Assembly (NCBI RefSeq): GCF_056746865.1 | Contig: NZ_CM163382.1 | Length of the DNA: 64,000 nucleotides | Reading direction: 5' to 3' (one strand) | Shown here: piece after piece, positions 1 through 64,000 of the stretch | Numbering within the stretch: the first letter of the stretch is position 1 | Layout: each line of letters begins with the position of its first letter | The notes under the pieces: generated by a model | What the model was told of the DNA's origin: nothing | Seen by the model: only the letters and a program-made list of their open reading frames with translations | Databases searched by the model: none | Position numbers and translations under genes: made by a program

Positions 1-797
1 TGCTGCAACGGAATGTCCAGATACGGCAGGATTTTGCCTTCTGCCATCAGTGGGATGACGTCGTCCACATGCGGATAAGGGTAAACGTAGTGCAGACGTG
101 TCCAGATCCCCAGTTTCGATAACTGTTCGCACAGGCTGACCATGCTGGTTTTTACCGGCTCGCCGTTGTGGAAGCCAGTACGATGTTTAACATCGACGCC
201 ATAGGCGGAAGTATCCTGCGAGATCACCAGAATCTCTTTAACGCCCGCATCAACCAGACGTTTCGCTTCACTTAACACTTCGCCAATCGGACGGCTCACC
301 AGGTCGCCGCGCATAGACGGAATAATGCAGAAGGTGCAGCGGTGATTACAGCCTTCAGAAATTTTCAGATAGGCATAATGACGCGGCGTCAGTTTCACGC
401 CTTGTTCTGGCACCAGGCTCAGGAATGGGTTGTGTTTCGGTTTTGGCACGTAGTGATGAACGTGCTCCAGAACCTGCTCATAGCTATGAGGCCCGGTGAT
501 TTCCAGCACTTTCGGGTGGACTTCGCGGATCTGATCTTCTTTTGCCCCCAGACAACCGGTCACAATTACCTTGCCGTTTTCATTCAACGCTTCACCAATG
601 GCTTCCAGTGATTCTTGTACCGCGCTGTCAATAAAGCCGCAGGTGTTGACGATCACCATGTCCGCATCGTCATAGCTCGGTACCACGTCATAACCTTCAG
701 TGCGTAGTTCGGTGAGAATACGCTCTGAATCGACAAGGTTTTTCGGACAGCCAAGGGAAACAAAGCCGATTTTCGGCTGGGGAGTTACTTTGCTCAT
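1..797 (-). CDS. rimO: Ribosomal protein S12 methylthiotransferase RimO (radical SAM), N-terminal part; 3' end lies beyond the window start
   Basis: Minus-strand translation from ATG at 795-797 gives [20 protein letters not shown]... with the CNHRCTFC radical-SAM motif; position upstream of bssR matches K-12 order. Confidence 0.85.
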
Positions 798-1009
798 AGC
801 TTAAAAAATATTCAGTTACAGGAAAGGTCAGGGCAGGGATTCTACAGAGTTCTGGATAAAATTTGTATCGCAATCTCATTCGCTGGCGGAGGCGAAGGAA
901 ATGTAAATTTTGTTAATTCGGCGTGAAGAATTGATCCTGGACAGCATTTTGCTCAAAAAATAGCCATACTATTTAATTGCAACAAGGCTGGAAAGAGGAG
1001 GATCGAAGT

Positions 1010-1393
1010 ATGTTCGTTGACAGACAGCGAATCGATCTGCTGAACCGGTTGATCGACGCACGCGTTGACCTCGCCGCATACGTGCAACTGAGGAAGGCAA
1101 AAGGATACATGTCCGTCAGCGAAAGCAATCATCTACGAGATAACTTTTTTAAACTGAATCGCGAACTGCACGATAAATCGCTGCGGTTGAATCTTCATCT
1201 GGATCAGGAAGAGTGGAGTGCTCTTCATCATGCTGAAGAAGCATTAGCGACAGCCGCAGTATGTTTGATGAGTGGGCACCATGATTGCCCGACTGTTATT
1301 ACCGTCAACGCCGATAAGCTTGAAAATTGTCTGATGAGCTTAACGCTGAGTATCCAGAGCCTGCAGAAGCACGCCATGCTTGAGAAGGCCTAA
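1010..1393 (+). CDS. bssR: Biofilm regulator BssR (127 aa)
   Basis: ORF 977-1393; internal ATG at 1010 gives MFVDRQRIDLLNRLIDARVDL..., length matches BssR/YliH. Confidence 0.85.
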   Translation: MFVDRQRIDLLNRLIDARVDLAAYVQLRKAKGYMSVSESNHLRDNFFKLNRELHDKSLRLNLHLDQEEWSALHHAEEALATAAVCLMSGHHDCPTVITVNADKLENCLMSLTLSIQSLQKHAMLEKA

Positions 1394-1400
1394 AAACTAA

Positions 1401-1440
1401 GGGGGAGAAAGCGTCTCCCCCTTCATGTTTAAGTTTTTGT
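1401..1440 (+). terminator. Stem-loop (GGGGGAGAAAGCGTCTCCCCC) followed by a T-rich tract, downstream of bssR
   Basis: Perfect 8-bp GC stem directly after the bssR stop codon; the T-run is interrupted. Confidence 0.5.
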
Positions 1441-1503
1441 AAAAATGAATTTGTTATCTCCTCCACTGACTACGCTTTAAGCCAGAGTCAATCCGGAGGC
1501 GTT

Positions 1504-2619
1504 ATGCATCGACAATCCTTTTTCCTTGTGCCCCTTATTTGTCTTTCTTCCGCTCTCTGGGCGGCTCCTGCAACGGTAAATGTCGAAGTACTGCAAGACA
1601 AACTCGACCATCCCTGGGCGCTGGCCTTTTTACCCGATAATCACGGTATGTTAATCACTCTGCGCGGCGGCGAGTTGCGTCACTGGCAAGCAGGAAAAGG
1701 ATTATCTGCGCCGCTTTCCGGAGTGCCGGACGTTTGGGCGCACGGGCAGGGCGGCCTGCTGGACGTGGTTTTAGCGCCTGATTTTGCTCAGTCTCGCCGC
1801 ATCTGGTTAAGTTATTCCGAAGTTGGCGATGATGGCAAAGCCGGAACTGCTGTGGGTTATGGCCGCTTAAGTGATGATCTCTCAAAAGTGACCGACTTCC
1901 GCACCGTCTTTCGCCAGATGCCAAAACTGTCTACCGGCAACCATTTTGGCGGGCGGCTGGTATTCGACGGTAAAGGTTATCTTTTTGTTGCTCTGGGCGA
2001 AAACAATCAGCGCTCGACGGCGCAGGATCTGGATAAATTACAGGGCAAACTGGTGCGTCTGACCGACCTGGGCGAAATCCCGGATGATAATCCTTTTATA
2101 AAGGAATCCGGTGTGCGCGCCGAGATCTGGTCTTATGGCATTCGTAATCCGCAAGGAATGGCGATGAATCCGTGGAGTAATGCACTGTGGCTGAATGAAC
2201 ATGGCCCGCGCGGTGGTGATGAAATTAATATCCCGCAAAAAGGCAAAAACTACGGCTGGCCGCTGGCAACCTGGGGAATCAACTATTCGGGCTTTAAGAT
2301 ACCGGAAGCGAAAGGGGAGATCGTCGCCGGGACCGAGCAACCTGTTTTTTACTGGAAAGATTCGCCCGCCGTGAGCGGCATGGCCTTCTATAACAGCGAT
2401 AAATTCCCCCAGTGGCAGCAAAAATTATTTATTGGCGCGCTGAAAGATAAAGATGTCATTGTGATGAGCGTCAACGGCGACAAAGTGACAGAAGATGGCC
2501 GTATTTTAACGGACAGAGGGCAGCGAATTCGTGATGTTCGCACTGGACCCGACGGTTATTTATACGTTCTCACCGACGAGTCCAGTGGGGAATTACTTAA
2601 AGTTAGCCCACGCAATTAG
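1504..2619 (+). CDS. yliI: Soluble aldose sugar dehydrogenase, PQQ-dependent (371 aa, signal peptide)
   Basis: ORF translation; N-terminal signal peptide; position between bssR and gstB. Confidence 0.85.
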
Positions 2620-3242
2620 CTAACGGGAATCATCACCACTTTGCGCACTGCTGGGCGTTCAGTGAGTTGCTGATACCAGCGTTGCAGATTTGGACGCGGT
2701 GTCCAGGTCAGGCCAACGTTAAACAAATTGTAGATGAACGGTGCGATAGCGATATCGCCCACACCAAACTCGTCGCCGGAGAACCATTTTACTTTTGCCA
2801 GTTCCGCATCGAGCAGGGCAAACAGGGCGTCGCACTCTTTACAACTGGCATCAATGGCGGCCTGATCGCGCTCTTCCGGTGGTGTTCTGACTAATCCCAT
2901 CAGGATCCCGCGATGGGCATTACTGAGCGTCTGGTTTGCCCAGTCCATCCATTTTTCTGCTTCCGCACGACGTGCCGGTGAGTCGATCCACAGGCGTTTT
3001 TGCCCGTACTGTGCCGCCAGATAGCGGACAATGGCGTTTGATTCCCAAAGAATGAGATCACTTTCGTCGTCACGCAACAACGGCACCAGCCCGTTAGGGT
3101 TCATCGCCAGAAAATCAGCATCGTGATTTATCCCAAACTCACGGCCCGCGAGAATTTGCTCATAAGGTAGTTCCAGTTCTTCGAGCGTCAGCAATACTTT
3201 TTTTACGTTGGTTGAATTATTCCGACCCCACAGCGTAATCAT
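2616..3242 (-). CDS. gstB: Glutathione S-transferase GstB (208 aa)
   Basis: ORF 2616-3248; [16 protein letters not shown]... N-terminus; 4-bp overlap with the yliI stop. Confidence 0.85.
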
Positions 3243-3488
3243 ACTCACCCCTTTTCCGACAGGCAGCCACAGGCTGAACAGGACTCCGATGGTGAAGTAA
3301 AGTTAACTTTTAAGCAACAGCTGGCAAAAAAATGACACCAGAAGCAGCGAAGCGGCAGGATATTGCATAAACTTTAAAAACTTTACCAACTTACGGTTTC
3401 TTTAAGTTTGTGTGTGCGTTATTAATCACCGAACTTATCATACGGCGATATAACGTATTTTTTTTGAATGGATACTCGGGTGGCATTT

Positions 3489-4691
3489 ATGACGCAATAC
3501 TCCTCTCTCCTTCGTGGTCTTGCAGCGGGTTCTGCATTTTTATTCCTTTTTGCCCCAACGGCATTCGCGGCGGAACAAACCGTTGAAGCGCCGAGCGTGG
3601 ATGCGCGTGCATGGATTTTAATGGATTACGCCAGCGGTAAAGTGCTGGCAGAAGGCAATGCGGATGAAAAACTGGACCCCGCGAGCCTGACTAAAATCAT
3701 GACCAGCTATGTGGTTGGGCAGGCGCTTAAGGCCGATAAGATTAAACTCACCGATATGGTGACGGTCGGTAAAGATGCCTGGGCGACGGGAAATCCGGCA
3801 CTGCGTGGTTCATCGGTAATGTTCCTTAAACCGGGCGATCAGGTTTCGGTGGCAGACCTGAACAAAGGTGTGATTATCCAGTCCGGTAATGACGCCTGTA
3901 TTGCGCTGGCCGATTACGTTGCCGGGAGCCAGGAGTCATTTATTGGTCTGATGAATGGTTATGCCAAAAAACTGGGTCTGACCAACACTACCTTCCAGAC
4001 GGTGCACGGTCTGGATGCGCCGGGGCAGTTCAGTACCGCGCGCGATATGGCATTGCTGGGTAAAGCATTGATCCACGATGTGCCGGAAGAGTATGCCATT
4101 CATAAAGAGAAAGAGTTCACCTTCAACAAAATTCGACAGCCTAACCGTAACCGTCTGCTATGGAGCAGCAATCTGAATGTTGATGGCATGAAGACAGGAA
4201 CCACGGCAGGCGCGGGATATAATCTGGTTGCTTCGGCTACCCAGGGCGATATGCGTTTGATCTCCGTAGTACTGGGTGCGAAAACTGACCGTATCCGTTT
4301 TAATGAGTCTGAGAAATTATTGACCTGGGGTTTCCGCTTCTTTGAAACCGTGACGCCAATTAAACCTGATGCCACCTTTGTGACTCAGCGCGTCTGGTTT
4401 GGTGATAAGAGCGAAGTGAATCTCGGGGCAGGCGAAGCGGGCTCAGTGACCATACCGCGTGGGCAGCTGAAAAACCTGAAAGCGAGCTACACGTTAACGG
4501 AACCGCAGCTTACCGCACCGCTGAAAAAAGGTCAGGTTGTCGGCACCATTGATTTCCAGCTTAACGGTAAATCCATTGAGCAGCGTCCGCTGATCGTGAT
4601 GGAAAATGTGGAAGAGGGGGGATTCTTTGGTCGGATGTGGGATTTCGTGATGATGAAATTCCATCAGTGGTTCGGCAGCTGGTTCTCTTAA
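3489..4691 (+). CDS. dacC: D-alanyl-D-alanine carboxypeptidase PBP6 (400 aa)
   Basis: ORF 3468-4691; start at [10 protein letters not shown]; signal peptide; SxxK-type PBP sequence. Confidence 0.9.
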
Positions 4692-4699
4692 TCTTCTGA

Positions 4700-4735
4700 T
4701 AACCGGATGGCGCGAAACGTCATCCGGTTATACGT
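4700..4735. terminator. Bidirectional hairpin between convergent dacC and deoR
   Basis: Inverted repeat ATAACCGGATG ... CATCCGGTTAT between the two stop codons. Confidence 0.5.
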
Positions 4736-4737
4736 CA

Positions 4738-5496
4738 TTAATACATCAACTTAATACGCTGCGTCTGCGCGTACTTCACATATTCATCTTCCGGGCAACA
4801 ATCGCTTACCATAATATCAAAGCGTTTCAGGTCACCCATGCGCGCCGGACGCACCTTGCCAAATTTACTGTGGTCGACAACCAGCACATGCTTTTGCGCC
4901 ATCGACATGGCCCAGTGTTTTACCGGCAACTCTTCAAGATTAAAACAGGTAGCGCCCTTACTGACATGCACCCCCGCCGCGGAATAAAAAGCGATATCCG
5001 GGCAAAAATTATTCAGCGTTTGCTGAAAATCGATGGGTTTGAAAATGGCGTTGCTGGCGTGAAATTCACCACCGCAAAGAAACGCGCGGCAATGAGGTTT
5101 CTCTTTCAGTGCCAGAAAGGTATTTAGCGAATAACAAACGGCGGTGAAAGGGATTTCATTATCAATCGCTTCAATAATCCACGGTGTGGTGGTGCCACAG
5201 TCAAAAAAGAGGGTCTGATCGGGTTCTACCAGCGTCGCAGCCAGTTTTGCCGCCCGGCGTTTTTCTTCCACCAGGCGGGATTTTTGATCGCTTAACAGAT
5301 AATGGCTGGCACTGCGCGGTTCCAGAACAATATAGCCGCCGAGCAAAACGACGGGCGCACTGTGGTTGTTCAGATCGCGACGAATCGTCATCTCCGAAAC
5401 CCCAAGCAGGGCGGCGGCGTCTTTAAGATGTAACTTATCGCTGCGTTTTAATTCTTGCAGCAGCTGCCCGATACGCTCTTCGCGACGTGTTTCCAT
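4738..5496 (-). CDS. deoR: Deoxyribose operon repressor DeoR (252 aa)
   Basis: ORF translation METRREERIGQLLQELKRSDKLHLKDAAALLGVSEMTIRRDL (helix-turn-helix); gene order. Confidence 0.9.
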   Translation of the reverse strand: METRREERIGQLLQELKRSDKLHLKDAAALLGVSEMTIRRDLNNHSAPVVLLGGYIVLEPRSASHYLLSDQKSRLVEEKRRAAKLAATLVEPDQTLFFDCGTTTPWIIEAIDNEIPFTAVCYSLNTFLALKEKPHCRAFLCGGEFHASNAIFKPIDFQQTLNNFCPDIAFYSAAGVHVSKGATCFNLEELPVKHWAMSMAQKHVLVVDHSKFGKVRPARMGDLKRFDIMVSDCCPEDEYVKYAQTQRIKLMY

Positions 5497-5553
5497 AATC
5501 CCTCTGAATAGTTATTGAAGCGAGCCGCTCAATACTACACTTTTTAGCAGAGA

Positions 5554-6150
5554 TCAGTCACGCACCCAGCCTTTGCGGATCGGTAATGCAAAACAGAAGC
5601 GATACCACGATTGCAGACGTTGATAGAGTTTATGCCCCATCGCTTGCCAGATAATCTGGGCGCTAAGGCAGCCAATCATACCTGCCAGCAATCCACCGAG
5701 CATATCCAGCGGCCAGTGGACGCCAAGATAAACGCGCGACCAGGCAATGACGACGGCCAGCACCATTAAAAGTGAGCCGGACCACAGGCGATGCCAGCAT
5801 AAAAATGCCAGTGCAAAGGTGAAAATCACCGTACCGTGATCGCTCGGGAATGAGTCATCCGCCGCATGATGCAGGAAGTTATAGCCGATATTTTCGACAA
5901 AGGGGCGGTCGTGCGGAAAAAGATGTCCCATCGTCCAGGACACAAACAGGCTGACCGCCAGCGCAATAGCGATTTTTATCACCAGTTGCCGTTGTGCTGT
6001 AAGCCCCCACAACCAAAGTATCGCGGCCAGCAACGGCACCACGGTAATCAAATCTTTAGCAATAAAAATCGCCAACGAGATCATCCACGGAGCCGAGTCT
6101 GGCGTCGCGTTAATAAGAGAGAATAGAGAGAGATTCAAATTTTCCAGCAT
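5554..6150 (-). CDS. ybjG: Undecaprenyl-pyrophosphate phosphatase YbjG (PAP2 family, 198 aa)
   Basis: ORF 5554-6165 with start at MLENLNLSLF; membrane protein with PAP2-like motifs. Confidence 0.85.
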   Translation of the reverse strand: MLENLNLSLFSLINATPDSAPWMISLAIFIAKDLITVVPLLAAILWLWGLTAQRQLVIKIAIALAVSLFVSWTMGHLFPHDRPFVENIGYNFLHHAADDSFPSDHGTVIFTFALAFLCWHRLWSGSLLMVLAVVIAWSRVYLGVHWPLDMLGGLLAGMIGCLSAQIIWQAMGHKLYQRLQSWYRFCFALPIRKGWVRD

Positions 6151-6434
6151 AACTTCCCGACGCAAAGTGATTAAAAGGGAGCCAATACAGGCAAGTCGTT
6201 GAGAATAAAGTGCAGGTTAAACTGGGTAAAGCGGCATCGTCTTATTTCCCTCAAGCGGCCTGTTTACGGTGGGTGATTGTAACGGGCATAGGTTAAATAA
6301 AACTTAAAGAAAGCGTAGCTATACTCGCAATAATGTAAGAATGTGCTTAACCGTGGTTTCAGCTACAAAATTCGCTTTCTCGTTAGCTGCGCTTTTATTA
6401 AACTTTGCGCGATTATTATTGGCGAAGAAATTGC

Positions 6435-7667
6435 ATGCAAAATAAATTAGCTTCCGGTGCCAGGCTTGGACGTCAGGCGTTACTTTTCCCTCTCTGTCTG
6501 GTGCTGTACGAATTTTCAACCTATATCGGCAACGATATGATTCAACCCGGTATGTTGGCCGTGGTGGAACAATATCAGGCGGGCATTGATTGGGTTCCTA
6601 CTTCGATGACCGCATATCTGGCGGGCGGGATGTTTTTACAATGGCTCCTGGGGCCGCTGTCGGATCGTATTGGTCGCCGTCCGGTGATGCTGGCGGGGGT
6701 GGTGTGGTTTATCATCACCTGTCTGGCAATATTACTGGCGCAAAACATTGAACAATTCACTCTGTTGCGCTTCTTGCAGGGCATAAGCCTCTGTTTCATT
6801 GGCGCTGTGGGATACGCCGCAATTCAGGAATCCTTCGAAGAGGCGGTTTGTATCAAGATCACCGCGCTGATGGCGAACGTGGCGCTGATTGCTCCACTAC
6901 TTGGCCCGCTGGTGGGCGCGGCGTGGATCCATGTGCTGCCCTGGGAAGGGATGTTTGTCTTGTTTGCCGCATTGGCAGCGATCTCCTTTTTCGGTCTGCA
7001 ACGAGCCATGCCTGAAACCGCCACGCGTATAGGCGAGAAACTGTCGCTGAAAGAACTCGGTCGTGACTATAAGCTGGTGCTGAAGAACGGTCGCTTTGTT
7101 GCGGGGGCGCTGGCGCTGGGATTCGTTAGTTTGCCGTTGCTGGCGTGGATCGCCCAGTCGCCGATTATCATCATTACCGGCGAGCAGTTAAGCAGCTATG
7201 AATATGGTTTGCTGCAAGTGCCTATTTTCGGGGCGTTAATTGCGGGTAACTTGCTGTTAGCGCGTCTGACCTCGCGCCGCACCGTACGTTCGCTGATTAT
7301 TATGGGCGGCTGGCCGATTATGATTGGTCTGTTGGTCGCTGCTGCGGCAACGGTTATCTCATCGCATGCGTATTTATGGATGGCCGCCGGGTTAAGTCTT
7401 TATGCTTTCGGTATTGGTCTGGCGAATGCGGGACTGGTGCGATTAACTCTGTTTGCCAGCGATATGAGTAAAGGTACGGTTTCTGCGGCGATGGGGATGC
7501 TGCAAATGCTGATCTTTACCGTCGGTATTGAAATCAGCAAACATGCCTGGCTGAACGGGGGCAACGGACTGTTTAATCTCTTCAACCTTGTCAACGGAAT
7601 TTTGTGGCTGTTGCTGATGGTTATCTTTTTAAAAGATAAACAGATGGGAAATTCGCACGAAGGATAA
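6435..7667 (+). CDS. mdfA: Multidrug efflux MFS transporter MdfA/Cmr (410 aa)
   Basis: ORF 6405-7667, start at [27 protein letters not shown]; 12-TM MFS profile. Confidence 0.9.
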
Positions 7668-7669
7668 AA

Positions 7670-7705
7670 AAATGCCTGATTGCTTTGTGCGATCAGGCAT
7701 TCTCA
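7670..7705. terminator. Hairpin between mdfA and ybjH
   Basis: AATGCCTGATTGC ... GCGATCAGGCATT inverted repeat immediately after the mdfA stop. Confidence 0.5.
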
Positions 7706-7707
7706 AA

Positions 7708-7992
7708 TTAATGGTGATGGTCGTCAATCTGGTGTTCGATAACCATCCCTTCACCTACGCTGGCAAGATGGCGAACATAAGGATGCGGGCGGTAAGCCGG
7801 AGCTGGCGCGGGAGCCACATAGACGGTTTGCGGCACAGTCGCGACGCTGACCGCTTGTGGAACGCTGACTGAATCAGGAACCACAACCACTTTGTATCCA
7901 CTCGGCACATCGACGGTGACACTTTGCGCCATCGCCACACCAGTAAAGCCCATTAAAAGCGCGCCCAACAGTAGACAATTTTTCATAATCAT
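7708..7992 (-). CDS. ybjH: Small secreted protein YbjH (94 aa, signal peptide)
   Basis: ORF translation MIMKNCLLLGALLMGFTGVAMA...; gene order. Confidence 0.75.
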   Translation of the reverse strand: MIMKNCLLLGALLMGFTGVAMAQSVTVDVPSGYKVVVVPDSVSVPQAVSVATVPQTVYVAPAPAPAYRPHPYVRHLASVGEGMVIEHQIDDHHH

Positions 7993-8076
7993 TTCGCCTG
8001 AAATAATGCAGCGGGTTAATTTGCGCGAATTATGCAGCCTTCATTCAGGTATTGTGTTGCCGGGCGTGCTGCCGTT

Positions 8077-8892
8077 TTATTGGTTAAATGGCGCTTCGTG
8101 TTTAAGCACTTTATCGATCACATCCAGTACGCCTTCACGGTTATTGGAGCCTGCCCGGTATTTTGCCGCTGCGACGACCGCGCTGCCGGCATTTTCCATT
8201 GCAAAACTAAAGCCTGCCTGACGCAGCATCTCAATATCGTTACCGCCATCGCCAAAGACCACCACTTCGCTGTCGTCTATTCCCCATAATTTCTGCAGTT
8301 GGCGAAGGCCATTGGCTTTATGTACGCCGGGGATAATCAGATCGATACTGCCGTTGCCGGTGTGGACCGGCACCATAATATCGCCGATGGCCTCATGTAA
8401 TGCTTTTTGTACTTGTGGAATCAGTTCATCGGAAAGATTCAGACCAAACTTAAAGAAGATATCTTCTAAGTTGTCAAAGTTATCGACGTATTCCAGACGG
8501 TGATAATACATTTCCGCCACCGTTTTCATGGCATCGTCATATTTTTTGAGGGTATAGGCGCTATTTTTTCCGCAGGCAATAATTTCCACTTCCGGGCGCG
8601 TCAGCAAATGTTCCACGACAGTAGCAAACGCATCCTTCGACAGCTCGCCATTAAAAACATCTTTGCCTTCGCTCACTACCCAGCCGCCGTTTTCAGCCAC
8701 AAAGGCTATTTCATTAGCAATTTCCGGAAAGAAAGAGATCAACTGATAATATTGATTCCCGCTGGCGACCACAAAGCGAATGCCTTGTGCTTTCATTTGC
8801 TGATACTGAGCCATAAACCGCTCACGGTTATAGGTTTTTTGATCGCTTAAGAAAGTACCATCCATGTCTACCGCAATTAATTTAATGCTCAT
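8077..8892 (-). CDS. ybjI: HAD-family FMN / sugar phosphatase YbjI (271 aa)
   Basis: ORF translation [15 protein letters not shown] (HAD motif I DxDGT). Confidence 0.85.
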   Translation of the reverse strand: MSIKLIAVDMDGTFLSDQKTYNRERFMAQYQQMKAQGIRFVVASGNQYYQLISFFPEIANEIAFVAENGGWVVSEGKDVFNGELSKDAFATVVEHLLTRPEVEIIACGKNSAYTLKKYDDAMKTVAEMYYHRLEYVDNFDNLEDIFFKFGLNLSDELIPQVQKALHEAIGDIMVPVHTGNGSIDLIIPGVHKANGLRQLQKLWGIDDSEVVVFGDGGNDIEMLRQAGFSFAMENAGSAVVAAAKYRAGSNNREGVLDVIDKVLKHEAPFNQ

Positions 8893-10100
8893 CAACTATT
8901 CTCCATCGCCGTCTGCGTTTTGGTATCGGGTTTGGCGACGGCTTTCGCGACAATAGCCGCGAGAATAACCAGCGCCAGTACAACCAGCATTGCACTACGT
9001 AATCCATAATGTTCGCCGAGATAGCCCAGCAGTGGCGGCCCGACGAGGAAAGCCAGATAACCGGTCGTTGCTACCACACTGACGCGGGTTGGTGCATCGG
9101 GGCCGGTATCGCTGGCGGCAGAAATGGTCAGCGGGAAGCCCAGCGAGGCACCCAGTCCCCAAAGTACAACAGACACCCCAGCGACCCAGGCGCTATCGAC
9201 AAAAATAATCAGCCCAATACCCAACGCTCCCATTAGTGCACTGGCCCGAACCACGGCAACGCGACTGTAACGGTCGATGAACCAACCGCCGGTAAAGCGT
9301 CCAACAGTCATCCCCAGGGTAAAACCGGCATAAATCAGCGAGCCGGAAGTAGGGCTAAAACCGTGACCGTCAACCATTAATAAGGGTAACCAGTCGTTGG
9401 CAGAACCTTCGGCAAAGGCCATCGCCAGCACCACAACACCAATCAGCAGCAACTGGATATCGCGATAAAAAGGTACGCCTTTTTCACCATGCTGGGTGCC
9501 ATCGGCAGCATTTTTGCCCGTACCGTCAGGGATTGCCTGAATGGCGATATAAATAGGCGCGATGCCTACCAGCGCCGCCAATAAAATGTGCACCGTTGCC
9601 GGAACGCCAAAGGCCGTCAGTGCCATCCCGACACCAGCGCCTGCCAGCGTGCCCAGGCTATAAAAACCGTGCATCATCGGCAAAACCGTCTTATTCATTT
9701 CTCGCTCAACGGCAGCACCTTCAACGTTTATCGCCACTTCCGCAGAACCAAAACTTGCCCCAAAGACGCCGAGGCCAACCGCGAAGAGCAGGGGCGATGT
9801 CAGCCAGAGTGCCAGACTTAGTATCATCATCCCGATCAATGCGCAGGACATCGTGACCAGGATGACATTACGCGTCCCAAAGCGTTTCACTAACCACGCC
9901 GAGCAGAGAATACCGCTCATTGAACCGATCGACAGACCAAAGAGGACTCCGCCCATTTCAGCGATCGAAACAGAAAGAATATCGCGGATAGCAGGCGTAC
10001 GGGTTGCCCAGGACGCCATTAACAGGCCCGGCAAAAAGAAGAACATAAACAGCGCCCAGGTTCGGCGTTTCAATGCATTACGTGAAGAATTTACGGTCAT
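8892..10100 (-). CDS. ybjJ: MFS transporter YbjJ (402 aa)
   Basis: ORF translation, multi-TM; position divergent from rcdA. Confidence 0.8.
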
Positions 10101-10143
10101 AGATCACGTCAAAATAAGAAGAGGGAAGACAACATTAGCAAGG

Positions 10144-10163
10144 TTGTGTACATTTGTACACAA
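10144..10163. promoter_or_regulatory. Near-perfect 20-bp palindrome TTGTGTACA-TT-TGTACACAA in the ybjJ–rcdA divergent promoter region; candidate TetR-family (RcdA) operator
   Basis: 9-bp arms pair perfectly around a 2-nt centre; lies 20 bp upstream of the rcdA start codon. Confidence 0.6.
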
Positions 10164-10183
10164 TTGCAGAGAGAGGAAATGAC

Positions 10184-10720
10184 ATGCGTCGCGCTAACGA
10201 TCCGCAACGGCGAGAAAAAATTATCCAGGCCACGCTGGAGGCGGTGAAACTTTACGGAATACATGCTGTTACGCACCGCAAAATTGCTACCCTTGCCGGG
10301 GTACCGTTGGGGTCGATGACCTACTATTTTTCAGGAATTGATGAGTTGTTGCTGGAGGCGTTCAGCAGTTTTACTGAGATCATGTCCCGGCAATATCAGG
10401 CATTTTTTAGCGATGTTAGTGATGCTCAAGGCGCATGCCAGGCTATCACCGATATGATCTACAGCTCACAGGTTGCAACGCCGGATAACATGGAGCTGAT
10501 GTACCAGCTCTACGCGCTGGCTAGCCGAAAACCGCTATTAAAAACGGTAATGCAAAACTGGATGCAGCGCAGTCAGCAAACGCTCGAACAATGGTTTGAA
10601 CCCGGAACCGCCCGCGCGCTTGATGCGTTTATTGAGGGGATGACGCTGCATTTTGTCACCGACCGTAAGCCGCTATCGCGCGAGGAGATTTTGAGGATGG
10701 TTGAGAGGGTTGCAGGGTAG
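10184..10720 (+). CDS. rcdA: TetR-family transcriptional regulator RcdA (178 aa)
   Basis: ORF 10154-10720, start at [21 protein letters not shown]; TetR-type helix-turn-helix. Confidence 0.85.
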
Positions 10721-10739
10721 TAGATAAATTATAGGCAAC

Positions 10740-10818
10740 AAAAAACCCACCAACCTTGAACCGAAATGGCGGGGTTGATGGGCTCCACAAAATGGGGACA
10801 TCAAAGAAAAGCAGTGGC
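10740..10818 (-). ncRNA. rybB: Sigma-E-dependent small RNA RybB
   Basis: Minus-strand sequence GCCACTGCTTTTCTTTGATGTCCCCATTTTGTGGAGCCCATCAACCCCGCCATTTCGGTTCAAGGTTGGTGGGTTTTTT matches RybB as I recall it; terminal hairpin plus U-tract; sits in the rcdA–ybjL intergenic region as in K-12. Confidence 0.85.
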
Positions 10819-10860
10819 ACTAATTAAGACTGATGCCCTGCGGAAAAGTTCTGCGGTTGT
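10819..10860 (-). promoter_or_regulatory. Sigma-E-type promoter of rybB (-35 GAACTT, -10 GTCTTA-like)
   Basis: Minus-strand GAACTT followed about 16 nt later by TCTTA just upstream of the RybB 5' end. Confidence 0.55.
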
Positions 10861-10894
10861 GCAAAAAAATTTCATTTTCAGGGCAACTTCAGTT

Positions 10895-12580
10895 TTATCC
10901 TAATCCTGGCCATACCATGACGATGATTGTCCCTGCCAGCGTCAGCAGGACGTTGGCGATTGCGTAAGTGCCCGCATAGCCCAGCGCCGGGATATTACTG
11001 CGAGCTGTATCACTGATGATCTCCATTGCCGGCGCGCAGGTGCGTGCGCCCATCATTGCGCCGAACAACAGTGCGCGGTTCATTCGCAATACATAAGCAC
11101 CGAACAAGAAGCAGATAACCACTGGCACCAGACTGACAATCAATCCGGCAATCAACATCTGACCGCCAATCGCGCCCAGGCCGTTATTAATACCGCTACC
11201 AGCGCTCAGACCAACGCCTGCCATAAACACCATCAAGCCGAACTCCTTCACCATGCTTAATGCGCCCTGCGGAATGTAACCGAAGGTCGGGTGGTTAGCA
11301 CGCATAAAGCCCAGCATAATTCCGGCGAATAACAACCCGGCAGCGTTTCCCATGCCGAAACTGAATGTGCTGAACTGGAAGGTGATCATCCCGATCATCA
11401 GCCCAATAACAAAGAAGGCGCAGAATGCCAGCAAGTCAGTGACCTGGCTGTGAATCGAGATAAAGCCGATGCGATCGGCGATGGTTTTTACCCGGCGGGC
11501 ATCGCCGCTGACTTGTAAAACGTCACCTTTGTTAAGCACGACGTTGTCATCAATCGGCATCTCAATCTGGCTACGAATGACGCGGTTAAGGAAGCAACCG
11601 TGATCGGTCAACTTCAGTTGTGCCAGGCGTTTGCCAACAGCGTTATGGTTTTTAACGACCACTTCTTCAGTGACGATACGCATGTCGAGAAGGTCACGAT
11701 CGAAAACTTCTTTGCCGTTACGGAAGCTGGGATCGAGTCGGGCGTGGGCGTCGGGGTAGCCTACCAACGCTATTTCATCGCCCATTTGTAGCACGGCATC
11801 ACCGTCTGGATTTGCCAGAATCCCGTTACGCCGAATACGTTCAATGTAGCAGCCGGTTTGTCGATAAATACCCAGTTCACGCAGATTTTTGCCGTCGGTC
11901 CAGGCTACCAGCTCCGGGCCGACGCGGTAGGCGCGGATCACCGGCAAATAAACCTTACGGTTGGCATCTGTGTCCAGGCCACGTTCGCGGGCGATTTGCT
12001 GGGCGCTGGTCTGTAAGTCCTGATGCTGCAATTTCGGCAAGTAACGCGCACCAACAATCAAACTCACCAGACCGATTAAATAGGTTAAGGCATACCCGAG
12101 GCTCAGATTATCCAGTGCCAGTGAGAGCTGCCTGCTTTCCATGCCGGAATGACGCAGTGTATCGCCAGCACCGACCAAAACCGGTGTTGACGTCATAGAG
12201 CCTGCTAACATACCGGCCGTCAGGCCAATATCCCAGCCAAACAGCTTACCTAACCCTAAGGCGATCACCAGCGCACTGCCAACCATCACCAGTGCTAACA
12301 TTAGGTAATTTTTCCCATCGCGAAAAAAAATGGAAAAAAAGTTCGGTCCGGCTTCGACCCCGACGCAGAAAATAAACAGCATAAAGCCAAGATTAAGCGC
12401 GTCGGTGTTAATGCTGAAATGTTGTTGGCCTAATAACAGCGATACGACTAAAACGCCAATGGAATTACCCAGTTGGATCGAACCAAGTCGTAATTTCCCG
12501 AGACATAGCCCAAGCGCGAGGACCACAAATAATAACAGAATGTAATTCCCATTTAACAATTCGGCGACGTTTATATTCAC
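10895..12580 (-). CDS. ybjL: Putative transporter YbjL (AAE family, two TrkA-C domains, 561 aa)
   Basis: ORF translation, length and position. Confidence 0.85.
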
Positions 12581-12849
12581 GGAGGCTAACTTCTTGTTTA
12601 CTAGTAAGCTGTTGAAAGAAATGGTAATTTACGATAATGTTTTTTACCAGAATTCAGGGCGCAGATTCATTCAGCGCACCTAAACGATAGTAAAGTAACA
12701 ATATATTTTACTAGTGTAATCACATTAGGTATCAACGGCTATATGAATTGCGTTGGCCTATATTAGCATGGAATGCGAAGCGGCTTTATCTTACTGAACG
12801 CCACACTGGCGAAAAATGTGTTCGATAGACGCAGTGTCAGGAGGAACGA

Positions 12850-13227
12850 GTGAAACATAAACAACGTTGGGCGGGGGCAATCTGCTGTTTTGTCCTCTTC
12901 ATTGTGGTGTGCCTTTTTCTGGCGACGCACATGAAAGGCGCTTTTCGGGCTGCCGGGCATCCTGAAATCGGCTTGCTGTTTTTCATTCTTCCTGGAGCAG
13001 TTGCCAGCTTCTTTTCACAGCGTAGAGAAGTCTTGAAACCTCTGTTTGGCGCAATGCTGGCGGCACCCTGTTCAATGCTTATTATGCGGCTGTTTTTTTC
13101 ACCGACGCGCTCATTCTGGCAAGAGCTGGCATGGTTATTAAGTGCGGTGTTCTGGTGTGCGCTGGGGGCACTGTGTTTCTTATTTATCAGTAGTTTGTTT
13201 AAACCACAGCACAGAAAAAATCAATAA
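12850..13227 (+). CDS. ybjM: Inner membrane protein YbjM (125 aa, GTG start)
   Basis: ORF with AGGAGG ribosome-binding site 7 bp upstream; 4 predicted TM segments. Confidence 0.75.
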   Translation: MKHKQRWAGAICCFVLFIVVCLFLATHMKGAFRAAGHPEIGLLFFILPGAVASFFSQRREVLKPLFGAMLAAPCSMLIMRLFFSPTRSFWQELAWLLSAVFWCALGALCFLFISSLFKPQHRKNQ

Positions 13228-13229
13228 AG

Positions 13230-13255
13230 CCCTCAACGCGAGGGCTTGTCAGACG
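13230..13255. terminator. Bidirectional hairpin between ybjM and grxA
   Basis: AGCCCTC AACGC GAGGGCT inverted repeat. Confidence 0.45.
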
Positions 13256-13256
13256 A

Positions 13257-13514
13257 TCAGGCGTCCAGATTCTCTTTCACCCATGCAGCAAAATCGGTAT
13301 AGCCGCCGATATGTTGCTGATCGACAAAAATCTGCGGCACGGTTTCTACGGGTTTACCTGCCTTTTGTTGTAGATCTTCTTTAGTGATCCCTTCCGCACG
13401 AATATCTACATACTGATACTGAAAATCATCGCGTTCATTGCTCAATTTCTCAGCCAGATCTTTTGCACGCACACAGTAAGGGCAACCCGGACGACCAAAA
13501 ATAACGGTTTGCAT
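13257..13514 (-). CDS. grxA: Glutaredoxin 1 (85 aa)
   Basis: ORF with MQTVIFGRPGCPYCVRAKDL (CPYC active site). Confidence 0.9.
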   Translation of the reverse strand: MQTVIFGRPGCPYCVRAKDLAEKLSNERDDFQYQYVDIRAEGITKEDLQQKAGKPVETVPQIFVDQQHIGGYTDFAAWVKENLDA

Positions 13515-13673
13515 TATTTCTCTCCTCATAGATTTATGCCTGTAATGATCACGCTAAAATGAATTCGCTGAAAGTAGGTTTAACCTGTTGCATTAATTGC
13601 TAAAAGCTATAACTGTTAAACACAATACAGTGAAAAGTTTTAGACTGAAGGCTCACTTTGCAGAGGGAAGCGT

Positions 13674-13961
13674 ATGCGCGCGATCGGTAAATTGCCTAAA
13701 AGCGTGTTGATACTGGAATTTATCGGAATGATGTTGCTGGCGGTGGCGCTGCTGTCGGTAAGCGGCTCCCTGTCGCTGCCTGAGCCATTTTCTCGGCCAG
13801 AAGTGCAGATTCTGATGATTTTTCTCGGTGTTTTGCTCATGCTTCCCGCTGCGGTGGTGGTTATTCTTCAGGTGGCAAAACGTCTTGCCCCACAGCTGAT
13901 GAACCGTCCACCGCAATATTCACGTTCAGAAAGAGAAAAAGATAATGACGCCAACCATTGA
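13674..13961 (+). CDS. ybjC: Small membrane protein YbjC (95 aa)
   Basis: ORF translation, two TM helices; overlaps the nfsA start as in K-12. Confidence 0.75.
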   Translation: MRAIGKLPKSVLILEFIGMMLLAVALLSVSGSLSLPEPFSRPEVQILMIFLGVLLMLPAAVVVILQVAKRLAPQLMNRPPQYSRSEREKDNDANH

Positions 13962-14667
13962 ACTTATTTGTGGCCATCGCTCCATTCGCCATTTCACTGA
14001 TGAACCCATTTCCGAAGCGCAGCGTGAGGCGATTATTAACAGCGCCCGTGCGACGTCCAGTTCCAGTTTTTTGCAGTGCAGTAGCATTATTCGCATTACC
14101 GACAAAGCGTTACGTGATGAACTGGTGACGCTGACCGGCGGGCAAAAACACGTAGCGCAAGCGGCGGAGTTCTGGGTGTTCTGTGCCGACTTTAACCGCC
14201 ATTTACAGATCTGTCCGGATGCACAACTTGGCCTGGCGGAACAACTGTTGCTCGGTGTCGTTGATACGGCAATGATGGCGCAGAATGCATTAACCGCAGC
14301 GGAATCGCTGGGATTGGGCGGGGTATATATCGGCGGCCTGCGCAATAATATTGAAGCGGTGACGGAGCTGCTGAAATTACCGCAGCATGTTCTGCCGCTG
14401 TTTGGGCTGTGCCTTGGCTGGCCTGCGGATAATCCGGATCTTAAGCCGCGTTTACCGTCCTCCATTTTGGTGCATGAAAACAGCTATCAACCGCTGGATA
14501 AAGACGCACTGGCGCAGTATGACGAACAACTGGCGGAATATTACCTCACACGTGGCAGCAATAATCGCCGGGATACCTGGAGCGATCATATCCGCCGAAC
14601 AATCATTAAAGAAAGCCGCCCATTTATACTGGATTATTTGCACAAACAGGGTTGGGCGACGCGCTAA
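13945..14667 (+). CDS. nfsA: Oxygen-insensitive NADPH nitroreductase NfsA (240 aa)
   Basis: ORF translation MTPTIELICGHRSIRHFTDEPISEAQREAIINSARATSSSSFLQCSSIIRITDK. Confidence 0.9.
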   Translation: MTPTIELICGHRSIRHFTDEPISEAQREAIINSARATSSSSFLQCSSIIRITDKALRDELVTLTGGQKHVAQAAEFWVFCADFNRHLQICPDAQLGLAEQLLLGVVDTAMMAQNALTAAESLGLGGVYIGGLRNNIEAVTELLKLPQHVLPLFGLCLGWPADNPDLKPRLPSSILVHENSYQPLDKDALAQYDEQLAEYYLTRGSNNRRDTWSDHIRRTIIKESRPFILDYLHKQGWATR

Positions 14668-14727
14668 AACCGCCACGCCGATGTATGATACGCGGGCTTT
14701 TGACCAGGTCTGACAGAGAGGTGCAGG

Positions 14728-15630
14728 GTGAAAATTGCCATATTGTCCCGGGATGGAACGCTCTATTCGTGTAAGCGGCTGCGTGAAGCCGCTATACAGC
14801 GTGGTCACCTGGTTGAAATTCTTGATCCGCTTTCTTGCTACATGAACATAAATCCTGCGGCGTCTTCTATTCACTACAAAGGCCGCAAGTTACCCCATTT
14901 TGACGCAGTGATCCCGCGTATTGGTACCGCCATTACCTTTTATGGGACGGCGGCACTGCGCCAGTTCGAAATGCTGGGGAGCTATCCGCTCAATGAGTCG
15001 GTCGCCATTGCCCGGGCGCGTGACAAATTGCGTTCCATGCAACTGCTGGCGCGTCAGGGCATCGACCTGCCTGTCACGGGCATTGCGCATTCGCCGGATG
15101 ATACCAGCGATTTAATCGACATGGTCGGTGGTGCGCCGCTGGTGGTCAAGTTGGTTGAAGGCACGCAGGGAATTGGCGTCGTGCTGGCGGAGACGCGTCA
15201 GGCGGCCGAAAGCGTGATTGACGCTTTCCGCGGTCTGAACGCGCATATTCTGGTGCAGGAATATATCAAAGAGGCGCAAGGGTGCGATATCCGCTGTCTG
15301 GTTGTTGGCGATGAAGTGGTCGCTGCGATTGAACGGCGGGCGAAAGAGGGCGATTTTCGTTCCAATTTGCATCGTGGCGGCGCGGCAAGCGTCGCCAGTA
15401 TCACACCACAGGAGCGTGAAATCGCGATAAAAGCCGCGCGAACGATGGCGCTGGATGTTGCTGGTGTAGATATTTTGCGTGCTAATCGCGGGCCGTTGGT
15501 GATGGAAGTGAATGCGTCGCCGGGGCTGGAAGGAATAGAAAAAACCACCGGTATCGACATCGCGGGTAAAATGATCCGCTGGATCGAACGCCACGCTACG
15601 ACAGAATATTGCCTGAAAACGGGTGGTTAG
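14728..15630 (+). CDS. rimK: Ribosomal protein S6 glutamate ligase RimK (ATP-grasp, 300 aa)
   Basis: ORF translation [27 protein letters not shown]. Confidence 0.9.
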
Positions 15631-15717
15631 TCGCAATCACATTACTGATCATGGTTTTGCCTGCGCTTTTTGCGTAAGCTGTGCCGGTCTTTTTATCGAA
15701 AGAGGTTGTACAAAATT

Positions 15718-16194
15718 ATGACATCGCTGGTCGTTCCTGGTCTGGATACGCTGCGTCAATGGCTCGATGACCTGGGGATGAGTTTTTTTGAATGTGATAA
15801 CTGTCAGGCTCTGCATCTGCCCCATATGCAGAATTTCGACGGTGTCTTTGATGCCAAAATCGATCTGATCGATAACACGATCCTGTTTTCTGCCATGGCG
15901 GAAGTCCGACCTTCAGCCGTATTGCCCCTGGCGGCAGATTTATCTGCCATCAATGCCAGTTCGCTGACCGTGAAAGCATTTCTTGATATGCAGGATGATA
16001 ATCTGCCAAAGCTGGTGGTTTGCCAGTCTTTATCCGTTATGCAGGGCGTAACCTATGAGCAGTTTGCATGGTTCGTGCGTCAGAGCGAAGAGCAGATTTC
16101 GATGGTCATTCTTGAAGCTAATGCCCATCAACTGCTGTTACCGACTGACGATGAAGGGCAAAACAACGTTACCGAAAACTATTTCCTCCACTGA
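15718..16194 (+). CDS. ybjN: YbjN (158 aa), putative sensory transduction regulator
   Basis: ORF 15670-16194, start at MTSLVVPGLDTLRQWLDDLGMSFFECDNC. Confidence 0.8.
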   Translation: MTSLVVPGLDTLRQWLDDLGMSFFECDNCQALHLPHMQNFDGVFDAKIDLIDNTILFSAMAEVRPSAVLPLAADLSAINASSLTVKAFLDMQDDNLPKLVVCQSLSVMQGVTYEQFAWFVRQSEEQISMVILEANAHQLLLPTDDEGQNNVTENYFLH

Positions 16195-16544
16195 TAACTC
16201 CTTTCGAGTACGCAGTCGCTGCCGCAGTGACTGCGTGCTGCAAAATTATCTGCTGTTTTTAACCTTTTCTTAAAGATTATTTCACTTCTCATGTGCCGAT
16301 TTGGCTTTATCACATAGAGCAAATACGCATAAAAATTTGTTAAATACCGTTTTTTAATCCGAGCTATAGTCTCAAACCCTGGCTAAAGTTATTCTTGCGA
16401 TGCTTTTATATAGCGAGCAGTGCTGGCCGGGAGAGAGTTCTCTTTTCTTACACCGCGCCGATAAAAAATATGCACGTTTATTGCATATCTTTCAGTGTGA
16501 CAACTTTTGTTCGTTTGTTAACGAACTTTCAGAAGGAAAGAGAT

Positions 16545-17657
16545 ATGACCGCCTTAAATAAAAAATGGCTATCGGGTCTGGTTGCGGGTGCTCTGATGGC
16601 CGTCTCTGTCGGCACGCTCGCGGCTGAACAAAAAACACTCCACATTTATAACTGGTCTGATTATATCGCCCCGGACACGGTGGCCAATTTTGAAAAAGAA
16701 ACCGGTATTAAAGTCGTCTACGATGTTTTCGACTCTAACGAAGTACTGGAAGGCAAATTAATGGCGGGTAGCACCGGCTTTGACCTGGTGGTGCCGTCAG
16801 CAAGCTTTCTTGAACGCCAGTTGACTGCGGGAGTTTTCCAGCCGCTGGACAAAAGCAAATTGCCGGAGTGGAAGAATCTCGATCCGGAGCTGCTGAAGTT
16901 GGTTGCCAAACACGATCCCGACAATAAATTTGCTATGCCCTATATGTGGGCGACGACCGGGATTGGCTATAACGTTGATAAAGTTAAAGCGGTGCTGGGC
17001 GAAAACGCGCCCGTCGATAGCTGGGACTTGATCCTCAAGCCTGAAAATCTGGAAAAACTGAAAAGCTGCGGCGTCTCTTTCCTTGATGCACCGGAAGAAG
17101 TGTTTGCTACCGTGCTGAATTATCTCGGTAAAGATCCCAACAGCACTAAAGCAGATGATTACACCGGACCGGCAACCGATCTGCTGTTAAAGCTGCGCCC
17201 GAACATTCGTTATTTCCATTCATCTCAATACATTAACGACCTGGCAAACGGCGATATCTGCGTCGCTATTGGCTGGGCGGGCGATGTCTGGCAGGCGTCA
17301 AACCGCGCGAAGGAAGCGAAAAATGGCGTTAATGTCTCGTTCTCGATTCCGAAAGAAGGGGCGATGGCGTTCTTTGATGTCTTCGCCATGCCTGCGGATG
17401 CCAAAAATAAAGACGAAGCCTATCAGTTCCTGAATTACCTGCTGCGCCCGGATGTGGTGGCGCATATTTCCGACCATGTGTTCTATGCCAACGCGAACAA
17501 AGAAGCTACGCCGCTGGTAAGCGCGGAAGTGCGTGATAATCCAGGGATTTATCCTCCGGCGGACGTTCGTGCGAAGTTGTTCACTCTGAAAGTGCAGGAT
17601 CCAAAAATAGACCGTGTGCGCACCCGCGCGTGGACCAAAGTGAAGAGCGGAAAATAA
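16545..17657 (+). CDS. potF: Putrescine ABC transporter periplasmic binding protein PotF (370 aa)
   Basis: ORF 16395-17657; real start at MTALNKKWLSGLVAGALMAVSVGTLA (signal peptide) with a GGAAAG ribosome-binding site upstream. Confidence 0.9.
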   Translation: MTALNKKWLSGLVAGALMAVSVGTLAAEQKTLHIYNWSDYIAPDTVANFEKETGIKVVYDVFDSNEVLEGKLMAGSTGFDLVVPSASFLERQLTAGVFQPLDKSKLPEWKNLDPELLKLVAKHDPDNKFAMPYMWATTGIGYNVDKVKAVLGENAPVDSWDLILKPENLEKLKSCGVSFLDAPEEVFATVLNYLGKDPNSTKADDYTGPATDLLLKLRPNIRYFHSSQYINDLANGDICVAIGWAGDVWQASNRAKEAKNGVNVSFSIPKEGAMAFFDVFAMPADAKNKDEAYQFLNYLLRPDVVAHISDHVFYANANKEATPLVSAEVRDNPGIYPPADVRAKLFTLKVQDPKIDRVRTRAWTKVKSGK

Positions 17658-17751
17658 TCCGCAGTCGTAGATGCCGGACGGGCGCACCACACCCGCCGGC
17701 AATTCGCACCATTATGGTGCGCTTGCACACATTCAATGCCGGAGAGCAGCC

Positions 17752-18885
17752 GTGAATGACGCTATCCCTCGCCCGCAGGCGAAAACCCGTAAGGCGCTGA
17801 CGCCGCTATTAGAAATCCGCAACCTCACCAAATCCTACGATGGTCAACATGCGGTGGATGATGTCAGCCTGACCATCTACAAAGGTGAAATCTTCGCGCT
17901 GCTGGGCGCATCCGGCTGTGGCAAGTCCACGCTGCTGCGTATGCTGGCAGGTTTCGAACAACCTTCTGCCGGACAGATAATGCTTGATGGCGTCGATTTG
18001 TCACAGGTTCCGCCTTACCTGCGCCCCATCAATATGATGTTTCAGTCTTACGCGCTGTTTCCGCATATGACCGTGGAACAGAACATCGCTTTTGGCCTGA
18101 AACAGGACAAACTACCGAAAGCGGAAATTGCCAGCCGGGTCAATGAGATGCTCGGGCTGGTGCATATGCAGGAGTTCGCCAAACGCAAACCGCATCAGCT
18201 TTCCGGTGGTCAGCGACAGCGTGTGGCCCTGGCCCGAAGCCTTGCCAAGCGCCCGAAACTATTACTGCTCGATGAGCCGATGGGCGCGCTGGATAAAAAG
18301 CTGCGTGACCGGATGCAGCTTGAAGTGGTGGATATTCTGGAGCGTGTCGGTGTGACTTGTGTGATGGTCACCCACGATCAGGAAGAGGCGATGACCATGG
18401 CGGGGCGTATCGCCATTATGAATCGTGGGAAATTTGTCCAGATTGGCGAACCGGAAGAGATCTATGAGCATCCGACCACCCGCTACAGCGCCGAATTTAT
18501 TGGCTCGGTTAATGTCTTTGAAGGTGTACTCAAAGAGCGTCAGGAAGATGGTCTGGTGCTTTATTCGCCGGGACTGGTGCACCCACTGAAAGTCGATGCA
18601 GATGCTTCAGTGGTTGATAACGTGCCGGTACACGTAGCGCTGCGTCCGGAAAAAATCATGCTTTGCGAAGAGCCGCCCGCCAATGGTTGTAACTTCGCGG
18701 TGGGGGAGGTGATACACATAGCCTATCTCGGCGATCTTTCGGTGTATCACGTTCGTCTGAAAAGTGGGCAGATGATCAGCGCCCAGCTACAAAACGCCCA
18801 TCGTCATCGTAAAGGGTTACCGACCTGGGGCGACGAAGTGCGTTTGTGCTGGGAAGTGGACAGCTGTGTGGTGCTGACGGTTTAA
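17752..18885 (+). CDS. potG: Putrescine ABC transporter ATPase PotG (377 aa, GTG start)
   Basis: ORF 17671-18885; Walker A GASGCGKST, signature LSGGQRQR. Confidence 0.9.
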   Translation: MNDAIPRPQAKTRKALTPLLEIRNLTKSYDGQHAVDDVSLTIYKGEIFALLGASGCGKSTLLRMLAGFEQPSAGQIMLDGVDLSQVPPYLRPINMMFQSYALFPHMTVEQNIAFGLKQDKLPKAEIASRVNEMLGLVHMQEFAKRKPHQLSGGQRQRVALARSLAKRPKLLLLDEPMGALDKKLRDRMQLEVVDILERVGVTCVMVTHDQEEAMTMAGRIAIMNRGKFVQIGEPEEIYEHPTTRYSAEFIGSVNVFEGVLKERQEDGLVLYSPGLVHPLKVDADASVVDNVPVHVALRPEKIMLCEEPPANGCNFAVGEVIHIAYLGDLSVYHVRLKSGQMISAQLQNAHRHRKGLPTWGDEVRLCWEVDSCVVLTV

Positions 18886-18894
18886 GGAGCAAAG

Positions 18895-19839
18895 ATGAGT
18901 ACACTTGAACCTGCTGCCCAGCCAAAACCCTTTAAGCTGTGGCTGTCGCAGTTGCAAATGAAGCATGGGCGCAAACTGGTGATTGCGCTGCCCTATATCT
19001 GGCTAATCCTGCTGTTTCTGCTGCCATTTCTGATTGTCTTTAAAATAAGCCTGGCGGAGATGGCGCGCGCCATTCCACCTTATACCGAACTGATGGAGTG
19101 GGCTGACGGGCAACTTTCCATCACTCTTAATCTCGGTAATTTCCTGCAACTGACCGACGATCCGCTCTATTTCGATGCTTATCTCCAGTCGCTACAGGTG
19201 GCGGCGATTTCGACTATTTGCTGTTTACTGATCGGCTATCCGCTGGCGTGGGCGGTGGCGCACAGTAAGCCTTCGACCCGTAATATCTTATTGCTACTGG
19301 TGATCCTGCCGTCGTGGACCTCGTTTCTGATTCGCGTTTATGCCTGGATGGGAATATTAAAAAATAACGGCGTACTGAATAATTTTCTGCTGTGGCTGGG
19401 GGTTATCGACCAGCCGCTGACCATTCTGCATACCAATCTGGCCGTTTATATCGGCATTGTTTATGCCTACGTGCCGTTTATGGTTCTGCCGATCTACACC
19501 GCCTTGATTCGTATTGATTATTCGCTGGTGGAAGCGGCACTGGATCTCGGCGCAAGACCGCTGAAAACGTTCTTTACTGTGATCGTGCCGCTGACCAAAG
19601 GCGGGATTATTGCCGGATCGATGCTGGTGTTTATCCCGGCTGTGGGCGAGTTTGTGATCCCGGAACTGCTCGGTGGCCCGGACAGCATCATGATCGGGCG
19701 CGTGCTGTGGCAGGAGTTCTTTAACAACCGCGACTGGCCGGTGGCCTCGGCGGTAGCGATCATCATGTTGCTGCTGCTAATTGTGCCGATAATGTGGTTC
19801 CACAAACACCAGCAAAAAAGCGTGGGAGAACACGGATGA
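18895..19839 (+). CDS. potH: Putrescine ABC transporter permease PotH
   Basis: ORF translation, 6-TM permease; overlaps potI. Confidence 0.9.
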   Translation: MSTLEPAAQPKPFKLWLSQLQMKHGRKLVIALPYIWLILLFLLPFLIVFKISLAEMARAIPPYTELMEWADGQLSITLNLGNFLQLTDDPLYFDAYLQSLQVAAISTICCLLIGYPLAWAVAHSKPSTRNILLLLVILPSWTSFLIRVYAWMGILKNNGVLNNFLLWLGVIDQPLTILHTNLAVYIGIVYAYVPFMVLPIYTALIRIDYSLVEAALDLGARPLKTFFTVIVPLTKGGIIAGSMLVFIPAVGEFVIPELLGGPDSIMIGRVLWQEFFNNRDWPVASAVAIIMLLLLIVPIMWFHKHQQKSVGEHG

Positions 19840-20681
19840 ATAATTTACCGGTAGTTCGTTCGCCCTGGCGGATTGTGATTTTGCTGCTGGGCTTCACCTT
19901 TCTCTACGCGCCAATGCTGATGCTGGTTATCTATTCGTTTAACAGCTCGAAGCTGGTGACGGTGTGGGCCGGCTGGTCAACGCGCTGGTATGGTGAATTA
20001 TTGCGCGATGACGCGATGATGAGTGCGGTTGGTTTAAGCCTGACAATTGCGGCATGTGCGGCGACGGCGGCGGCGATCCTCGGGACGATTGCGGCGGTGG
20101 TGCTGGTGCGCTTTGGCAAGTTTCGCGGATCAAATGGTTTTGCCTTTATGATCACCGCGCCGCTGGTGATGCCAGATGTCATCACGGGCTTGTCGCTATT
20201 GTTGTTATTCGTCGCGCTTGCTCATGCCATTGGCTGGCCTGCGGACCGCGGTATGCTCACCATCTGGCTGGCGCATGTCACTTTCTGTACGGCTTATGTG
20301 GCAGTCGTTATTTCGTCGCGTCTGCGGGAACTGGATAGCTCGATAGAAGAAGCAGCGATGGATCTTGGTGCGACGCCACTGAAAGTGTTTTTCGTCATTA
20401 CGCTACCGATGATCATGCCCGCGATCATTTCTGGCTGGTTACTAGCTTTTACTTTGTCGCTTGATGATCTGGTTATCGCCAGCTTTGTTTCCGGGCCGGG
20501 AGCCACCACGTTACCGATGCTGGTCTTTTCTAGCGTGCGGATGGGGGTGAATCCGGAAATCAACGCCCTGGCAACATTGATCCTCGGTGCGGTCGGAATT
20601 GTCGGATTTATCGCCTGGTATCTGATGGCTCGCGCAGAAAAACAGCGGATACGCGACATCCAGCGTGCAAGACGTGGCTGA
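19836..20681 (+). CDS. potI: Putrescine ABC transporter permease PotI (281 aa)
   Basis: ORF 19794-20681 with start at MNNLPVVRSPWRIVILLLGF. Confidence 0.9.
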   Translation: MNNLPVVRSPWRIVILLLGFTFLYAPMLMLVIYSFNSSKLVTVWAGWSTRWYGELLRDDAMMSAVGLSLTIAACAATAAAILGTIAAVVLVRFGKFRGSNGFAFMITAPLVMPDVITGLSLLLLFVALAHAIGWPADRGMLTIWLAHVTFCTAYVAVVISSRLRELDSSIEEAAMDLGATPLKVFFVITLPMIMPAIISGWLLAFTLSLDDLVIASFVSGPGATTLPMLVFSSVRMGVNPEINALATLILGAVGIVGFIAWYLMARAEKQRIRDIQRARRG

Positions 20682-20740
20682 AGACACTAAAATTTGCCAA
20701 CCTGGCTACATAATGCCGCGCATGTCGCGGCATTGTTTTC

Positions 20741-21229
20741 ATGGAAGACGAAACGTTGGGATTTTTTAAGAAAACATCTTCATCTCATGCTCGCCTGAAT
20801 GTGCCTGCGCTGGTGCAGGTGGCGGCGCTCGCCATTATTATGATCCGTGGCCTCGACGTGCTGATGATTTTCAATACGCTGGGCGTGCGCGGTATTGGCG
20901 AGTTCATTCATCGCAGCGTACAAACCTGGAGTTTAACGCTGGTCTTTTTAAGCAGTCTGGTGTTGGTTTTTATTGAGATCTGGTGTGCGTTTTCACTGGT
21001 GAAAGGGCGTCGCTGGGCGCGCTGGCTGTATCTGTTGACACAAATCACGGCCGCAAGTTACTTGTGGGCGGCTTCGCTGGGGTATGGTTATCCGGAGCTG
21101 TTCAGCATTCCCGGTGAATCAAAACGTGAAATCTTCCATAGCCTGATGCTGCAGAAGCTGCCGGATATGCTCATCCTGATGCTGCTGTTCGTTCCCTCGA
21201 CCAGTCGGCGGTTCTTCCAGTTGCAATAA
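20741..21229 (+). CDS. ybjO: Inner membrane protein YbjO (162 aa)
   Basis: ORF translation, TM helices; gene order. Confidence 0.75.
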   Translation: MEDETLGFFKKTSSSHARLNVPALVQVAALAIIMIRGLDVLMIFNTLGVRGIGEFIHRSVQTWSLTLVFLSSLVLVFIEIWCAFSLVKGRRWARWLYLLTQITAASYLWAASLGYGYPELFSIPGESKREIFHSLMLQKLPDMLILMLLFVPSTSRRFFQLQ

Positions 21230-21269
21230 TGTGTATAATCGTCGCCCCTGATGATGTGAAGGTCAATGT

Positions 21270-22397
21270 ATGCAGTGCGCACTTTACGACGCGGGTCGCT
21301 GTCGTTCCTGTCAGTGGATAACGCAGCCGATTCCAGAGCAACTCTCCGCTAAAACCGCCGATCTTAAAAATCTGCTCGCCGACTTTCCGGTTGAGGAATG
21401 GTGCGCGCCGGTGTCAGGCCCGGAACAAGGGTTTCGTAATAAAGCCAAAATGGTGGTGAGTGGTAGCGTTGAAAAACCACTGCTCGGTATGCTGCATCGA
21501 GACGGCACACCGGAAGACCTTTGTGACTGCCCGCTTTATCCTGCCTCATTTGCGCCCGTTTTTGCGGCACTGAAACCATTTATTGCTCGCGCCGGGCTTA
21601 CGCCTTACAACGTGGCGCGCAAACGTGGCGAACTGAAATACATTCTGCTGACCGAAAGCCAGAGCGATGGCGGCATGATGCTGCGCTTTGTACTGCGTTC
21701 TGAAACCAAACTGGCGCAACTGCGTAAGGCGCTGCCGTGGTTACAGGAACAACTGCCGCAGCTAAAAGTTATTACCGTCAATATTCAGCCGGTACATATG
21801 GCGATTATGGAAGGGGAGACGGAGATCTACCTGACCGAACAACAGGCGCTGGCGGATCGTTTTAACGATGTGCCGCTGTGGATCCGTCCGCAAAGTTTCT
21901 TCCAGACTAATCCGGCGGTCGCCAGCCAGCTTTACGCTACCGCGCGCGACTGGGTGCGGCAACTACCGGTAAACCATATGTGGGATCTGTTCTGCGGCGT
22001 GGGGGGCTTTGGTTTACACTGCGCGACGCCTGACATGCAGTTAACCGGGATCGAAATTGCACCAGAGGCCATTGCCTGTGCGAAGCAGTCAGCCGCTGAA
22101 CTGGGCTTAACGCGTTTGCAATTTCAGGCGCTGGACTCCACTCAGTTTGCTACCGCCCAGGGGGAAGTGCCGGAGCTGGTGCTGGTTAACCCGCCGCGCC
22201 GCGGCATTGGTAAACCGCTATGTGATTATCTCTCAACGATGGCACCGCGTTTTATCATCTACTCCAGCTGTAACGCCCAAACCATGGCGAAAGATATCCG
22301 CGAGCTGCCGGGTTATCGCATCGAACGGGTACAGCTTTTCGACATGTTCCCCCACACCGCGCATTACGAAGTGCTGACACTGCTGGTAAAAATGTAA
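21270..22397 (+). CDS. rlmC: 23S rRNA m5U747 methyltransferase RlmC/RumB (375 aa)
   Basis: ORF translation [20 protein letters not shown] (Fe-S cysteine cluster) and SAM-methyltransferase C-terminus. Confidence 0.9.
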
Positions 22398-22446
22398 ATA
22401 CATCACTCAAATCAATATCACTCCGGCATACATCCATTCTAAATAA

Positions 22447-22486
22447 TAACCGTGATCGATTAATATTAACCGATCGATCATGGTTA
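22447..22486. promoter_or_regulatory. 40-bp imperfect palindrome (14-bp arms TAACCGTGATCGAT / ATCGATCATGGTTA) upstream of the PTS gene; candidate operator or junction relic
   Basis: 13 of 14 arm positions complementary around a 12-nt AT-rich spacer; contains several GATC sites. Confidence 0.35.
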
Positions 22487-22691
22487 TATATTGCGCTATT
22501 TTTGCAAATCAAATCACAAATAATCAAATAAGATCTTTAAATGAACTGTTTTGATTACTAAAGTGCGTTTACCGAATACCTGCAGAGGCATCGCTTAGCG
22601 AAAAATAAAAAATATCTGAAGCATTATTAACGTCAGCAGAAGGTTCATGCATTGACAACGGAAATGTACGCTTATGGAGGGCGTTCCGACG

Positions 22692-24017
22692 ATGTTTGCC
22701 AAATTCATAGATGTTATTCAAACGTTTTTAACCGAACCCGCAATATTAATTGGTTTGCTGGTGGGCATTGGTTATGCCCTTGATAAGAAATCGCCAATAA
22801 AAATTATTACCGGTATGGTCAGCGCCATGGTGGGATTAATGATGGTGTTATTTGGTGGGTTTCAATTCTCCGCAACATTTAAACCGGTAGCAGAGGCTGT
22901 AAGTAAAGCCTATGGCGTTCATGGTTATTTAATGGATTCCTACGCCATGAAAGCCGCAACGCAAATTGCGTTGGGGGATAATTTTGGTTACGTAGGTTAT
23001 GTTTTTGTTCTGGCATTTTTTACCAACCTGTTACTGGTACTGTTTGGTCGCTATACCGGTGCCAAAGGGATATTCCTGACCGGTAATACTGGGGTGTCAC
23101 ATTCGCAGGCCGTATTATGGTTAATTGTTTTTTGGTTAGGATTTAGTTGGACCACGTCGATTATTATCGCCGGGGTATTAACGGGTATATTCTGGGCTTT
23201 TTCCACCACGCTCATTGTTAAACCTATCGCCAAAGTGACTAAAGATGCTGGTTTTACTATTGCCCATAACCAGATGTTGGGATTGTGGTTTTTCTCCAAA
23301 TTCGCCCATAAATTTGGCGACCCGGAAAAGCACGATGCTGAAAACCTGAAACTTCCCGGCTGGCTGGCGATTTTTAACCACAACGTGACGGCTATCGCCA
23401 TTGTGATGACGCTGTTTGTGGGCGGTTTCCTGCTCTCCACGGGCATTGATAACGTCCAGATGATGGCGAAAGGTAAACCCTGGTACATCTATATCATCAA
23501 TCTGGGCTTACAGTTCTCCATGTACATGGTCATTCTGTTGCAGGGCGTGCGCATGATGGTCGGTGAAATTAACGGTTCTTTTAAAGGCTGGCAGGATCGC
23601 TTTATTCCTAACGCCATTCCCGCCGTCGATGTCGCCGCACTGTTGCCTTTTTCACCCAATGCCGCAACGTTAGGTTTTGTCTTCTGTACTTTTGGCACCA
23701 TTTTCTCGATGGGTATCTTATTGCTGATCCACAGCCCCATTATGGTATTGCCAGGCTTTGTACCTTTATTTTTCTCAGGCGGCCCGATTGGTGTATTAGC
23801 AAACCGAATGGGCGGATACCGCTCCGTAATTATCTGTACCTTCTTGCTGGGTATTATTCAGACCTTCGGTACGGTGTGGGCTATTCCTTTAACCGGGCTT
23901 GCTGAAAATGGCGTCGGCTGGACAGGAATATTTGACTGGGCAACCGTATGGCCTGCTATTTGTGAAGTTCTGAAATTTATCGCTGCAACATTCCATCTTG
24001 GTCCTTACGCGGGATAA
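22692..24017 (+). CDS. PTS EIIC component, L-ascorbate (UlaA/SgaT) family, about 441 aa
   Basis: ORF 22674-24017; multi-TM protein resembling UlaA from its N-terminus onward; GGAGGG ribosome-binding site before the ATG at 22692; not in K-12 at this position as I recall. Confidence 0.7.
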   Translation: MFAKFIDVIQTFLTEPAILIGLLVGIGYALDKKSPIKIITGMVSAMVGLMMVLFGGFQFSATFKPVAEAVSKAYGVHGYLMDSYAMKAATQIALGDNFGYVGYVFVLAFFTNLLLVLFGRYTGAKGIFLTGNTGVSHSQAVLWLIVFWLGFSWTTSIIIAGVLTGIFWAFSTTLIVKPIAKVTKDAGFTIAHNQMLGLWFFSKFAHKFGDPEKHDAENLKLPGWLAIFNHNVTAIAIVMTLFVGGFLLSTGIDNVQMMAKGKPWYIYIINLGLQFSMYMVILLQGVRMMVGEINGSFKGWQDRFIPNAIPAVDVAALLPFSPNAATLGFVFCTFGTIFSMGILLLIHSPIMVLPGFVPLFFSGGPIGVLANRMGGYRSVIICTFLLGIIQTFGTVWAIPLTGLAENGVGWTGIFDWATVWPAICEVLKFIAATFHLGPYAG

Positions 24018-24038
24018 TTCACTATTAAGGGTTTAAAA

Positions 24039-24359
24039 ATGAAAGATACAATTAATATTTTGTTTGTCTGTGGTTATGGTGTCGGTAGTAGCGTGATGTT
24101 ACAAACGGTTGTTAAAAAAGCGCTGACGAAATATGAGTTCAAAGTTGAAATGGAACATACCGCCGCAGGCGAGGTGGGAGGCTTTACCGATTGGGCGGAT
24201 ATTTTTGCTATTTCCAAAAAATTACTCGACGTGGTCAGCCTGGACCCAAAACACGGGCAATATCTGATTCCGATTGAAAATATTATGGATGGTGAAACGA
24301 TTGGCGCGCAGATTTATGAAGTCGTCCAGCAGCATTTCCCTCATCTGCTAAATAAATAA
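24039..24359 (+). CDS. PTS EIIB component, ascorbate (UlaB-like) family (106 aa)
   Basis: ILFVCGYGVGSS phospho-cysteine loop near the N-terminus; tightly linked downstream of the EIIC gene. Confidence 0.7.
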   Translation: MKDTINILFVCGYGVGSSVMLQTVVKKALTKYEFKVEMEHTAAGEVGGFTDWADIFAISKKLLDVVSLDPKHGQYLIPIENIMDGETIGAQIYEVVQQHFPHLLNK

Positions 24360-24371
24360 AAGGGATGAGCA

Positions 24372-25853
24372 ATGAAAGCCATTATTCTCCTGTTCGATAG
24401 CCTGAACAAAAGATATTTACCCCCGTATGGCGATTTATTGACAAAAGCAGAGAACTTCCAACGCCTGGCGGCACATGCCGCCACCTTTGAAAACAGCTAC
24501 GTCGGGAGTATGCCCTGCATGCCCGCCCGGCGAGAGCTGCATACCGGGCGATGCAACTTCCTGCACCGGGAGTGGGGGCCGTTAGAACCGTTTGACGACT
24601 CCATGCCGGAGCTGCTTAAAAAGGCGGGGATCTATACCCACCTGATAAGCGATCATTTGCATTACTGGGAAGATGGCGGCGGGAATTATCATAATCGCTA
24701 CAGTTCATGGGAGATTGTGCGCGGCCAGGAAGGCGATCACTGGCAGGCGAGCGTTGCGCAACCGCCTATTCCCGAGGTGCTAAGGGTGCCACAAAAGCAG
24801 ACCGGCGGCGGTGTTTCTGGCCTGTGGCGTCATGACTGGGCCAACCGGGAATATATTCAGCAGGAAGCGGATTTTCCACAAACCAAAGTCTTTGATGCGG
24901 GTTGTGCTTTTATCCACAAAAATCACGCGGAAGATAACTGGTTATTGCAGGTCGAAACGTTTGATCCGCACGAGCCGTTTCACACAACGCAAGAGTACCT
25001 TTCGTTGTATGAGGATGACTGGAGCGGGCCGCATTATGACTGGCCGCGTGGTCGGGTGCTGGAAAGCGACGAGGCCGTGGAGCATATCCGCTGCCGCTAT
25101 CGCTCGCTGGTGTCGATGTGCGATCGCAACCTGGGGCGCATTCTGGACCTGATGGATGAGCACGATCTGTGGCGAGACACCATGCTGATTGTCGGCACCG
25201 ATCACGGTTTTTTACTCGGTGAGCATGGCTGGTGGGCGAAAAACCAGATGCCTTATTACAACGAGGTAGCGAATAACCCGCTGTTTATCTGGGATCCGCG
25301 CAGCGGCGTAAAAGGCGAACGTCGTCAGGCGTTGGTGCAGATGATCGACTGGGCACCTACGCTGTATGACTTTTTTCAGCAGCCGGTGCCGCCCGATGTG
25401 CAGGGGCAACCACTTGCGAAAACGGTCAGCCACGATGAACCGGTACGCAGCGCGGCGATGTTTGGTGTCTTTAGTGGTCATGTCAACGTAACCGATGGGC
25501 GTTATGTGTATATGCGTGCCGCGCTGCCGGGTCGTGAGGATGATATTGTTAACTACACATTAATGCCGATTAAAATGAACAGCCGCTATCCGGTGGATGA
25601 GATGCGGACTTTATCGCTGGCCCCTCCGTTTCGTTTTACCAAAGGGTTACAGGTGTTACGCATCCCGGCGCAGGAGAAATATAAGGGGCTGAATCAGTTT
25701 GGGCATTTGCTGTTCGATCTGCAAAACGATCCGCAGCAGTTGCATCCTATTGATGATGATGCGATCGAGGCCCGGATGATCGCGTTGCTGATCCAGTTAA
25801 TGAAAGATAATGATGCGCCGCCAGAGCAGTTTCAGCGCCTGGGGTTAGCGTAG
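24372..25853 (+). CDS. Sulfatase-family (alkaline-phosphatase superfamily) enzyme, Cys-type with formylglycine motif, no signal peptide (493 aa)
   Basis: Motif C-M-P-A-R-R-E-L-H-T-G-R at residues 48-59 fits the C-x-P-x-R sulfatase signature; N-terminus MKAIILLFDSLNKRY lacks a signal sequence; third gene of the PTS operon. Confidence 0.65.
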   Translation: MKAIILLFDSLNKRYLPPYGDLLTKAENFQRLAAHAATFENSYVGSMPCMPARRELHTGRCNFLHREWGPLEPFDDSMPELLKKAGIYTHLISDHLHYWEDGGGNYHNRYSSWEIVRGQEGDHWQASVAQPPIPEVLRVPQKQTGGGVSGLWRHDWANREYIQQEADFPQTKVFDAGCAFIHKNHAEDNWLLQVETFDPHEPFHTTQEYLSLYEDDWSGPHYDWPRGRVLESDEAVEHIRCRYRSLVSMCDRNLGRILDLMDEHDLWRDTMLIVGTDHGFLLGEHGWWAKNQMPYYNEVANNPLFIWDPRSGVKGERRQALVQMIDWAPTLYDFFQQPVPPDVQGQPLAKTVSHDEPVRSAAMFGVFSGHVNVTDGRYVYMRAALPGREDDIVNYTLMPIKMNSRYPVDEMRTLSLAPPFRFTKGLQVLRIPAQEKYKGLNQFGHLLFDLQNDPQQLHPIDDDAIEARMIALLIQLMKDNDAPPEQFQRLGLA

Positions 25854-25861
25854 AGAGGTGA

Positions 25862-25900
25862 TGTTGCCGGAGTGGGCGAACACCCACTCCGGCAAATGAA
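25862..25900. terminator. Bidirectional hairpin between the sulfatase gene and convergent artJ
   Basis: GCCGGAGTGGG CGAACA CCCACTCCGGC inverted repeat. Confidence 0.5.
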
Positions 25901-25903
25901 TAC

Positions 25904-26635
25904 TTACTGCGGGAACCACTGGTCATTGATTTTCTGATATGTACCGTCAGCTTTAATTGCTGCCAGCGCATTATTCAGTTTTTCCAGCAGAGCTTTGTTA
26001 TCCGGACGTACAGCGATACCCAGGCCGGTGCCGAAGTACTGCGGATCGGTCACTTTCTCAGTCGCAACGCCCAGTTGTGGATTGGTTTTCAGCCATTCGT
26101 TTACCACCGCTGTGTCACCAAATACCCCATCAATACGACCATTTTTCAGGTCGATAAAGGCATTCTGATAACTGTCATAGGAGACAGTTTTCACTTCCGG
26201 GTGCTGATCCTGAATATATTTCTGGTGCGTGGTGCCGTTTTCCATCCCAATACGTTTGCCTTTCAGATCGGCAAACGTTTTGTAGGTATCTTTTTTGGCA
26301 ATCACGACGGCTGAGTTTTCATAGTAGGGCGTGGTAAACGATACCTGTTTGCTACGCTCCGGCGTGATATCCATACCGGAGATTACGGCGTCATATTTTC
26401 TGAATTTCAGTGACGGGATCAGGCTGTCGAACGCGTGATTAGTAAAAGTACATTCTGCCTGCATTTGTTTGCACAAGGCTTTTGCCAGGTCGATATCAAA
26501 GCCGACAATCTCATTATTAGCACCTATAGATTCAAAGGGGGGATAGGTGGCTGAAACGCCAAAATTGATTTTCTCTGCGGCAGAAGCACCGAAAGTAAAG
26601 GAAGCAAGTAAAGCGGCAAGAACTAACTTTTTCAT
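25904..26635 (-). CDS. artJ: Arginine ABC transporter periplasmic binding protein ArtJ (243 aa)
   Basis: ORF 25904-26686; start at MKKLVLAALLASFTFGASA (signal peptide). Confidence 0.9.
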   Translation of the reverse strand: MKKLVLAALLASFTFGASAAEKINFGVSATYPPFESIGANNEIVGFDIDLAKALCKQMQAECTFTNHAFDSLIPSLKFRKYDAVISGMDITPERSKQVSFTTPYYENSAVVIAKKDTYKTFADLKGKRIGMENGTTHQKYIQDQHPEVKTVSYDSYQNAFIDLKNGRIDGVFGDTAVVNEWLKTNPQLGVATEKVTDPQYFGTGLGIAVRPDNKALLEKLNNALAAIKADGTYQKINDQWFPQ

Positions 26636-26749
26636 GATGGAACTCCCGTCTGTCAATCTTATGATTTTTGGCCGTGTCTGCGGCATGGGATAACAATGCC
26701 ATTAAGTGAATTTATATGCAATAAATATGATTAAATAATTTAAATGAAA

Positions 26750-26790
26750 TAAAAAAAGACGGACAACTTAGTGAGTTGTCCGTCTTCATT
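26750..26790 (-). terminator. Rho-independent terminator downstream of artM
   Basis: Minus-strand hairpin GACGGACAACT...AGTTGTCCGTC followed by TTTTTTTATTT. Confidence 0.65.
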
Positions 26791-26811
26791 ATAAGAATTT
26801 ATGCACTATGC

Positions 26812-26852
26812 AGGTCGGATAAGACGTCCACGACGCATCCGGCATCAGCACG
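26812..26852. repeat. REP-like palindromic element in the artJ–artM spacer
   Basis: GGATAAGACG...CGCATCCGGCAT resembles the REP consensus core (GCCGGATGCG / CTTATCC). Confidence 0.45.
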
Positions 26853-26860
26853 CAGCTACA

Positions 26861-27529
26861 TTAATTCCGCCGTTCGAATGCCAGTGCTTTGCGCTCGATC
26901 AGACGCATCATCAGCGTCAACAGACCGTTAACAATCAGATAAATAATCCCTGCCGCACCGAACACCATGACATCGTAGGTGCGTCCGTACAACAACTGGC
27001 TGTATCCCATCACTTCCATCAGCGTAATGGTGTAAGCCAGAGAGGTACTTTTGAACACCAGCACCACTTCGTTGGAATAAGAAGAGAGCGAGCGTTTAAA
27101 GGCATACGGCAGCAGGATCGCTAGCGTATCTTTTTTGCTCATTCCCAGGGCGCTACAGGACTGCCACTGACCTTCCGGGATCGCACGAATGGCACCGTAA
27201 AACAGCTGCGTGGTATACGCTGCACTGTTCAGCGACAACGCAATCAGCGCACACAGCCACGTTTCTGACAGCAAATGCCACAGTGCCGGATACTCCTGCA
27301 ACGTCGGGAACTGGCCCGGCCCGTAATAAATCAGGAAGATCTGCACCAGCAGCGGCGTACCGGTAAACAGCGTGATATAACCCCGCACCAGCCACACCAG
27401 TACCGGCGTTTTCAGCGTCAGGATGATGGTAAAAATCAACGCCAGAATCAGTGCCACAATCAGCGAGGCAACGGTTAGCGTCAGGCTGGTGTGCAGCCCT
27501 TTCATCAGTTCGGGTAAATACTCAAACAT
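26861..27529 (-). CDS. artM: Arginine ABC transporter permease ArtM (222 aa)
   Basis: ORF translation; gene order. Confidence 0.9.
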   Translation of the reverse strand: MFEYLPELMKGLHTSLTLTVASLIVALILALIFTIILTLKTPVLVWLVRGYITLFTGTPLLVQIFLIYYGPGQFPTLQEYPALWHLLSETWLCALIALSLNSAAYTTQLFYGAIRAIPEGQWQSCSALGMSKKDTLAILLPYAFKRSLSSYSNEVVLVFKSTSLAYTITLMEVMGYSQLLYGRTYDVMVFGAAGIIYLIVNGLLTLMMRLIERKALAFERRN

Positions 27530-28245
27530 TAGCCAGGCCTCCGCTCAAAACGTGTCGCGCGCAGGTCAATGCGTTTGAGAATGTACTGACTGAGCAGGGT
27601 GATCACCAGGTAAATCGCCGCCGCCACAATGTACCAGGTAAACGGTTCCTGGGTACGAGTAGCAATGCTTTTGGTTTGTAGCATTAAATCATTCACACTA
27701 ATCAAACTGACCAGCGCGGTATCTTTCAGCAGCACCAGCCACTGGTTACCGAGGCCAGGCAGCGCATGACGCCACATCTGCGGCATCACCAGACGGAAAA
27801 AGATAGCCGATTTCGACAGCCCCAGCGCCTGGCCGGATTCCCACTGACCCATCGGCACCGCTTTCAACGCGCCGCGCAGCGTTTGCGAGGCATAGGCGGC
27901 ATACAGCAGCGACAGAGCGATGACACCACAAAGGAACGGGCTAACGTCGAAGTTCTCAATGTCCATCTGCACCGGGATCTGCACGAACCCAAGATTGATA
28001 GTGAAGCCATCCGAAAGCGTCAGCAGCAGCTGCGAGGAGCCAAAATAGATAAACAGCACCACCAGAATTTCTGGCAGGCCACGCAGAATGGTTACCAGCG
28101 CTGAACCTGCCCACGCGACAGGACGCCATTTTGCCGACTCCCATACCGCAAAGAACATCGCCAGCGCCAGCCCGACAATCAATGCACAAACGGCAAGGCC
28201 GACGGTCATCCCGGCGGCGCTTGCTAAAGGAAAAAATTCATTCAT
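27529..28245 (-). CDS. artQ: Arginine ABC transporter permease ArtQ (238 aa)
   Basis: ORF translation; gene order. Confidence 0.9.
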
Positions 28246-28251
28246 CAGGAA

Positions 28252-28983
28252 TTACTTCTGGAACCATTTGTTGTAGATGGTTTCGTAAGTGCCATCTTTC
28301 TTCACTTTTTCCAGCGCAGTGTTGAGTTTCTGCTGCAGTTCAGTGTTGCCCTGACGTACCGCGATGCCGAGGCCAGTACCGAAATAATCTTTATCGGTCA
28401 CTTTATCGCCCACTGCCGCCAGTTTCGGGTTGTCTTTCAGCCACTCGGTGACCACTGCAGTGTCACCGAATACGCTGTCGATACGACCGTTTTGCAGATC
28501 CAGTTTTGCGTTCTGGTAGCTGTCATACGGAACGGTGGTGATTTCCGGGTGCTTATCCATAATGAACTTCTGGTGTGTCGTCCCGTTCTGAACGCCGACT
28601 TTTTTGCCTTTCAGCTGATCAACACTGGTGTATTTGCCTTGCTGACCCACAAACAGGGCAGAGTTGTCATAGTACGGCGTGGTAAACAGCACCTGCTTTT
28701 CACGCTCCGGAGTGATATCCATGCCCGCCATCACTGCTTCTACGCGACGGAATTTCAGGCTTGGGATCAGGCTGTCAAACGCCTGGTTAGAGAAAGTACA
28801 GGTTGCATCAATCTCTTTACACAGCGCCTGTGCCAGGTCGACGTCAAAACCAACGATCTGGTTGTTTGCATCAATCGATTCAAACGGAGGATAGGAGGCT
28901 TCGGTAGCAAAACGAATGGTTTCGGCAGCTGTGGCGGAAAGACTAAAACCTGCAATTAACGCGGCAATCAGAACTTTTTTCAT
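28252..28983 (-). CDS. artI: Arginine ABC transporter periplasmic binding protein ArtI (243 aa)
   Basis: ORF translation MKKVLIAALIAGFSLSATA; paralog of ArtJ. Confidence 0.9.
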   Translation of the reverse strand: MKKVLIAALIAGFSLSATAAETIRFATEASYPPFESIDANNQIVGFDVDLAQALCKEIDATCTFSNQAFDSLIPSLKFRRVEAVMAGMDITPEREKQVLFTTPYYDNSALFVGQQGKYTSVDQLKGKKVGVQNGTTHQKFIMDKHPEITTVPYDSYQNAKLDLQNGRIDSVFGDTAVVTEWLKDNPKLAAVGDKVTDKDYFGTGLGIAVRQGNTELQQKLNTALEKVKKDGTYETIYNKWFQK

Positions 28984-29000
28984 TGTTGTTATCCCGAATA

Positions 29001-29729
29001 TTAGTGAGAGAGATAGTTTTTAAATGCTTCGGTTTGCGGCTCGGTAAAGCAGCTCGCGTCGCCTTGTTCTACGATATGACCGTTTTCCATATACACCACT
29101 CGGCTGGCGGTTTTACGCGCCACTTCAACTTCGTGGGTGACGATCACCTGGGTAATATTCGTTTCTGCCAACTCACGAATGATGCTGACGATTTGTGCCG
29201 TAATTTCCGGGTCCAGTGCGGCGGTCGGTTCATCGAACAGCAGTACCTGCGGTTCCATCATCAACGCACGGGCAATAGCAACACGCTGCTGCTGACCACC
29301 AGAAAGATGCAGCGGGTAACGATCGCTATAAGGTTTGAGACGCAGACGTTCCAGCAGTTTTTCTGCACGGGCCAGCGCCTGATCTTTGCTCAACCCCAGT
29401 ACACGGCAGGGCGCTTCAATCAGGTTTTGCTGCACGGTCAGATGCGGCCACAGGTTGTATTGCTGAAACACCATGCCAACGTTACGACGCAAATCGCGAA
29501 TCGCTTTGTCAGAGGGTGTTTTGGTGAAATCGAAATGGTTGCCTGCAATGTTGAGCGTACCGGAGCGCGGCATCTCAAGCAGATTGAGTACACGCAGCAG
29601 CGAGCTTTTACCCGCGCCGCTGGGGCCAAGTAACACCAGCGTTTCGCCCTGTGGGCAATCCAGCGTGATATCGAACAGCGCCTGATGCGCGCCGTAGAAG
29701 CAATTAATGCCGTTTAATTGAATACTCAT
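29001..29729 (-). CDS. artP: Arginine ABC transporter ATPase ArtP (242 aa)
   Basis: ORF 29001-29828 with start at [19 protein letters not shown]; Walker [10 protein letters not shown]. Confidence 0.9.
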
Positions 29730-29946
29730 TGACACTCGTATACTGGCAGTCTGATAGCTATTGAGGTCGAAGATAGTACCTTTGACAGAATAATTATGCA
29801 ATATTTCTGCTTTAAAAGTTAAAAGCAAAGCGCATTATTCAATAAACATAGCACAAAATAACGGGGGCGGTGGTCGGCGAGCATAAATGTCGGCATTCCT
29901 CACGAAATGCCGGACAATTTACGGGGTTTATTGGTTGATCAAGGCT

Positions 29947-30462
29947 TTAGCGATTCTCGATGGACTGACGGAGCGTACCCGCTGTGGCGTGAACGCTACC
30001 GCCTAAGTAGCGCACATCGTCGATGACCCAACACTGGCCTTCCTGAATCATTAACACTTCATCCTGCCATCCTTGGTCACCCTGTTTGAGATCCACGCGC
30101 AATGGAATGTTACGGGCATCACGATTAGGGATAGTCGATGCACTGGCAACGTGGGCGCTGTCTGGCAAGGTGGTTCGACTGGAGAACGGATCGCTGCTTA
30201 ACAATTCACGATGACTATTATCGCGGCTGGCATCGCTAAGTAGGGTTGCCAGTTTGTCACTCAAATAGGGGCGCAGGGCGGTAATGTCATTGCTGCGATG
30301 TTGAATGCGGTAGTCATAGAATTGTTGAGCCACGCTGTCAGGGCCACCCTGGACACAGGAACCGGTGCGGGGGCCGTTATCTTTATAAGCTGGCGTGACG
30401 GTGGTACAGGCACTCAGCAGCAGTGCACATGGAATAAGTAGAGATAGTGAACGGTAGCGCAT
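29947..30462 (-). CDS. ybjP: Lipoprotein YbjP (171 aa)
   Basis: ORF with MRYRSLSLLIPCALLLSAC lipobox. Confidence 0.85.
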   Translation of the reverse strand: MRYRSLSLLIPCALLLSACTTVTPAYKDNGPRTGSCVQGGPDSVAQQFYDYRIQHRSNDITALRPYLSDKLATLLSDASRDNSHRELLSSDPFSSRTTLPDSAHVASASTIPNRDARNIPLRVDLKQGDQGWQDEVLMIQEGQCWVIDDVRYLGGSVHATAGTLRQSIENR

Positions 30463-30469
30463 AATCATT

Positions 30470-42454: not shown

Positions 42455-43354
42455 TTACGCGGAAAAAAAGGCGATGAGGATCGGCACTAACAGACTAAGA
42501 ATAAAACCGTGAACAATCGCCGCCGGGACCATATCCAGCCCGCCAGTACGTTGAAGAACGGGCAGGGTGAAATCCATTGATGTGGCACCGCATAAGCCCA
42601 GTGCGGTAGAGCGGCTGCGGCGAATCAGCCCAGGGATCAACATAATTGCAATCAGCTCACGGGCCAGATCATTAAAAAACGCCGCGCTCCCGATTACCGG
42701 ACCAAAAGATTCAGTCAATAAAATACCGGAAAGAGAATACCAGCCGAAACCAGAGGCCATTGCCAGCGCGGTATTGATGGGAAGATCAAGAATAAAGGCG
42801 TTAATTAAACCACCAGTTAATGAACTGGCAACCACCACCACGGCGACAATCATTCCCCGGCGATTAAGGACAATCTGCTTTAAGGTCATGCCATTATTGC
42901 GCAACTGAATACCGACGAGGAAAAGTAGCAGAATTAAGGTGTATTCACTGGCTTCGGTCGCATGTTGTAAGAAAGCCAGTCCACTCAGGCCAATGGCAAA
43001 ACCAATCACTACTACGCCGCACAGTTTTAGCGACTCCAGCGCCATCGCAATACGCGACGGGAGTTTTTCTTGCTGATGGTGATTGCGCCATGGCAGGCCT
43101 CGCTCCAGCCACATAAGGGCGGCAATATTACACAGTAAAATAACGGTAATACTGACGGCGGAATAATGCAGAATCGCCAACAGGTTACTGGCGAGGTTAT
43201 CGAGAAACGCCAGACTGATACCCATAAAAAAGAGAATAAGGTAAACCATCCAGCTTAATAGCTGATTAATAACTCTTAATGCAGCTTTTTGGCGAAGAGG
43301 AATGAGGTAACCCACAATCAGGGGAACCAGAATGATTAACAGCCCAGAAAACAT
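42455..43354 (-). CDS. ybjE: Inner membrane protein YbjE (299 aa; putative lysine exporter LysO)
   Basis: ORF 42455-43402 with start at MFSGLLIILVPLIVGYLI; multi-TM. Confidence 0.85.
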   Translation of the reverse strand: MFSGLLIILVPLIVGYLIPLRQKAALRVINQLLSWMVYLILFFMGISLAFLDNLASNLLAILHYSAVSITVILLCNIAALMWLERGLPWRNHHQQEKLPSRIAMALESLKLCGVVVIGFAIGLSGLAFLQHATEASEYTLILLLFLVGIQLRNNGMTLKQIVLNRRGMIVAVVVVASSLTGGLINAFILDLPINTALAMASGFGWYSLSGILLTESFGPVIGSAAFFNDLARELIAIMLIPGLIRRSRSTALGLCGATSMDFTLPVLQRTGGLDMVPAAIVHGFILSLLVPILIAFFSA

Positions 43355-43514
43355 GAAAACCCAGTCCTTGCAAAGATGAAGTCGAAATGCGCGATGACAC
43401 ACTACTGAAAGCGGAAGGACGAGTAAAGTTGCAATTAAAAGGAAATGTTATGCATAAGGATCGGTAGGGTATTCATTTTCATTTAAAGATATTCTTGCGC
43501 TTTAATTACAAACC

Positions 43515-43740
43515 GCACCGGTGTTGGTGGCGTCAAAATCGCCGAGGCGTTCCCTGAAGGCCGGGGCAGCCCACATGGATGTGGGCTGAGGGCGCGTTTT
43601 ACAGGGATGTTACCTCGCGCCCGACCCGGTAGCCGCAAGGGATAAGTCGAGGGCACCGCGCAGCGGCGATTTTGTTCGCCAGAGCCCGGGGGTGCAGGGG
43701 GCGGCGGCGATTGGCCGCCCCCTGCGCGCTCCCTGCGCCA
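43515..43740. repeat. GC-rich intergenic element with nested inverted repeats (outer 11-bp arms at 43534-43544 and 43664-43674; inner hairpins at 43567-43588, 43591-43623 and 43694-43725)
   Basis: Local GC far above the flanks; several perfect stems of 7-12 bp; no ORF; not a canonical REP sequence. Confidence 0.45.
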
Positions 43741-43800
43741 GTGACTATATGTGGCTTAACACATCAAGGAGCGCAACAGGAAGATGAATCAATATATTTA

Positions 43801-43832
43801 AAAAAGGCCTGACATTGCGCCAGGCCTTCTGC
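43801..43832 (-). terminator. Rho-independent terminator of aqpZ
   Basis: Minus-strand hairpin AAGGCCTGGCGCAATGTCAGGCCTT followed by TTTTTT. Confidence 0.7.
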
Positions 43833-43837
43833 GTTAA

Positions 43838-44533
43838 TTAATTACGTTTTTCCAGCAGGGTCCGGTAAATCAGACCACCGATAATGCCGCCGACAATTGG
43901 CACCACCCAGAAGAACCACAGTTGTTCTAATGCCCAGCCGCCCTGGAAGATAGCAACCGCGGTGCTGCGCGCCGGGTTAACAGAAGTGTTAGTCACCGGA
44001 ATACTGATTAAGTGAATCAGGGTTAAGGCCAGACCAATAGCGATCGGCGCAAAACCAGCAGGAGCGAATTTGTCGGTTGCGCCGTGGATCACCAGCAGGA
44101 AACCTGCACTCAATACCAGTTCAACTACCAGTGCGGAAAGCATGGAATAACCGCCTGGCGAATGCTCGCCATAACCGTTAGAAGCAAAACCGCTGGCTGC
44201 CGCGTCAAAACCCGTTTTACCACTGGCAATTAAATACAGCAGCGCCGCCGCAACAATACCGCCGACAACCTGGGCAATTACGTAGCCAACGACTTCTTTT
44301 GCCGGGAAACGTCCGCCAGCCCATAAACCAATAGTGACCGCCGGGTTAAAATGACCACCAGAAATATGACCAACTGCAAAGGCCATCGTCAGAACGGTCA
44401 GACCGAATGCCAGCGCCACGCCGGCAAAACCAATGCCTAATTCCGGGAAGCCTGCGGCCAGTACGGCACTACCACAGCCACCAAAAACAAGCCAGAAAGT
44501 ACCAAAACATTCAGCTGCTAATTTTCTGAACAT
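43838..44533 (-). CDS. aqpZ: Aquaporin Z (231 aa)
   Basis: ORF with start at [21 protein letters not shown]; two NPA motifs (HFNPAV, VNPARS). Confidence 0.9.
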
Positions 44534-44958
44534 ATCCACCTCAATTAAAAATTGACCCTGTGAAAAATATGGTCGTTTTATAGGGTCGTCGTAAAAAAGT
44601 GACGACGGAAATAATGCGCGGCTATTTTAAAAACGAAGGCGAGTCATTCACCAGATAAATAAATCCAGTAAATTTGATTTAGGGCAACAGCGGGTTGCCC
44701 CATATAGTCATTTGTCTGATTGACAGTGTAGTGCAAGCAAAAGATTTAATCCTTTAGGCGTAATAAAAAATAATTTATCATGCTAATTATTTGATTTTGT
44801 TGTTTTTGCAGGCTTATCAGCAAGAGGGAGTATAACGCGATTATTCGCTCATTTTTCAGACATTTGCCATGCTTAAATGTGATGTCATCACGTATTAGCA
44901 TGGCCTTTCCCGTTATACTGCCAGCGTAAAGGATAAGTCACATATTTCTGGAGGGGAT

Positions 44959-46617
44959 ATGATTCTTGAGCGCGTTGAAATTGTGGGTTTTCGCGGTATC
45001 AACCGTTTGTCGTTGATGCTGGAACAAAACAACGTCCTGATTGGGGAGAACGCGTGGGGTAAATCCAGCTTGCTGGACGCCTTAACCCTGCTGCTATCGC
45101 CAGAATCAGATCTCTACCATTTTGAGCGCGACGATTTCTGGTTCCCGCCGGGAGATATCAACGGGCGAGAACATCATCTGCATATTATTTTGACCTTCCG
45201 CGAATCGCTGCCAGGCCGACATCGGGTTCGCCGCTATCGGCCGCTGGAAGCGTGCTGGACGCCATGCACTGATGGCTATCACCGTATTTTTTATCGTCTG
45301 GAAGGGGAGAGTGCGGAAGACGGCAGCGTGATGACACTGCGCAGTTTTCTCGATAAAGACGGACATCCGATTGATGTCGAGGATATTAACGACCAGGCAC
45401 GCCATCTGGTGCGTTTAATGCCGGTGCTGCGCTTGCGTGATGCCCGTTTTATGCGCCGTATTCGTAACGGCACGGTGCCAAATGTCCCTAATGTGGAAGT
45501 CACCGCGCGCCAGCTCGATTTCCTCGCCCGTGAGTTATCCTCACATCCGCAAAATCTCTCTGATGGGCAGATTCGTCAGGGACTTTCCGCAATGGTACAG
45601 CTGCTTGAGCATTATTTCTCTGAGCAGGGGGCCGGACAGGCGCGATATCGTTTAATGCGGCGGCGAGCCAGCAATGAGCAACGAAGCTGGCGCTATCTGG
45701 ATATCATCAACCGGATGATTGACCGACCTGGAGGGCGCTCGTATCGGGTTATTTTGCTCGGCCTGTTTGCTACTTTGTTGCAGGCAAAAGGCACATTGCG
45801 ACTGGATAAAGACGCCCGTCCATTGTTGCTGATCGAAGATCCAGAAACCCGTTTACACCCCATTATGCTTTCAGTTGCCTGGCATCTGTTGAATCTTCTG
45901 CCATTGCAGCGCATTGCCACCACCAACTCGGGTGAGTTGCTTTCGTTAACGCCGGTAGAGCATGTTTGCCGACTGGTACGTGAGTCCTCGCGCGTTGCCG
46001 CCTGGCGTCTGGGGCCGAGTGGTTTGAGTACCGAAGATAGCCGACGCATCTCTTTCCACATTCGTTTTAATCGTCCATCATCGCTGTTTGCACGCTGCTG
46101 GCTGCTGGTGGAAGGGGAAACGGAAACCTGGGTTATCAATGAACTGGCGCGTCAGTGCGGACATCATTTTGATGCTGAAGGGATCAAGGTCATTGAGTTT
46201 GCCCAGTCCGGGCTAAAGCCACTGGTTAAATTTGCCCGGCGAATGGGGATTGAATGGCATGTACTGGTCGATGGCGATGAAGCAGGGAAGAAATATGCCG
46301 CTACGGTACGCAGCCTGTTGAATAACGATCGGGAAGCCGAACGAGAACATTTAACGGCGTTACCGGCGCTGGATATGGAACATTTTATGTATCGCCAGGG
46401 ATTTTCCGATGTGTTCCACCGCGTGGCGCAAATCCCGGAAAATGTACCGATGAATCTGCGCAAAATTATCTCGAAAGCGATCCATCGCTCTTCCAAACCC
46501 GATCTTGCCATTGAAGTGGCAATGGAGGCAGGACGTCGTGGTGTGGATTCCGTACCGACGCTGCTGAAAAAAATGTTCTCACGCGTGCTGTGGCTGGCGC
46601 GCGGTCGCGCGGATTAA
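44959..46617 (+). CDS. ybjD: OLD-family ATP-dependent endonuclease YbjD (AAA ATPase plus Toprim, 552 aa)
   Basis: ORF translation MILERVEIVGFRGINRLSLMLEQNNVLIGENAWGKSSLLDAL (Walker A GENAWGKSS). Confidence 0.85.
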   Translation: MILERVEIVGFRGINRLSLMLEQNNVLIGENAWGKSSLLDALTLLLSPESDLYHFERDDFWFPPGDINGREHHLHIILTFRESLPGRHRVRRYRPLEACWTPCTDGYHRIFYRLEGESAEDGSVMTLRSFLDKDGHPIDVEDINDQARHLVRLMPVLRLRDARFMRRIRNGTVPNVPNVEVTARQLDFLARELSSHPQNLSDGQIRQGLSAMVQLLEHYFSEQGAGQARYRLMRRRASNEQRSWRYLDIINRMIDRPGGRSYRVILLGLFATLLQAKGTLRLDKDARPLLLIEDPETRLHPIMLSVAWHLLNLLPLQRIATTNSGELLSLTPVEHVCRLVRESSRVAAWRLGPSGLSTEDSRRISFHIRFNRPSSLFARCWLLVEGETETWVINELARQCGHHFDAEGIKVIEFAQSGLKPLVKFARRMGIEWHVLVDGDEAGKKYAATVRSLLNNDREAEREHLTALPALDMEHFMYRQGFSDVFHRVAQIPENVPMNLRKIISKAIHRSSKPDLAIEVAMEAGRRGVDSVPTLLKKMFSRVLWLARGRAD

Positions 46618-47606
46618 CCGCGAAACATCGTGGCCATTTGTGGCTGAATAGCGTCGAGCATCTCATAGCGCCGACGGTATTCAGCCCGTTTTTTACTGGC
46701 GATTTCGGCAATCTCTTTTCGTGCTATCTGTGCTGGAAGGCGGTAATGGCGTTCAGCATCACATACGCCGCCAACCGACTCCCAGAACGCGTTGTAATCA
46801 GCATGGATCTTGCCTTCTTTATCGCGATAACGCAGGCTGCGGTAAATATGTGTTTCATTGCTGACGGCAATGATCTGCTCTACCTGCAAACGTTGGGCAA
46901 ACAGACAGGCCGCTTCCATCACAAGGCGTTTGGGAAATAGCCCGTGGCAGGCTTTCGTCGCATTCTGGATTTCCTGATGTGGAATTTCCCATTTTGCGCC
47001 TTGCAGTCCGCCAATAAACATTGTTCTTTTCCCCTGATATTCACACAGGGTAAACGTGATCTCTGCCAGAGGAATACCTTCGCTGTTGCGGAACAGGATT
47101 GTACTGTCACCTTCTTTATCCATTGAGATCATCATGGTCAGCTCAAGTGTGAACTGCTCGCCGTTTTTGCCTTCCAGCTTCGCCAGTTGCAGCCCGGGGG
47201 TATTCAAATATAAGCTGAATTCTTCCGCCGACATACACCCGCGGAGTAACGCATAATGGTAACGTAACGCCTCCAGCAATTGCTTACGGCTAAGATTCGC
47301 CGCAAGGTAAGGGCGATGCAGACGCACAGGCAGTCGCGGCTGGCGCGTTAACAACACATTGAGATTAGGCCAGTGGGAAAGTTCGTTCATCCACTCAACG
47401 CTTAAACGCGGCATAATCAACGAGCGCAGCAAAAATTTCTGGCGAAAACTACGGCGATGCCAGAATTTACCCGGCCGACACTGTCCACGTGCCAGACTAA
47501 GAAAAAGTGACAGGCTGCTGAGAGATTCAGATGGCGTAAAGGTCCGTTCAGTTAGCTGCGACATATTCATGAAATCAATGGTTATACATGACGTCGATTT
47601 CACCAT
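46614..47606 (-). CDS. ybjX: VirK/DUF535-family protein YbjX (330 aa)
   Basis: ORF translation; position between ybjD and macA. Confidence 0.8.
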   Translation of the reverse strand: MVKSTSCITIDFMNMSQLTERTFTPSESLSSLSLFLSLARGQCRPGKFWHRRSFRQKFLLRSLIMPRLSVEWMNELSHWPNLNVLLTRQPRLPVRLHRPYLAANLSRKQLLEALRYHYALLRGCMSAEEFSLYLNTPGLQLAKLEGKNGEQFTLELTMMISMDKEGDSTILFRNSEGIPLAEITFTLCEYQGKRTMFIGGLQGAKWEIPHQEIQNATKACHGLFPKRLVMEAACLFAQRLQVEQIIAVSNETHIYRSLRYRDKEGKIHADYNAFWESVGGVCDAERHYRLPAQIARKEIAEIASKKRAEYRRRYEMLDAIQPQMATMFRG

Positions 47607-47720
47607 TGCGTATCTTAACCAAACATCAATAGTGTGATTACTAACGTAAATTTTAGGGTTTTGTTGATATTTCGTTGAAGTTAATGACCCGGATTGGCAT
47701 ATGGAGTATTCAGAATATTT

Positions 47721-48836
47721 ATGAAAAAGCGGAAAACCGTGAAGAAGCGTTACGTTATTGCGCTGGTGATAGTCATTGCCGGGCTGATTACGTTATGGAG
47801 AATTCTTAACGCACCCGTGCCGACTTATCAGACGCTGATTGTGCGCCCCGGTGATTTACAGCAAAGCGTGCTGGCGACCGGAAAGCTGGACGCGCTGCGT
47901 AAGGTTGATGTGGGCGCGCAGGTCAGCGGTCAGTTGAAAACGCTGTCGGTGGCGATTGGCGATAAAGTAAAAAAAGACCAGCTTTTAGGGGTTATTGATC
48001 CTGAACAGGCTGAAAACCAGATTAAGGAGGTGGAAGCAACGCTGATGGAGCTACGCGCGCAGCGGCAGCAGGCGGAAGCGGAGCTGAAACTGGCGCGGGT
48101 GACGTATTCCCGTCAGCAACGTCTTGCACAAACGCAAGCGGTTTCACAGCAGGATCTCGATACCGCCGCGACGGAGATGGCTGTGAAACAGGCGCAAATT
48201 GGCACCATTGACGCGCAAATCAAGCGCAATCAGGCCTCACTCGCTACGGCTAAAACCAATCTCGATTACACCCGCATCGTTGCTCCGATGGCCGGGGAAG
48301 TCACGCAAATCACCACTCTGCAAGGCCAGACGGTGATTGCCGCACAACAAGCACCGAACATTCTGACGCTGGCAGATATGAGCACCATGCTGGTAAAAGC
48401 GCAGGTTTCTGAAGCGGATGTAATCCACCTGAAGCCGGGGCAAAAAGCCTGGTTTACGGTACTTGGCGATCCACTGACGCGCTACGAGGGGCAAATCAAG
48501 GATGTACTACCGACGCCGGAAAAGGTTAACGACGCTATTTTCTATTACGCCCGTTTTGAAGTCCCCAACCCCAATGGTTTGCTGCGGCTGGATATGACCG
48601 CGCAAGTGCATATTCAGCTCACCGATGTGAAAAATGTGCTGACGATCCCTCTGTCGGCGTTAGGCGATCCGGTTGGCGATAATCGTTATAAAGTCAAATT
48701 GTTGCGTAATGGTGAAACACGCGAACGTGAAGTGACGATTGGCGCACGTAACGATACCGATGTTGAGATTGTCAAAGGGCTGGACGCGGGCGATGAAGTG
48801 GTGATTGGTGAGGCCAAACCAGGAGCTGCACAATGA
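47721..48836 (+). CDS. macA: Macrolide efflux membrane fusion protein MacA (371 aa)
   Basis: ORF 47694-48836 with start at [22 protein letters not shown]. Confidence 0.9.
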
Positions 48837-50779
48837 CGCCTTTGCTCGAATTAAAGGATATTCGTCGCAGCTATCCTGCCGGTGATGAGCAGGTTGAGGT
48901 GCTGAAGGGCATCACCCTCGATATTTATGCTGGTGAGATGGTGGCGATTGTCGGCGCTTCGGGTTCCGGTAAATCGACCCTGATGAATATTCTCGGCTGC
49001 CTGGATAAGGCCACCAGCGGCACCTATCGCGTAGCCGGTCAGGATGTTGCCACGCTGGACGCCGATGCGCTGGCGCAACTGCGTCGCGAACACTTCGGCT
49101 TTATTTTCCAGCGTTACCATTTGCTTTCGCATTTAACCGCCGAGCAGAACGTTGAAGTACCCGCCGTCTATGCCGGTCTTGAGCGGAAACAGCGGCTGCT
49201 TCGCGCCCAGGAGTTGCTGCAACGACTGGGGCTGGAAGACCGTACAGAGTATTATCCGGCACAGCTTTCGGGTGGTCAGCAACAGCGCGTCAGCATCGCG
49301 CGGGCATTGATGAACGGCGGTCAGGTAATTCTTGCCGATGAACCAACCGGCGCACTGGACAGCCATTCTGGCGAAGAGGTGATGGCGATCCTGCATCAGC
49401 TGCGTGATCGCGGGCATACGGTGATTATCGTTACCCACGATCCGCAGGTCGCTGCTCAGGCCGAGCGGGTGATCGAAATTCGCGACGGCGAAATTGTGCG
49501 CAATCCTCCCGCCGTTGAAAAAGTGAATGTTGCTGGCGGGACGGAACCTGTTGTCAACACGGCCTCTGGCTGGCGGCAGTTTGTCAGTGGTTTTAACGAG
49601 GCGCTGACGATGGCATGGAGGGCGCTGGCAGCGAATAAAATGCGTACTTTACTGACCATGCTGGGGATTATTATCGGTATTGCGTCGGTGGTTTCAATTG
49701 TCGTGGTGGGCGACGCCGCCAAACAAATGGTGCTGGCGGATATTCGTTCTATTGGTACGAATACTATTGATGTCTATCCCGGGAAAGATTTTGGCGATGA
49801 CGATCCGCAATATCAGCAGGCGCTGAAGTACGATGACTTAATCGCCATCCAAAAACAACCGTGGGTCGCCTCAGCCACACCTGCCGTCTCGCAAAACCTG
49901 CGCCTGCGTTATAACAATGTTGATGTTGCTGCCAGTGCCAATGGCGTGAGCGGCGATTATTTTAATGTCTATGGCATGACCTTCAGTGAAGGGAACACCT
50001 TTAATCAGGAGCAGCTGAACGGTCGTGCGCAGGTGGTGGTGCTCGACAGTAATACTCGCCGCCAGCTTTTCCCCCATAAAGCAGATGTGGTTGGCGAGGT
50101 GATTCTGGTCGGCAATATGCCCGCCAGAGTCATTGGTGTGGCGGAAGAAAAACAGTCGATGTTTGGTAGCAGTAAAGTGCTGCGTGTCTGGCTACCTTAC
50201 AGCACGATGTCCGGGCGAGTTATGGGCCAGTCGTGGCTGAACTCCATTACTGTCAGGGTGAAAGAAGGATTTGACAGCGCCGAGGCGGAACAGCAACTCA
50301 CGCGTTTACTTTCACTGCGCCACGGTAAGAAGGATTTCTTTACCTGGAACATGGACGGCGTCTTGAAAACCGTTGAAAAGACCACACGTACTTTACAACT
50401 GTTTCTTACGCTGGTGGCGGTGATTTCGCTGGTGGTGGGCGGTATTGGTGTAATGAATATTATGCTGGTGTCAGTGACCGAGCGGACGCGGGAAATTGGC
50501 ATTCGCATGGCTGTAGGTGCGCGAGCAAGCGATGTTTTGCAACAGTTCCTGATCGAAGCCGTGCTGGTTTGCCTGGTCGGTGGCGCGTTGGGAATAACAC
50601 TGTCACTGTTAATTGCTTTCACCTTGCAGCTTTTCTTACCCGGCTGGGAGATTGGTTTTTCACCTTTGGCGCTGCTGCTGGCGTTTCTCTGCTCGACGGT
50701 CACCGGGATTTTATTTGGCTGGTTACCCGCACGAAATGCGGCACGACTGGATCCAGTAGATGCTCTGGCACGAGAGTAA
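48833..50779 (+). CDS. macB: Macrolide efflux ABC transporter MacB (ATPase-permease fusion, 648 aa)
   Basis: Walker [10 protein letters not shown], signature LSGGQQQR, C-terminal FtsX-like permease. Confidence 0.9.
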
Positions 50780-50789
50780 TTTTGAGATA

Positions 50790-50822
50790 AAAATGCCAGC
50801 CGATCGGGCTGGCATTTTGCCT
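50790..50822. terminator. Bidirectional terminator between macB and cspD
   Basis: AAATGCCAGCC GATCG GGCTGGCATTT perfect inverted repeat flanked by T/A runs. Confidence 0.65.
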
Positions 50823-50850
50823 TTAGGATGTACACAATGAGACAGAAGAG

Positions 50851-51075
50851 CTATGCGACTGCCGCTTCTACTTCGACGGGCACAATAACACTGGCGTGAT
50901 TGCCTTTTGGCCCCTGGTGGACATCAAACTGAACGGATTGTCCAGCTTTTAGCGTTCTGTAACCATCCATCTGAATGGTGGAATAATGAGCGAAAATATC
51001 TTCGCCGCCGCCTTCAGGGCAGATGAAACCAAACCCTTTGGCATTGTTGAACCACTTAACAGTACCCTTTTCCAT
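50851..51075 (-). CDS. cspD: Cold-shock-domain protein CspD (74 aa)
   Basis: ORF with start at MEKGTVKWFNNAKGFGFI (RNP1 motif). Confidence 0.9.
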   Translation of the reverse strand: MEKGTVKWFNNAKGFGFICPEGGGEDIFAHYSTIQMDGYRTLKAGQSVQFDVHQGPKGNHASVIVPVEVEAAVA

Positions 51076-51397
51076 GCTTCGACATCCTTCGCAAATCTTA
51101 TACAAGTAAGATGGAATAAACCGGGGTCAGAGAGGGGGCTGTTCAAAACCTCGCCAACTCTAGAAATACAATTTAGAGAATTAGGGCGAGCCGTCAAGCA
51201 TTTGACAGGGGCCAGGGGGCAGGTATGAATCAAAAATTTGAAGCAGTTAACGCTATTGACAGGAATGTGACAGATGTCGCTGATGCCAACGATAGATGAT
51301 AGTTATCTATCATGTGGAGTAGATTGGTCAGGCAAATAAGCTCTTGTCAGCGGCAGGGCGTTCTGCCGATAACCGTAACCGAAGATGATAACTGACA

Positions 51398-51718
51398 ATG
51401 GGTAAAACGAACGACTGGCTGGACTTTGATCAACTGGCGGAAGAAAAAGTTCGCGACGCGCTAAAACCGCCATCTATGTATAAAGTGATATTAGTCAATG
51501 ATGATTACACTCCGATGGAGTTTGTTATTGACGTGTTACAAAAATTCTTTTCTTATGATGTAGAACGTGCAACGCAATTGATGCTCGCTGTTCACTACCA
51601 GGGGAAGGCCATTTGCGGAGTCTTTACCGCCGAGGTTGCAGAAACCAAAGTGGCGATGGTGAACAAGTACGCGAGGGAGAATGAGCATCCATTGCTGTGT
51701 ACGCTAGAAAAAGCCTGA
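51398..51718 (+). CDS. clpS: ClpA adaptor ClpS (106 aa)
   Basis: ORF translation [43 protein letters not shown]. Confidence 0.9.
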
Positions 51719-51748
51719 ATGCAGGCATAAAAATTGGGGGAGGTGCCT

Positions 51749-54025
51749 ATGCTCAATCAAGAACTGGAACTCAGTTTAAATATGGCTTTCGCCAGAGCGC
51801 GCGAGCACCGTCATGAGTTTATGACCGTCGAGCACTTGTTACTGGCGCTGCTCAGTAACCCATCTGCCCGGGAGGCGCTGGAAGCGTGTTCTGTGGATTT
51901 GGTTGCGCTCCGTCAGGAACTGGAAGCCTTTATTGAACAAACCACACCCGTTCTGCCTGCCAGTGAAGAGGAGCGCGACACACAGCCGACGCTGAGTTTT
52001 CAGCGTGTACTGCAACGTGCGGTCTTCCATGTCCAGTCCTCCGGTCGCAATGAGGTTACCGGTGCAAACGTTCTGGTCGCTATTTTTAGCGAACAGGAGT
52101 CGCAGGCGGCATATCTGTTGCGTAAACATGAAGTCAGCCGTCTCGATGTGGTGAACTTTATCTCTCATGGCACGCGTAAAGACGAGCCGACACAGTCTTC
52201 TGATCCTGGCAGCCAGCCAAACAGCGAAGAACAAGCTGGTGGGGAGGAACGTATGGAGAATTTCACGACGAACCTGAATCAGCTTGCGCGCGTGGGAGGA
52301 ATCGACCCACTGATTGGTCGTGAGAAGGAGCTGGAGCGTGCTATTCAGGTTCTCTGCCGTCGCCGTAAAAACAACCCGCTGCTGGTGGGGGAATCTGGTG
52401 TCGGTAAAACCGCGATTGCGGAAGGTCTTGCCTGGCGAATTGTTCAGGGCGATGTGCCGGAAGTGATGGCTGACTGTACGATTTACTCTCTCGATATCGG
52501 TTCTCTGTTAGCGGGCACAAAATATCGCGGCGACTTTGAAAAACGTTTTAAAGCGTTGCTCAAGCAGCTGGAGCAGGATACTAACAGCATCCTGTTTATT
52601 GATGAGATCCACACCATTATCGGTGCGGGTGCAGCCTCTGGTGGCCAGGTCGATGCGGCTAACCTGATCAAACCGCTGCTCTCCAGCGGTAAAATTCGCG
52701 TAATTGGTTCGACAACCTATCAGGAGTTCAGCAACATTTTCGAGAAAGACCGTGCTCTGGCGCGTCGCTTCCAGAAAATTGATATTACTGAACCGTCGAT
52801 CGAAGAAACTGTTCAAATCATCAATGGCCTGAAACCGAAGTATGAAGCGCACCACGACGTGCGTTATACCGCAAAAGCGGTGCGTGCAGCGGTAGAGCTG
52901 GCGGTGAAATACATTAACGATCGTCATCTGCCGGATAAAGCCATTGACGTTATCGACGAAGCGGGCGCTCGCGCACGCCTGATGCCGGTAAGCAAACGCA
53001 AGAAAACCGTTAATGTGGCGGATATTGAGTCCGTGGTGGCCCGTATTGCGCGCATTCCAGAGAAGAGTGTTTCGCAGAGTGACCGCGATACCCTGAAAAA
53101 CCTCGGCGATCGCCTGAAAATGCTGGTCTTCGGTCAGGATAAAGCCATTGAGGCGCTGACTGAAGCCATTAAGATGGCGCGTGCAGGTTTAGGTCACGAA
53201 CATAAACCGGTCGGTTCGTTCCTGTTTGCAGGCCCTACCGGGGTCGGGAAAACAGAGGTGACGGTACAGCTTTCGAAAGCTTTGGGCATTGAGCTTCTGC
53301 GCTTTGATATGTCCGAGTATATGGAACGCCATACCGTCAGCCGTCTGATTGGTGCGCCTCCGGGATACGTTGGTTTTGATCAGGGCGGTTTGCTGACTGA
53401 TGCGGTCATCAAGCATCCACATGCGGTGCTGCTGCTGGACGAAATCGAGAAAGCGCACCCGGACGTGTTCAATATTCTGTTGCAGGTGATGGACAACGGT
53501 ACGCTGACCGATAACAACGGACGCAAAGCGGACTTCCGTAACGTGGTATTGGTGATGACCACCAACGCTGGGGTACGAGAAACTGAGCGTAAATCGATTG
53601 GTCTTATCCACCAGGACAACAGTACCGATGCGATGGAAGAGATCAAGAAGATCTTTACGCCGGAGTTTCGTAACCGTCTCGACAACATTATCTGGTTCGA
53701 TCATCTCTCCACCGACGTGATCCATCAGGTAGTGGATAAATTCATCGTCGAGTTGCAGGTTCAGTTGGATCAGAAAGGTGTTTCTCTGGAAGTGAGCCAG
53801 GAAGCGCGTAACTGGCTGGCCGAGAAAGGTTACGACCGGGCAATGGGCGCACGTCCGATGGCGCGTGTCATCCAGGACAACCTGAAAAAACCGCTCGCCA
53901 ACGAACTGTTGTTTGGTTCGCTGGTGGACGGCGGTCAGGTGACGGTTGCGCTGGATAAAGAGAAAAATGAGCTGACTTATGGATTCCAGAGTGCACAAAA
54001 GCACAAGGCGGAAGCAGCGCATTAA
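51749..54025 (+). CDS. clpA: ATP-dependent Clp protease chaperone subunit ClpA (758 aa)
   Basis: ORF 51734-54025 with start at [11 protein letters not shown]; two AAA modules ([16 protein letters not shown]). Confidence 0.9.
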
Positions 54026-54048
54026 TCTGATTGTCAGGTAGGTTGGTG

Positions 54049-54088
54049 AAGTCCGTAATCTCGAAAGAGGTTACGGACTTTTTGTTTG
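54049..54088 (+). terminator. Rho-independent terminator of clpA
   Basis: AAGTCCGTAA...TTACGGACTT stem followed by TTTTGTTTG. Confidence 0.7.
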
Positions 54089-54237
54089 TAGGCTGGGGCG
54101 GTGAAAACCCTATTTTTGGAGGTGAAGGTAAGTTGTTGATAATTAATGGTGCTGGAAGGTAAGAATAAAAAAGGGTGCCAGCAGGAAAATGAGATGATTT
54201 TGCTTTATTAACAACGAGCTAAACGTGTAGTATTTGA

Positions 54238-64000: not shown

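Follow-up and report, generated by a model that had tools for sequence, protein, structure and literature searches.

It is well established that TetR of Tn10 acts as a dimer on a palindromic operator (tetO) located in the short spacer between its own gene and that of a divergently transcribed MFS efflux pump, and that the tetR and tetA promoters overlap, with the operator lying over core promoter elements. Tn10 tet contains two 19-bp operators (O1 and O2) and shows clear autorepression and a high-affinity inducer. CecR (YbiH) is another TetR-family regulator encoded beside the transporter genes that it controls, in this case ybhGFSR (PMC12998191, PMC5934670). Its strongest SELEX site is found at its own locus, and it is listed as a single-target regulator.

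RcdA (YbjK) resembles both systems: its gene is divergent from that of an MFS transporter, ybjJ, and its strongest site also lies at its own locus. RcdA targets were identified by genomic SELEX (Shimada et al. 2012, MicrobiologyOpen, PMC3535384). In that study, the RcdA-box unit consensus TTGTnnACA was derived from DNase-I footprints and 'TTGTGTACAttTGTACACAA' was printed as the putative palindromic RcdA box. The ybjJ-rcdA region was the strongest gel-shift probe and, with little RcdA, showed one clear region protected from DNase I, the spacer being footprinted at the lowest protein concentrations used; 15 or 22 SELEX clones are given for the RcdA-box region (PMC3535384). Unlike CecR, RcdA has been assigned some 30-40 additional targets of low affinity, among them csgD, sulA, bluF/ycgZ, ydeI and asr. 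It spreads cooperatively on AT-rich target DNA (PMC3535384 among others). Tn10 TetR is not known to do so.

In an rcdA mutant, ybjJI is expressed and ybjJ promoter activity is increased, as observed by Northern analysis and with lacZ fusions, indicating that RcdA represses ybjJ-ybjI. The activity of rcdA-lacZ falls in the same mutant, which the authors read as positive autogenous control (PMC3535384). Selection for ionic-liquid tolerance in independent adaptive-evolution studies yielded rcdA alleles carrying L55S, IS insertions, amber codons or a deletion; rcdA is described there as regulating the MFS pump ybjJ, which is induced 3.2-3.7-fold by [C2mim]Cl. TMAO, in complex with which RcdA has been described (Kd ~7 mM), is the only structurally documented ligand. 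A paper on metformin and RcdA contains no binding-site information.

The ybjJ-rcdA spacer contains a perfect palindrome identical to the published RcdA box

The window analysed here is a 64,000-nt stretch of contig NZ_CM163382.1 (assembly GCF_056746865.1), and window positions are obtained by subtracting 877,239 from NC_000913.3 positions. The features discussed are collected in Table 1. The rcdA product carries the TetR_N (PF00440, 31.6 bits) and TetR_C_31 (PF17940, 38.7 bits) domains, both above cut-off, and a PDB sequence search matched it to the RcdA entries 5x5i, 7acl, 7acm and 7aco (E about 1e-115). No RcdA-DNA co-structure was found by this search, in which the RcdA entries are known by molecule name only. 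The ybjJ product matches MFS_1 at 117 bits.

Table 1. Coordinates of genes, operator, conserved sequences, transcription starts and candidate promoter elements at the ybjJ-rcdA locus (window positions).
Feature	Position	Strand	Basis
ybjI (b0844), co-transcribed with ybjJ	8077..8892	-	ybjJI Northern; operon b0845|b0844
ybjJ (b0845), 402-aa MFS transporter, repressed target	8892..10100	-	ORF, MFS_1
ybjJ-ybjI(-ybjH) transcription start	about 10122..10125	-	SMRT-Cappable-seq
Candidate rcdA -35, AAGACA (GACA nearly invariant)	10126..10131	+	Putative, from scan, conservation and fit to the start
36-bp conserved block, GACAACAyTAGCAAGnnTGTGTACATTTGTACAyAA	10128..10163	.	Columns of 81 sequences
Candidate ybjJ extended -10, TGcTAATGT	10132..10140	-	Putative, from scan and conservation
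20-bp palindrome, published primary RcdA operator	10144..10163	.	Sequence and PMC3535384
Core GTGTACATTTGTACA, the part actually under constraint	10146..10160	.	Columns of 81 sequences
Candidate rcdA -10, TACATT, inside the palindrome and including its central TT	10149..10154	+	Putative, from scan and conservation
Candidate ybjJ -35, TGTACA, the core of the right palindrome arm	10155..10160	-	Putative, from scan, conservation and fit to the start
rcdA transcription start, last two palindrome bases	10162..10163	+	Cappable-seq
rcdA (ybjK, b0846), 178-aa TetR-family regulator	10184..10720	+	ORF, domains, PDB matches

A first-pass annotation of this stretch had pointed to a near-perfect palindrome in front of rcdA and had proposed it as the likely RcdA box. 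Direct reading of the sequence gives TTGTGTACATTTGTACACAA, that is TTGTGTACA-TT-TGTACACAA, and a repeat finder returned two 9-nt arms (10144-10152 and 10155-10163) that are 100% complementary and separated by a 2-nt gap. The palindrome is real and its arms are in fact perfect. Between its end and the rcdA ATG (10184) lie 20 nt, and 43 nt separate its start from the ATG of the divergent ybjJ (10100, minus strand); the intergenic spacer measures 83 bp. It is identical to MG1655 887383-887402, as is the whole spacer to its MG1655 counterpart, and the stretch annotated as rcdA/ybjJ is present in 5,422 of the 5,426 complete E. coli genomes. The site shows the dyad symmetry over ~15-20 bp of a TetR-family operator.

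The exact palindrome is unique in the window when up to 3 mismatches are allowed (0.01 matches expected). Perfect 9+9 palindromes with a spacer of at most 4 nt are less exceptional: three distinct ones occur in the 64-kb window, and an overlap-inclusive count gave 4 as compared to ~1.9 per Markov-simulated window. Symmetry alone proves nothing, and the significance of this palindrome comes from its position, its conservation and published experiments. Apart from this site, perfect palindromes with arms of 9 nt or longer occur in the window only at 7621-7639 and 43567-43588; they read TTATCTTTT-T-AAAAGATAA and CAGCCCACATGGATGTGGGCTG and may correspond to terminator stems.

Comparison with the literature showed that the window palindrome is identical to the TTGTGTACAttTGTACACAA form printed for the ybjJ-rcdA spacer. 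Three matches to TTGTnnACA are present inside it, namely TTGTGTACA on each strand and TTGTACACA, so that the published consensus is related to the site. The RcdA box and the window site are therefore the same sequence, at the same gene pair and for the same regulator, with no difference in identity. The RcdA-box proposal is borne out by the SELEX, gel-shift and DNase-I data that accompany this palindrome (PMC3535384); it is supported but already published, hence not new. A real, experimentally established operator had been correctly recognised from the sequence alone. What we add is the cross-species invariance of the core, the 36-bp block, the placement of the site relative to transcription starts and a tension over autoregulation.

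The description of the site in PMC3535384 is not consistent throughout. The SELEX section assigns 22 clones and the palindrome to tfaX-appY, whereas the legend of Figure 1 assigns them to ybjJ-rcdA, and a later passage spells the palindrome 'TTGTGACAtttGTaCACAA', which is garbled. We searched the tfaX-appY spacer of MG1655: the palindrome is absent and the best match has 6 mismatches.

We also considered that the palindrome might belong to another regulator such as LexA, CRP or another global factor, with RcdA binding being incidental. TGT/ACA-rich dyads do resemble several enterobacterial operators, and the sequence near sulA that comes closest to the palindrome resembles an SOS box. However, the site contains GTG-N10-CAC and not the CTG-N10-CAG of LexA, and its TGTGT/ACACA pentamers are 8 nt apart rather than 6 as for CRP. 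Moreover, RcdA footprints this spacer at the lowest concentrations and shifts it better than any other probe (PMC3535384), and each of the 80 species in the conservation set described below has the site together with rcdA. A different owner of the site is accordingly very improbable.

The centre of the palindrome is invariant and lies in a 36-bp conserved block

One genome was taken per species, giving rcdA loci from 80 other Enterobacteriaceae species of the genera Escherichia, Citrobacter, Salmonella, Klebsiella, Raoultella, Enterobacter, Kluyvera, Kosakonia, Lelliottia and others; with the window, 81 sequences were compared by column statistics, together with a MAFFT alignment of 15 genera. 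RcdA protein identity across the 80 loci is 67-98%, and ybjJ is divergent from rcdA in 79 of the 80 species. The sequence TGTACATTTGTACA was detected exactly once upstream of rcdA in every locus.

The part of the palindrome actually under constraint is its core (Table 1). The 14 bases at 10147-10160 are invariant in all 81 sequences, the non-symmetric central TT included, and 99% retain G10146. Variation is seen at the three outermost positions of each arm, where symmetry is lost (for example AAG...TAA and TTG...TCC). The core is embedded in a 36-bp block which reaches 16 bp to the left of the palindrome. Most positions of this block are at least 94% identical in the 81 sequences, variation being seen at 10135, 10138, 10142-10145, 10161 and 10163, and on either side of it conservation is only 30-60%.

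These data bear on a further reading, in which the inverted repeat would act as RNA, in the form of a 5'-UTR hairpin or a terminator, or would be a functionless chance palindrome. A perfect 9+9 inverted repeat could fold, and the simulations above indicate that such repeats are expected by chance at this scale. However, no terminator was called at the palindrome, no T-run follows it, its stem is AT/GT-rich, and it lies upstream of both mapped transcripts with the exception of its last 1-2 bases. The pattern seen here, an invariant loop with uncompensated changes at the outer stem positions, is the opposite of the way RNA stems evolve, and invariance over the 81 sequences excludes chance. This reading can hardly be maintained and is, of all those considered, the least credible.

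Variation within E. coli was also observed. A 30-nt query centred on the site differs in 1,037 of 5,422 E. coli genomes (about 19%; 90-95% identity band). In SK1144 and Trh52, the two variants examined, the changes are G10143A and T10144C, which shorten the left arm by one base and leave the core intact.

Nearly all loci keep the operator 42-46 nt from the ybjJ ATG. Its spacing from the rcdA start is 16-22 nt in most species and ranges from 16 to 117 nt overall. The operator is locked to ybjJ and not to rcdA. Distances of 50-117 nt between operator and rcdA were found in Salmonella, the K. oxytoca group, K. indica, Raoultella and two more loci, in which ybjJ is still 44-45 nt away. The implication is that these species have a longer rcdA leader or use another start codon.

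Mapped transcription starts place the operator over two divergent promoters

Published start-site data were transferred to the window. In the Cappable-seq data of Ettwiller et al. 2016, a plus-strand start is listed at U00096.2:886624 with a score of 2.858 and an enrichment of 4.5 (PMC4782308 supplement). A 777-nt offset between genome versions brings it to window position 10162. Calibration on 48 start sites of the window, based on a purine at +1 and a -10 signal, showed that a shift of +1 fits best, giving 10163. The rcdA start is a weak signal (2.86) from a single dataset, with an uncertainty of 1 nt due to the coordinate convention. On the opposite strand, the SMRT-Cappable-seq data of Yan et al. 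2018 list the operons b0845|b0844 and b0845|b0844|b0843 as starting at NC_000913.3:887361 reverse, which corresponds to 10122 (PMC6131387 supplement); the coordinate convention of this dataset leaves an uncertainty of about +0 to +3 nt.

Candidate promoter elements that fit these starts were found for both genes (Table 1). The putative rcdA -10 ends 7-8 nt upstream of the Cappable-seq start and is separated from the putative -35 by a 17-nt spacer. For ybjJ, the TG, the TA and the final T of the putative extended -10 are invariant across species, and a spacer of 17 nt also separates it from the putative -35. These hexamers score ~6 in a crude model, and such scores, which occur ~5 times per kb and per strand, are not significant alone. 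Because they are so common, the promoter assignment rests on conservation together with the mapped starts.

On our reading, the 36-bp block holds two fully overlapping divergent promoters with the candidate hexamers given in Table 1. Each -35 would lie at the start of the other promoter, the starts are ~40 bp apart, and the edges of the block coincide with the outer edges of the two promoters. With the mapped starts, the operator overlaps the core promoters that it controls, as tetO does in Tn10; the hexamers involved are putative.

Two other candidates were rejected. The minus-strand sequence TTCACC-17-GATAAT (10248-10220) was ranked top by the promoter scan and by the crude sigma-70 model. 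This strongest sigma-70-like match of the region (9/12) lies inside and antisense to the rcdA coding sequence. As a ybjJ promoter it would give a start near 10213, and none was found there among the start sites listed, the only listed ybjJ start being at ~10122. CACAAT (10159-10164) was rejected as the rcdA -10: 72% of species have an A in place of its final T, and its position is over or downstream of the mapped start.

RcdA bound to the operator would cover core elements of both promoters

Taken together, the palindrome is very probably a single high-affinity RcdA operator seated on the overlapping ybjJ and rcdA promoters, with candidate hexamers, a presumed stoichiometry and a predicted sign of autoregulation. 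In the mechanism that we propose, one RcdA dimer, presumably one per site, would recognise the invariant core GTGTACATTTGTACA. Bound RcdA would extend over ybjJ promoter positions from about -20 to -40, the likely -35 among them, and would thereby shut off the MFS pump operon, whose repression by RcdA is shown (PMC3535384). On the rcdA promoter it would occupy about -19 to +1, with the likely -10 and the start, and should limit rcdA expression as in Tn10 tetR-tetA. Loss of RcdA derepresses ybjJ, and its release by a ligand presumably does the same; the TMAO complex and the induction of ybjJ by [C2mim]Cl are no more than hints of such a ligand.

The first-pass annotation had described the position of the palindrome as textbook for TetR-family autoregulation. 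The position and the existence of autogenous control agree with this view; the published sign is positive and not that of classical autorepression (PMC3535384). RcdA also differs from Tn10 TetR in having one 20-bp palindrome and in its ligand, TMAO, for which the Kd is in the millimolar range. Autorepression of rcdA is predicted by the geometry of the locus, and this prediction contradicts the single published reporter assay.

One explanation would be that RcdA genuinely stimulates rcdA, either by blocking the -35 of a stronger ybjJ promoter and thus freeing the template (promoter competition) or by a MerR-like remodelling of the spacer DNA. The opposite responses of the rcdA-lacZ fusion and of the ybjJ promoter in the rcdA mutant (PMC3535384) point in this direction, as does the MG1655 annotation of RcdA as a 'dual regulator'. 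Moreover, mutual exclusion of polymerase at the two promoters is plausible from the spacing of their starts and from the placement of each -35 at the other start. On the other hand, the operator covers the only plausible rcdA -10, so that bound protein should exclude polymerase from this promoter too, and the evidence for stimulation consists of one reporter comparison. The dyad centre lies only 30.5 bp from the rcdA ATG, a geometry that rules out direct class I or class II activation and leaves no activator position. Genuine stimulation is therefore conceivable but rather doubtful.

Returning to the operator that covers both promoters, we tentatively suggest, with no great confidence, that it works as a directional switch, sending polymerase to the rcdA promoter when the ybjJ -35 is blocked: positive autoregulation would either be real but indirect, through promoter competition in which the derepressed ybjJ promoter may win over that of rcdA in the mutant, or be an artefact, with RcdA acting as a plain autorepressor. 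If so, either outcome would correct or explain the 'dual regulator' annotation at the rcdA-ybjJ locus. The promoter map exposes this contradiction over the sign of RcdA autoregulation. Its practical value is otherwise small: the 36-bp block and the mapped starts provide a precise map of the ybjJ-rcdA promoters and operator, useful for engineering ionic-liquid tolerance or an RcdA-based switch.

The palindrome marks essentially the rcdA-ybjJ locus only

It had also been proposed that the palindrome could serve as a seed for finding other RcdA targets, and in this respect its value turned out to be weak. The 30-nt site-centred BLAST query was found at one place per genome in 5,422 E. coli genomes. 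No exact TTGTnnACA was detected in seven other published regions (appY, sulA, ompA-sulA, csgD-csgB, bluF-ycgZ, ydeI-ydeJ and ynfM-asr), and the best match to the full palindrome in these seven target regions has 6-9 mismatches out of 18. Half-sites with one mismatch were found 4 times in their 3.5 kb, as compared to about 0.7 expected from background. In the window, 11 TTGTnnACA half-sites were counted versus 8.3 expected, which is chance level. The seven regions are mostly AT-rich, with a GC content of 0.28-0.45. Given this AT-richness and the cooperative spreading of RcdA on its target DNA, the palindrome marks essentially one locus. The other reported RcdA targets lack exact boxes, and a genome search based on the palindrome will not find them.

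The sulA region of MG1655 comes closest to the RcdA palindrome, as a partial match, at TACTGTATGGATGTACAGTA, whose CTGT-N8-ACAG form resembles the sulA SOS (LexA) box. The region also has an RcdA half-site with one mismatch, TTATGTACA.

Other elements of the window were observed in the course of this analysis. The small RNA RybB (Rfam RF00110, 104 bits) is encoded at 10737-10815 on the minus strand, 17 nt past the rcdA stop and convergent with rcdA; SMRT-Cappable-seq lists read-through operons b0847|b4417 (ybjL + rybB). A small orphan CRISPR array with three CRISPR-DR4 type repeats at 60-nt spacing is located at 54238-54385 (plus strand), and a tRNA gene is found at 54848-54932 (minus strand), about 460 nt beyond these repeats.

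Follow-up and report, generated by a model that had tools for sequence, protein, structure and literature searches.

The rybB small RNA gene of an Escherichia coli strain, with a sigma-E-type promoter and an unoccupied P2-family attachment core

The rybB locus and its neighbors

We analyzed a stretch of 64,000 nucleotides of E. coli DNA, here called the window, in which a 174-bp gap separates ybjL from the convergent gene rcdA. The original prediction placed the 79-nt small RNA RybB in this gap, on the minus strand, with a terminator hairpin, a U-tract and a sigma-E-type promoter; it treated RybB as a known envelope-stress sRNA and warned against taking the gap for empty sequence. That warning is well founded, as the sampled PGAP records list no feature there. 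rybB is unannotated by PGAP in all 30 of the E. coli RefSeq records listed and is annotated in the curated MG1655 record. The status of RybB as established knowledge also holds, and the literature covers an identical or near-identical sequence. The features of the locus are collected in Table 1.

Table 1. Features at and around rybB, in window coordinates
Feature	Position	Strand	Basis
rybB, 79-nt RybB sRNA	10740..10818	-	Rfam RF00110 and alignment to K-12 b4417
Sigma-E -35 element AGAACTTTT	10844..10852	-	8/9 against published GGAACTTTT (PMC1804206); identical to K-12
Sigma-E -10 region AGTCTTAA	10824..10831	-	GTCTTA at 10825..10830 against consensus GTCAAA; invariant positions in 116 loci
A/T tract AATTTTTTT, candidate UP-element	10863..10871 (-53..-45)	-	0.7-1.4 bits, flanks near zero (116 loci)
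5' seed/target-recognition domain, nt 1-16 GCCACUGCUUUUCUUU, includes CACUGCUUUU	10803..10818	-	Identical to K-12
Rho-independent terminator hairpin, 12-bp stem (nt 35-46/64-75) and 3-bp inner helix	10744..10784	-	MFE fold, Rfam structure
U-tract, six U; U-rich tail runs on as G-U-U to 10737	10740..10745	-	Sequence read
Unoccupied attachment core (attB) of P2-family prophages	10725..10749	.	Core repeated at both KO11FL prophage junctions
ybjL, aspartate:alanine antiporter family, upstream neighbor	10895..12580	-	NF003440 equivalog, 1178 bits
rcdA (ybjK), TetR-family regulator, convergent downstream neighbor	10184..10720	+	Pfam TetR_N and TetR_C_31
ybjJ	8892..10100	-	Beyond rcdA

When the whole window was searched with Rfam 15, the sole sRNA match was RybB (RF00110), at 10737..10815 on the minus strand. 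At 104.1 bits (gathering score 40; E 2.5e-20), the match is full-length and untruncated, covering model positions 1-79 of 79. Relative to the RNA, the Rfam model is shifted by 3 nt, beginning inside the 5' end and ending 3 bases beyond the six-U tract; the gene ends given here were set by the K-12 annotation, with the curated rybB (b4417, NC_000913.3 887979..888057) as the reference. In this alignment, +1 is the G of GCCACUG (GCCACUGC) at 10818 and the 3' end lies at 10740, after the six-U tract. RybB is identical to K-12 b4417 at 78 of 79 positions, and identity is 100% over the 78 nt upstream, which take in the promoter and the whole spacer before ybjL. In an alignment of 211 bases, K-12 and the window agree at every position between the end of ybjL and nt 68 of RybB, promoter included. 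Both comparisons bear out the predicted gene, its strand and its length. The interval originally delimited, 10740-10860, spans the gene and the core promoter and leaves out only the A/T-rich tract.

The gene is nearly universal in this species. A megablast search with the 79-nt gene detected rybB in 5418 of 5426 complete E. coli genomes. The exact allele of the window was present in 738 of 5420 E. coli records, nearly all others being one base different, and many E. coli genomes match the window perfectly over a 301-nt segment around the gene. The same searches returned seven rybB copies on plasmid-typed records, NZ_CP019257.1 (36 kb) among them, and a divergent copy in one genome, NZ_CP024886.1, at 87% identity.

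The flanking genes are those originally named. ybjL was identified by its equivalog match, and rcdA, which encodes a TetR-family protein, is so named in RefSeq matches 100% identical to the window. On one side, 19 nt separate the 3' end of rybB from the rcdA stop codon (TAG, 10718..10720); on the other, 76 nt separate the rybB +1 from the ybjL stop codon (10895..10897). The gene order around rybB is that of K-12. Is this arrangement conserved, as had been claimed? Within E. coli it largely is, given the presence of rybB in 5418 of 5426 genomes, except that a P2-type prophage parts rybB from rcdA in about 22% of genomes. Across genera, only the ybjL half of the claim stands. Among Enterobacteriaceae, Yersinia and Serratia loci with enough flank, nearly all have the end of YbjL 67-115 nt 5' of the rybB +1, whereas the 3' neighbor of rybB varies, leaving the ybjL side alone stable. 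One record titled 'Chryseobacterium sp. 18061' (CACSKA010000002.1) carries a typical enterobacterial ybjL-rybB-rcdA locus, with a YbjL 93% identical to that of the window; this assembly is probably mislabeled or contaminated.

Elsewhere in the window, three type I-F CRISPR repeats (Rfam CRISPR-DR4, GTTCACTGCCGTACAGGCAGCTTAGAAA), the third with one mismatch, lie 60 nt apart at 54238..54385 on the plus strand, between clpA (51734..54025) and tRNA-Ser. No large ORF fit for a cas gene was found between the repeats and either clpA or tRNA-Ser, and the repeats look like an orphan mini-array. The tRNA-Ser(GGA) gene was located by ARAGORN and Rfam at 54845..54932 on the minus strand. It is followed, on the same strand, by ORFs of 72 aa (55186..55404), 234 aa (55689..56393) and 573 aa (56435..58156), an order that presumably corresponds to serW-infA-aat-cydC of K-12.

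Promoter, terminator and seed

Family membership (by sequence and structure), the position and conservation of the promoter motif, terminator covariation, synteny and in-silico seed-target complementarity were computed here. Sigma-E dependence, Hfq dependence and target repression are taken from the literature on an essentially identical sequence.

The published sigma-E motifs are GGAACTTTT at -35 and GTCAAA at -10 (PMC1804206). Upstream of rybB the order is AGAACTTTT, 13 nt, GTCTTA, 6 nt and +1. The GAACTT that the original prediction described as a -35-like element is at 10846..10851, 16 nt upstream of TCTTA. The pattern GAACTT-N16-TCNNA matches once in the 64 kb against 0.30 expected, and at least one match occurred in 26% of shuffles; the pattern count alone is therefore weak, non-significant support for a promoter. 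Because of this, the promoter call rests on its position relative to +1, its identity to K-12 and its conservation across species. A generic promoter scan of 10600..11000 gave no relevant call, only a sigma-70-like site on the plus strand; sigma-E promoters are not modeled in that scan.

Conservation was assessed by searching a collection of species-representative genomes with a 25-mer of RybB (nt 3-27). This search yielded 120 loci, from Escherichia, Salmonella, Klebsiella, Enterobacter, Kluyvera, Serratia, Yersinia, Providencia, Xenorhabdus, Sodalis and other genera. Since neither the promoter nor the terminator was in the search pattern, their conservation is an independent test; the cross-species invariance of nt 3-27 in the seed, which was itself the pattern, is not. 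In 116 distinct loci from other Enterobacterales, the 70 nt 5' of +1 contain two sharply conserved blocks and no others. The -35 block (AGAACTTT) occupies -34..-27 at 1.3-2.0 bits per position. The -10 block, AGTCnnAA, occupies -13..-6, with GTC at -12..-10 and A at -7 invariant, and the T at -1 is also invariant. The promoter boxes reach about 1.9-2.0 bits, while the spacer and the more distal positions are near zero. Upstream of these blocks, the A/T tract is a candidate UP-element. The rybB promoter is among the sigma-E promoters that have been used for UP-element modeling (PMC3326320), and the tract may serve in this way here.

The promoter of rybB has been studied experimentally. rybB transcription is strictly sigma-E dependent, and PrybB-gfp activity is gone in ∆rpoE (PMC1804206). 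The strongest genome-wide SELEX peak of the RpoE holoenzyme in K-12 is at the rybB-ybjL spacer (PMC5493296). Moreover, PrybB is a tight-binding, strongly competing sigma-E core promoter at low RNA polymerase concentration (PMC3326320). The promoter in the window fits the published motifs, is identical to the SELEX-peak sequence of K-12 and has boxes conserved in 116 loci, in agreement with the sigma-E-type promoter first proposed. Its identity to the K-12 promoter and near-identity to that of Salmonella suggest that transcription is sigma-E dependent in this strain as well (PMC1804206, PMC5493296).

RybB is predicted to fold (MFE -24.6 kcal/mol) into a largely single-stranded 5' region, then a stem with an inner helix, then the U-tract, and the terminator hairpin and U-tract are thus as originally described. 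Covariation supports the terminator: among 54 distinct RNA sequences, 96.6% of cells in the Rfam stem and inner helix are paired, and compensatory changes occur in 6 of the 12 terminator-stem pairs, for example CCCAUCAACC/GGUUGAUGGG versus CCCGAUAGUC/GACUAUCGGG and CCCGAGCGUC/GACGCUCGGG. When the 3' partner was moved by 1-3 columns as a control, pairing fell to 15-54%. The hairpin was not flagged by a generic terminator scan of 10600..11000. The loop limit of that scan, 3-8 nt, excludes the 17-nt apical region of RybB, and therefore the scan says nothing about this RNA.

The RNA of the window differs from that of K-12 at a single base, nt 69 (10750), where the 3' arm of the terminator stem has G in place of A. 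The U41-A69 pair of K-12 becomes a U41.G69 wobble, so that the base pair is kept and the stem is slightly weaker. G69 was found in none of the other species sampled, which suggests that this variant arose within E. coli.

The seed is unpaired in the MFE fold save for a weak 4-bp helix. Its sequence matches CRCUGCUUUU, the seed common to sigma-E-dependent sRNAs (PMC6694218). Nucleotides 1-16 of RybB from the window were paired by RNAduplex with target leaders, which were taken from K-12 because none of the targets is in the window. The best duplex with ompC pairs positions -50..-41 from the start codon (-17.4 kcal/mol; 1.0% of shuffled seeds did as well), that with ompW pairs +5..+21 (-15.5 kcal/mol; 2.2%) and that with ompA pairs +20..+33 (-17.5 kcal/mol; 0.6%). 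All three use the extreme 5' end, GCCACUG. There is no evidence of a RybB target within the window: AAAAGCAGTG, allowing at most one mismatch, has 7 matches against 5.35 expected, and one of these is rybB itself.

How does this RNA compare with other small RNAs of the envelope-stress response? RybB of E. coli K-12 (b4417) and of Salmonella is the same gene, with the same locus, promoter, seed, terminator architecture and ybjL/rcdA neighbors; relative to K-12, the window has G rather than A at nt 69 and four more differences just 3' of the RNA, in the phage attachment core. MicA and MicL of enterobacteria share with RybB a sigma-E promoter, Hfq dependence and the repression of abundant envelope proteins (PMC1804206, PMC4102768). 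However, the sequences, loci and targets of MicA (mainly ompA) and of MicL (lpp; transcribed from within cutC) are unrelated to those of RybB, and neither was matched in the window. MicV and VrrA of Vibrio cholerae have the same CRCUGCUUUU seed, and E. coli RybB can substitute for them functionally (PMC6694218), yet these are different genes, with different scaffolds and Rfam families and no homology outside the seed.

An attachment core for P2-family prophages

The last 10 nt of rybB and the 15 nt downstream, which fall within the 19-nt gap before the rcdA stop codon, together make up a phage attachment core. The 301-bp rcdA-rybB-ybjL segment is in one piece in 4226 of 5422 matching E. coli genomes. 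In the other approximately 1196 (~22%), the match breaks at about 10724/5, just past the RybB terminator. E. coli KO11FL, a derivative of strain W, has a P2-family prophage of about 36 kb at this point; ogr and gpD adjoin rybB, the integrase adjoins rcdA, and the core TGGGTTTTTTGTTnnCTnAAATTTA is present at both prophage junctions. Two further split E. coli genomes have ogr/gpD at the same offset, making three genomes inspected. This use of the site extends beyond E. coli, as other genera contribute at least 8 species-level loci in which ogr or gpD homologues adjoin rybB.

The insertion of P2-like prophages at 'rybB ncRNA' was reported for E. coli W, B (where the prophage carries retron Ec86) and Crooks (Archer et al. 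2011, PMC3032704). P2 sites at sRNA 3' ends in these strains include 'rybB ncRNA' and 'cyaR RNA', and the core in the window is the one that flanks the Rybb*W prophage of W/KO11FL. Unlike the occupied sites of those strains, the site in the window is empty and its core is a variant. The att-core pattern derived from the KO11FL junctions has one match in the window against 0.03 expected. No phage genes and no second copy of the core were found at rybB in the window, and rcdA follows after 19 nt. Compared with the KO11FL attL core, the core of the window has 2 differences; over the KO11FL and K-12 versions together the range is 2-5. A search of a phage collection with the rybB 3' region returned five records, apparently prophage-derived entries that include host flank, and no free phage genome with a clean attP.

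Over the 301 nt, the window departs from K-12 at five positions, and all of them, including A>G at nt 69, fall within the 23 nt from 10728 to 10750. Outside the annotated RNA, the approximately 13 nt after the U-tract (10727..10739; consensus GTTGCCTGAAATT) are conserved above background across genera (loci L004-L123), and the downstream genes differ among the loci that share this stretch. The TT at +2/+3 after the U-tract is nearly invariant across genera and continues the U-rich tail; the rest of the conservation may reflect conservation of attB. One way to account for both observations is that P2-family phage traffic has shaped the rybB 3' end, with integration and excision swapping core sequence with the chromosome. 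In repeated rounds of integration and excision, core sequence would pass between the chromosome and a P2-family attP whose end resembles the terminator, and this would explain the clustering of the five differences, G69 among them, as well as the conserved 13 or so nt 3' of the RNA. We offer this as a tentative idea, and judge the odds to be against it.

Alternative readings and the role of the locus

Could the hairpin and U-tract be a mere terminator of ybjL (and perhaps of rcdA), so that 'RybB' is the ybjL 3' UTR and there is no independent sRNA? ybjL lies on the same strand and ends close upstream, a spacing of 67-115 nt is kept in most Enterobacterales loci, and neither scanning nor folding of the stretch from the ybjL stop codon to the rybB promoter (10819..10894) revealed a canonical intrinsic terminator. 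This spacer folds into an imperfect long hairpin (z -2.4), which we did not read as a terminator since it has no U-tract and overlaps the promoter spacer. With no terminator in between, ybjL mRNAs probably end at the RybB hairpin and would carry the RybB sequence in their 3' UTR. However, an end of ybjL would not call for the sharply conserved sigma-E promoter that sits exactly 6 nt before the mapped +1, nor for RpoE binding that in K-12 is strongest here (PMC5493296) or for a PrybB-gfp activity that is lost in ∆rpoE (PMC1804206). Moreover, Xenorhabdus, Providencia and Sodalis keep rybB without an adjacent ybjL. It is therefore very unlikely that the region is a ybjL terminator and nothing else. 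The two roles are compatible, and termination of ybjL adds to the sRNA gene without replacing it.

Two other readings have even less in their favor. ORFs of 43-54 aa in a mechanical ORF list overlap the interval, so that a small protein might be encoded there, either by a 54-aa ORF (10656..10820, minus strand) or by a 45-aa ORF (10766..10903, plus strand). Neither ORF has a Pfam match. The GTG of the 54-aa ORF, at 10820, is 2 nt upstream of the transcription start, and this ORF would have to pass the terminator into the strand antisense to rcdA. Across species the RNA is 76, 77, 78, 79, 80 or 81 nt long, with loop indels that break any frame, and the substitutions compensate one another in the stem and do not follow a third-codon pattern. 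We rejected both ORFs on the basis of the missing Pfam matches, the frame-breaking indels and the start codon 5' of the transcription start, and regard a coding role as negligibly probable. Alternatively, because the rybB 3' end is a prophage attachment core and all five differences from K-12 in the 301 nt are inside it or at its edge (10728..10750), this copy could be a non-functional leftover of decay or rearrangement, for instance an attL/attR junction from a prophage. Yet the gene is full length with promoter and seed intact, its single change keeps a base pair (G.U), rcdA follows directly with no phage DNA and one copy of the core in the window, and the same 301 nt occur at 100% identity in many E. 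coli genomes. A remnant is hardly credible given these observations.

We conclude, with a probability of about 0.97, that positions 10740..10818 on the minus strand are the intact chromosomal rybB gene of an E. coli strain, acting as a sigma-E-driven, omp-repressing Hfq sRNA. The proposed sequence of events follows the published work. Misfolded outer-membrane proteins would lead to the release of sigma-E, and sigma-E RNA polymerase would begin transcription at the G at 10818 by way of the -35 element AGAACTTTT and the -10 element GTCTTA, probably aided by the upstream A/T tract. Transcription would end at the 12-bp hairpin and U-tract to give the 79-nt RNA, which would bind Hfq through its U-rich 3' part. 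The 3' region of RybB is given as part of the Hfq-binding module in work cited in PMC6694218, and RybB speeds the decay of many omp mRNAs (PMC1804206). By analogy, Hfq binding and Hfq-dependent repression are expected in this strain (PMC1804206, PMC6694218). The extreme 5' end of RybB, GCCACUGCUUUU, would pair with many omp mRNAs, including ompC, ompW and ompA, blocking their translation and speeding their decay. Fewer new porins would then enter the stressed envelope, a negative feedback on sigma-E activity.

What does the locus tell us? Published work already covers the gene, how it is regulated, what it targets and its role as an insertion site for P2 phages, and biologically nothing here is new. 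The 174-bp 'intergenic' gap is nonetheless not empty, as it holds one of the strongest sigma-E promoters of the genome and a global regulator of outer-membrane protein synthesis. For the specialist, two points are mildly useful: the minority terminator allele, with its U.G pair at nt 41/69, and the empty, slightly variant phage attachment core. If phage traffic has indeed shaped the rybB 3' end, then some of the allelic variation at the terminator and Hfq-binding end of this core stress sRNA would come from phages.

Follow-up and report, generated by a model that had tools for sequence, protein, structure and literature searches.

A PTS–sulfatase island between rlmC and artJ of Escherichia coli and a possible route for sulfated L-ascorbate

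An accessory locus that K-12 lacks

What do a PTS transporter and a sulfatase do together between rlmC and artJ of Escherichia coli, and on which substrate? In the stretch of DNA analysed here (the window, 64,000 nucleotides), rlmC ends at 22397 and artJ, on the minus strand, ends at 25904. Between them lie three intact plus-strand genes for a PTS EIIC of the L-ascorbate family (22674–24017, 447 aa), an EIIB of the PTS_IIB type (24039–24359, 106 aa) and a putative cytoplasmic Cys-type formylglycine (fGly) sulfatase of the S1 family (24372–25853, 493 aa), separated by 21 bp and 12 bp, respectively. Their shared orientation and tight spacing between rlmC and artJ agree with the original prediction. 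An alternative EIIC start at 22692, where GGAGG lies upstream of an ATG, gives the 441-aa form that is annotated in Sakai.

As the original prediction had it, rlmC and artJ are neighbours in K-12, where the annotation places them 198 bp apart with a REP-containing spacer. BLAST of this K-12 junction against the window shows that homology breaks at about 22387 and about 25897, with approximately 3.5 kb (22388–25896, missing from K-12 according to BLAST and the K-12 annotation) in place of that spacer. The GC content had been described as host-like, which holds for the sulfatase gene (0.50–0.57, as in the flanks) and fails for EIIC and EIIB, which together with the upstream spacer range from 0.39 to 0.48.

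A strain survey confirmed that the island is accessory: it is present in 566 of 5,426 complete E. coli genomes (about 10%), O157:H7 included, and is chromosomal and at the same site. Salmonella and an Escherichia cryptic clade also carry it at this site, with a divergence equal to that of the flanks, and it is therefore more likely that the island is ancestral and was lost from K-12 than that it was acquired. Deletion in K-12 and acquisition had previously been rated equally likely; of the two, loss is now the more likely. Enterobacter has the three-gene form, likewise without EIIA or regulator, at another site. Comparison of two deep E. coli alleles with each other and with Salmonella gives dN/dS values of 0.009–0.05, as low as those of the flanking housekeeping genes rlmC and artJ, showing that the three genes are real and under purifying selection.

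Candidate regulatory elements

Upstream of EIIC, a GATC-rich inverted repeat (22446–22487; 15-nt arms, 93% complementary) is conserved in Escherichia and Salmonella and absent from the Enterobacter copy. It is followed on the plus strand by a candidate CRP site, TGCAA-N6-TCACA (22503–22518), which on our reading of the sequence has a perfect right half and which an alignment of upstream regions shows to be conserved across the copies from E. coli, Salmonella and Enterobacter. An imperfect palindrome, ATAATC-N27-GATTAC (22520–22558, plus strand; 18-nt arms at 22521–22538 and 22540–22557), is a candidate operator. The same two words occur at the K-12 ulaA promoter around a 7-bp spacer, a likeness that was found post hoc and in which the spacing differs. 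A promoter scan found no strong consensus promoter upstream of EIIC; sequence and conservation suggest a weak sigma-70 promoter below the scan threshold (22536–22564, plus strand; −35 TTTAAA, 17-bp spacer, −10 TAAAGT), which would put the CRP-like site near −61. From these elements we infer that CRP, and possibly also UlaR, controls the island in E. coli. At its other end, a GC-rich hairpin with a 13-bp stem (25864–25895; −32.3 kcal/mol, z −5.9) lies between the convergent stop codons of the sulfatase gene and artJ and is terminator-like, without a clear U-tract.

The missing strong promoter is one of several features that would fit a cryptic remnant, unexpressed or not energised for want of its own EIIA and regulator and in the course of being lost from E. 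coli. About one genome in ten retains the island, some copies have IS1 inserted in EIIC, and in others the sulfatase gene call is truncated at the N terminus and lacks the Cys motif. Such decay is nevertheless improbable given the dN/dS values on a par with rlmC and artJ, the conservation of the EIIA-less and regulator-less three-gene form, with its upstream core, in Escherichia, Salmonella and Enterobacter, and the regulated expression in microarrays of STM0884, the Salmonella EIIC gene (PMC2639726).

A transporter of the L-ascorbate family with an altered pocket

The earlier assignment of EIIC and EIIB to the ascorbate PTS family is upheld by structural matches. The best solved relatives of EIIC are UlaA structures, matched over the full length (5ZOV, E = 2e-94; 4RP8, E = 7e-93), no solved relative other than UlaA is found among its PDB matches, and the active-site Cys11 of EIIB (FVCGYGVGSS) lines up with the loop CGNGMGSS in 3CZC, matches of EIIB to UlaB models being weak. 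EIIC exceeds the cut-off of the NCBIfam equivalog NF009550 (953 bits, cut-off 583) and its orthologues are assigned PF03611. By sequence, EIIC is thus a member of the L-ascorbate (UlaA/SgaT) PTS family with the EIIC-GAT/UlaA fold. It is not a UlaA orthologue: the two proteins are 37% identical, EIIC scores 321 bits with NF006919 (cut-off 380) and 130 with NF009549 (cut-off 890), below the curated cut-offs for UlaA, and five contact residues are substituted.

Aligned to the residues that contact vitamin C in UlaA (PMC6048161), EIIC retains Y87, H194, D314 and F362; R288 is also kept, as are G58 and G286, the pivots. The kept residues are partly family-wide and not substrate-specific, as the outgroup EIIC L022_13 likewise retains H194, R288 and D314. 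The replaced contacts are S59G, H135N, I136T, Q139S and Q195N in the window EIIC, and all 20 sulfatase-linked EIICs carry S59G, I136A/T/S, Q139A/S and Q195N, with H135N in 19 (Q in L026). At four of the five positions, H135N being the exception, the side chain is smaller, which is consistent with a larger pocket.

A sulfatase that would act in the cytoplasm

The third protein contains the motif CMPARRELHTGR (C49-M-P-A-R-R-E-L-H-T-G-R60, encoded at 24516–24551), which is invariant. Across 19 aligned homologues, C49, P51, R53, T58, G59 and R60 do not vary, and in 89 they are at least 97% conserved, so the sulfatase signature read from the sequence stands. So does the absence of a signal peptide, for which there is no room: the Pfam Sulfatase match (PF00884, E = 1.7e-27, accompanied by SGSH_C) begins at residue 4, the modelled β-strand 1 spans residues 2–8, and the invariant Asp at the metal-ligand position is D9. 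An AF2 model (pLDDT 80.6) matches S1 sulfatase structures with a probability of 1.00. Sequence family and model thus class the protein as an fGly-type S1 enzyme. The solved sulfatases are distant matches (15–19% identity, TM-score about 0.65), the best by sequence, profile and fold including the promiscuous arylsulfatases SpAS1 and SpAS2, phosphonate monoester hydrolases (PMHs), GlcNAc-6-sulfatases and S1_11 enzymes that desulfate mucin. The relationship to YidJ that had been proposed is weak: in the homology search, 2QZU and 3B5Q ('putative sulfatase YidJ') match the C-terminal part (E = 3.5e-7 and 5.5e-7) and rank well below about 30 other sulfatases.

The presence of SpAS1, SpAS2 and PMHs among the best solved relatives in the profile search raises the question of whether the enzyme is instead an fGly-dependent hydrolase of another ester, for example a monoester of phosphate or phosphonate, or a diester, on a scaffold resembling ascorbate. 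The canonical sulfate-binding Lys of the Lys-x-His pair aligns with an invariant Asp94, where confidence in the model is low. Linkage to the fGly-generating enzymes FGE or anSME cannot discriminate here, because sulfatases and PMHs both depend on fGly. We judge another ester very unlikely, since the full CxPxR...TGR signature is accompanied by invariant D9, R53, H95, H200, D277, H278 and K290, which align with catalytic positions of sulfatases, and since an orthologous locus (L097) adjoins a gene for a TauE-family anion exporter of the sulfite/sulfate type. Moreover, ascorbate-2-sulfate is a natural metabolite, whereas neither a phosphonate nor a phosphodiester of ascorbate is known to us to occur in nature.

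Sulfatases linked to the PTS differ from those linked to ABC transporters at only 16 positions. Among these differences, the PTS-linked enzymes have gained R226, K436 and H123 as well as an insertion rich in Gly (Q143, G145, G147, S149); these basic residues and the loop are confined to them and fit an extra phosphate on the substrate.

Orthologous modules supply the missing partners

Every locus with a sulfatase at least 61% identical to that of the window has an adjacent EIIC (57–99% identical) and EIIB, except L021, which is on a truncated contig, and no locus with a sulfatase at most 59% identical does; EIIC, EIIB and the sulfatase travel as a linked set. The usual module outside the enterobacteria is DeoR–EIIC–EIIB–sulfatase–EIIA_2, and P0042 and P0073 carry the EIIA domain as a C-terminal fusion to the sulfatase. 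UlaC is the best-scoring model for the module EIIA. Seven of the 20 loci have a neighbouring maturase gene, which encodes FGE (PF03781, E = 8e-80) in L020 and L026 and anSME (NF010321, 487 bits, cut-off 441) in L017, L018, L028, L097 and L099.

In the annotation of the identical strain KK05-19, neither an EIIA gene nor a maturase gene is found at window positions 1–49896. The view that both come from elsewhere in E. coli is supported by their presence in the orthologous loci. Cytoplasmic action of the sulfatase on the PTS product, which had also been proposed, gains support from the EIIA fusion, the conserved gene order and the residues specific to PTS-linked enzymes. That the island encodes a PTS-coupled cytoplasmic sulfatase for an imported sulfated carbohydrate is, in our assessment, highly probable.

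Gene neighbourhood and the identity of the substrate

Of the 20 non-enterobacterial loci, seven (L013, L020, L021, L024, L026, L027 and L029) have genes for ascorbate catabolism no more than 10 kb from the module. In Neobacillus niacini, the order on a single strand is EIIA–EIIC–EIIB–sulfatase–UlaG–EIIB'–UlaD–UlaE–UlaF, with all four catabolic proteins above their NCBIfam cut-offs (UlaG 653 against 306, UlaD 327 against 250, UlaE 441 against 200, UlaF 362 against 257). The arrangement of ula-embedded modules varies among Bacilli, Clostridia, Oscillospiraceae and Olsenella, and a paper of 2011 remarked on a sulfatase gene 'inserted' into the ula regulon of Sebaldella (PMC3219644). The E. coli EIIC is nearest (68–69%) to EIICs from such modules. 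The recurrent placement of the module inside ula operons, in several phyla, allows the substrate to be narrowed from the sulfated sugar or sugar acid of the original prediction, which is supported in its general form, to sulfated L-ascorbate, an assignment from gene neighbourhood that we make with moderate confidence.

The same design could serve a different substrate, for instance a hexose, hexosamine or uronate that carries sulfate and is released from mucin, glycosaminoglycans or polymers of plants or algae, yielding a common sugar phosphate. Stand-alone modules are the majority (13 of 20 loci have no ula gene within 10 kb, some on short contigs), and L097 has a Man-family PTS and a sulfatase beside its module. 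Members of the wider sulfatase family (55–59% identical, over 110 positions being invariant) have sugar ABC transporters, GH3 glycosidases and sugar-type regulators (ROK or AraC) as neighbours and not ascorbate genes, so that the core chemistry of the family may be that of a sulfated sugar. GlcNAc-6-sulfatases and mucin-desulfating S1_11 enzymes are among the best solved sequence matches, although at the distance given above, and Streptococcus pneumoniae is known to have an accessory island that encodes a ROK protein together with a PTS of the cellobiose type and a putative sulfatase (PMC3283741). We nevertheless regard another sugar as rather unlikely: the transporter belongs to the L-ascorbate family with UlaA as its sole solved relatives, the seven loci with UlaG, UlaD, UlaE or UlaF genes are of different lineages and several are intra-operon, and these four enzymes act solely on intermediates derived from ascorbate-6-phosphate.

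A possible route for ascorbate sulfate

With sulfated L-ascorbate as substrate, the island would extend the L-ascorbate (ula) regulon by three genes. EIIC and EIIB would import it, most plausibly as L-ascorbate-2-sulfate, and phosphorylate it at C6, with phosphoryl groups relayed through EI, HPr and a borrowed UlaC-type EIIA, in E. coli presumably UlaC. The sulfatase would then strip the sulfate, probably from the phosphorylated intermediate. The product, L-ascorbate-6-phosphate, would have two roles, as the inducer that UlaR senses and as the feed for UlaG, UlaD, UlaE and UlaF, which could explain why three genes suffice in Enterobacteria; ula genes are present in 5,425 of the 5,426 E. coli genomes. 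The case for this sequence of import with 6-phosphorylation, desulfation and entry into the ula pathway appears to us evenly balanced.

No description of a PTS/sulfatase route for ascorbate sulfate was found in the literature searched. Somewhat more tentatively, such a pathway for vitamin C sulfate, with uptake by a dedicated PTS of the ascorbate family and cytoplasmic hydrolysis of a doubly esterified sulfo-phospho intermediate to L-ascorbate-6-phosphate, may be widespread and undescribed in gut Firmicutes, Salmonella and about one-tenth of E. coli, O157:H7 included. If so, and provided that ascorbate-2-sulfate is plentiful enough in the gut, bacteria there could feed on sulfated vitamin C by way of the usual ascorbate pathway, Enterobacteria would borrow EIIA, inducer logic and catabolic enzymes from the ula regulon, and no earlier sulfatase is, to our knowledge, known to be dedicated to a substrate that a PTS has phosphorylated.

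Comparison with known systems

The AtsT/AtsA2/AtsB system of Bifidobacterium breve, described by Egan and colleagues in 2016, reportedly handles N-acetylglucosamine-6-sulfate. As in the route proposed here, a small sulfated carbohydrate is reportedly imported whole and desulfated by an fGly sulfatase in the cytoplasm, with a dedicated anSME gene close by. The substrate and sulfatase subfamily are different, and the transporter is not a PTS, so its sulfatase meets an unphosphorylated sugar. Mammalian arylsulfatases A and B are ascorbate-2-sulfate sulfohydrolases of the S1 formylglycine type that can hydrolyse the enol-sulfate. Unlike the enzyme predicted here, they are lysosomal enzymes of the secretory pathway, with broad specificity and an unphosphorylated substrate; human 4-sulfatase (1FSU) is a distant match (E = 2e-9). 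SpAS1 and SpAS2 of Silicibacter pomeroyi (4UPI, 4UPL) and the S1_11 GlcNAc-6-sulfatases (5G2V, 7P24) share the α/β core and fGly motif, whereas only the family of the island sulfatase has the invariant loop SDHLHYWEDGG and Asp94, and no solved structure from its own subfamily is found among the structure matches. The S. pneumoniae island also couples a PTS genetically to a sulfatase and is strain-variable in a host-associated bacterium; its PTS is of the Lac/cellobiose and not the L-ascorbate family.

The UlaABC–UlaG/D/E/F–UlaR system of E. coli shares with the module the EIIC-GAT/UlaA fold and an EIIB of the UlaB type, to which orthologous loci add an EIIA resembling UlaC and regulators of the DeoR family; the module is embedded in ula operons of several taxa, and its predicted product, ascorbate-6-phosphate, is the substrate of UlaG. 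The island differs in its EIIC, which is 37% identical to UlaA, falls below the UlaA cut-offs and has five contacts replaced, and in adding a sulfatase while lacking an EIIA, a regulator and catabolic genes of its own.

A conserved three-gene island between rlmC and artJ

Between rlmC (21270-22397, + strand) and artJ (25904-26635, - strand) lie three + strand open reading frames, as originally predicted: an EIIC gene (22674 or 22692 to 24017), an EIIB gene (24039-24359) and a gene for a 493-residue sulfatase (24372-25853), which RefSeq names 'PTS sugar transporter subunit IIC', 'IIB' and 'sulfatase'. The prediction that rlmC and artJ are neighbours in K-12 without these genes also proved correct: the K-12 interval is a REP-containing spacer of 198 bp, and homology to K-12 ends at about 22387 and restarts at about 25897. 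The window's island is identical base for base to that of strain KK05-19. The GC content was thought to be host-like, but this is true of the sulfatase gene alone, because the upstream spacer, EIIC and EIIB range from 0.39 to 0.48 against 0.50-0.57 in the flanks. Between the stop codons of the convergent sulfatase and artJ genes is a strong, GC-rich 13-bp hairpin (25864-25895; -32 kcal/mol, z -5.9), with no evident U-tract in either direction.

The island is present in 566 of 5426 complete E. coli genomes, is chromosomal in all of them, and occupies the rlmC-artJ site in each locus examined. It exists as two deep alleles, one in 146 genomes (at least 99% identity to the window) and one in 412 genomes (about 90.7% identity), the latter including O157:H7 and O145:H28. 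The same site holds the same three genes in Salmonella enterica, S. arizonae and an Escherichia cryptic clade, and identity between the window and Salmonella is similar for the island (78-83%) and its flanks (76-87%). This shared site and flank-like divergence led us to reject recent horizontal gain by E. coli. The simplest history would be that the island is ancestral and was then lost from most E. coli, including K-12; deletion and acquisition had been judged equally likely, and deletion is now the likelier of the two. In Enterobacter the same three genes have another chromosomal context, where the module is divergent from a gene for an arylsulfate sulfotransferase (PF05935; 4466-5881 of the Enterobacter locus L011), itself another sulfate-ester enzyme.

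All three genes are under strong purifying selection, with dN/dS values (0.009-0.05) that match those of rlmC and artJ. These values speak against the view that the island is a cryptic remnant in E. coli, which we regard as improbable. A few copies in E. coli/Shigella are decaying, with IS1 insertions within EIIC (genomes H6 and H20), and two sulfatase gene calls (proteins P0033 and P0040; 378 and 355 residues) are N-terminally truncated and lack the Cys motif.

Two further observations concern variation in this part of the chromosome. The neighbouring potH, rlmC and artJ (18895-22397 and 25904-26635) are unusually diverged from O157 or K-12 (92-96% nucleotide identity, dS 0.19-0.40), and the deep haplotypes therefore reach past the island. 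Strain variation recurs between ybjP and ybjQ (30500-33100), in a segment that contains a pentapeptide-repeat pseudogene (31077-32315); O157:H7 Sakai has the hypothetical genes ECs0949 and ECs0950 at this position.

The upstream region

The core of the upstream spacer is conserved between E. coli, Salmonella and the differently placed Enterobacter copy. It contains a putative CRP-like site (TGCAA-N6-TCACA, 22503-22518) and an imperfect palindrome (22521-22557). Scans of the spacer for promoters and terminators were empty at the tool's threshold; a weaker promoter read by eye (-35 at 22536-41, -10 at 22559-64) would put the CRP-like site near -61. The palindrome shares the words ATAATC...GATTAC with the flanks of the K-12 ulaA promoter, a resemblance noticed post hoc that can serve only as a lead towards a UlaR operator, whose sequence the genomic SELEX paper does not give. 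No RNA family in Rfam matches the island and its leader at E <= 1.

About 200 bp 5' of EIIC is a GATC-rich inverted repeat (22446-22487) with 15-nt arms that are 93% complementary. It has three GATC sites in the window and more in the O157 allele, and is kept in Escherichia and Salmonella but missing from the Enterobacter copy. The repeat could be a regulator site or methylation-sensitive. GATC is over-represented across the window generally.

The Salmonella EIIC gene is STM0884, which clusters with SPI-2-co-regulated genes (PMC2639726). A published intragenic sigma-54 site of STM0884 maps within the EIIC gene (7317-7334 of locus L009), which confirms the identity of the gene; conservation of the site does not extend to the E. 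coli window, and it was rejected as a feature of the window's EIIC.

A predicted cytoplasmic sulfatase of a highly conserved family

The predicted sulfatase signature is present as C49-M-P-A-R-R-E-L-H-T-G-R60, and the protein has the Pfam domains Sulfatase and SGSH_C. There is no room for a signal peptide, in line with the original prediction, because the Pfam match starts at residue 4 and the first β-strand of the AlphaFold model (pLDDT 80.6, pTM 0.88) is predicted at residues 2-8. S1 sulfatases are distant matches to this model (TM-score about 0.65, identity 15-19%). In a profile comparison the closest proteins of known structure are the arylsulfatases SpAS1 and SpAS2, and S1_11 GlcNAc-6-sulfatases come next; the YidJ kinship that had been proposed was rejected, as YidJ-named structures are too distant (E 3.5e-7). 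The family itself has no solved structure.

Residues D9, C49, P51, R53, H95, H200, D277, H278 and K290 are invariant. Asp94, also invariant, aligns with the Lys of the canonical Lys-x-His pair; it lies in an SDHLHYWEDGG loop that is specific to the family and has no counterpart among solved structures. More than 110 positions are conserved at 97% or above across 89 sequences, and the E. coli protein is 54-59% identical to homologues from Chloroflexi, Planctomycetes, Actinobacteria and Lokiarchaeota MAGs (loci L015-L094); for a sulfatase, conservation is exceptionally high. One scan found the family in at least 594 species.

Coupling of the sulfatase to a PTS

We surveyed the gene context of the PTS-linked module at 20 independent non-enterobacterial loci. 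The sulfatase family as a whole divides cleanly into two groups: sulfatases at least 61% identical to the window's have an adjacent orthologous EIIC (57-99% identity) and EIIB, the sole exception being a truncated contig (L021), whereas EIIC and EIIB are absent from every locus with a sulfatase of 59% identity or less. The neighbours at the latter loci are sugar ABC transporters, GH3 glycosidases, sugar-type regulators and further sulfatases. Among the 89 sequences, PTS-linked sulfatases differ from ABC-linked ones at no more than 16 positions. Gains in the PTS-linked clade are R226, K436, H123 and a Gly-rich insertion at about 143-149, a pattern that recognition of an added phosphate would be expected to leave.

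The usual order in Firmicutes PTS-linked loci is DeoR-EIIC-EIIB-sulfatase-EIIA_2, and the best model score of the module EIIA is to UlaC. In two protein clusters an EIIA domain is fused to the sulfatase C terminus. A maturase gene is adjacent in 7 of the 20 loci, encoding an aerobic FGE in two Bacillaceae (L020 and L026; PF03781, E 8e-80) and a radical-SAM anSME in five anaerobes (L017, L018, L028, L097 and L099). The partners expected to come from elsewhere in E. coli thus occur, in kind, within orthologous loci. The fusion and the adjacent maturases argue for a genuine fGly enzyme that cooperates with the PTS, and we consider it highly probable that the general design is PTS import followed by cytoplasmic desulfation. 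Action of the enzyme on a non-sulfate ester instead seems very unlikely.

At one of the anaerobe loci the module lies beside a PTS-coupled sulfatase locus of another kind (L097 219-7154), in which a separate mannose-family PTS (EIIAB, EIIC and EIID) is accompanied by a 454-residue sulfatase, a GntR regulator, an anSME and a TauE-family exporter.

Evidence bearing on the substrate

EIIC passes the NCBIfam equivalog model NF009550 (953 bits, cut-off 583) and fails two UlaA models (321 bits, cut-off 380; 130 bits, cut-off 890). Among proteins of known structure, its relatives are confined to the ascorbate transporters UlaA of Pasteurella and E. coli (E 2e-94 and 7e-93). The loop with the catalytic Cys11 is present in EIIB. 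We aligned 20 sulfatase-linked EIICs to E. coli UlaA and compared the residues that contact vitamin C (PMC6048161). UlaA residues Y87, H194, D314, F362 and R288 and the pivots G58 and G286 are kept in all 20. The substitutions are S59G, H135N (except in L026, which has Gln at 135), I136A/T/S, Q139A/S and Q195N, and each of them except H135N brings a smaller side chain. Together these features are consistent with a pocket for an ascorbate-like ring that bears an additional group. An unlinked family member also keeps H194, R288 and D314, so this support is moderate.

Ascorbate-6-phosphate pathway genes occur within 10 kb of the module in 7 of the 20 non-enterobacterial loci. Neobacillus niacini has EIIA-EIIC-EIIB-sulfatase-UlaG-EIIB'-UlaD-UlaE-UlaF on one strand, with each Ula enzyme above its own NCBIfam cut-off and FGE divergent upstream. 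Bacillus sp. FJAT-50079 has DeoR-UlaG-UlaD-UlaE-UlaF followed by two tandem EIIC-EIIB-sulfatase modules, EIIA and FGE; in Bacillus sp. SD088 the module is divergent from DeoR-EIIA-UlaG-UlaD-UlaE-UlaF; and a Clostridium MAG has UlaG-EIIA-EIIC-EIIB-sulfatase-x-UlaF-UlaE, then transketolase and a transaldolase-like gene. Ascorbate-pathway genes are also near the module in an Oscillospiraceae MAG and Olsenella. UlaG of the module-linked loci is 55-73% identical to E. coli UlaG. The gene arrangements differ, and the linkages to ula genes are therefore independent. In Sebaldella termitidis, a ula regulon with an 'inserted' sulfatase gene was left uninterpreted by a 2011 study of UlaG (PMC3219644).

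The second FJAT-50079 module (L026 4692-7908), in the same ula operon, is divergent: its EIIC shares 32% identity with that of the window and has Lys at the position of UlaA residue 139, and its sulfatase has 463 residues. Its substrate may be another ascorbate ester. Two ula-linked loci encode beside the sulfatase an unannotated protein of 339-345 residues (L021 4140-5159 and L029 6290-7327) that matches no NCBIfam model. Both have split transketolase genes, and L029 has a fructose-6-phosphate-aldolase-like gene.

We give even odds to sulfated ascorbate as the substrate. That it is another sulfated carbohydrate, as the gene contexts of the wider sulfatase family and the many stand-alone modules would favour, is possible but rather unlikely.

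A proposed route and its relation to known systems

Ascorbate 2-sulfate is a well-known natural ester, and E. coli is known to mature Cys-type sulfatases without a dedicated gene. In the proposed route, EI, HPr and a borrowed UlaC-type EIIA would phosphorylate EIIB, and EIIC would import L-ascorbate sulfate, most likely the 2-sulfate, which would enter as the 6-phosphate. Maturation of Cys49 would be left to host systems. The cytoplasmic sulfatase would then yield L-ascorbate-6-phosphate, which is both the UlaR inducer and the UlaG substrate (PMC5934670). The near-universal presence of ula genes in E. coli (5425 of 5426 genomes) would explain how the module of enterobacteria could come to lack an EIIA and a regulator.

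If correct, this reading gives a concrete role to Salmonella STM0884 with its neighbours and to ECs0940-0942 of O157:H7 Sakai, for which genome annotation offers no more than 'PTS IIC / IIB / sulfatase'. A sulfatase whose substrate is the phosphate of a sugar acid would be a new enzymological case. The reading has good prospects for direct experimental test. The island would be a strain-variable metabolic trait that separates O157:H7 and Salmonella from K-12.

The literature searched, in which some queries were too broad, contained no paper tying ascorbate sulfate or the rlmC-artJ island to a PTS or a bacterial sulfatase, and the single open-access mention of the island genes by locus tag is a SNP panel. 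A PTS-sulfatase linkage has already been seen in S. pneumoniae (PMC3283741). The components belong to known families; the module and the ascorbate-sulfate pathway were not found in that literature, and, if the pathway operates as proposed, the textbook ula pathway gains an oxidation-stable vitamin C sulfate that is made and excreted by animals.

Follow-up and report, generated by a model that had tools for sequence, protein, structure and literature searches.

The segment at positions 43515-43740 of the window (the whole 64-kb stretch of DNA that was analysed) is identified by its sequence and gene neighbourhood as the lysO-proximal copy of the TRIP1 repeat of Escherichia coli, TRIP1a, renamed the Replication Risk Sequence RRS-lysO. 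Very probably the element acts in cis as DNA and is not a gene, by the RRS mechanism that published experiments on the K-12 allele describe, and this is the explanation that we adopt. It is one of two elements that flank the E. coli Ter macrodomain and program lagging-strand gaps, and according to the published work the two cannot be cleanly deleted together. The element is already known, and the finding adds no new entity. What is new here is the cross-identification with the TwoAYGGAY motif, the family-wide covariation, the non-conservation of the G-quadruplex (G4), the inverted-pair composites and the natural flips. In the published descriptions of TRIP1 and RRS there is no mention of an Rfam relationship, of covariation across the family, of inverted-pair composites or of natural flips relative to the flanking genes.

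The TRIP1 repeat goes back to Rudd (1999), and TRIP1a is placed at NC_000913.3 915016-915281 (PMC10888264; Li et al. Genes 2024). The RRS is a Replication Risk Sequence of about 222 bp, RRS-lysO being the copy at this locus (Pham et al. NAR 2023, 2024; PMC10287960, PMC11194060). The DNA of the window is that of E. coli, and both the gene order hcp-lysO(ybjE)-element-aqpZ-ybjD and the orientation of the element are the same in the window and in K-12. With the stop of aqpZ at 43838 and the aqpZ terminator hairpin at 43804-43828, the element lies downstream of both and upstream of lysO/ybjE, exactly where the first-pass annotation had put it; the aqpZ stop is about 60 nt away from the unit, and the distance to lysO is about 110-160 nt, depending on the start codon chosen. 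K-12 TRIP1a aligns to 43513-43777 of the window with 95.9% identity over 265 nt. The lysO and dusC copies of K-12 have a common 220-bp block, 99.1% identical, that maps to 43524-43743. The published G4 string is matched exactly on the + strand, where the G-richness is confined to that single strand and the opposite strand is C-rich, and the G4Hunter maximum of the unit is 1.84, also on the + strand. The window copy is best described as an allelic variant, diverged by about 4% from K-12 and with no apparent essential difference from it. Rudd's "PAIR" repeat was considered as the identity of the K-12 pair and rejected, the pair being TRIP1.

The extent of about 225 bp given at first matches the 43524-43743 core almost exactly and falls short of the full unit, which is slightly longer, at about 43513-43777, and takes in a fourth hairpin. 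The parts of the unit are as follows.

43513-43777, + strand: complete TRIP1a unit, from the identity to K-12, with ends from the 67-copy family alignment (A3)
43524-43743, + strand: RRS-lysO core of about 222 bp, from the block common to the K-12 lysO and dusC copies
43534-43549, + strand: 5' arm of the closing stem P1, CAAAATCGCCGAGGCG, from the inverted repeat and helix 1 covariation
43659-43674, + strand: 3' arm of the closing stem P1, CGCAGCGGCGATTTTG, from the inverted repeat and helix 1 covariation
43567-43588, + strand: hairpin 1, with its loop in ACAUGGAUGU and GGA at 43577-43579; an inverted repeat that aligns to the first AYGGAY hairpin of RF01731
43590-43622, + strand: hairpin 2, with its loop in ACAGGGAUGU and GGA at 43605-43607; an inverted repeat that aligns to the second hairpin of RF01731
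43688-43707, + strand: G-quadruplex string GGGGGTGCAGGGGGCGGCGG, an exact match; string and polymerase-block data from PMC11194060
43694-43725, + strand: hairpin 3, a perfect 12-bp stem GCAGGGGGCGGC / GCCGCCCCCTGC overlapping the G4 string, from the inverted repeat
43726-43774, + strand: hairpin 4, GCGCTCC...GGAGCGC with a variable loop of about 35 nt, from the inverted repeat; the unit then ends with AAC

All the nested inverted repeats listed in the first-pass annotation are present at the positions it gave. The arms of P1 are 16 nt long and 88% complementary, and within them the exact 11-mers CAAAATCGCCG and CGGCGATTTTG start 130 nt apart. The stem of hairpin 1 consists of CAGCCCACAT and ATGTGGGCTG at 43567-76 and 43579-88, that of hairpin 2 of GGGCGCG and CGCGCCC at 43590-96 and 43616-22, and that of hairpin 3 of arms at 43694-705 and 43714-25. 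The GGA of hairpin 2 follows the GGA of hairpin 1 at a distance of 28 nt. In other genera the stem of hairpin 4 is replaced by ACGTTCAC/GTGAACG or by GCGCGCC/GGCGCGC.

The unusual GC-richness is borne out as well, with a G+C content of 69.5% for 43515-43740 against 50.7% in the window overall and 37-40% in the neighbouring intergenic DNA. Folded as single-stranded RNA, the 265-nt unit has an energy of -145.6 kcal/mol on the + strand and -135.5 kcal/mol on the - strand. The corresponding means of dinucleotide shuffles are -117.8 and -108.4 (z = -5.0 and -5.2), and none of the 200 shuffles was as good. Since z is close to -5 on both strands, the folding energy is uninformative for telling the strands apart.

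The statement that the segment carries no ORF is true in substance. A mechanical listing gives ORFs of 31-57 amino acids that overlap the segment, but a Pfam search of these returned no match and their frames are open in only 25-26 of 67 family members, and coding potential was rejected on both grounds. Mini-ORFs with a Shine-Dalgarno sequence and an ATG 3' of the unit (MNQYI*, MMNQHITTS*) are different at each locus.

By megablast, the segment is present in 5425 of the 5426 complete E. coli genomes, with a median of 3 places per genome and no annotated feature beneath it, and it thus belongs to a dispersed repeat family, in agreement with the earlier suggestion of a repeat. The number of places per genome ranges from 1 to 10 in E. 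coli and is about 13 in K. pneumoniae; those E. coli genomes whose lysO copy is 100% identical to that of the window have 3-5 places in total. Another full copy is found between yohP and dusC, and in K-12 this copy is on the opposite strand. The neighbours of the unit vary and include dusC, putP, alx, copA and asmA, with many others in other genera. A pattern scan of one genome per species gave 71 loci, 70 of them true relatives, in Escherichia, Citrobacter, Klebsiella, Enterobacter, Kluyvera, Pseudocitrobacter, Pseudescherichia, Pluralibacter, Mangrovibacter and Raoultella. The first-pass annotation had named a BoxC/RSA-type repeat as a candidate; in the literature the element is not classed with these repeats, whose consensus is about 56 bp (BoxC) or 152 bp (RSA) long, but is kept as a family of its own, TRIP1/RRS, which fits none of the earlier repeat categories. 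It had also stated that a match to a known repeat family would refute its reading. The segment does match one, and it is a family with an experimentally supported function at the DNA level.

Some of the relatives are not solo units. Inverted pairs of diverged units, 61-69% identical and arranged around an AT-rich centre of about 90 nt, occur in Citrobacter, Enterobacter, Kluyvera and Pseudocitrobacter. The arms of these composites are about 270 nt long and each keeps the modules, and the outer termini are GGTTCCGTTCAC...GTGAACGGAACC in Citrobacter, Enterobacter and Kluyvera. In the centre of a Citrobacter composite, a TTGCTG-N16-TAAAAA arrangement can be seen by eye; it fails the criteria of our consensus scan.

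The family extends across the Enterobacteriaceae and shows strong compensatory covariation. The covariation was scored on alignment A3, with 67 copies from 10 genera, against a structure of 62 base pairs. This structure is 94.0% paired, compared with 85.1% in column shuffles, and the observed value was reached by none of 500 shuffles; these counts are not probabilities, because the sequences are related paralogues and orthologues. The weight of the argument is carried by a slid-register control, in which moving the partner by 1-3 columns left only 34-42% paired, and by the number of compensatory pair types. Compensatory changes were found in 29 of the 62 pairs, with 399 cells altered on both sides, and so the covariation check proposed at the outset came out in favour of the stems.

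Covariation is seen in every module, from P1 and hairpins 1 and 2 through a small hairpin of 4 bp to hairpins 3 and 4. Pairing in helices 1-3 is 96-99%, with 6 compensatory pairs, and helix 1 (P1) by itself is 98.9% paired across the family with both-side changes in 4 of 8 pairs. Helix 6 (hairpin 1) is 99.7% paired with 4 compensatory pairs. In hairpin 2, the inner pair 101/110 changes from G-C to A-U in 29 copies. Helix 9 (hairpin 3) is 98.3% paired with both-side changes in 7 of 9 pairs, and helix 10 (hairpin 4) is 96.8% paired with 4 of 7 pairs compensatory. The search pattern had fixed the loop of hairpin 1, parts of the hairpin 1 stem and parts of the CCGGG helix, so that invariance in those parts follows from the search itself. 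The pattern put no constraint on hairpin 2, P1, hairpins 3 and 4 or the left-arm units.

The G-quadruplex is not conserved across the family and is lineage-specific. The motif of four runs of at least two G is kept in only 50 of the 67 copies, and the G4Hunter maximum of the Citrobacter and Pluralibacter units is 0.84-1.08, while hairpin 3 is still kept by compensatory changes. The GGA in both terminal loops is conserved, also in the diverged left-arm units that lay outside the selection by the search pattern. This conservation of loop sequence is not predicted by a generic model in which any stable fold would do. We infer that selection across the Enterobacteriaceae keeps the whole multi-hairpin fold of the G-rich strand together with its GGA loops, rather than the G4 alone. 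The comparative data part these selected features from the G4 that is stressed in the RRS papers.

For the K-12 allele, the action at the DNA level is well described. Each of the two RRS is situated about 650 kb from dif, one on either side, and RecA and SSB accumulate on the adjoining lagging strand and are lost from it on RRS deletion (PMC10287960); the second RRS, close to dusC, is inverted and some 1.3 Mb distant. The G-rich strand is a block to Pol I, II and IV in vitro and slows the replication of M13, and in K-12 the G4 strand is the lagging-strand template (PMC11194060). RRS placed at ectopic sites still make gaps, and engineered RRS inversions abolish the gaps and alter topology (PMC11194060). 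Removal of both RRS (lysO and dusC) needs compensating amplification or replacement, and supercoiling is then altered genome-wide (PMC11194060). A single-molecule study observed gaps at essentially every passage of the replisome when the G4 strand was the lagging template, and fewer gaps in the other orientation (bioRxiv 10.64898/2026.06.16.732529). The RRS authors propose that the element serves as a topological "relief valve".

In the published mechanism, the G-rich strand, which is the + strand of the window, folds into nested hairpins and a two-tetrad G-quadruplex of very high stability once the replisome unwinds the element. DNA polymerases stall at the folded element, and the lagging-strand polymerase skips ahead. 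The post-replication gap left behind measures up to about 2 kb and is loaded with SSB and RecA. The window copy is probably a functional allele that works as in K-12, because the flanking genes, the orientation and the exact G4 string are all the same. The direction of replication through this copy was taken from K-12 coordinates and synteny, oriC and dif lying outside the 64-kb window. Several observations were counted against the mechanism: the loss of the G4 in some genera together with the conservation of the GGA loops; the flipped elements at lysO and at dusC described below; and the approximately 13 Klebsiella copies, a number more like that of a dispersed repeat than of a pair flanking Ter.

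The orientation of the element varies among natural genomes. At lysO-aqpZ, the junction is that of K-12 in 4077 of the 5426 genomes, and in 1295 the element is reversed between these two genes. At yohP-dusC, 3313 genomes are K-12-like and about 2000 align through the flanks only, with O157:H7 demonstrably flipped. By these counts, which are junction-specific megablast coverage and not an inspection genome by genome, between a quarter and a third of complete genomes carry the element naturally flipped at each of the two E. coli loci. Natural E. coli populations therefore often carry the "inverted RRS" configuration, and this bears directly on the relief-valve model. A third site, asmA-yegH, has a full unit in 40 genomes only and elsewhere a truncated inverted remnant. 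An ancestral inverted pair that differentially lost one of its arms would account for the flips at lysO and dusC as well as for the asmA-yegH remnant. An allele of the element with an internal deletion also exists.

The same features could suggest a selfish or decaying MITE-like repeat, derived from the inverted-pair composites and lodged between convergent genes, for which stalling would be a by-product of stability. The copy numbers, the flips at both main loci, the presence/absence and truncation polymorphisms (asmA-yegH and the internal-deletion allele) and the composites of Citrobacter, Enterobacter and Kluyvera are what such a repeat would show. The setting fits too: of the 20 solo units for which an upstream gene could be called, 15 follow a gene of the same orientation and have a convergent gene on their other side, and the Klebsiella copies are bracketed by REP sequences. 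As the units are mostly between convergent genes, the pattern of same and opposite orientation follows automatically and is uninformative as a test of strand. However, terminal inverted repeats, a transposase and target-site duplications were not found for the solo units; at asmA-yegH no target-site duplication is readable, because the common allele holds the inverted truncated remnant and not an empty site. The phage search gave no match to the element, and a plasmid origin was rejected, since the "plasmid" matches in PLSDB carry chromosomal genes or are whole chromosomes. The reported conditional essentiality and the conserved positions either side of dif also speak against such an origin, and the compensatory changes imply a strong purifying selection on structure that is hard to square with junk. 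We regard a merely selfish repeat as improbable. That the element is instead a local cis-regulator, either an insulator or terminator after aqpZ or a leader of lysO, is a much weaker proposition still. It would account for the closeness to both genes and for the AAGGAG followed by an ATG and an ORF of 5-9 codons at the 3' end of the E. coli copies, but elsewhere the unit adjoins unrelated genes (dusC, putP, alx, copA, asmA) and both orientations are found at one locus. As the 3' arm of hairpin 4, the AAGGAG gives way to GTGAAC or GGCGCG in other subfamilies, and aqpZ has its own terminator hairpin ahead of the element. The orphan retron msr/msd remnant of the first-pass annotation has next to nothing in its favour, the likeness being superficial and limited to flanking inverted repeats around hairpins. 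The neighbours are lysO and aqpZ, with no reverse transcriptase gene nearby, a scan of Rfam returned no retron-related family at E <= 10, and the element is fully accounted for as TRIP1/RRS.

The alternative that deserves most attention is that the unit, perhaps in addition to its action as DNA, is a structured RNA of the TwoAYGGAY family (RF01731), and the two are not exclusive. Transcripts would bind or titrate CsrA, a CsrA dimer clamping both GGA loops. The full RF01731 model matches the window at 43533-43672 with 29.8 bits and E = 0.028, so that the Rfam scan suggested earlier did return a family, but under its 43-bit gathering score. Homologous copies exceed that cut-off: one of Kluyvera (L044, 54.2 bits), three of Pluralibacter (L019, 51.9; L020, 47.2; L018, 46.3) and left-arm units of Kluyvera and Pseudocitrobacter (L026, L065 and L078, 49.2); the scan of one Klebsiella copy gave no RF01731 match. 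Loop 1 of the window copy is AUGGAU, which fits AYGGAY, and loop 2 is AGGGAU, with G replacing Y; in other family members loop 2 is AUGGAU or ACGGAC. Hairpin 2, UUACAGGGAUGU, has 11 of 12 matches to the CsrA SELEX consensus RUACARGGAUGU. RF01731 is assigned to Rfam clan CL00106, presumably the Csr/Rsm clan. A CsrA-binding role for TwoAYGGAY was proposed by Gardner & Eldai (PMC4333381), and according to Li et al. (Genes 2024) TRIP1 RNAs would form stable folds.

A CsrA-binding RNA would also account for the loop conservation, including that of the diverged left-arm units. The G-rich strand has 161 G-U pairs against 63 A-C pairs across the family, an excess that fits an RNA; but this bias (G-U or G-T) and the covariation cannot separate an RNA from a single-stranded DNA fold, which explains the covariation equally well because in K-12 the strand that folds serves as lagging-strand template too. 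Against an RNA, the strand with the GGA loops runs antisense to lysO and to aqpZ, in the window and at the K-12 lysO copy; carrier transcripts could be the dusC 3' UTR in K-12 and the aqpZ 3' UTR in flipped alleles. A consensus scan of 43300-43900 found 0 promoter-like (sigma-70) and 0 terminator-like (intrinsic) sites, and the same scan of three composite elements found no consistently placed promoter or terminator. The structured small RNA proposed in the first-pass annotation therefore stands as far as the conserved fold and the relatives above the TwoAYGGAY threshold are concerned, but not as a discrete transcription unit. No link of CsrA to the locus (aqpZ, lysO, dusC or yohP) was found in the literature, and TwoAYGGAY is itself a motif without demonstrated function. 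Overall we consider an additional role as a CsrA-binding RNA unlikely, if less so than the selfish repeat, and continue with the replication-gap mechanism as the preferred explanation.

TwoAYGGAY and RRS appear to be the same family, in which the 5' half of the unit would correspond to the motif. The papers found on TwoAYGGAY contain nothing on RRS or TRIP1. A search of 200 of the 438 files of the 2010 TwoAYGGAY alignment supplement did not find the enterobacterial hairpin strings, and among the files covered the alignment includes multi-copy members from Psychromonas. A broader proposal, which we put forward tentatively, is that RRS/TRIP1 is the enterobacterial branch of TwoAYGGAY, with selection on the multi-hairpin fold and the two GGA loops of the G-rich strand and not on the G4. 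Either the TwoAYGGAY "RNAs" of Psychromonas, gut Clostridia and others would then be DNA replication-gap elements, or RRS would also act as a CsrA-type GGA-loop RNA that aids conditional essentiality. As a corollary, the composites of Citrobacter, Enterobacter and Kluyvera would be orientation-proof versions of the element, and the E. coli flips would be what remains after loss of one arm. The cross-link between RRS and TwoAYGGAY offers a concrete hypothesis and ready-made mutants to both fields.

Compared with known systems, the element shares with TwoAYGGAY two adjacent hairpins with A-N-GGA-Y loops inside a long P1 stem and a multi-copy occurrence in gamma-proteobacteria. It differs in that the Rfam model spans only the first 140 nt or so, whereas the unit of about 265 nt adds hairpins 3 and 4. 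Publications on the motif, a family of Weinberg et al. 2010, have neither demonstrated a function nor suggested that it acts as DNA.

With the CsrB, CsrC and RsmZ small RNAs the element has in common the GGA in hairpin loops, at a spacing of 28 nt that is predicted to suit one CsrA dimer. RNAs of this type have roughly 9-22 GGA sites, in contrast to the element, which has two per unit and for which no dedicated promoter or terminator was found. REP and BIME sequences are likewise GC-rich, structured intergenic repeats, with a preference for the 3' ends of convergent genes, that are implicated in chromosome topology. However, REPs are palindromes of about 35-40 nt in hundreds of copies, whereas the element is a 265-nt multi-hairpin unit in 1-13 copies, and the REPs beside the Klebsiella copies are sequences distinct from it. 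The pilE G4 of Neisseria gonorrhoeae, the sole analogue cited by the RRS authors, is also a G4-forming sequence with a proposed replication-associated gap, but it consists of one short G4 linked to antigenic variation of pilin and is not a multi-hairpin dispersed repeat. The closest counterpart is TRIP1/RRS of E. coli itself, which the window copy matches in locus (lysO-aqpZ), in sequence (95.9% identity), in the exact G4 string and in the K-12 orientation.

At lysO-aqpZ, the entire repeat unit of about 270 bp occurs in either of two orientations in E. coli, while the flanking genes remain unchanged. Coverage by junction-specific megablast over 5426 complete E. coli genomes assigns 4077 of these to the K-12 or window-type junction and 1295 to the flipped junction. 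The flipped alleles have short flanks that are unlike those of the window allele: 46 nucleotides separate the aqpZ stop codon from the start of the unit, and the aqpZ terminator hairpin is absent. The copy at dusC-yohP also occurs in two orientations. In K-12 the G-rich strand of this copy is the dusC-sense strand, whereas in O157:H7 it is the yohP-sense strand. The K-12-like orientation is found in 3313 genomes, and for about 2000 genomes the alignment runs through the flanks only. Both copies are flipped in strain E69, and the dusC copy alone is flipped in Escherichia sp. E1V33. The copies compared are listed here, where L numbers denote loci fetched from other genomes, each in its own local coordinates.

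Window 43355-43837: window-type lysO-aqpZ allele
L003 2433-2888: flipped lysO-aqpZ allele, strain 2009C-3133
L042: flipped lysO-aqpZ allele, strain E69
L002 2479-2753: dusC-yohP copy, O157:H7 DEC4E, G strand yohP-sense
L079 823-1095: dusC-yohP copy, K-12, G strand dusC-sense
L028 1549-1824: dusC-yohP copy, also compared with L002

Another lysO-aqpZ allele (L004 2433-2753, NZ_CP148327.1) is without the two-hairpin core, and the deletion is bounded by direct repeats ending in GGCCGGGG and GCCCGGGG. The deletion is similar to the internal one of 125 bp that was reported for TRIP1b. NZ_CP148327.1 is labelled as a plasmid and contains the chromosomal genes ybjD, aqpZ, lysO and hcp. Between asmA and yegH, only 40 E. 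coli genomes carry a complete "type B" unit, in which ACGTTCAC/GTGAACG forms hairpin 4 (L027 8742-9017). The common allele there is a truncated remnant in reverse orientation relative to the full unit, lacking both GGA hairpins (L080 ~420-590).

Directly 3' of the unit, the E. coli copies share (A/G)GA(T/A)GATGAA (window 43778-43800 and equivalents in L001 and L002, loci with other copies). Together with AAGGAG of hairpin 4, this motif creates mini-ORFs of 5-27 codons with a Shine-Dalgarno sequence and an ATG, which are different at every locus. The tails of Klebsiella and Citrobacter units have CTCTGA(A/G)A in its place.

The Klebsiella units share conserved tails extending past the unit by ~35 nucleotides at the 5' end and ~70 at the 3' end, the latter of two distinct types. 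REP/PU-type palindromes (GCCGGATGGCGGC...CTTATCCGGCCTAC) are situated on both sides. Two diverged units with 61-69% identity, inverted relative to each other, make up the repeat in Citrobacter, Enterobacter sp. ENT03 and Kluyvera; they flank an AT-rich centre of ~90 nucleotides, and the outer termini read GGTTCCGTTCAC...GTGAACGGAACC. In the Enterobacter composite, the centre has a terminator-like hairpin, ACTTACAGGAACCTGTGAGT with a T-run after it, directly 5' of the right-hand unit and kept across the ENT03 copies. Klebsiella- or Escherichia-type copies were also observed on short contigs of three metagenome-assembled genomes, most likely through contamination or mis-binning.

L005, L006, L045-L048, L071-L076: Klebsiella units
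L033 ~6600-7360, L037 ~7900-8640, L044 ~9050-9790: inverted-pair composites
L037 8313-8332: terminator-like hairpin, Enterobacter
L017: metagenome copy, labelled Desulfacinum
L054: metagenome copy, labelled Sporobacter termitidis
L025: metagenome copy, labelled "Proteobacteria bacterium"

The Rfam motif TwoAYGGAY, which matches the 5' half of the unit, is present in multiple copies in Psychromonas ingrahamii NC_008709 (PMC2864571, supplementary file 99). Inspection of that file by eye reveals an extra hairpin 3' of each copy, followed by CACGCCGUCAGGGCGGAAGACC, an arrangement that by eye is similar to the 3' portion of the enterobacterial units, with its hairpins 3 and 4 and terminal ...GGAAC. 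Given this resemblance, the repeat may in general be longer than the Rfam motif, with TwoAYGGAY as its 5' half.

Follow-up and report, generated by a model that had tools for sequence, protein, structure and literature searches.

YbjD of Escherichia coli is a core-genome OLD-family ATPase-nuclease whose catalytic end looks more like that of Class 2 enzymes

Introduction

Within the OLD family, TsOLD of Thermus scotoductus (PDB 6P74) and P2 Old, for which a tRNA substrate is now reported, are archetypes of Class 1, whereas Gabija GajA and the OLD protein of Burkholderia pseudomallei (BpOLD) belong to Class 2 (PDB 8U7I, 8SM3, and 6NK8). The roles of the Walker B and D-loop residues of TsOLD and P2 Old have been described (PMC7049728), and the same study found Asn at the H-loop to be common among Class 1 OLDs and an Arg or Lys seven residues past the metal-B Glu in all Class 1 homologues (TsOLD R487, P2 K550). 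That YbjD is the OLD homologue of E. coli has been known from 2019 at the latest, when Schiltz et al. (PMC6755086) used it as a search seed and assigned it to Class 1. Its genetics and defense tests followed in a micropublication of May 2026 (Atahualpa et al., 2026; PMC13261556), and the name oldB has been proposed for the gene.

According to that micropublication, ybjD is expressed, and its deletion left the susceptibility to 68 BASEL phages unchanged. Arabinose-induced ybjD restricted Bas18 and Bas20 and gave small plaques for Bas64-68, both at a non-toxic inducer level, and this anti-phage effect required the ATPase domain while the Toprim domain was dispensable. The toxicity of YbjD was independent of RecBC, and the Walker A mutant K35A was more toxic. 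The first-pass annotation of the locus studied here had considered a defense role of YbjD not established, which holds for the native role in view of the phenotype-free deletion but is partly outdated by these effects of induced expression. The annotation of YbjD as an OLD-family nuclease is thus correct, already published, and not new; what is added here is its core status, the purifying selection with a constrained Toprim domain, and the apparently Class-2-like catalytic end.

Results

Identity and domain architecture

The window, i.e., the whole stretch of 64,000 nucleotides analyzed (contig NZ_CM163382.1, assembly GCF_056746865.1), contains an open reading frame that begins with ATG and is preceded by GGAGG at 44950-44954 (Table 1). 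Its DNA matched the ybjD gene of E. coli 118UI, labelled 'ATP-dependent endonuclease' in RefSeq, at 100% identity, and the cloning primers printed in PMC13261556 matched the coding sequence at both ends. This is the gene of YbjD/OldB in E. coli K-12 (b0876), with 552 residues and the same aqpZ and ybjX flanks; no substantive difference from the K-12 protein was seen, and 118UI was the nearest strain background.

A Pfam search identified DUF2813 over residues 1-375 (E 2e-160), a full-length match (profile positions 1-372 of 372) that, at 534.6 bits, exceeded the gathering threshold of 21. OLD-like_TOPRIM (PF20469) matched residues 376-440 (E 3.8e-16; 59.8 bits, cut-off 23.2), and the N-terminal ~50-75 residues were matched by both AAA_15 and AAA_21. 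The domain search proposed in the first-pass annotation therefore found every domain it had named, confirming an N-terminal ABC-type ATPase with the Walker A motif GENAWGKSS and a C-terminal OLD-type Toprim region. Such a match to a conserved, annotated gene is far beyond chance. We regard the identity of 44959-46617 as E. coli ybjD with OLD-family architecture as nearly certain, and assign a probability of about 0.8 to the joint reading that also includes its core-gene status and a general OLD-type mechanism.

Table 1. Features of the ybjD locus, numbered from the first nucleotide of the window
Feature	Position	Strand	Remarks
Near-palindrome of 39 nt spanning the -35 region expected for ybjD	44866..44904	.	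Inverted repeat I1
Candidate -10 hexamer TATACT of a ybjD promoter	44914..44919	+	40 nt 5' of ATG; putative function
ybjD coding sequence	44959..46617	+	From the ORF list; 552 aa and TAA stop; OLD-family ATPase-nuclease
ABC-type (Rad50/SMC/RecF-like) ATPase region	44959..46089	+	YbjD residues 1-377
Walker A / P-loop GENAWGKSS	45043..45069	+	Residues 29-37, Lys35
Walker B and D-loop LLLIEDPETRLHP	45823..45861	+	Residues 289-301; from alignments to TsOLD and P2 Old
H-loop position TTNS	45919..45930	+	Residues 321-324; from alignment to 6p74
Toprim domain core	46090..46368	+	Residues 378-470
Toprim glutamate motif EGETE	46111..46125	+	E385, predicted metal A ligand; E389, predicted metal B ligand
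C-terminal helical domain	46369..46614	+	Residues 471-552; four helices
Toprim DxD motif DGD	46270..46278	+	D438, D440; predicted metal A ligands
DME	46372..46380	+	D472, E474; putative second metal-B ligand pair
Ser-Lys513-Pro motif in the C-terminal helical domain	46492..46500	+	Candidate catalytic lysine
ybjX (DUF535 / VirK family)	46614..47570	-	Pfam, RefSeq coordinates; convergent with ybjD

ATPase half

Residue conservation was counted over 54 family representatives sharing 28-54% identity with YbjD, which were obtained by an exhaustive representative search. A word-indexed homologue search gave solely orthologues with at least 89% identity, too close for conservation at the family level. 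As expected of an OLD protein, the N-terminal half carries an ABC ATPase with Walker A, Walker B, D-loop, and an H-loop position, and is split by a helical insertion (residues ~166-285; nt 45454-45813) that occupies the position of the OLD dimerization domain. In Walker A, E30 is invariant and G29 and G34 are each found in 53/54 representatives, and position 35 is Lys in 47, Arg in six, and Ser in one. E293, conserved in 49/54, aligns with TsOLD E276 and P2 D299, and H300, conserved in 53/54, with TsOLD H283 and P2 H306. At the H-loop, Asn323 stands in place of TsOLD His310, and the position is Asn in 34, His in nine, Gln in six, and Tyr in four representatives. Walker B reads E-D instead of D-E; together with the degenerate ABC signature and the Asn at the H-loop, this suggests that YbjD may bind ATP without hydrolyzing it. 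Outside the OLD family, the structures nearest to the ATPase head were those of SMC, Rad50, RecF, and RecN.

Toprim nuclease and C-terminal domain

A high-confidence AF2 model predicts a four-stranded Toprim core (strands 380-384, 409-413, 432-437, and 465-467), in which residues 458-464 form a short helix at the Insert-3 position. The conserved Glu and DxD motifs of OLD Toprim domains are both found in YbjD. E385 and E389 align with P2 E398 and E402, and E385 also with TsOLD E377, whereas D438 and D440 align with P2 D453/D455 and TsOLD D431/D433. E385, G386, E387, E389, G439, and D440 are conserved in 54/54 representatives and D438 in 53/54. The active-site residues of YbjD line up with positions that have been mutagenized in P2 Old and TsOLD.

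Directly after strand beta-4, D472 (53/54) and E474 (54/54) form a conserved pair that, from motif and position, we infer to be equivalent to TsOLD S478/E480, BpOLD T506/E508, and P2 D541/E543. A pairwise alignment with P2 Old had placed the second metal-B pair at D515/E519, an assignment rejected as misplaced since the family alignment gives the conserved D472/E474. The helices of the C-terminal domain are predicted at 473-490, 500-510, 513-527, and 534-547, and K513 and P514 are invariant (54/54). The invariance and position of K513 make it the candidate catalytic lysine, so that YbjD has both a predicted second metal site and a putative counterpart of the catalytic Lys/Arg of OLD enzymes. 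Absence of the Toprim catalytic residues, named in the first-pass annotation as grounds for its rejection, was not observed, as E385, E389, D438, D440, D472, and E474 are all invariant or nearly so. Judged by these residues, YbjD is apparently a full-length and catalytically competent OLD member.

Relationship to Class 1 and Class 2 enzymes

The assignment to Class 1, which the first-pass annotation shared, holds by gene context (class definitions of Schiltz 2019/2020 and Dot 2023): ybjD is a singleton, with no UvrD-like helicase, retron reverse transcriptase or ncRNA, or split AriB gene adjacent. Its C-terminal catalytic region, however, is nearer to Class 2 than to the Class 1 archetypes. 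Provided that D472-x-E474 corresponds to TsOLD S478-x-E480, the position seven residues past the metal-B Glu is Gly481 in 54/54 representatives and not the Arg/Lys of Class 1. Two residues earlier, at E474+5 (R479 in E. coli), the residue is basic in 18/54 (12 Arg, six Lys), not counting eight His.

Class 1 is also marked by the lack of an Insert-3 helix and of a distinct C-terminal helical domain, features in which YbjD may depart from it. In a model comparison, 164 of the 204 residues in the C-terminal region of Class 2 BpOLD superposed on YbjD at 2.3 A. The PADLOC GajA model PDLC00094 scored 267 bits on YbjD, aligning through residue 549, and aligned end to end in relatives, whereas the PADLOC 'Old' model scored 84 bits and covered residues 252-473 only. 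Likewise, hhalign of the YbjD profile gave E 8.5e-26 over 423 columns with a helicase-paired GajA-like protein and E 2.5e-13 over 233 columns with P2 Old; both profile-profile alignments end soon past the DxD motif, short of the C-terminal lysine. YbjD matches GajA models in sequence or structure, but the helicase of Gabija was found at none of the examined loci. A search among plasmids for a GajB partner to PDLC00094 revealed no intermediate relatives, those present being either orthologues with at least 42% identity or distant OLDs at 25-31%. On these comparisons, the catalytic end of YbjD looks more like that of GajA/BpOLD than that of P2 Old or TsOLD.

Distribution, selection, and genomic context

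The core genome context proposed for ybjD was borne out, as the gene was present in 5424/5426 complete E. coli genomes (median one copy) and syntenic across 80 Enterobacterales species in the slot hcp-lysO-aqpZ-ybjD-ybjX-macAB. In Enterobacterales, ybjD is strictly core and has been inherited vertically at a single syntenic position. The Salmonella and Klebsiella orthologues are 85-90% identical, and full-length homologues with 40-46% identity are found in Vibrionaceae and Aeromonas. The surrounding genes are metabolic and transport genes, with no defense island or mobile element there. Matches that appeared to be plasmid-borne ybjD came from records labelled as plasmids that are in fact chromosomes, chromids, or pieces of chromosomes, and in phages nothing was found apart from the distant P2 Old.

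In comparisons with E. albertii, Citrobacter, Klebsiella, and Enterobacter, the dN/dS of ybjD was 0.015-0.07, like that of macB and aqpZ, and that of the Toprim segment was 0.005-0.05; as dS is saturated beyond Enterobacteriaceae, these ratios are reliable for the closer pairs only. The dN of the Toprim segment was the lowest of five segments in 3/4 comparisons. The gene is therefore under strong purifying selection, with the Toprim domain usually its most constrained part, and with dN/dS not exceeding 0.07 nothing pointed to diversifying selection.

No helicase, reverse transcriptase, or separate Toprim gene was found within 9 kb on either side of ybjD, whose neighbors are aqpZ, ybjX, and macAB, nor any retron or AriB partner nearby. 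A helicase partner was likewise absent from the loci of 80 Enterobacterales, five distant DUF2813 proteins, and two Vibrionaceae, in agreement with the earlier description of a single gene without obvious partner. A true GajA-helicase pair, the ATPase and helicase genes overlapping by 1 nt, was seen on a B. cereus plasmid. A helicase fusion considered for DUF2813 homologues of 800-1870 residues was discarded, since Pfam shows neither a helicase nor any other extra domain in them. The convergent ybjX, whose stop codon overlaps that of ybjD in TTAA (46614-46617), is VirK-like as had been proposed (DUF535, E 3e-102). It was ruled out as a functional partner by its absence from 24/80 related loci, including those of Klebsiella, Raoultella, and Pectobacterium, and by its much faster evolution (dN/dS 0.07-0.19).

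In the aqpZ-ybjD spacer, a scan for consensus sigma-70 promoters called none, TATACT included. Across 12 aligned Enterobacteriaceae genera, however, G-x-TATA was invariant and the following CT at least 90% conserved between divergent flanks. The near-palindrome (arms of 19 nt, 84% complementary) is confined in the alignment to Escherichia (E. coli and E. albertii) and is a possible operator of ybjD. Scanning the same spacer revealed no LexA box, canonical CRP box, or FNR box, and a search against Rfam gave nothing above threshold.

Discussion

The architecture of YbjD is compatible with a nucleotide-gated nuclease. The protein would oligomerize via its helical insert, and nucleotide occupancy of the ABC head would restrain activity, as ATP does for GajA; such restraint fits the greater toxicity published for K35A. 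The Toprim site would cut nucleic acid by two-metal catalysis, with E385/D438/D440 as presumed ligands of metal A, E389/D472/E474 as those of metal B, and K513 as the probable general acid. We give this mechanism as a whole an even chance.

The published work leaves a tension over the native role: the sole phenotype found is nuclease-independent, although the nuclease tends to be conserved more strongly than the other parts of a gene that nearly all E. coli and enterobacterial genomes retain. The anti-phage effect was seen on overexpression and required no more than the ATPase half. We therefore think that the selected native function uses the nuclease and is a conserved cellular role of the genome-maintenance type, or a very broadly useful one, rather than fast-evolving mobile defense. 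That phage defense is not the primary native role is a claim to which we grant somewhat less than even odds.

YbjD could be a dedicated single-gene anti-phage system of Class 1, in the manner of Vibrio cholerae OLD and P2 Old, acting at native levels on other phages, in which the ATPase domain senses infection and the cell is killed or arrested or the phage nucleic acid degraded. Its relatives P2 Old, Vc OLD, GajA, retron Eco8, and PARIS are defense proteins, the PADLOC matches are strong (267 bits for GajA PDLC00094, 84 for Old), and induced ybjD restricts Bas18 and Bas20 and shrinks the plaques of Bas64-68. We nevertheless consider this rather unlikely, both as to the system and as to its mode of action. 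Deletion had no effect on 68 BASEL phages, the overexpression phenotype is independent of the usually most constrained Toprim domain, and the gene is nearly universal in E. coli (5424/5426) and syntenic across Enterobacterales, amid metabolic and transport genes with no defense island or mobile element. Its dN/dS (not exceeding 0.07) gave no hint of diversifying selection, and in phages only the distant P2 Old was found. Core distribution is in itself compatible with defense, some defense genes being fixed in a lineage, and the phages tested numbered 68. By comparison, decay of a Gabija-type GajA-GajB system to an orphaned remnant that lost its helicase and any selected function is very improbable. 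The nearest defense-database family is indeed the GajA model, which aligns end to end in relatives, the YbjD profile is closer to a helicase-paired GajA-like protein than to P2 Old, and the C-terminal region appears Class-2-like. However, a dN/dS of 0.015-0.07 and the invariant active-site residues among 54 representatives exclude neutral decay, and the reading frame is intact in virtually all E. coli; a functionless remnant is thus effectively refuted by the selection data. Since no helicase lies beside any of ~85 family loci examined, any helicase loss must be ancient and the singleton state the selected one.

A domesticated OLD serving housekeeping DNA or RNA metabolism (repair, processing of recombination intermediates, or a chromosome or cell-cycle function), with the anti-phage effect as an overexpression by-product of its SMC-like head, appears somewhat more probable than dedicated defense, although still short of an even chance in both its general form and the functions listed. 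It agrees with the conserved synteny and vertical inheritance of a strictly core gene, with purifying selection that resembles that on adjacent genes and usually bears hardest on the nuclease, and with an ATPase head nearest, outside the OLD family, to SMC, Rad50, RecF, and RecN. The archaeal OLD-family ATPase Cran1 provides a precedent, being a non-defense OLD with an ATPase-dependent, nuclease-independent overexpression phenotype, and the authors of PMC13261556 raised the same possibility. On the other hand, the Keio ybjD deletion is viable, a literature search found no paper that connects the gene with growth, recombination, or DNA-damage phenotypes, the upstream region has no LexA box, and no conserved operon partner indicates a pathway. 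The deletion has no reported phenotype, and any housekeeping role must thus be non-essential or redundant. A more specific proposal, which we advance a shade more tentatively, treats the YbjD/DUF2813 lineage as an OLD branch of Enterobacterales that became domesticated and is passed on vertically, with full-length homologues in Vibrionaceae and Aeromonas. Its selected role would be Toprim-dependent and would lie in cellular nucleic-acid transactions, not in phage defense, its anti-phage effect being a side effect of ATPase-head overexpression. The lineage so described has a seemingly Class-2-like catalytic end and no helicase.

A cellular native role would make YbjD a caution against equating every OLD or defense-HMM match with immunity; a defensive one would make it a rare universally fixed, slowly evolving single-gene system. 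Compared with the Class 1 archetypes TsOLD and P2 Old, to which it is 18-24% identical, YbjD has the invariant Gly481 where they carry R487 and K550, and an invariant K513 within a longer four-helix C-terminal domain. Unlike P2 Old, which sits in a prophage hotspot, it is chromosomal and core, and its toxicity is RecBC-independent (PMC13261556). In contrast to the Class 2 enzymes GajA and BpOLD (578-670 residues), YbjD has 552 residues, lacks an adjacent GajB/UvrD-like helicase, and lies outside defense islands. Cran1 acts in cell-cycle progression, and it is essential and archaeal whereas ybjD is dispensable. As with YbjD, however, Cran1 is conserved in its lineage, seems not to act against viruses, and, when overexpressed, gives a phenotype that needs the ATPase and not the nuclease (PMC12796447), so that YbjD, if its native role proves cellular, would be the bacterial counterpart of archaeal Cran1.

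Identity and active-site residues of YbjD

The ybjD frame proposed in the first-pass annotation matched an entry of the ORF list exactly (552 codons, ATG start, TAA stop), and its DNA matched the ybjD gene of E. coli 118UI at 100% identity; that gene carries the annotation 'ATP-dependent endonuclease' and is flanked by divergent aqpZ upstream and convergent ybjX downstream. A Pfam search assigned residues 1-375 to DUF2813 (E 2e-160), residues 376-440 to OLD-like_TOPRIM (PF20469, E 3.8e-16) and YbjX to the DUF535/VirK family, with AAA_15 and AAA_21 matches confined to the first ~50-75 YbjD residues. Together with the Walker A sequence GENAWGKSS at residues 29-37, these assignments bore out the N-terminal ATPase, the Toprim-like OLD region and the convergent VirK-like neighbour read earlier from the DNA.

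An exhaustive homologue search over 1.84 billion representatives retrieved 335 proteins at E < 1e-30, and column counts were taken from an alignment of 54 full-length members (28-54% identity to YbjD). G29, E30 and G34 were invariant or nearly so, and the K35 column held 47 K, 6 R and 1 S. In the Walker B sequence LLLI-E293-D294, E293 occurred in 49/54 members, and H300 was kept in 53/54. E293 aligned with E276 of the Thermus scotoductus enzyme TsOLD (HMMER) and D299 of P2 Old (P2 Old alignment), and H300 with the D-loop His (TsOLD H283, by HMMER; P2 H306); mutating these residues in TsOLD and P2 Old abolishes activity (Schiltz et al., 2020; PMC7049728). The H-loop position is Asn323, a common variant (PMC7049728).

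The Toprim catalytic residues, whose absence would have spoken against an OLD nuclease, were all present: E385, G386, E387, E389, G439, D440 and E474 were invariant, and D438 and D472 were each found in 53/54 members. The metal A ligands of P2 Old and TsOLD aligned with E385, D438 and D440, and the P2 Old metal B ligand with E389, while D472-x-E474 lies directly past strand beta-4, as does TsOLD S478-x-E480. The AlphaFold2 model built from the family alignment was confident (pLDDT 88.1, pTM 0.87), with an ABC head split by four helices (about 177-277; two loops there are disordered), a Toprim core of four strands (380-467) and four C-terminal helices (473-547). YbjD is a genuine OLD-family enzyme, intact and of predicted activity.

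Two sets of homologues differed in length. Seven DUF2813/OLD proteins of 815-1867 aa (P0149, P0162, P0163, P0165, P0175, P0166, P0206), with normal ATPase and Toprim, had several hundred extra residues within the ATPase region and past the Toprim, without a Pfam match. A 590-670-aa sub-group (P0137-P0145, P0148, P0153, P0154, P0156) matched YbjD in two stretches, with an insertion of about 40-100 residues past the Walker A region.

Sequence features in and around ybjD
Feature	Position	Strand	Description
lysO-aqpZ spacer	43403-43837		GC-rich, up to 58% GC
Rfam TwoAYGGAY	43533-43672		sub-threshold, 29.8 bits vs gathering score 43
Inverted repeat pair	43534-43549 / 43659-43674		16 nt, lysO-aqpZ spacer
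Hairpin	43694-43725		perfect, 12 nt, GC-rich, lysO-aqpZ spacer
Near-palindrome	44866-44904		39 nt, 19-nt arms, 84% complementary, core GTGATGTCATCAC
TATACT hexamer	44914-44919		TATA invariant, CT at least 90% conserved, 12 Enterobacteriaceae genera
GGAGG	44950-44954		upstream of ybjD ATG
ybjD	44959-46617	+	OLD-family gene
ybjD/ybjX overlap	46614-46617		4 nt of coding sequence; stop codons share palindrome TTAA
ybjX	46614-47606	-	DUF535/VirK family

Flanking sequences

The near-palindrome, confined to E. coli and E. albertii, lies directly upstream of the TATACT hexamer and could act as an operator specific to this lineage, over the -35 region of a candidate ybjD promoter; LexA, canonical CRP and FNR boxes were not found upstream of the gene. 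The repeats in the lysO-aqpZ spacer are probably REP-type extragenic repeats. The overlapping ybjD-ybjX pair has been classed as a convergent 'excludon' (PMC12288877); in other genera the gap ranged from a few nt up to about 90 nt, apart from one locus where it reached about 1.1 kb.

Distribution and selection

Of 5426 complete E. coli genomes, 5424 carried the ybjD locus, with a median of one copy and identities of at least 95% throughout. In the best 80 loci, one genome per species (64-99% identity to YbjD), the slot lysO/hcp-(aqpZ)-ybjD-(ybjX)-macAB was kept from Escherichia to Serratia, Hafnia, Pectobacterium and Brenneria. Further orthologues occurred in Yersinia (65%) and Proteus (56%); Aeromonas (45%) and the genera Vibrio, Photobacterium and Salinivibrio (about 42%) had full-length homologues. 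The Vibrionaceae gene was flanked by ordinary genes with a recurrent TerC-ushA neighbourhood, a second, lineage-specific conserved setting without obvious functional link; at the Vibrio-type loci L082 and L092, it was divergent from an ushA-like 5'-nucleotidase gene, with a TerC gene adjacent.

The phage search retrieved no close relative; its sole match was P2 Old, 28% identical across 189 residues. Several PLSDB 'plasmid' records with ybjD (e.g., NZ_OL790696.1, NZ_CP141089.1, CP125156.1) were chromosomes of 4-5 Mb, chromids of 0.6-2 Mb or short pieces of chromosome from single-cell assemblies; these matches do not indicate mobility.

By the Nei-Gojobori method, quantitative only for closer comparisons since dS was saturated in more distant pairs, ybjD dN/dS was 0.015 (E. 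albertii), 0.031 (Citrobacter), 0.068 (Klebsiella) and 0.046 (Enterobacter), values close to those of macB and aqpZ. The Toprim segment (dN/dS 0.005-0.05) had the lowest dN of five segments in three of four comparisons, and the helical insert was the most variable. For ybjX, dN/dS was 0.07-0.19; the gene was lacking at 24 of the 80 loci (among them those of Klebsiella, Raoultella, Pectobacterium, Superficieibacter and Mangrovibacter), and its identity was only 45-60% between most of the Enterobacteriaceae genera that share 80-91% identity in ybjD.

Mechanism and native role

YbjD (b0876) served as the seed for collecting OLD homologues, and E. coli was placed in Class 1 (single isolated genes), in Schiltz et al. 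(2019; PMC6755086). A micropublication of May 2026, whose authors proposed the name oldB, reported that ybjD is expressed and that the Keio deletion left susceptibility to 68 BASEL phages unchanged; arabinose-induced YbjD reduced plaquing of Bas18 and Bas20 and plaque size of Bas64-68 (PMC13261556). ATPase residues 1-377 were necessary for this effect, a construct lacking the Toprim (378-552) behaved like the full-length protein, K35A retained the phenotype with higher toxicity, and the toxicity was RecBC-independent, unlike that of P2 Old (PMC13261556). The earlier statement that a defence role is not established thus holds at native level but not on overexpression.

By analogy with TsOLD, BpOLD and GajA, the ATPase insert would most likely hold a YbjD oligomer together, a nucleotide-sensing ABC head would restrain its activity, and a two-metal Toprim nuclease would be the effector; the K35A hyper-toxicity fits such nucleotide-bound restraint.

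Because the anti-phage effect depends on overexpression and is independent of the Toprim, yet selection has kept the Toprim site unchanged in a gene lost by almost no enterobacterium, we tentatively place a conserved, nuclease-dependent cellular role, at a probability of about 0.4, slightly ahead of a dedicated native defence role. That YbjD is a Gabija remnant without function is very unlikely.

The observation on ybjD and its reading as an OLD nuclease are confirmed and supported, respectively, and are already in the literature. Our comparative points had no counterpart in the searchable papers, and a DUF2813 literature query returned none; the core status of ybjD, the strongest constraint usually falling on a nuclease described as 'dispensable', and a singleton whose catalytic end is Class-2-like together form a modest, testable extension.

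Comparison with OLD enzymes of Classes 1 and 2

Its gene context places YbjD in Class 1, in keeping with its first description as a single gene without obvious partner: helicase, retron or AriB genes were found neither near ybjD in E. coli nor in the 80 Enterobacterales species (best loci, one genome per species), at five distant DUF2813 loci or in the Salinivibrio and Vibrio loci. In contrast, the ATPase and helicase genes of a true Class 2 pair (B. cereus locus L094) overlap by 1 nt.

At the catalytic end, however, YbjD looks unlike the Class 1 archetypes. Arg/Lys seven residues past the metal B Glu (TsOLD R487, P2 K550) is described for all Class 1 homologues, whereas in Class 2 a separate helical domain supplies the lysine (BpOLD K562) (PMC7049728). 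Members of the YbjD family have an invariant Gly (G481) at +7, and an invariant Ser-Lys513-Pro starts the third C-terminal helix (54-member alignment; AlphaFold2), making K513 a candidate catalytic lysine.

The PADLOC 'Old' model scored 84 bits on YbjD with an alignment ending at residue 473, and the GajA model PDLC00094 scored 267 bits through residue 549. PDLC00094 also matched other singleton DUF2813 proteins end to end (relatives P0126, P0155 and P0184, 260-380 bits), so that HMM-only annotation could mislabel core genes as Gabija components. The family profile matched P2 Old (E 2.5e-13, 233 columns) more weakly than a GajA-like protein paired with a helicase (E 8.5e-26, 423 columns). Class 2 has been placed inside a paraphyletic Class 1 (PMC12796447), and the Class-2-like catalytic end of the singleton YbjD fits this nesting.

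Follow-up and report, generated by a model that had tools for sequence, protein, structure and literature searches.

The window analysed here is a stretch of 64,000 nucleotides of contig NZ_CM163382.1 (NCBI RefSeq assembly GCF_056746865.1), read on one strand. The genes around the feature under study are arranged in the order macB (+), cspD (-), yljB (+), clpS (+) and clpA (+). The original prediction had pointed to an inverted repeat, GATAGAT-N7-ATCTATC, about 90 bp before the clpS start in the divergent region between cspD and clpS. The repeat proved to be exact, with the spacer GATAGTT, and its end lies 86 bp from the clpS ATG. Its location is the 322-bp spacer between cspD and clpS. Many E. 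coli chromosomes match this spacer at 100% identity, the window being E. coli DNA, and in the RefSeq annotation the spacer also contains yljB. Papers citing this small ORF report it as validated and translated, with a homologue in Salmonella. The left arm of the repeat is composed of the last yljB codons (GAT AGA) and the first base of the TGA stop. When the partly symmetric spacer is included, the dyad amounts to 8/10 around A51301. The coordinates of the features are collected in Table 1.

Table 1. Features of the cspD-clpS region in window coordinates, with mean identity to E. coli over ten other Enterobacteriaceae
Feature	Position	Strand	Description	Mean identity
cspD	50851-51075	-		
yljB	51225-51299	+	RefSeq annotation; 24-codon ORF for a small protein of 24 aa; 3' end overlaps the left arm	
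Conserved block	51237-51252		CRP-like, TTTGA-N6-TAACG	1.00
Conserved block	51266-51281		CRP-like, TGTGA-N6-TCGCT	0.82
Left arm GATAGAT	51291-51297		Proposed core-type integrase half-site B of attB	
Inner block ATAGATGATAGTTATCT	51292-51308		Host-conserved inner block, 17 bp	0.95
Identity block ATGATAGTTAT	51296-51306		11-bp identity block of attB and attP; published PICI 'att site core'	
Spacer GATAGTT	51298-51304		Proposed 7-bp overlap (strand-exchange) region O	
Right arm ATCTATC	51305-51311		Proposed core-type half-site B'	
GGTAGATT	51318-51325			0.86
Flanking spacer DNA	51326-51380			0.50
clpS	51398-51718	+	ATG at 51398	

By count alone the repeat is unremarkable. Perfect 7-bp inverted repeats with a spacer of 0-12 occur 111 times in the window, compared to 49 +/- 5 in mononucleotide shuffles, and 9 of them have a spacer of exactly 7. 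About 0.56 comparable repeats are expected per 322-bp intergenic region, and each heptamer of the repeat is single-copy in the window. To this extent the caution that the arms are short and that chance is possible was well placed; in practice, chance is refuted by the junction data given below. The significance of the repeat thus derives from comparative evidence and not from the repeat by itself.

The 322-bp spacer was used as a megablast query against 5,426 complete E. coli genomes. It was found in 5,424/5,426 genomes and was non-contiguous in 368 of the 5,424. In these genomes the alignment broke off or resumed at positions 51312 and 51296, within the repeat. The integrase gene described below was present at a nucleotide identity of at least 90% in 361 genomes of the complete E. 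coli set and the attL junction in 365/5,426. These three independent counts (368, 361 and 365) are concordant and give an occupancy of approximately 6.7% of the complete E. coli genomes. About 5,056 genomes have the empty site and about 365 an occupied one, with the insertion always within 51296-51306. The agreement of the counts leaves little room for other elements at the site. PICI att sites are claimed in PMC6092414 not to be used by prophages.

The islands at the occupied sites are 9-11 kb long and encode a tyrosine integrase, AlpA, a primase and capsid or terminase proteins. In NZ_HG994851.1, yljB is followed by the genes of a tyrosine integrase, an AlpA-type regulator, an icd-like protein, a DUF4222 protein, a primase, an SSB and capsid-related proteins, with clpS found 10.8 kb further on. 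By annotation, this is the gene content of a PICI, an element of about 9-15 kb with int, alpA, a primase/replication module and packaging or capsid-remodelling genes but without a full phage structural set. The tyrosine integrase adjoins attL, its gene starting 174 bp past the C' arm, and has both a Phage_integrase domain (PF00589, E 2.5e-18) and an Arm-DNA-bind_3 domain (PF13356, E 1.1e-16); the next gene encodes AlpA (PF05930). A search by sequence for a relative with a solved structure found none.

Four islands with differing cargo were compared base by base: 9.1 kb (an O157:H7 strain), 10.5 kb (IHE3034), 10.8 kb (NZ_HG994851.1) and 11.1 kb (2014C-3307). The junctions were the same in all four. 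The attL sequence is ...CCAAC GATAGAT GATAGTT ATtTATCA GTTAGTG... and the attR sequence is ...GC TATAAAT GATAGTT ATCTATCA TGTGGAG..., where the first base of the arm varies among the islands, (t/g)ATAAAT. The left arm GATAGAT is kept in attL and is replaced by TATAAAT in attR, and the right arm ATCTATC is kept in attR and is replaced by the island version, ATTTATC, in attL. A direct repeat of ATGATAGTTAT bounds both ends of the four islands. The limits of the exchange are G51295 on the left and C51307 on the right, which are A and T, respectively, in the island-derived arms. The identical junctions indicate that exchange is confined to these 11 bp. Furthermore, yljB is intact in attL after integration, and GATAGTT is unchanged across attB, attL, attR and the reconstructed attP.

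This sequence and locus have been published. Table S1 of Fillol-Salom 2018 (ISME J 12:2114, PMC6092414) lists two PICIs, EcCIIHE3034 and EcCI18098, with the att core ATGATAGTTAT and the att gene cspD-clpS. According to the same table, EcCIIHE3034 occupies 920272-930825 of NC_017628.1 (10.5 kb), and in the IHE3034 record the 11-mer is found at 920272 and at 930815-930825, exactly the published boundaries. The match of both the core and the coordinates indicates that the window carries a known PICI attachment site in its unoccupied form. The repeat is very probably the unoccupied attB, termed attC in the PICI literature, of one E. coli PICI clade whose 9-11 kb satellites insert between yljB/cspD and clpS. 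The attachment-site role is therefore already in the literature, and the repeat is explained by it rather than new. The window site differs from the EcCIIHE3034 and EcCI18098 entries in being empty, and Table S1 gives only the 11-bp core. The main texts of the literature searched contained nothing relevant on island insertion at cspD-clpS, the key entry being in the supplementary table. Table S1 also records the virulence-regulator gene rdgR in the published cspD-clpS islands. In the part of PMC6092414 covered here, the functional int-attP test belongs to the work on EcCICFT073, which has a different att site, and no helper-phage-induced excision or transfer is reported for the cspD-clpS elements.

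The original prediction of a regulator site for clpS or cspD was borne out in part. A specific protein-recognition site, as opposed to noise, is indeed present; the evidence of exact insertions in about 365/5,426 genomes and of the published att site points to the tyrosine integrase of a mobile element, rather than a regulator of clpS or cspD, as the protein that recognizes it. None of the results obtained speaks for a transcription factor.

The attP sequence reconstructed from the junctions is (c/t)TATAAAT-GATAGTT-ATTTATCAG. At the sequence level its layout is like that of attB, with inverted arms TATAAAT and ATTTATC (ATAAAT / ATTTAT) around the identical GATAGTT. Read toward the centre, the four half-sites of attB and attP are GATAGAT, GATAGAT, TATAAAT and GATAAAT. 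Both attP arms contain a direct-repeat module, TTGTTCG three times and then GGTGTAGTTAAT twice, located at -131 to -74 in the P arm and at +91 to +158 in the P' arm. Two further copies of the form GTGTTCG are present at +19 and +29, and the arm layout is conserved in three islands. Moreover, a metagenome contig of 1,953 bp, OOBX01002772.1, which ends 53 bp past the core, has the P and P' arms joined through O, as in an intact attP; the junction may stem from an excised or packaged form or, equally, from tandem islands. Of the four matches in the metagenome scan for attP, the other three were attributed to chance in AT-rich DNA. The exact attP had no match in the viral contigs of IMG/VR.

One arm repeat also coincides with an entry in the published table. 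CGGTGTAGTcAATGGTGTAGTTAATT is found in the P' arm of island sequence L002 at 4540-4563 and, in L003, in the corresponding P arm. It agrees with what Table S1 of PMC6092414 lists as the 'att site core' of EcCIDI14, with one differing base in the P' copy. In the same table, the core listed for the yejM-luxR PICIs also has a tandem TGTAGTTA-type repeat. These Table S1 entries, for EcCIDI14 and for the yejM-luxR PICIs, may represent arm repeats or tandem islands rather than crossover cores.

The target choice of the integrase family was evident from its close relatives. Integrases approximately 80% identical in DNA (79-83% in protein) are located instead at roxA/ycfD-phoQ or at tqsA, two other published PICI sites. 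The tqsA integrases, on the E. coli contigs DAGGPS010000028.1 and ABAQKM010000005.1, have protein identities of 83% and 79%, respectively, and are next to pntB with the core ATAACAGCA. An integrase of 83% identity at tqsA indicates that target choice switches within about 17% protein divergence. The attL of the roxA/ycfD-phoQ, tqsA and cspD-clpS sites has a common island-side arm, (A/T)TTTATC, at an equal distance from int. The host-side arms of the two related att sites, GAAGTAT and TAAGAAT, are merely loosely similar, indicating that a perfect inverted repeat is not required by the integrase family.

When the three sites were aligned on the C' arm TTTATC, the published identity blocks extended from -10 to 0 (cspD-clpS), from -8 to +1 (GGACATATTT) and from -10 to -2 (ATAACAGCA). 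Their intersection is exactly 7 bp, which at cspD-clpS is GATAGTT. We infer the position of the overlap from these intersecting blocks, and any window of 6-8 bp within the 11-bp block would formally be possible.

In the sites of lambda-type heterobivalent integrases, inverted core-type half-sites flank an overlap of 6-8 bp and arm-type sites are distant. By analogy with these tyrosine recombinases, the two 7-bp arms of the repeat would be core-type binding sites for two integrase protomers, and the spacer GATAGTT would be the overlap region, at the edges of which the strands would be cut and exchanged. The TTGTTCG and GGTGTAGTTAAT repeats of the attP arms may be arm-type sites or sites for accessory proteins that assemble the intasome. 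Integration restores the host sequence as far as 51306 toward cspD and from 51296 onward toward clpS, so that cspD and clpS keep their immediate upstream DNA. The likeness to lambda attB (B-O-B') and attP (P-C-O-C'-P') lies in the inverted putative half-sites, the shared putative 7-bp overlap, the arm-binding domain of the integrase and the repeated arm sites of attP. However, the sequence is unrelated to that of lambda, alpA rather than xis is the excision-control gene, and the element is a satellite and not a phage.

The element also resembles the P4-type satellites and the AlpA-controlled CP4-57 integrase, in that a large integrase with an N-terminal PF13356 domain is followed by an AlpA-family gene and by icd-like and primase genes. 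The typical targets of P4-family elements are 3' ends of tRNA genes; the cspD-clpS site, by contrast, is intergenic. PICIs and P4 are argued to be distinct families in PMC6092414.

Tandem repeats were observed at a tRNA gene elsewhere in the window. Two full copies of a 179-bp sequence and a partial third lie at 54448-54863, adjoining tRNA-Ser(GGA) at 54845-54932 (-), and the 3' end of the tRNA-Ser gene is duplicated at the start of each. Their appearance is that of remnant att sites, stacked one after another, left by elements that integrate into this tRNA gene. In NZ_HG994851.1, another integrase island is found just past clpA, on the tRNA-Ser side.

The conservation of the repeat in the Enterobacteriaceae was evaluated by alignment. 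For 19 other Enterobacterales loci, about 400 bp upstream of clpS were fetched and read; two of them (L013 and L024) aligned poorly. The alignment itself covered approximately 200 bp upstream of clpS in 14 other Enterobacterales, with loci fetched via ClpS, and identity was calculated over the ten other Enterobacteriaceae. The expectation that the repeat would be conserved was satisfied for its inner 17 bp, which are 95% identical against a background of about 50% (Table 1). It failed for the outer bases of the arms. Only Escherichia has the full 7-bp arms: most genera have A in place of G51291, and 51309-51311 are variable. Among the integrase protein homologues, those of at least 94% identity were named only from E. 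coli, and those of at most 62% identity came from other genera. As a correlation, this distribution fits a role of the outer arm bases in recognition by the integrase.

The conservation is mainly at the level of DNA. The yljB frame (...KFEAVNAI...) is kept in several genera and is shifted in Citrobacter werkmanii and Leclercia, where the nucleotides are unchanged; loss of the frame with retention of the DNA argues for conservation of the DNA more than of the protein. In addition, the conservation of the inner 17 bp extends to genera in which no member of the close integrase clade was seen, which indicates another, host-side reason for the sequence. Presumably, a host constraint on the inner repeat is what makes it a stable target for integration.

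Other blocks of the spacer are conserved as well. GGTAGATT is nearly invariant in the Enterobacteriaceae at a fixed distance from the att block; within it, TAGATT is a -10-like hexamer, for which IHE3034 has TAAATT. Two CRP-like sites lie inside the yljB ORF (Table 1). The TTTGA-N6-TAACG site is invariant in the ten other Enterobacteriaceae and nearly so as far as Yersinia, Serratia and Rahnella. Relative to the cspD start, the two sites are centred at -83.5 and -112.5. These are reportedly the positions of CRP sites I and II of cspD (Uppal 2014).

The possibility was considered that the conserved block is a host cis-element, acting on clpS as an operator or promoter element or on cspD as an upstream element. 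We regard this reading as tentative and, on balance, doubtful. It is compatible with the role of the repeat as an att site and could be the reason why the sequence is conserved well enough to be an integration target. In its favour, in the ten other Enterobacteriaceae, the inner block and the nearly invariant TAGATT both stand out from the background of about 50%, with no indels between them. Coding by yljB does not explain this conservation, since Citrobacter and Leclercia lack the frame and its stop codon precedes 51300-51308. Additionally, the resemblance of the nearby conserved blocks to two CRP sites of cspD suggests that the spacer is dense in regulatory DNA. However, the symmetric part of the conservation is limited to AGAT...ATCT, and the outer bases of the arms vary by genus.

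A weak sigma-70-like candidate clpS promoter can be drawn with a -35-like ATGATA (51296-51301), a gap of 18 bp and a -10-like TAGATT (51320-51325), from which transcription would start near 51332. It matches the consensus at only 8/12 positions, and a scan for promoters and terminators was blank at the repeat, the only promoter-like site being the cspD promoter. Comparison with mapped clpS and cspD promoters, which had been put forward as a check, likewise gave nothing at the repeat: the data of Kim 2012 contain no + strand start between cspD and clpS (51161-51398). In that study, the cspD start is at 921,899 in NC_000913, equivalent to window position 51161, so that the inner block is centred at -140, and the sole start assigned to clpS is at 50845 (+) (921,583 in NC_000913, 368 reads). 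Starts at 51493, 51563 and 51696 were assigned to clpA. The transcript from 50845, which begins just past the macB terminator, runs antisense through cspD, is assigned a leader of 553 nt and would include yljB and the repeat. A search of the literature for a mapped clpS promoter found none.

No known factor consensus fitted the repeat, which also argues against a host cis-element. The Fur box (GATAAT GATAAT C ATTATC) was superficially similar, being GATA-rich and arranged forward-forward-reverse, and ATGATAGTTAT matches the Fur centre ATGATAATCAT at 9/11 positions. However, the Fur units are hexamers and those of the repeat are heptamers. The best ungapped match to the Fur box was 11/19, a score that 580 window positions equalled or exceeded, and Fur was rejected. 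A by-eye comparison with the consensus sequences of IHF, ArcA, NsrR, PhoP, DnaA and Lrp did not produce a fit.

A more specific and rather unlikely proposal is that ATAGATGATAGTTATCT and the invariant TAGATT, which follows it at 12 bp, jointly form an undescribed and deeply conserved enterobacterial cis-element that the PICI integrase has adopted as a landing pad. The element would be an operator or condition-specific promoter of clpS-clpA, or a distal element of cspD. If this is true, an inserted island of 10 kb would separate clpS from the cspD-side regulatory DNA and from the start at 50845 in about 7% of E. coli strains, and the expression of ClpS and ClpA would be altered.

It is very improbable that the repeat acts as an RNA hairpin in a yljB-clpS leader, with an effect on stability, processing or translation. 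In its favour, the reported translation of YljB requires a + strand transcript whose start precedes 51225 and which probably continues through the repeat. A clpS start on this strand is listed at 50845, and the RNA can form a stem of 9 pairs. However, 51280-51325 folds only weakly, at -10.2 kcal/mol (z = -1.6), which was equalled in 9 of 200 shuffles. The absence of a T-run after the stem indicates that it is not a terminator, and an Rfam search of 50700-51900 with E values up to 10 found nothing at the repeat. Moreover, differences between genera in the right arm are not matched by compensatory ones in the left arm. A functionless chance repeat is scarcely credible, common as short-spacer repeats of this kind are in the window, in view of the base-exact coincidence with the junctions of hundreds of islands and with the published att core, the independent occurrence of the same arm-spacer-arm layout in attP, and the strong conservation of the inner block.

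The Rfam search of the same interval gave two matches away from the repeat. One was a sub-threshold match to the cspA thermoregulator at 50787-51180 (-), covering the cspD leader and coding sequence, with 41.6 bits against a gathering threshold of 78. It probably reflects the paralogy of cspD with cspA. The other, a match to an sRNA, was rejected as spurious.

The most probable reading, an empty PICI attB, gives an anonymous palindrome a name in the annotation, that of an empty PICI attachment site at cspD-clpS, which marks a difference between strains of one satellite island of 9-11 kb. To the published entry, the present analysis adds the arm-overlap-arm anatomy of attB and attP, the modules of arm repeats, the occupancy of approximately 6.7% and the conservation of the inner block. 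The last of these raises a small question on the regulation of clpS and cspD. Engineered PICIs could be integrated here, the site offering a defined and neutral landing pad. The arm-overlap-arm reading provides a testable model of target recognition by this integrase clade and may explain the other target sites that are used by integrases of 79-83% identity.
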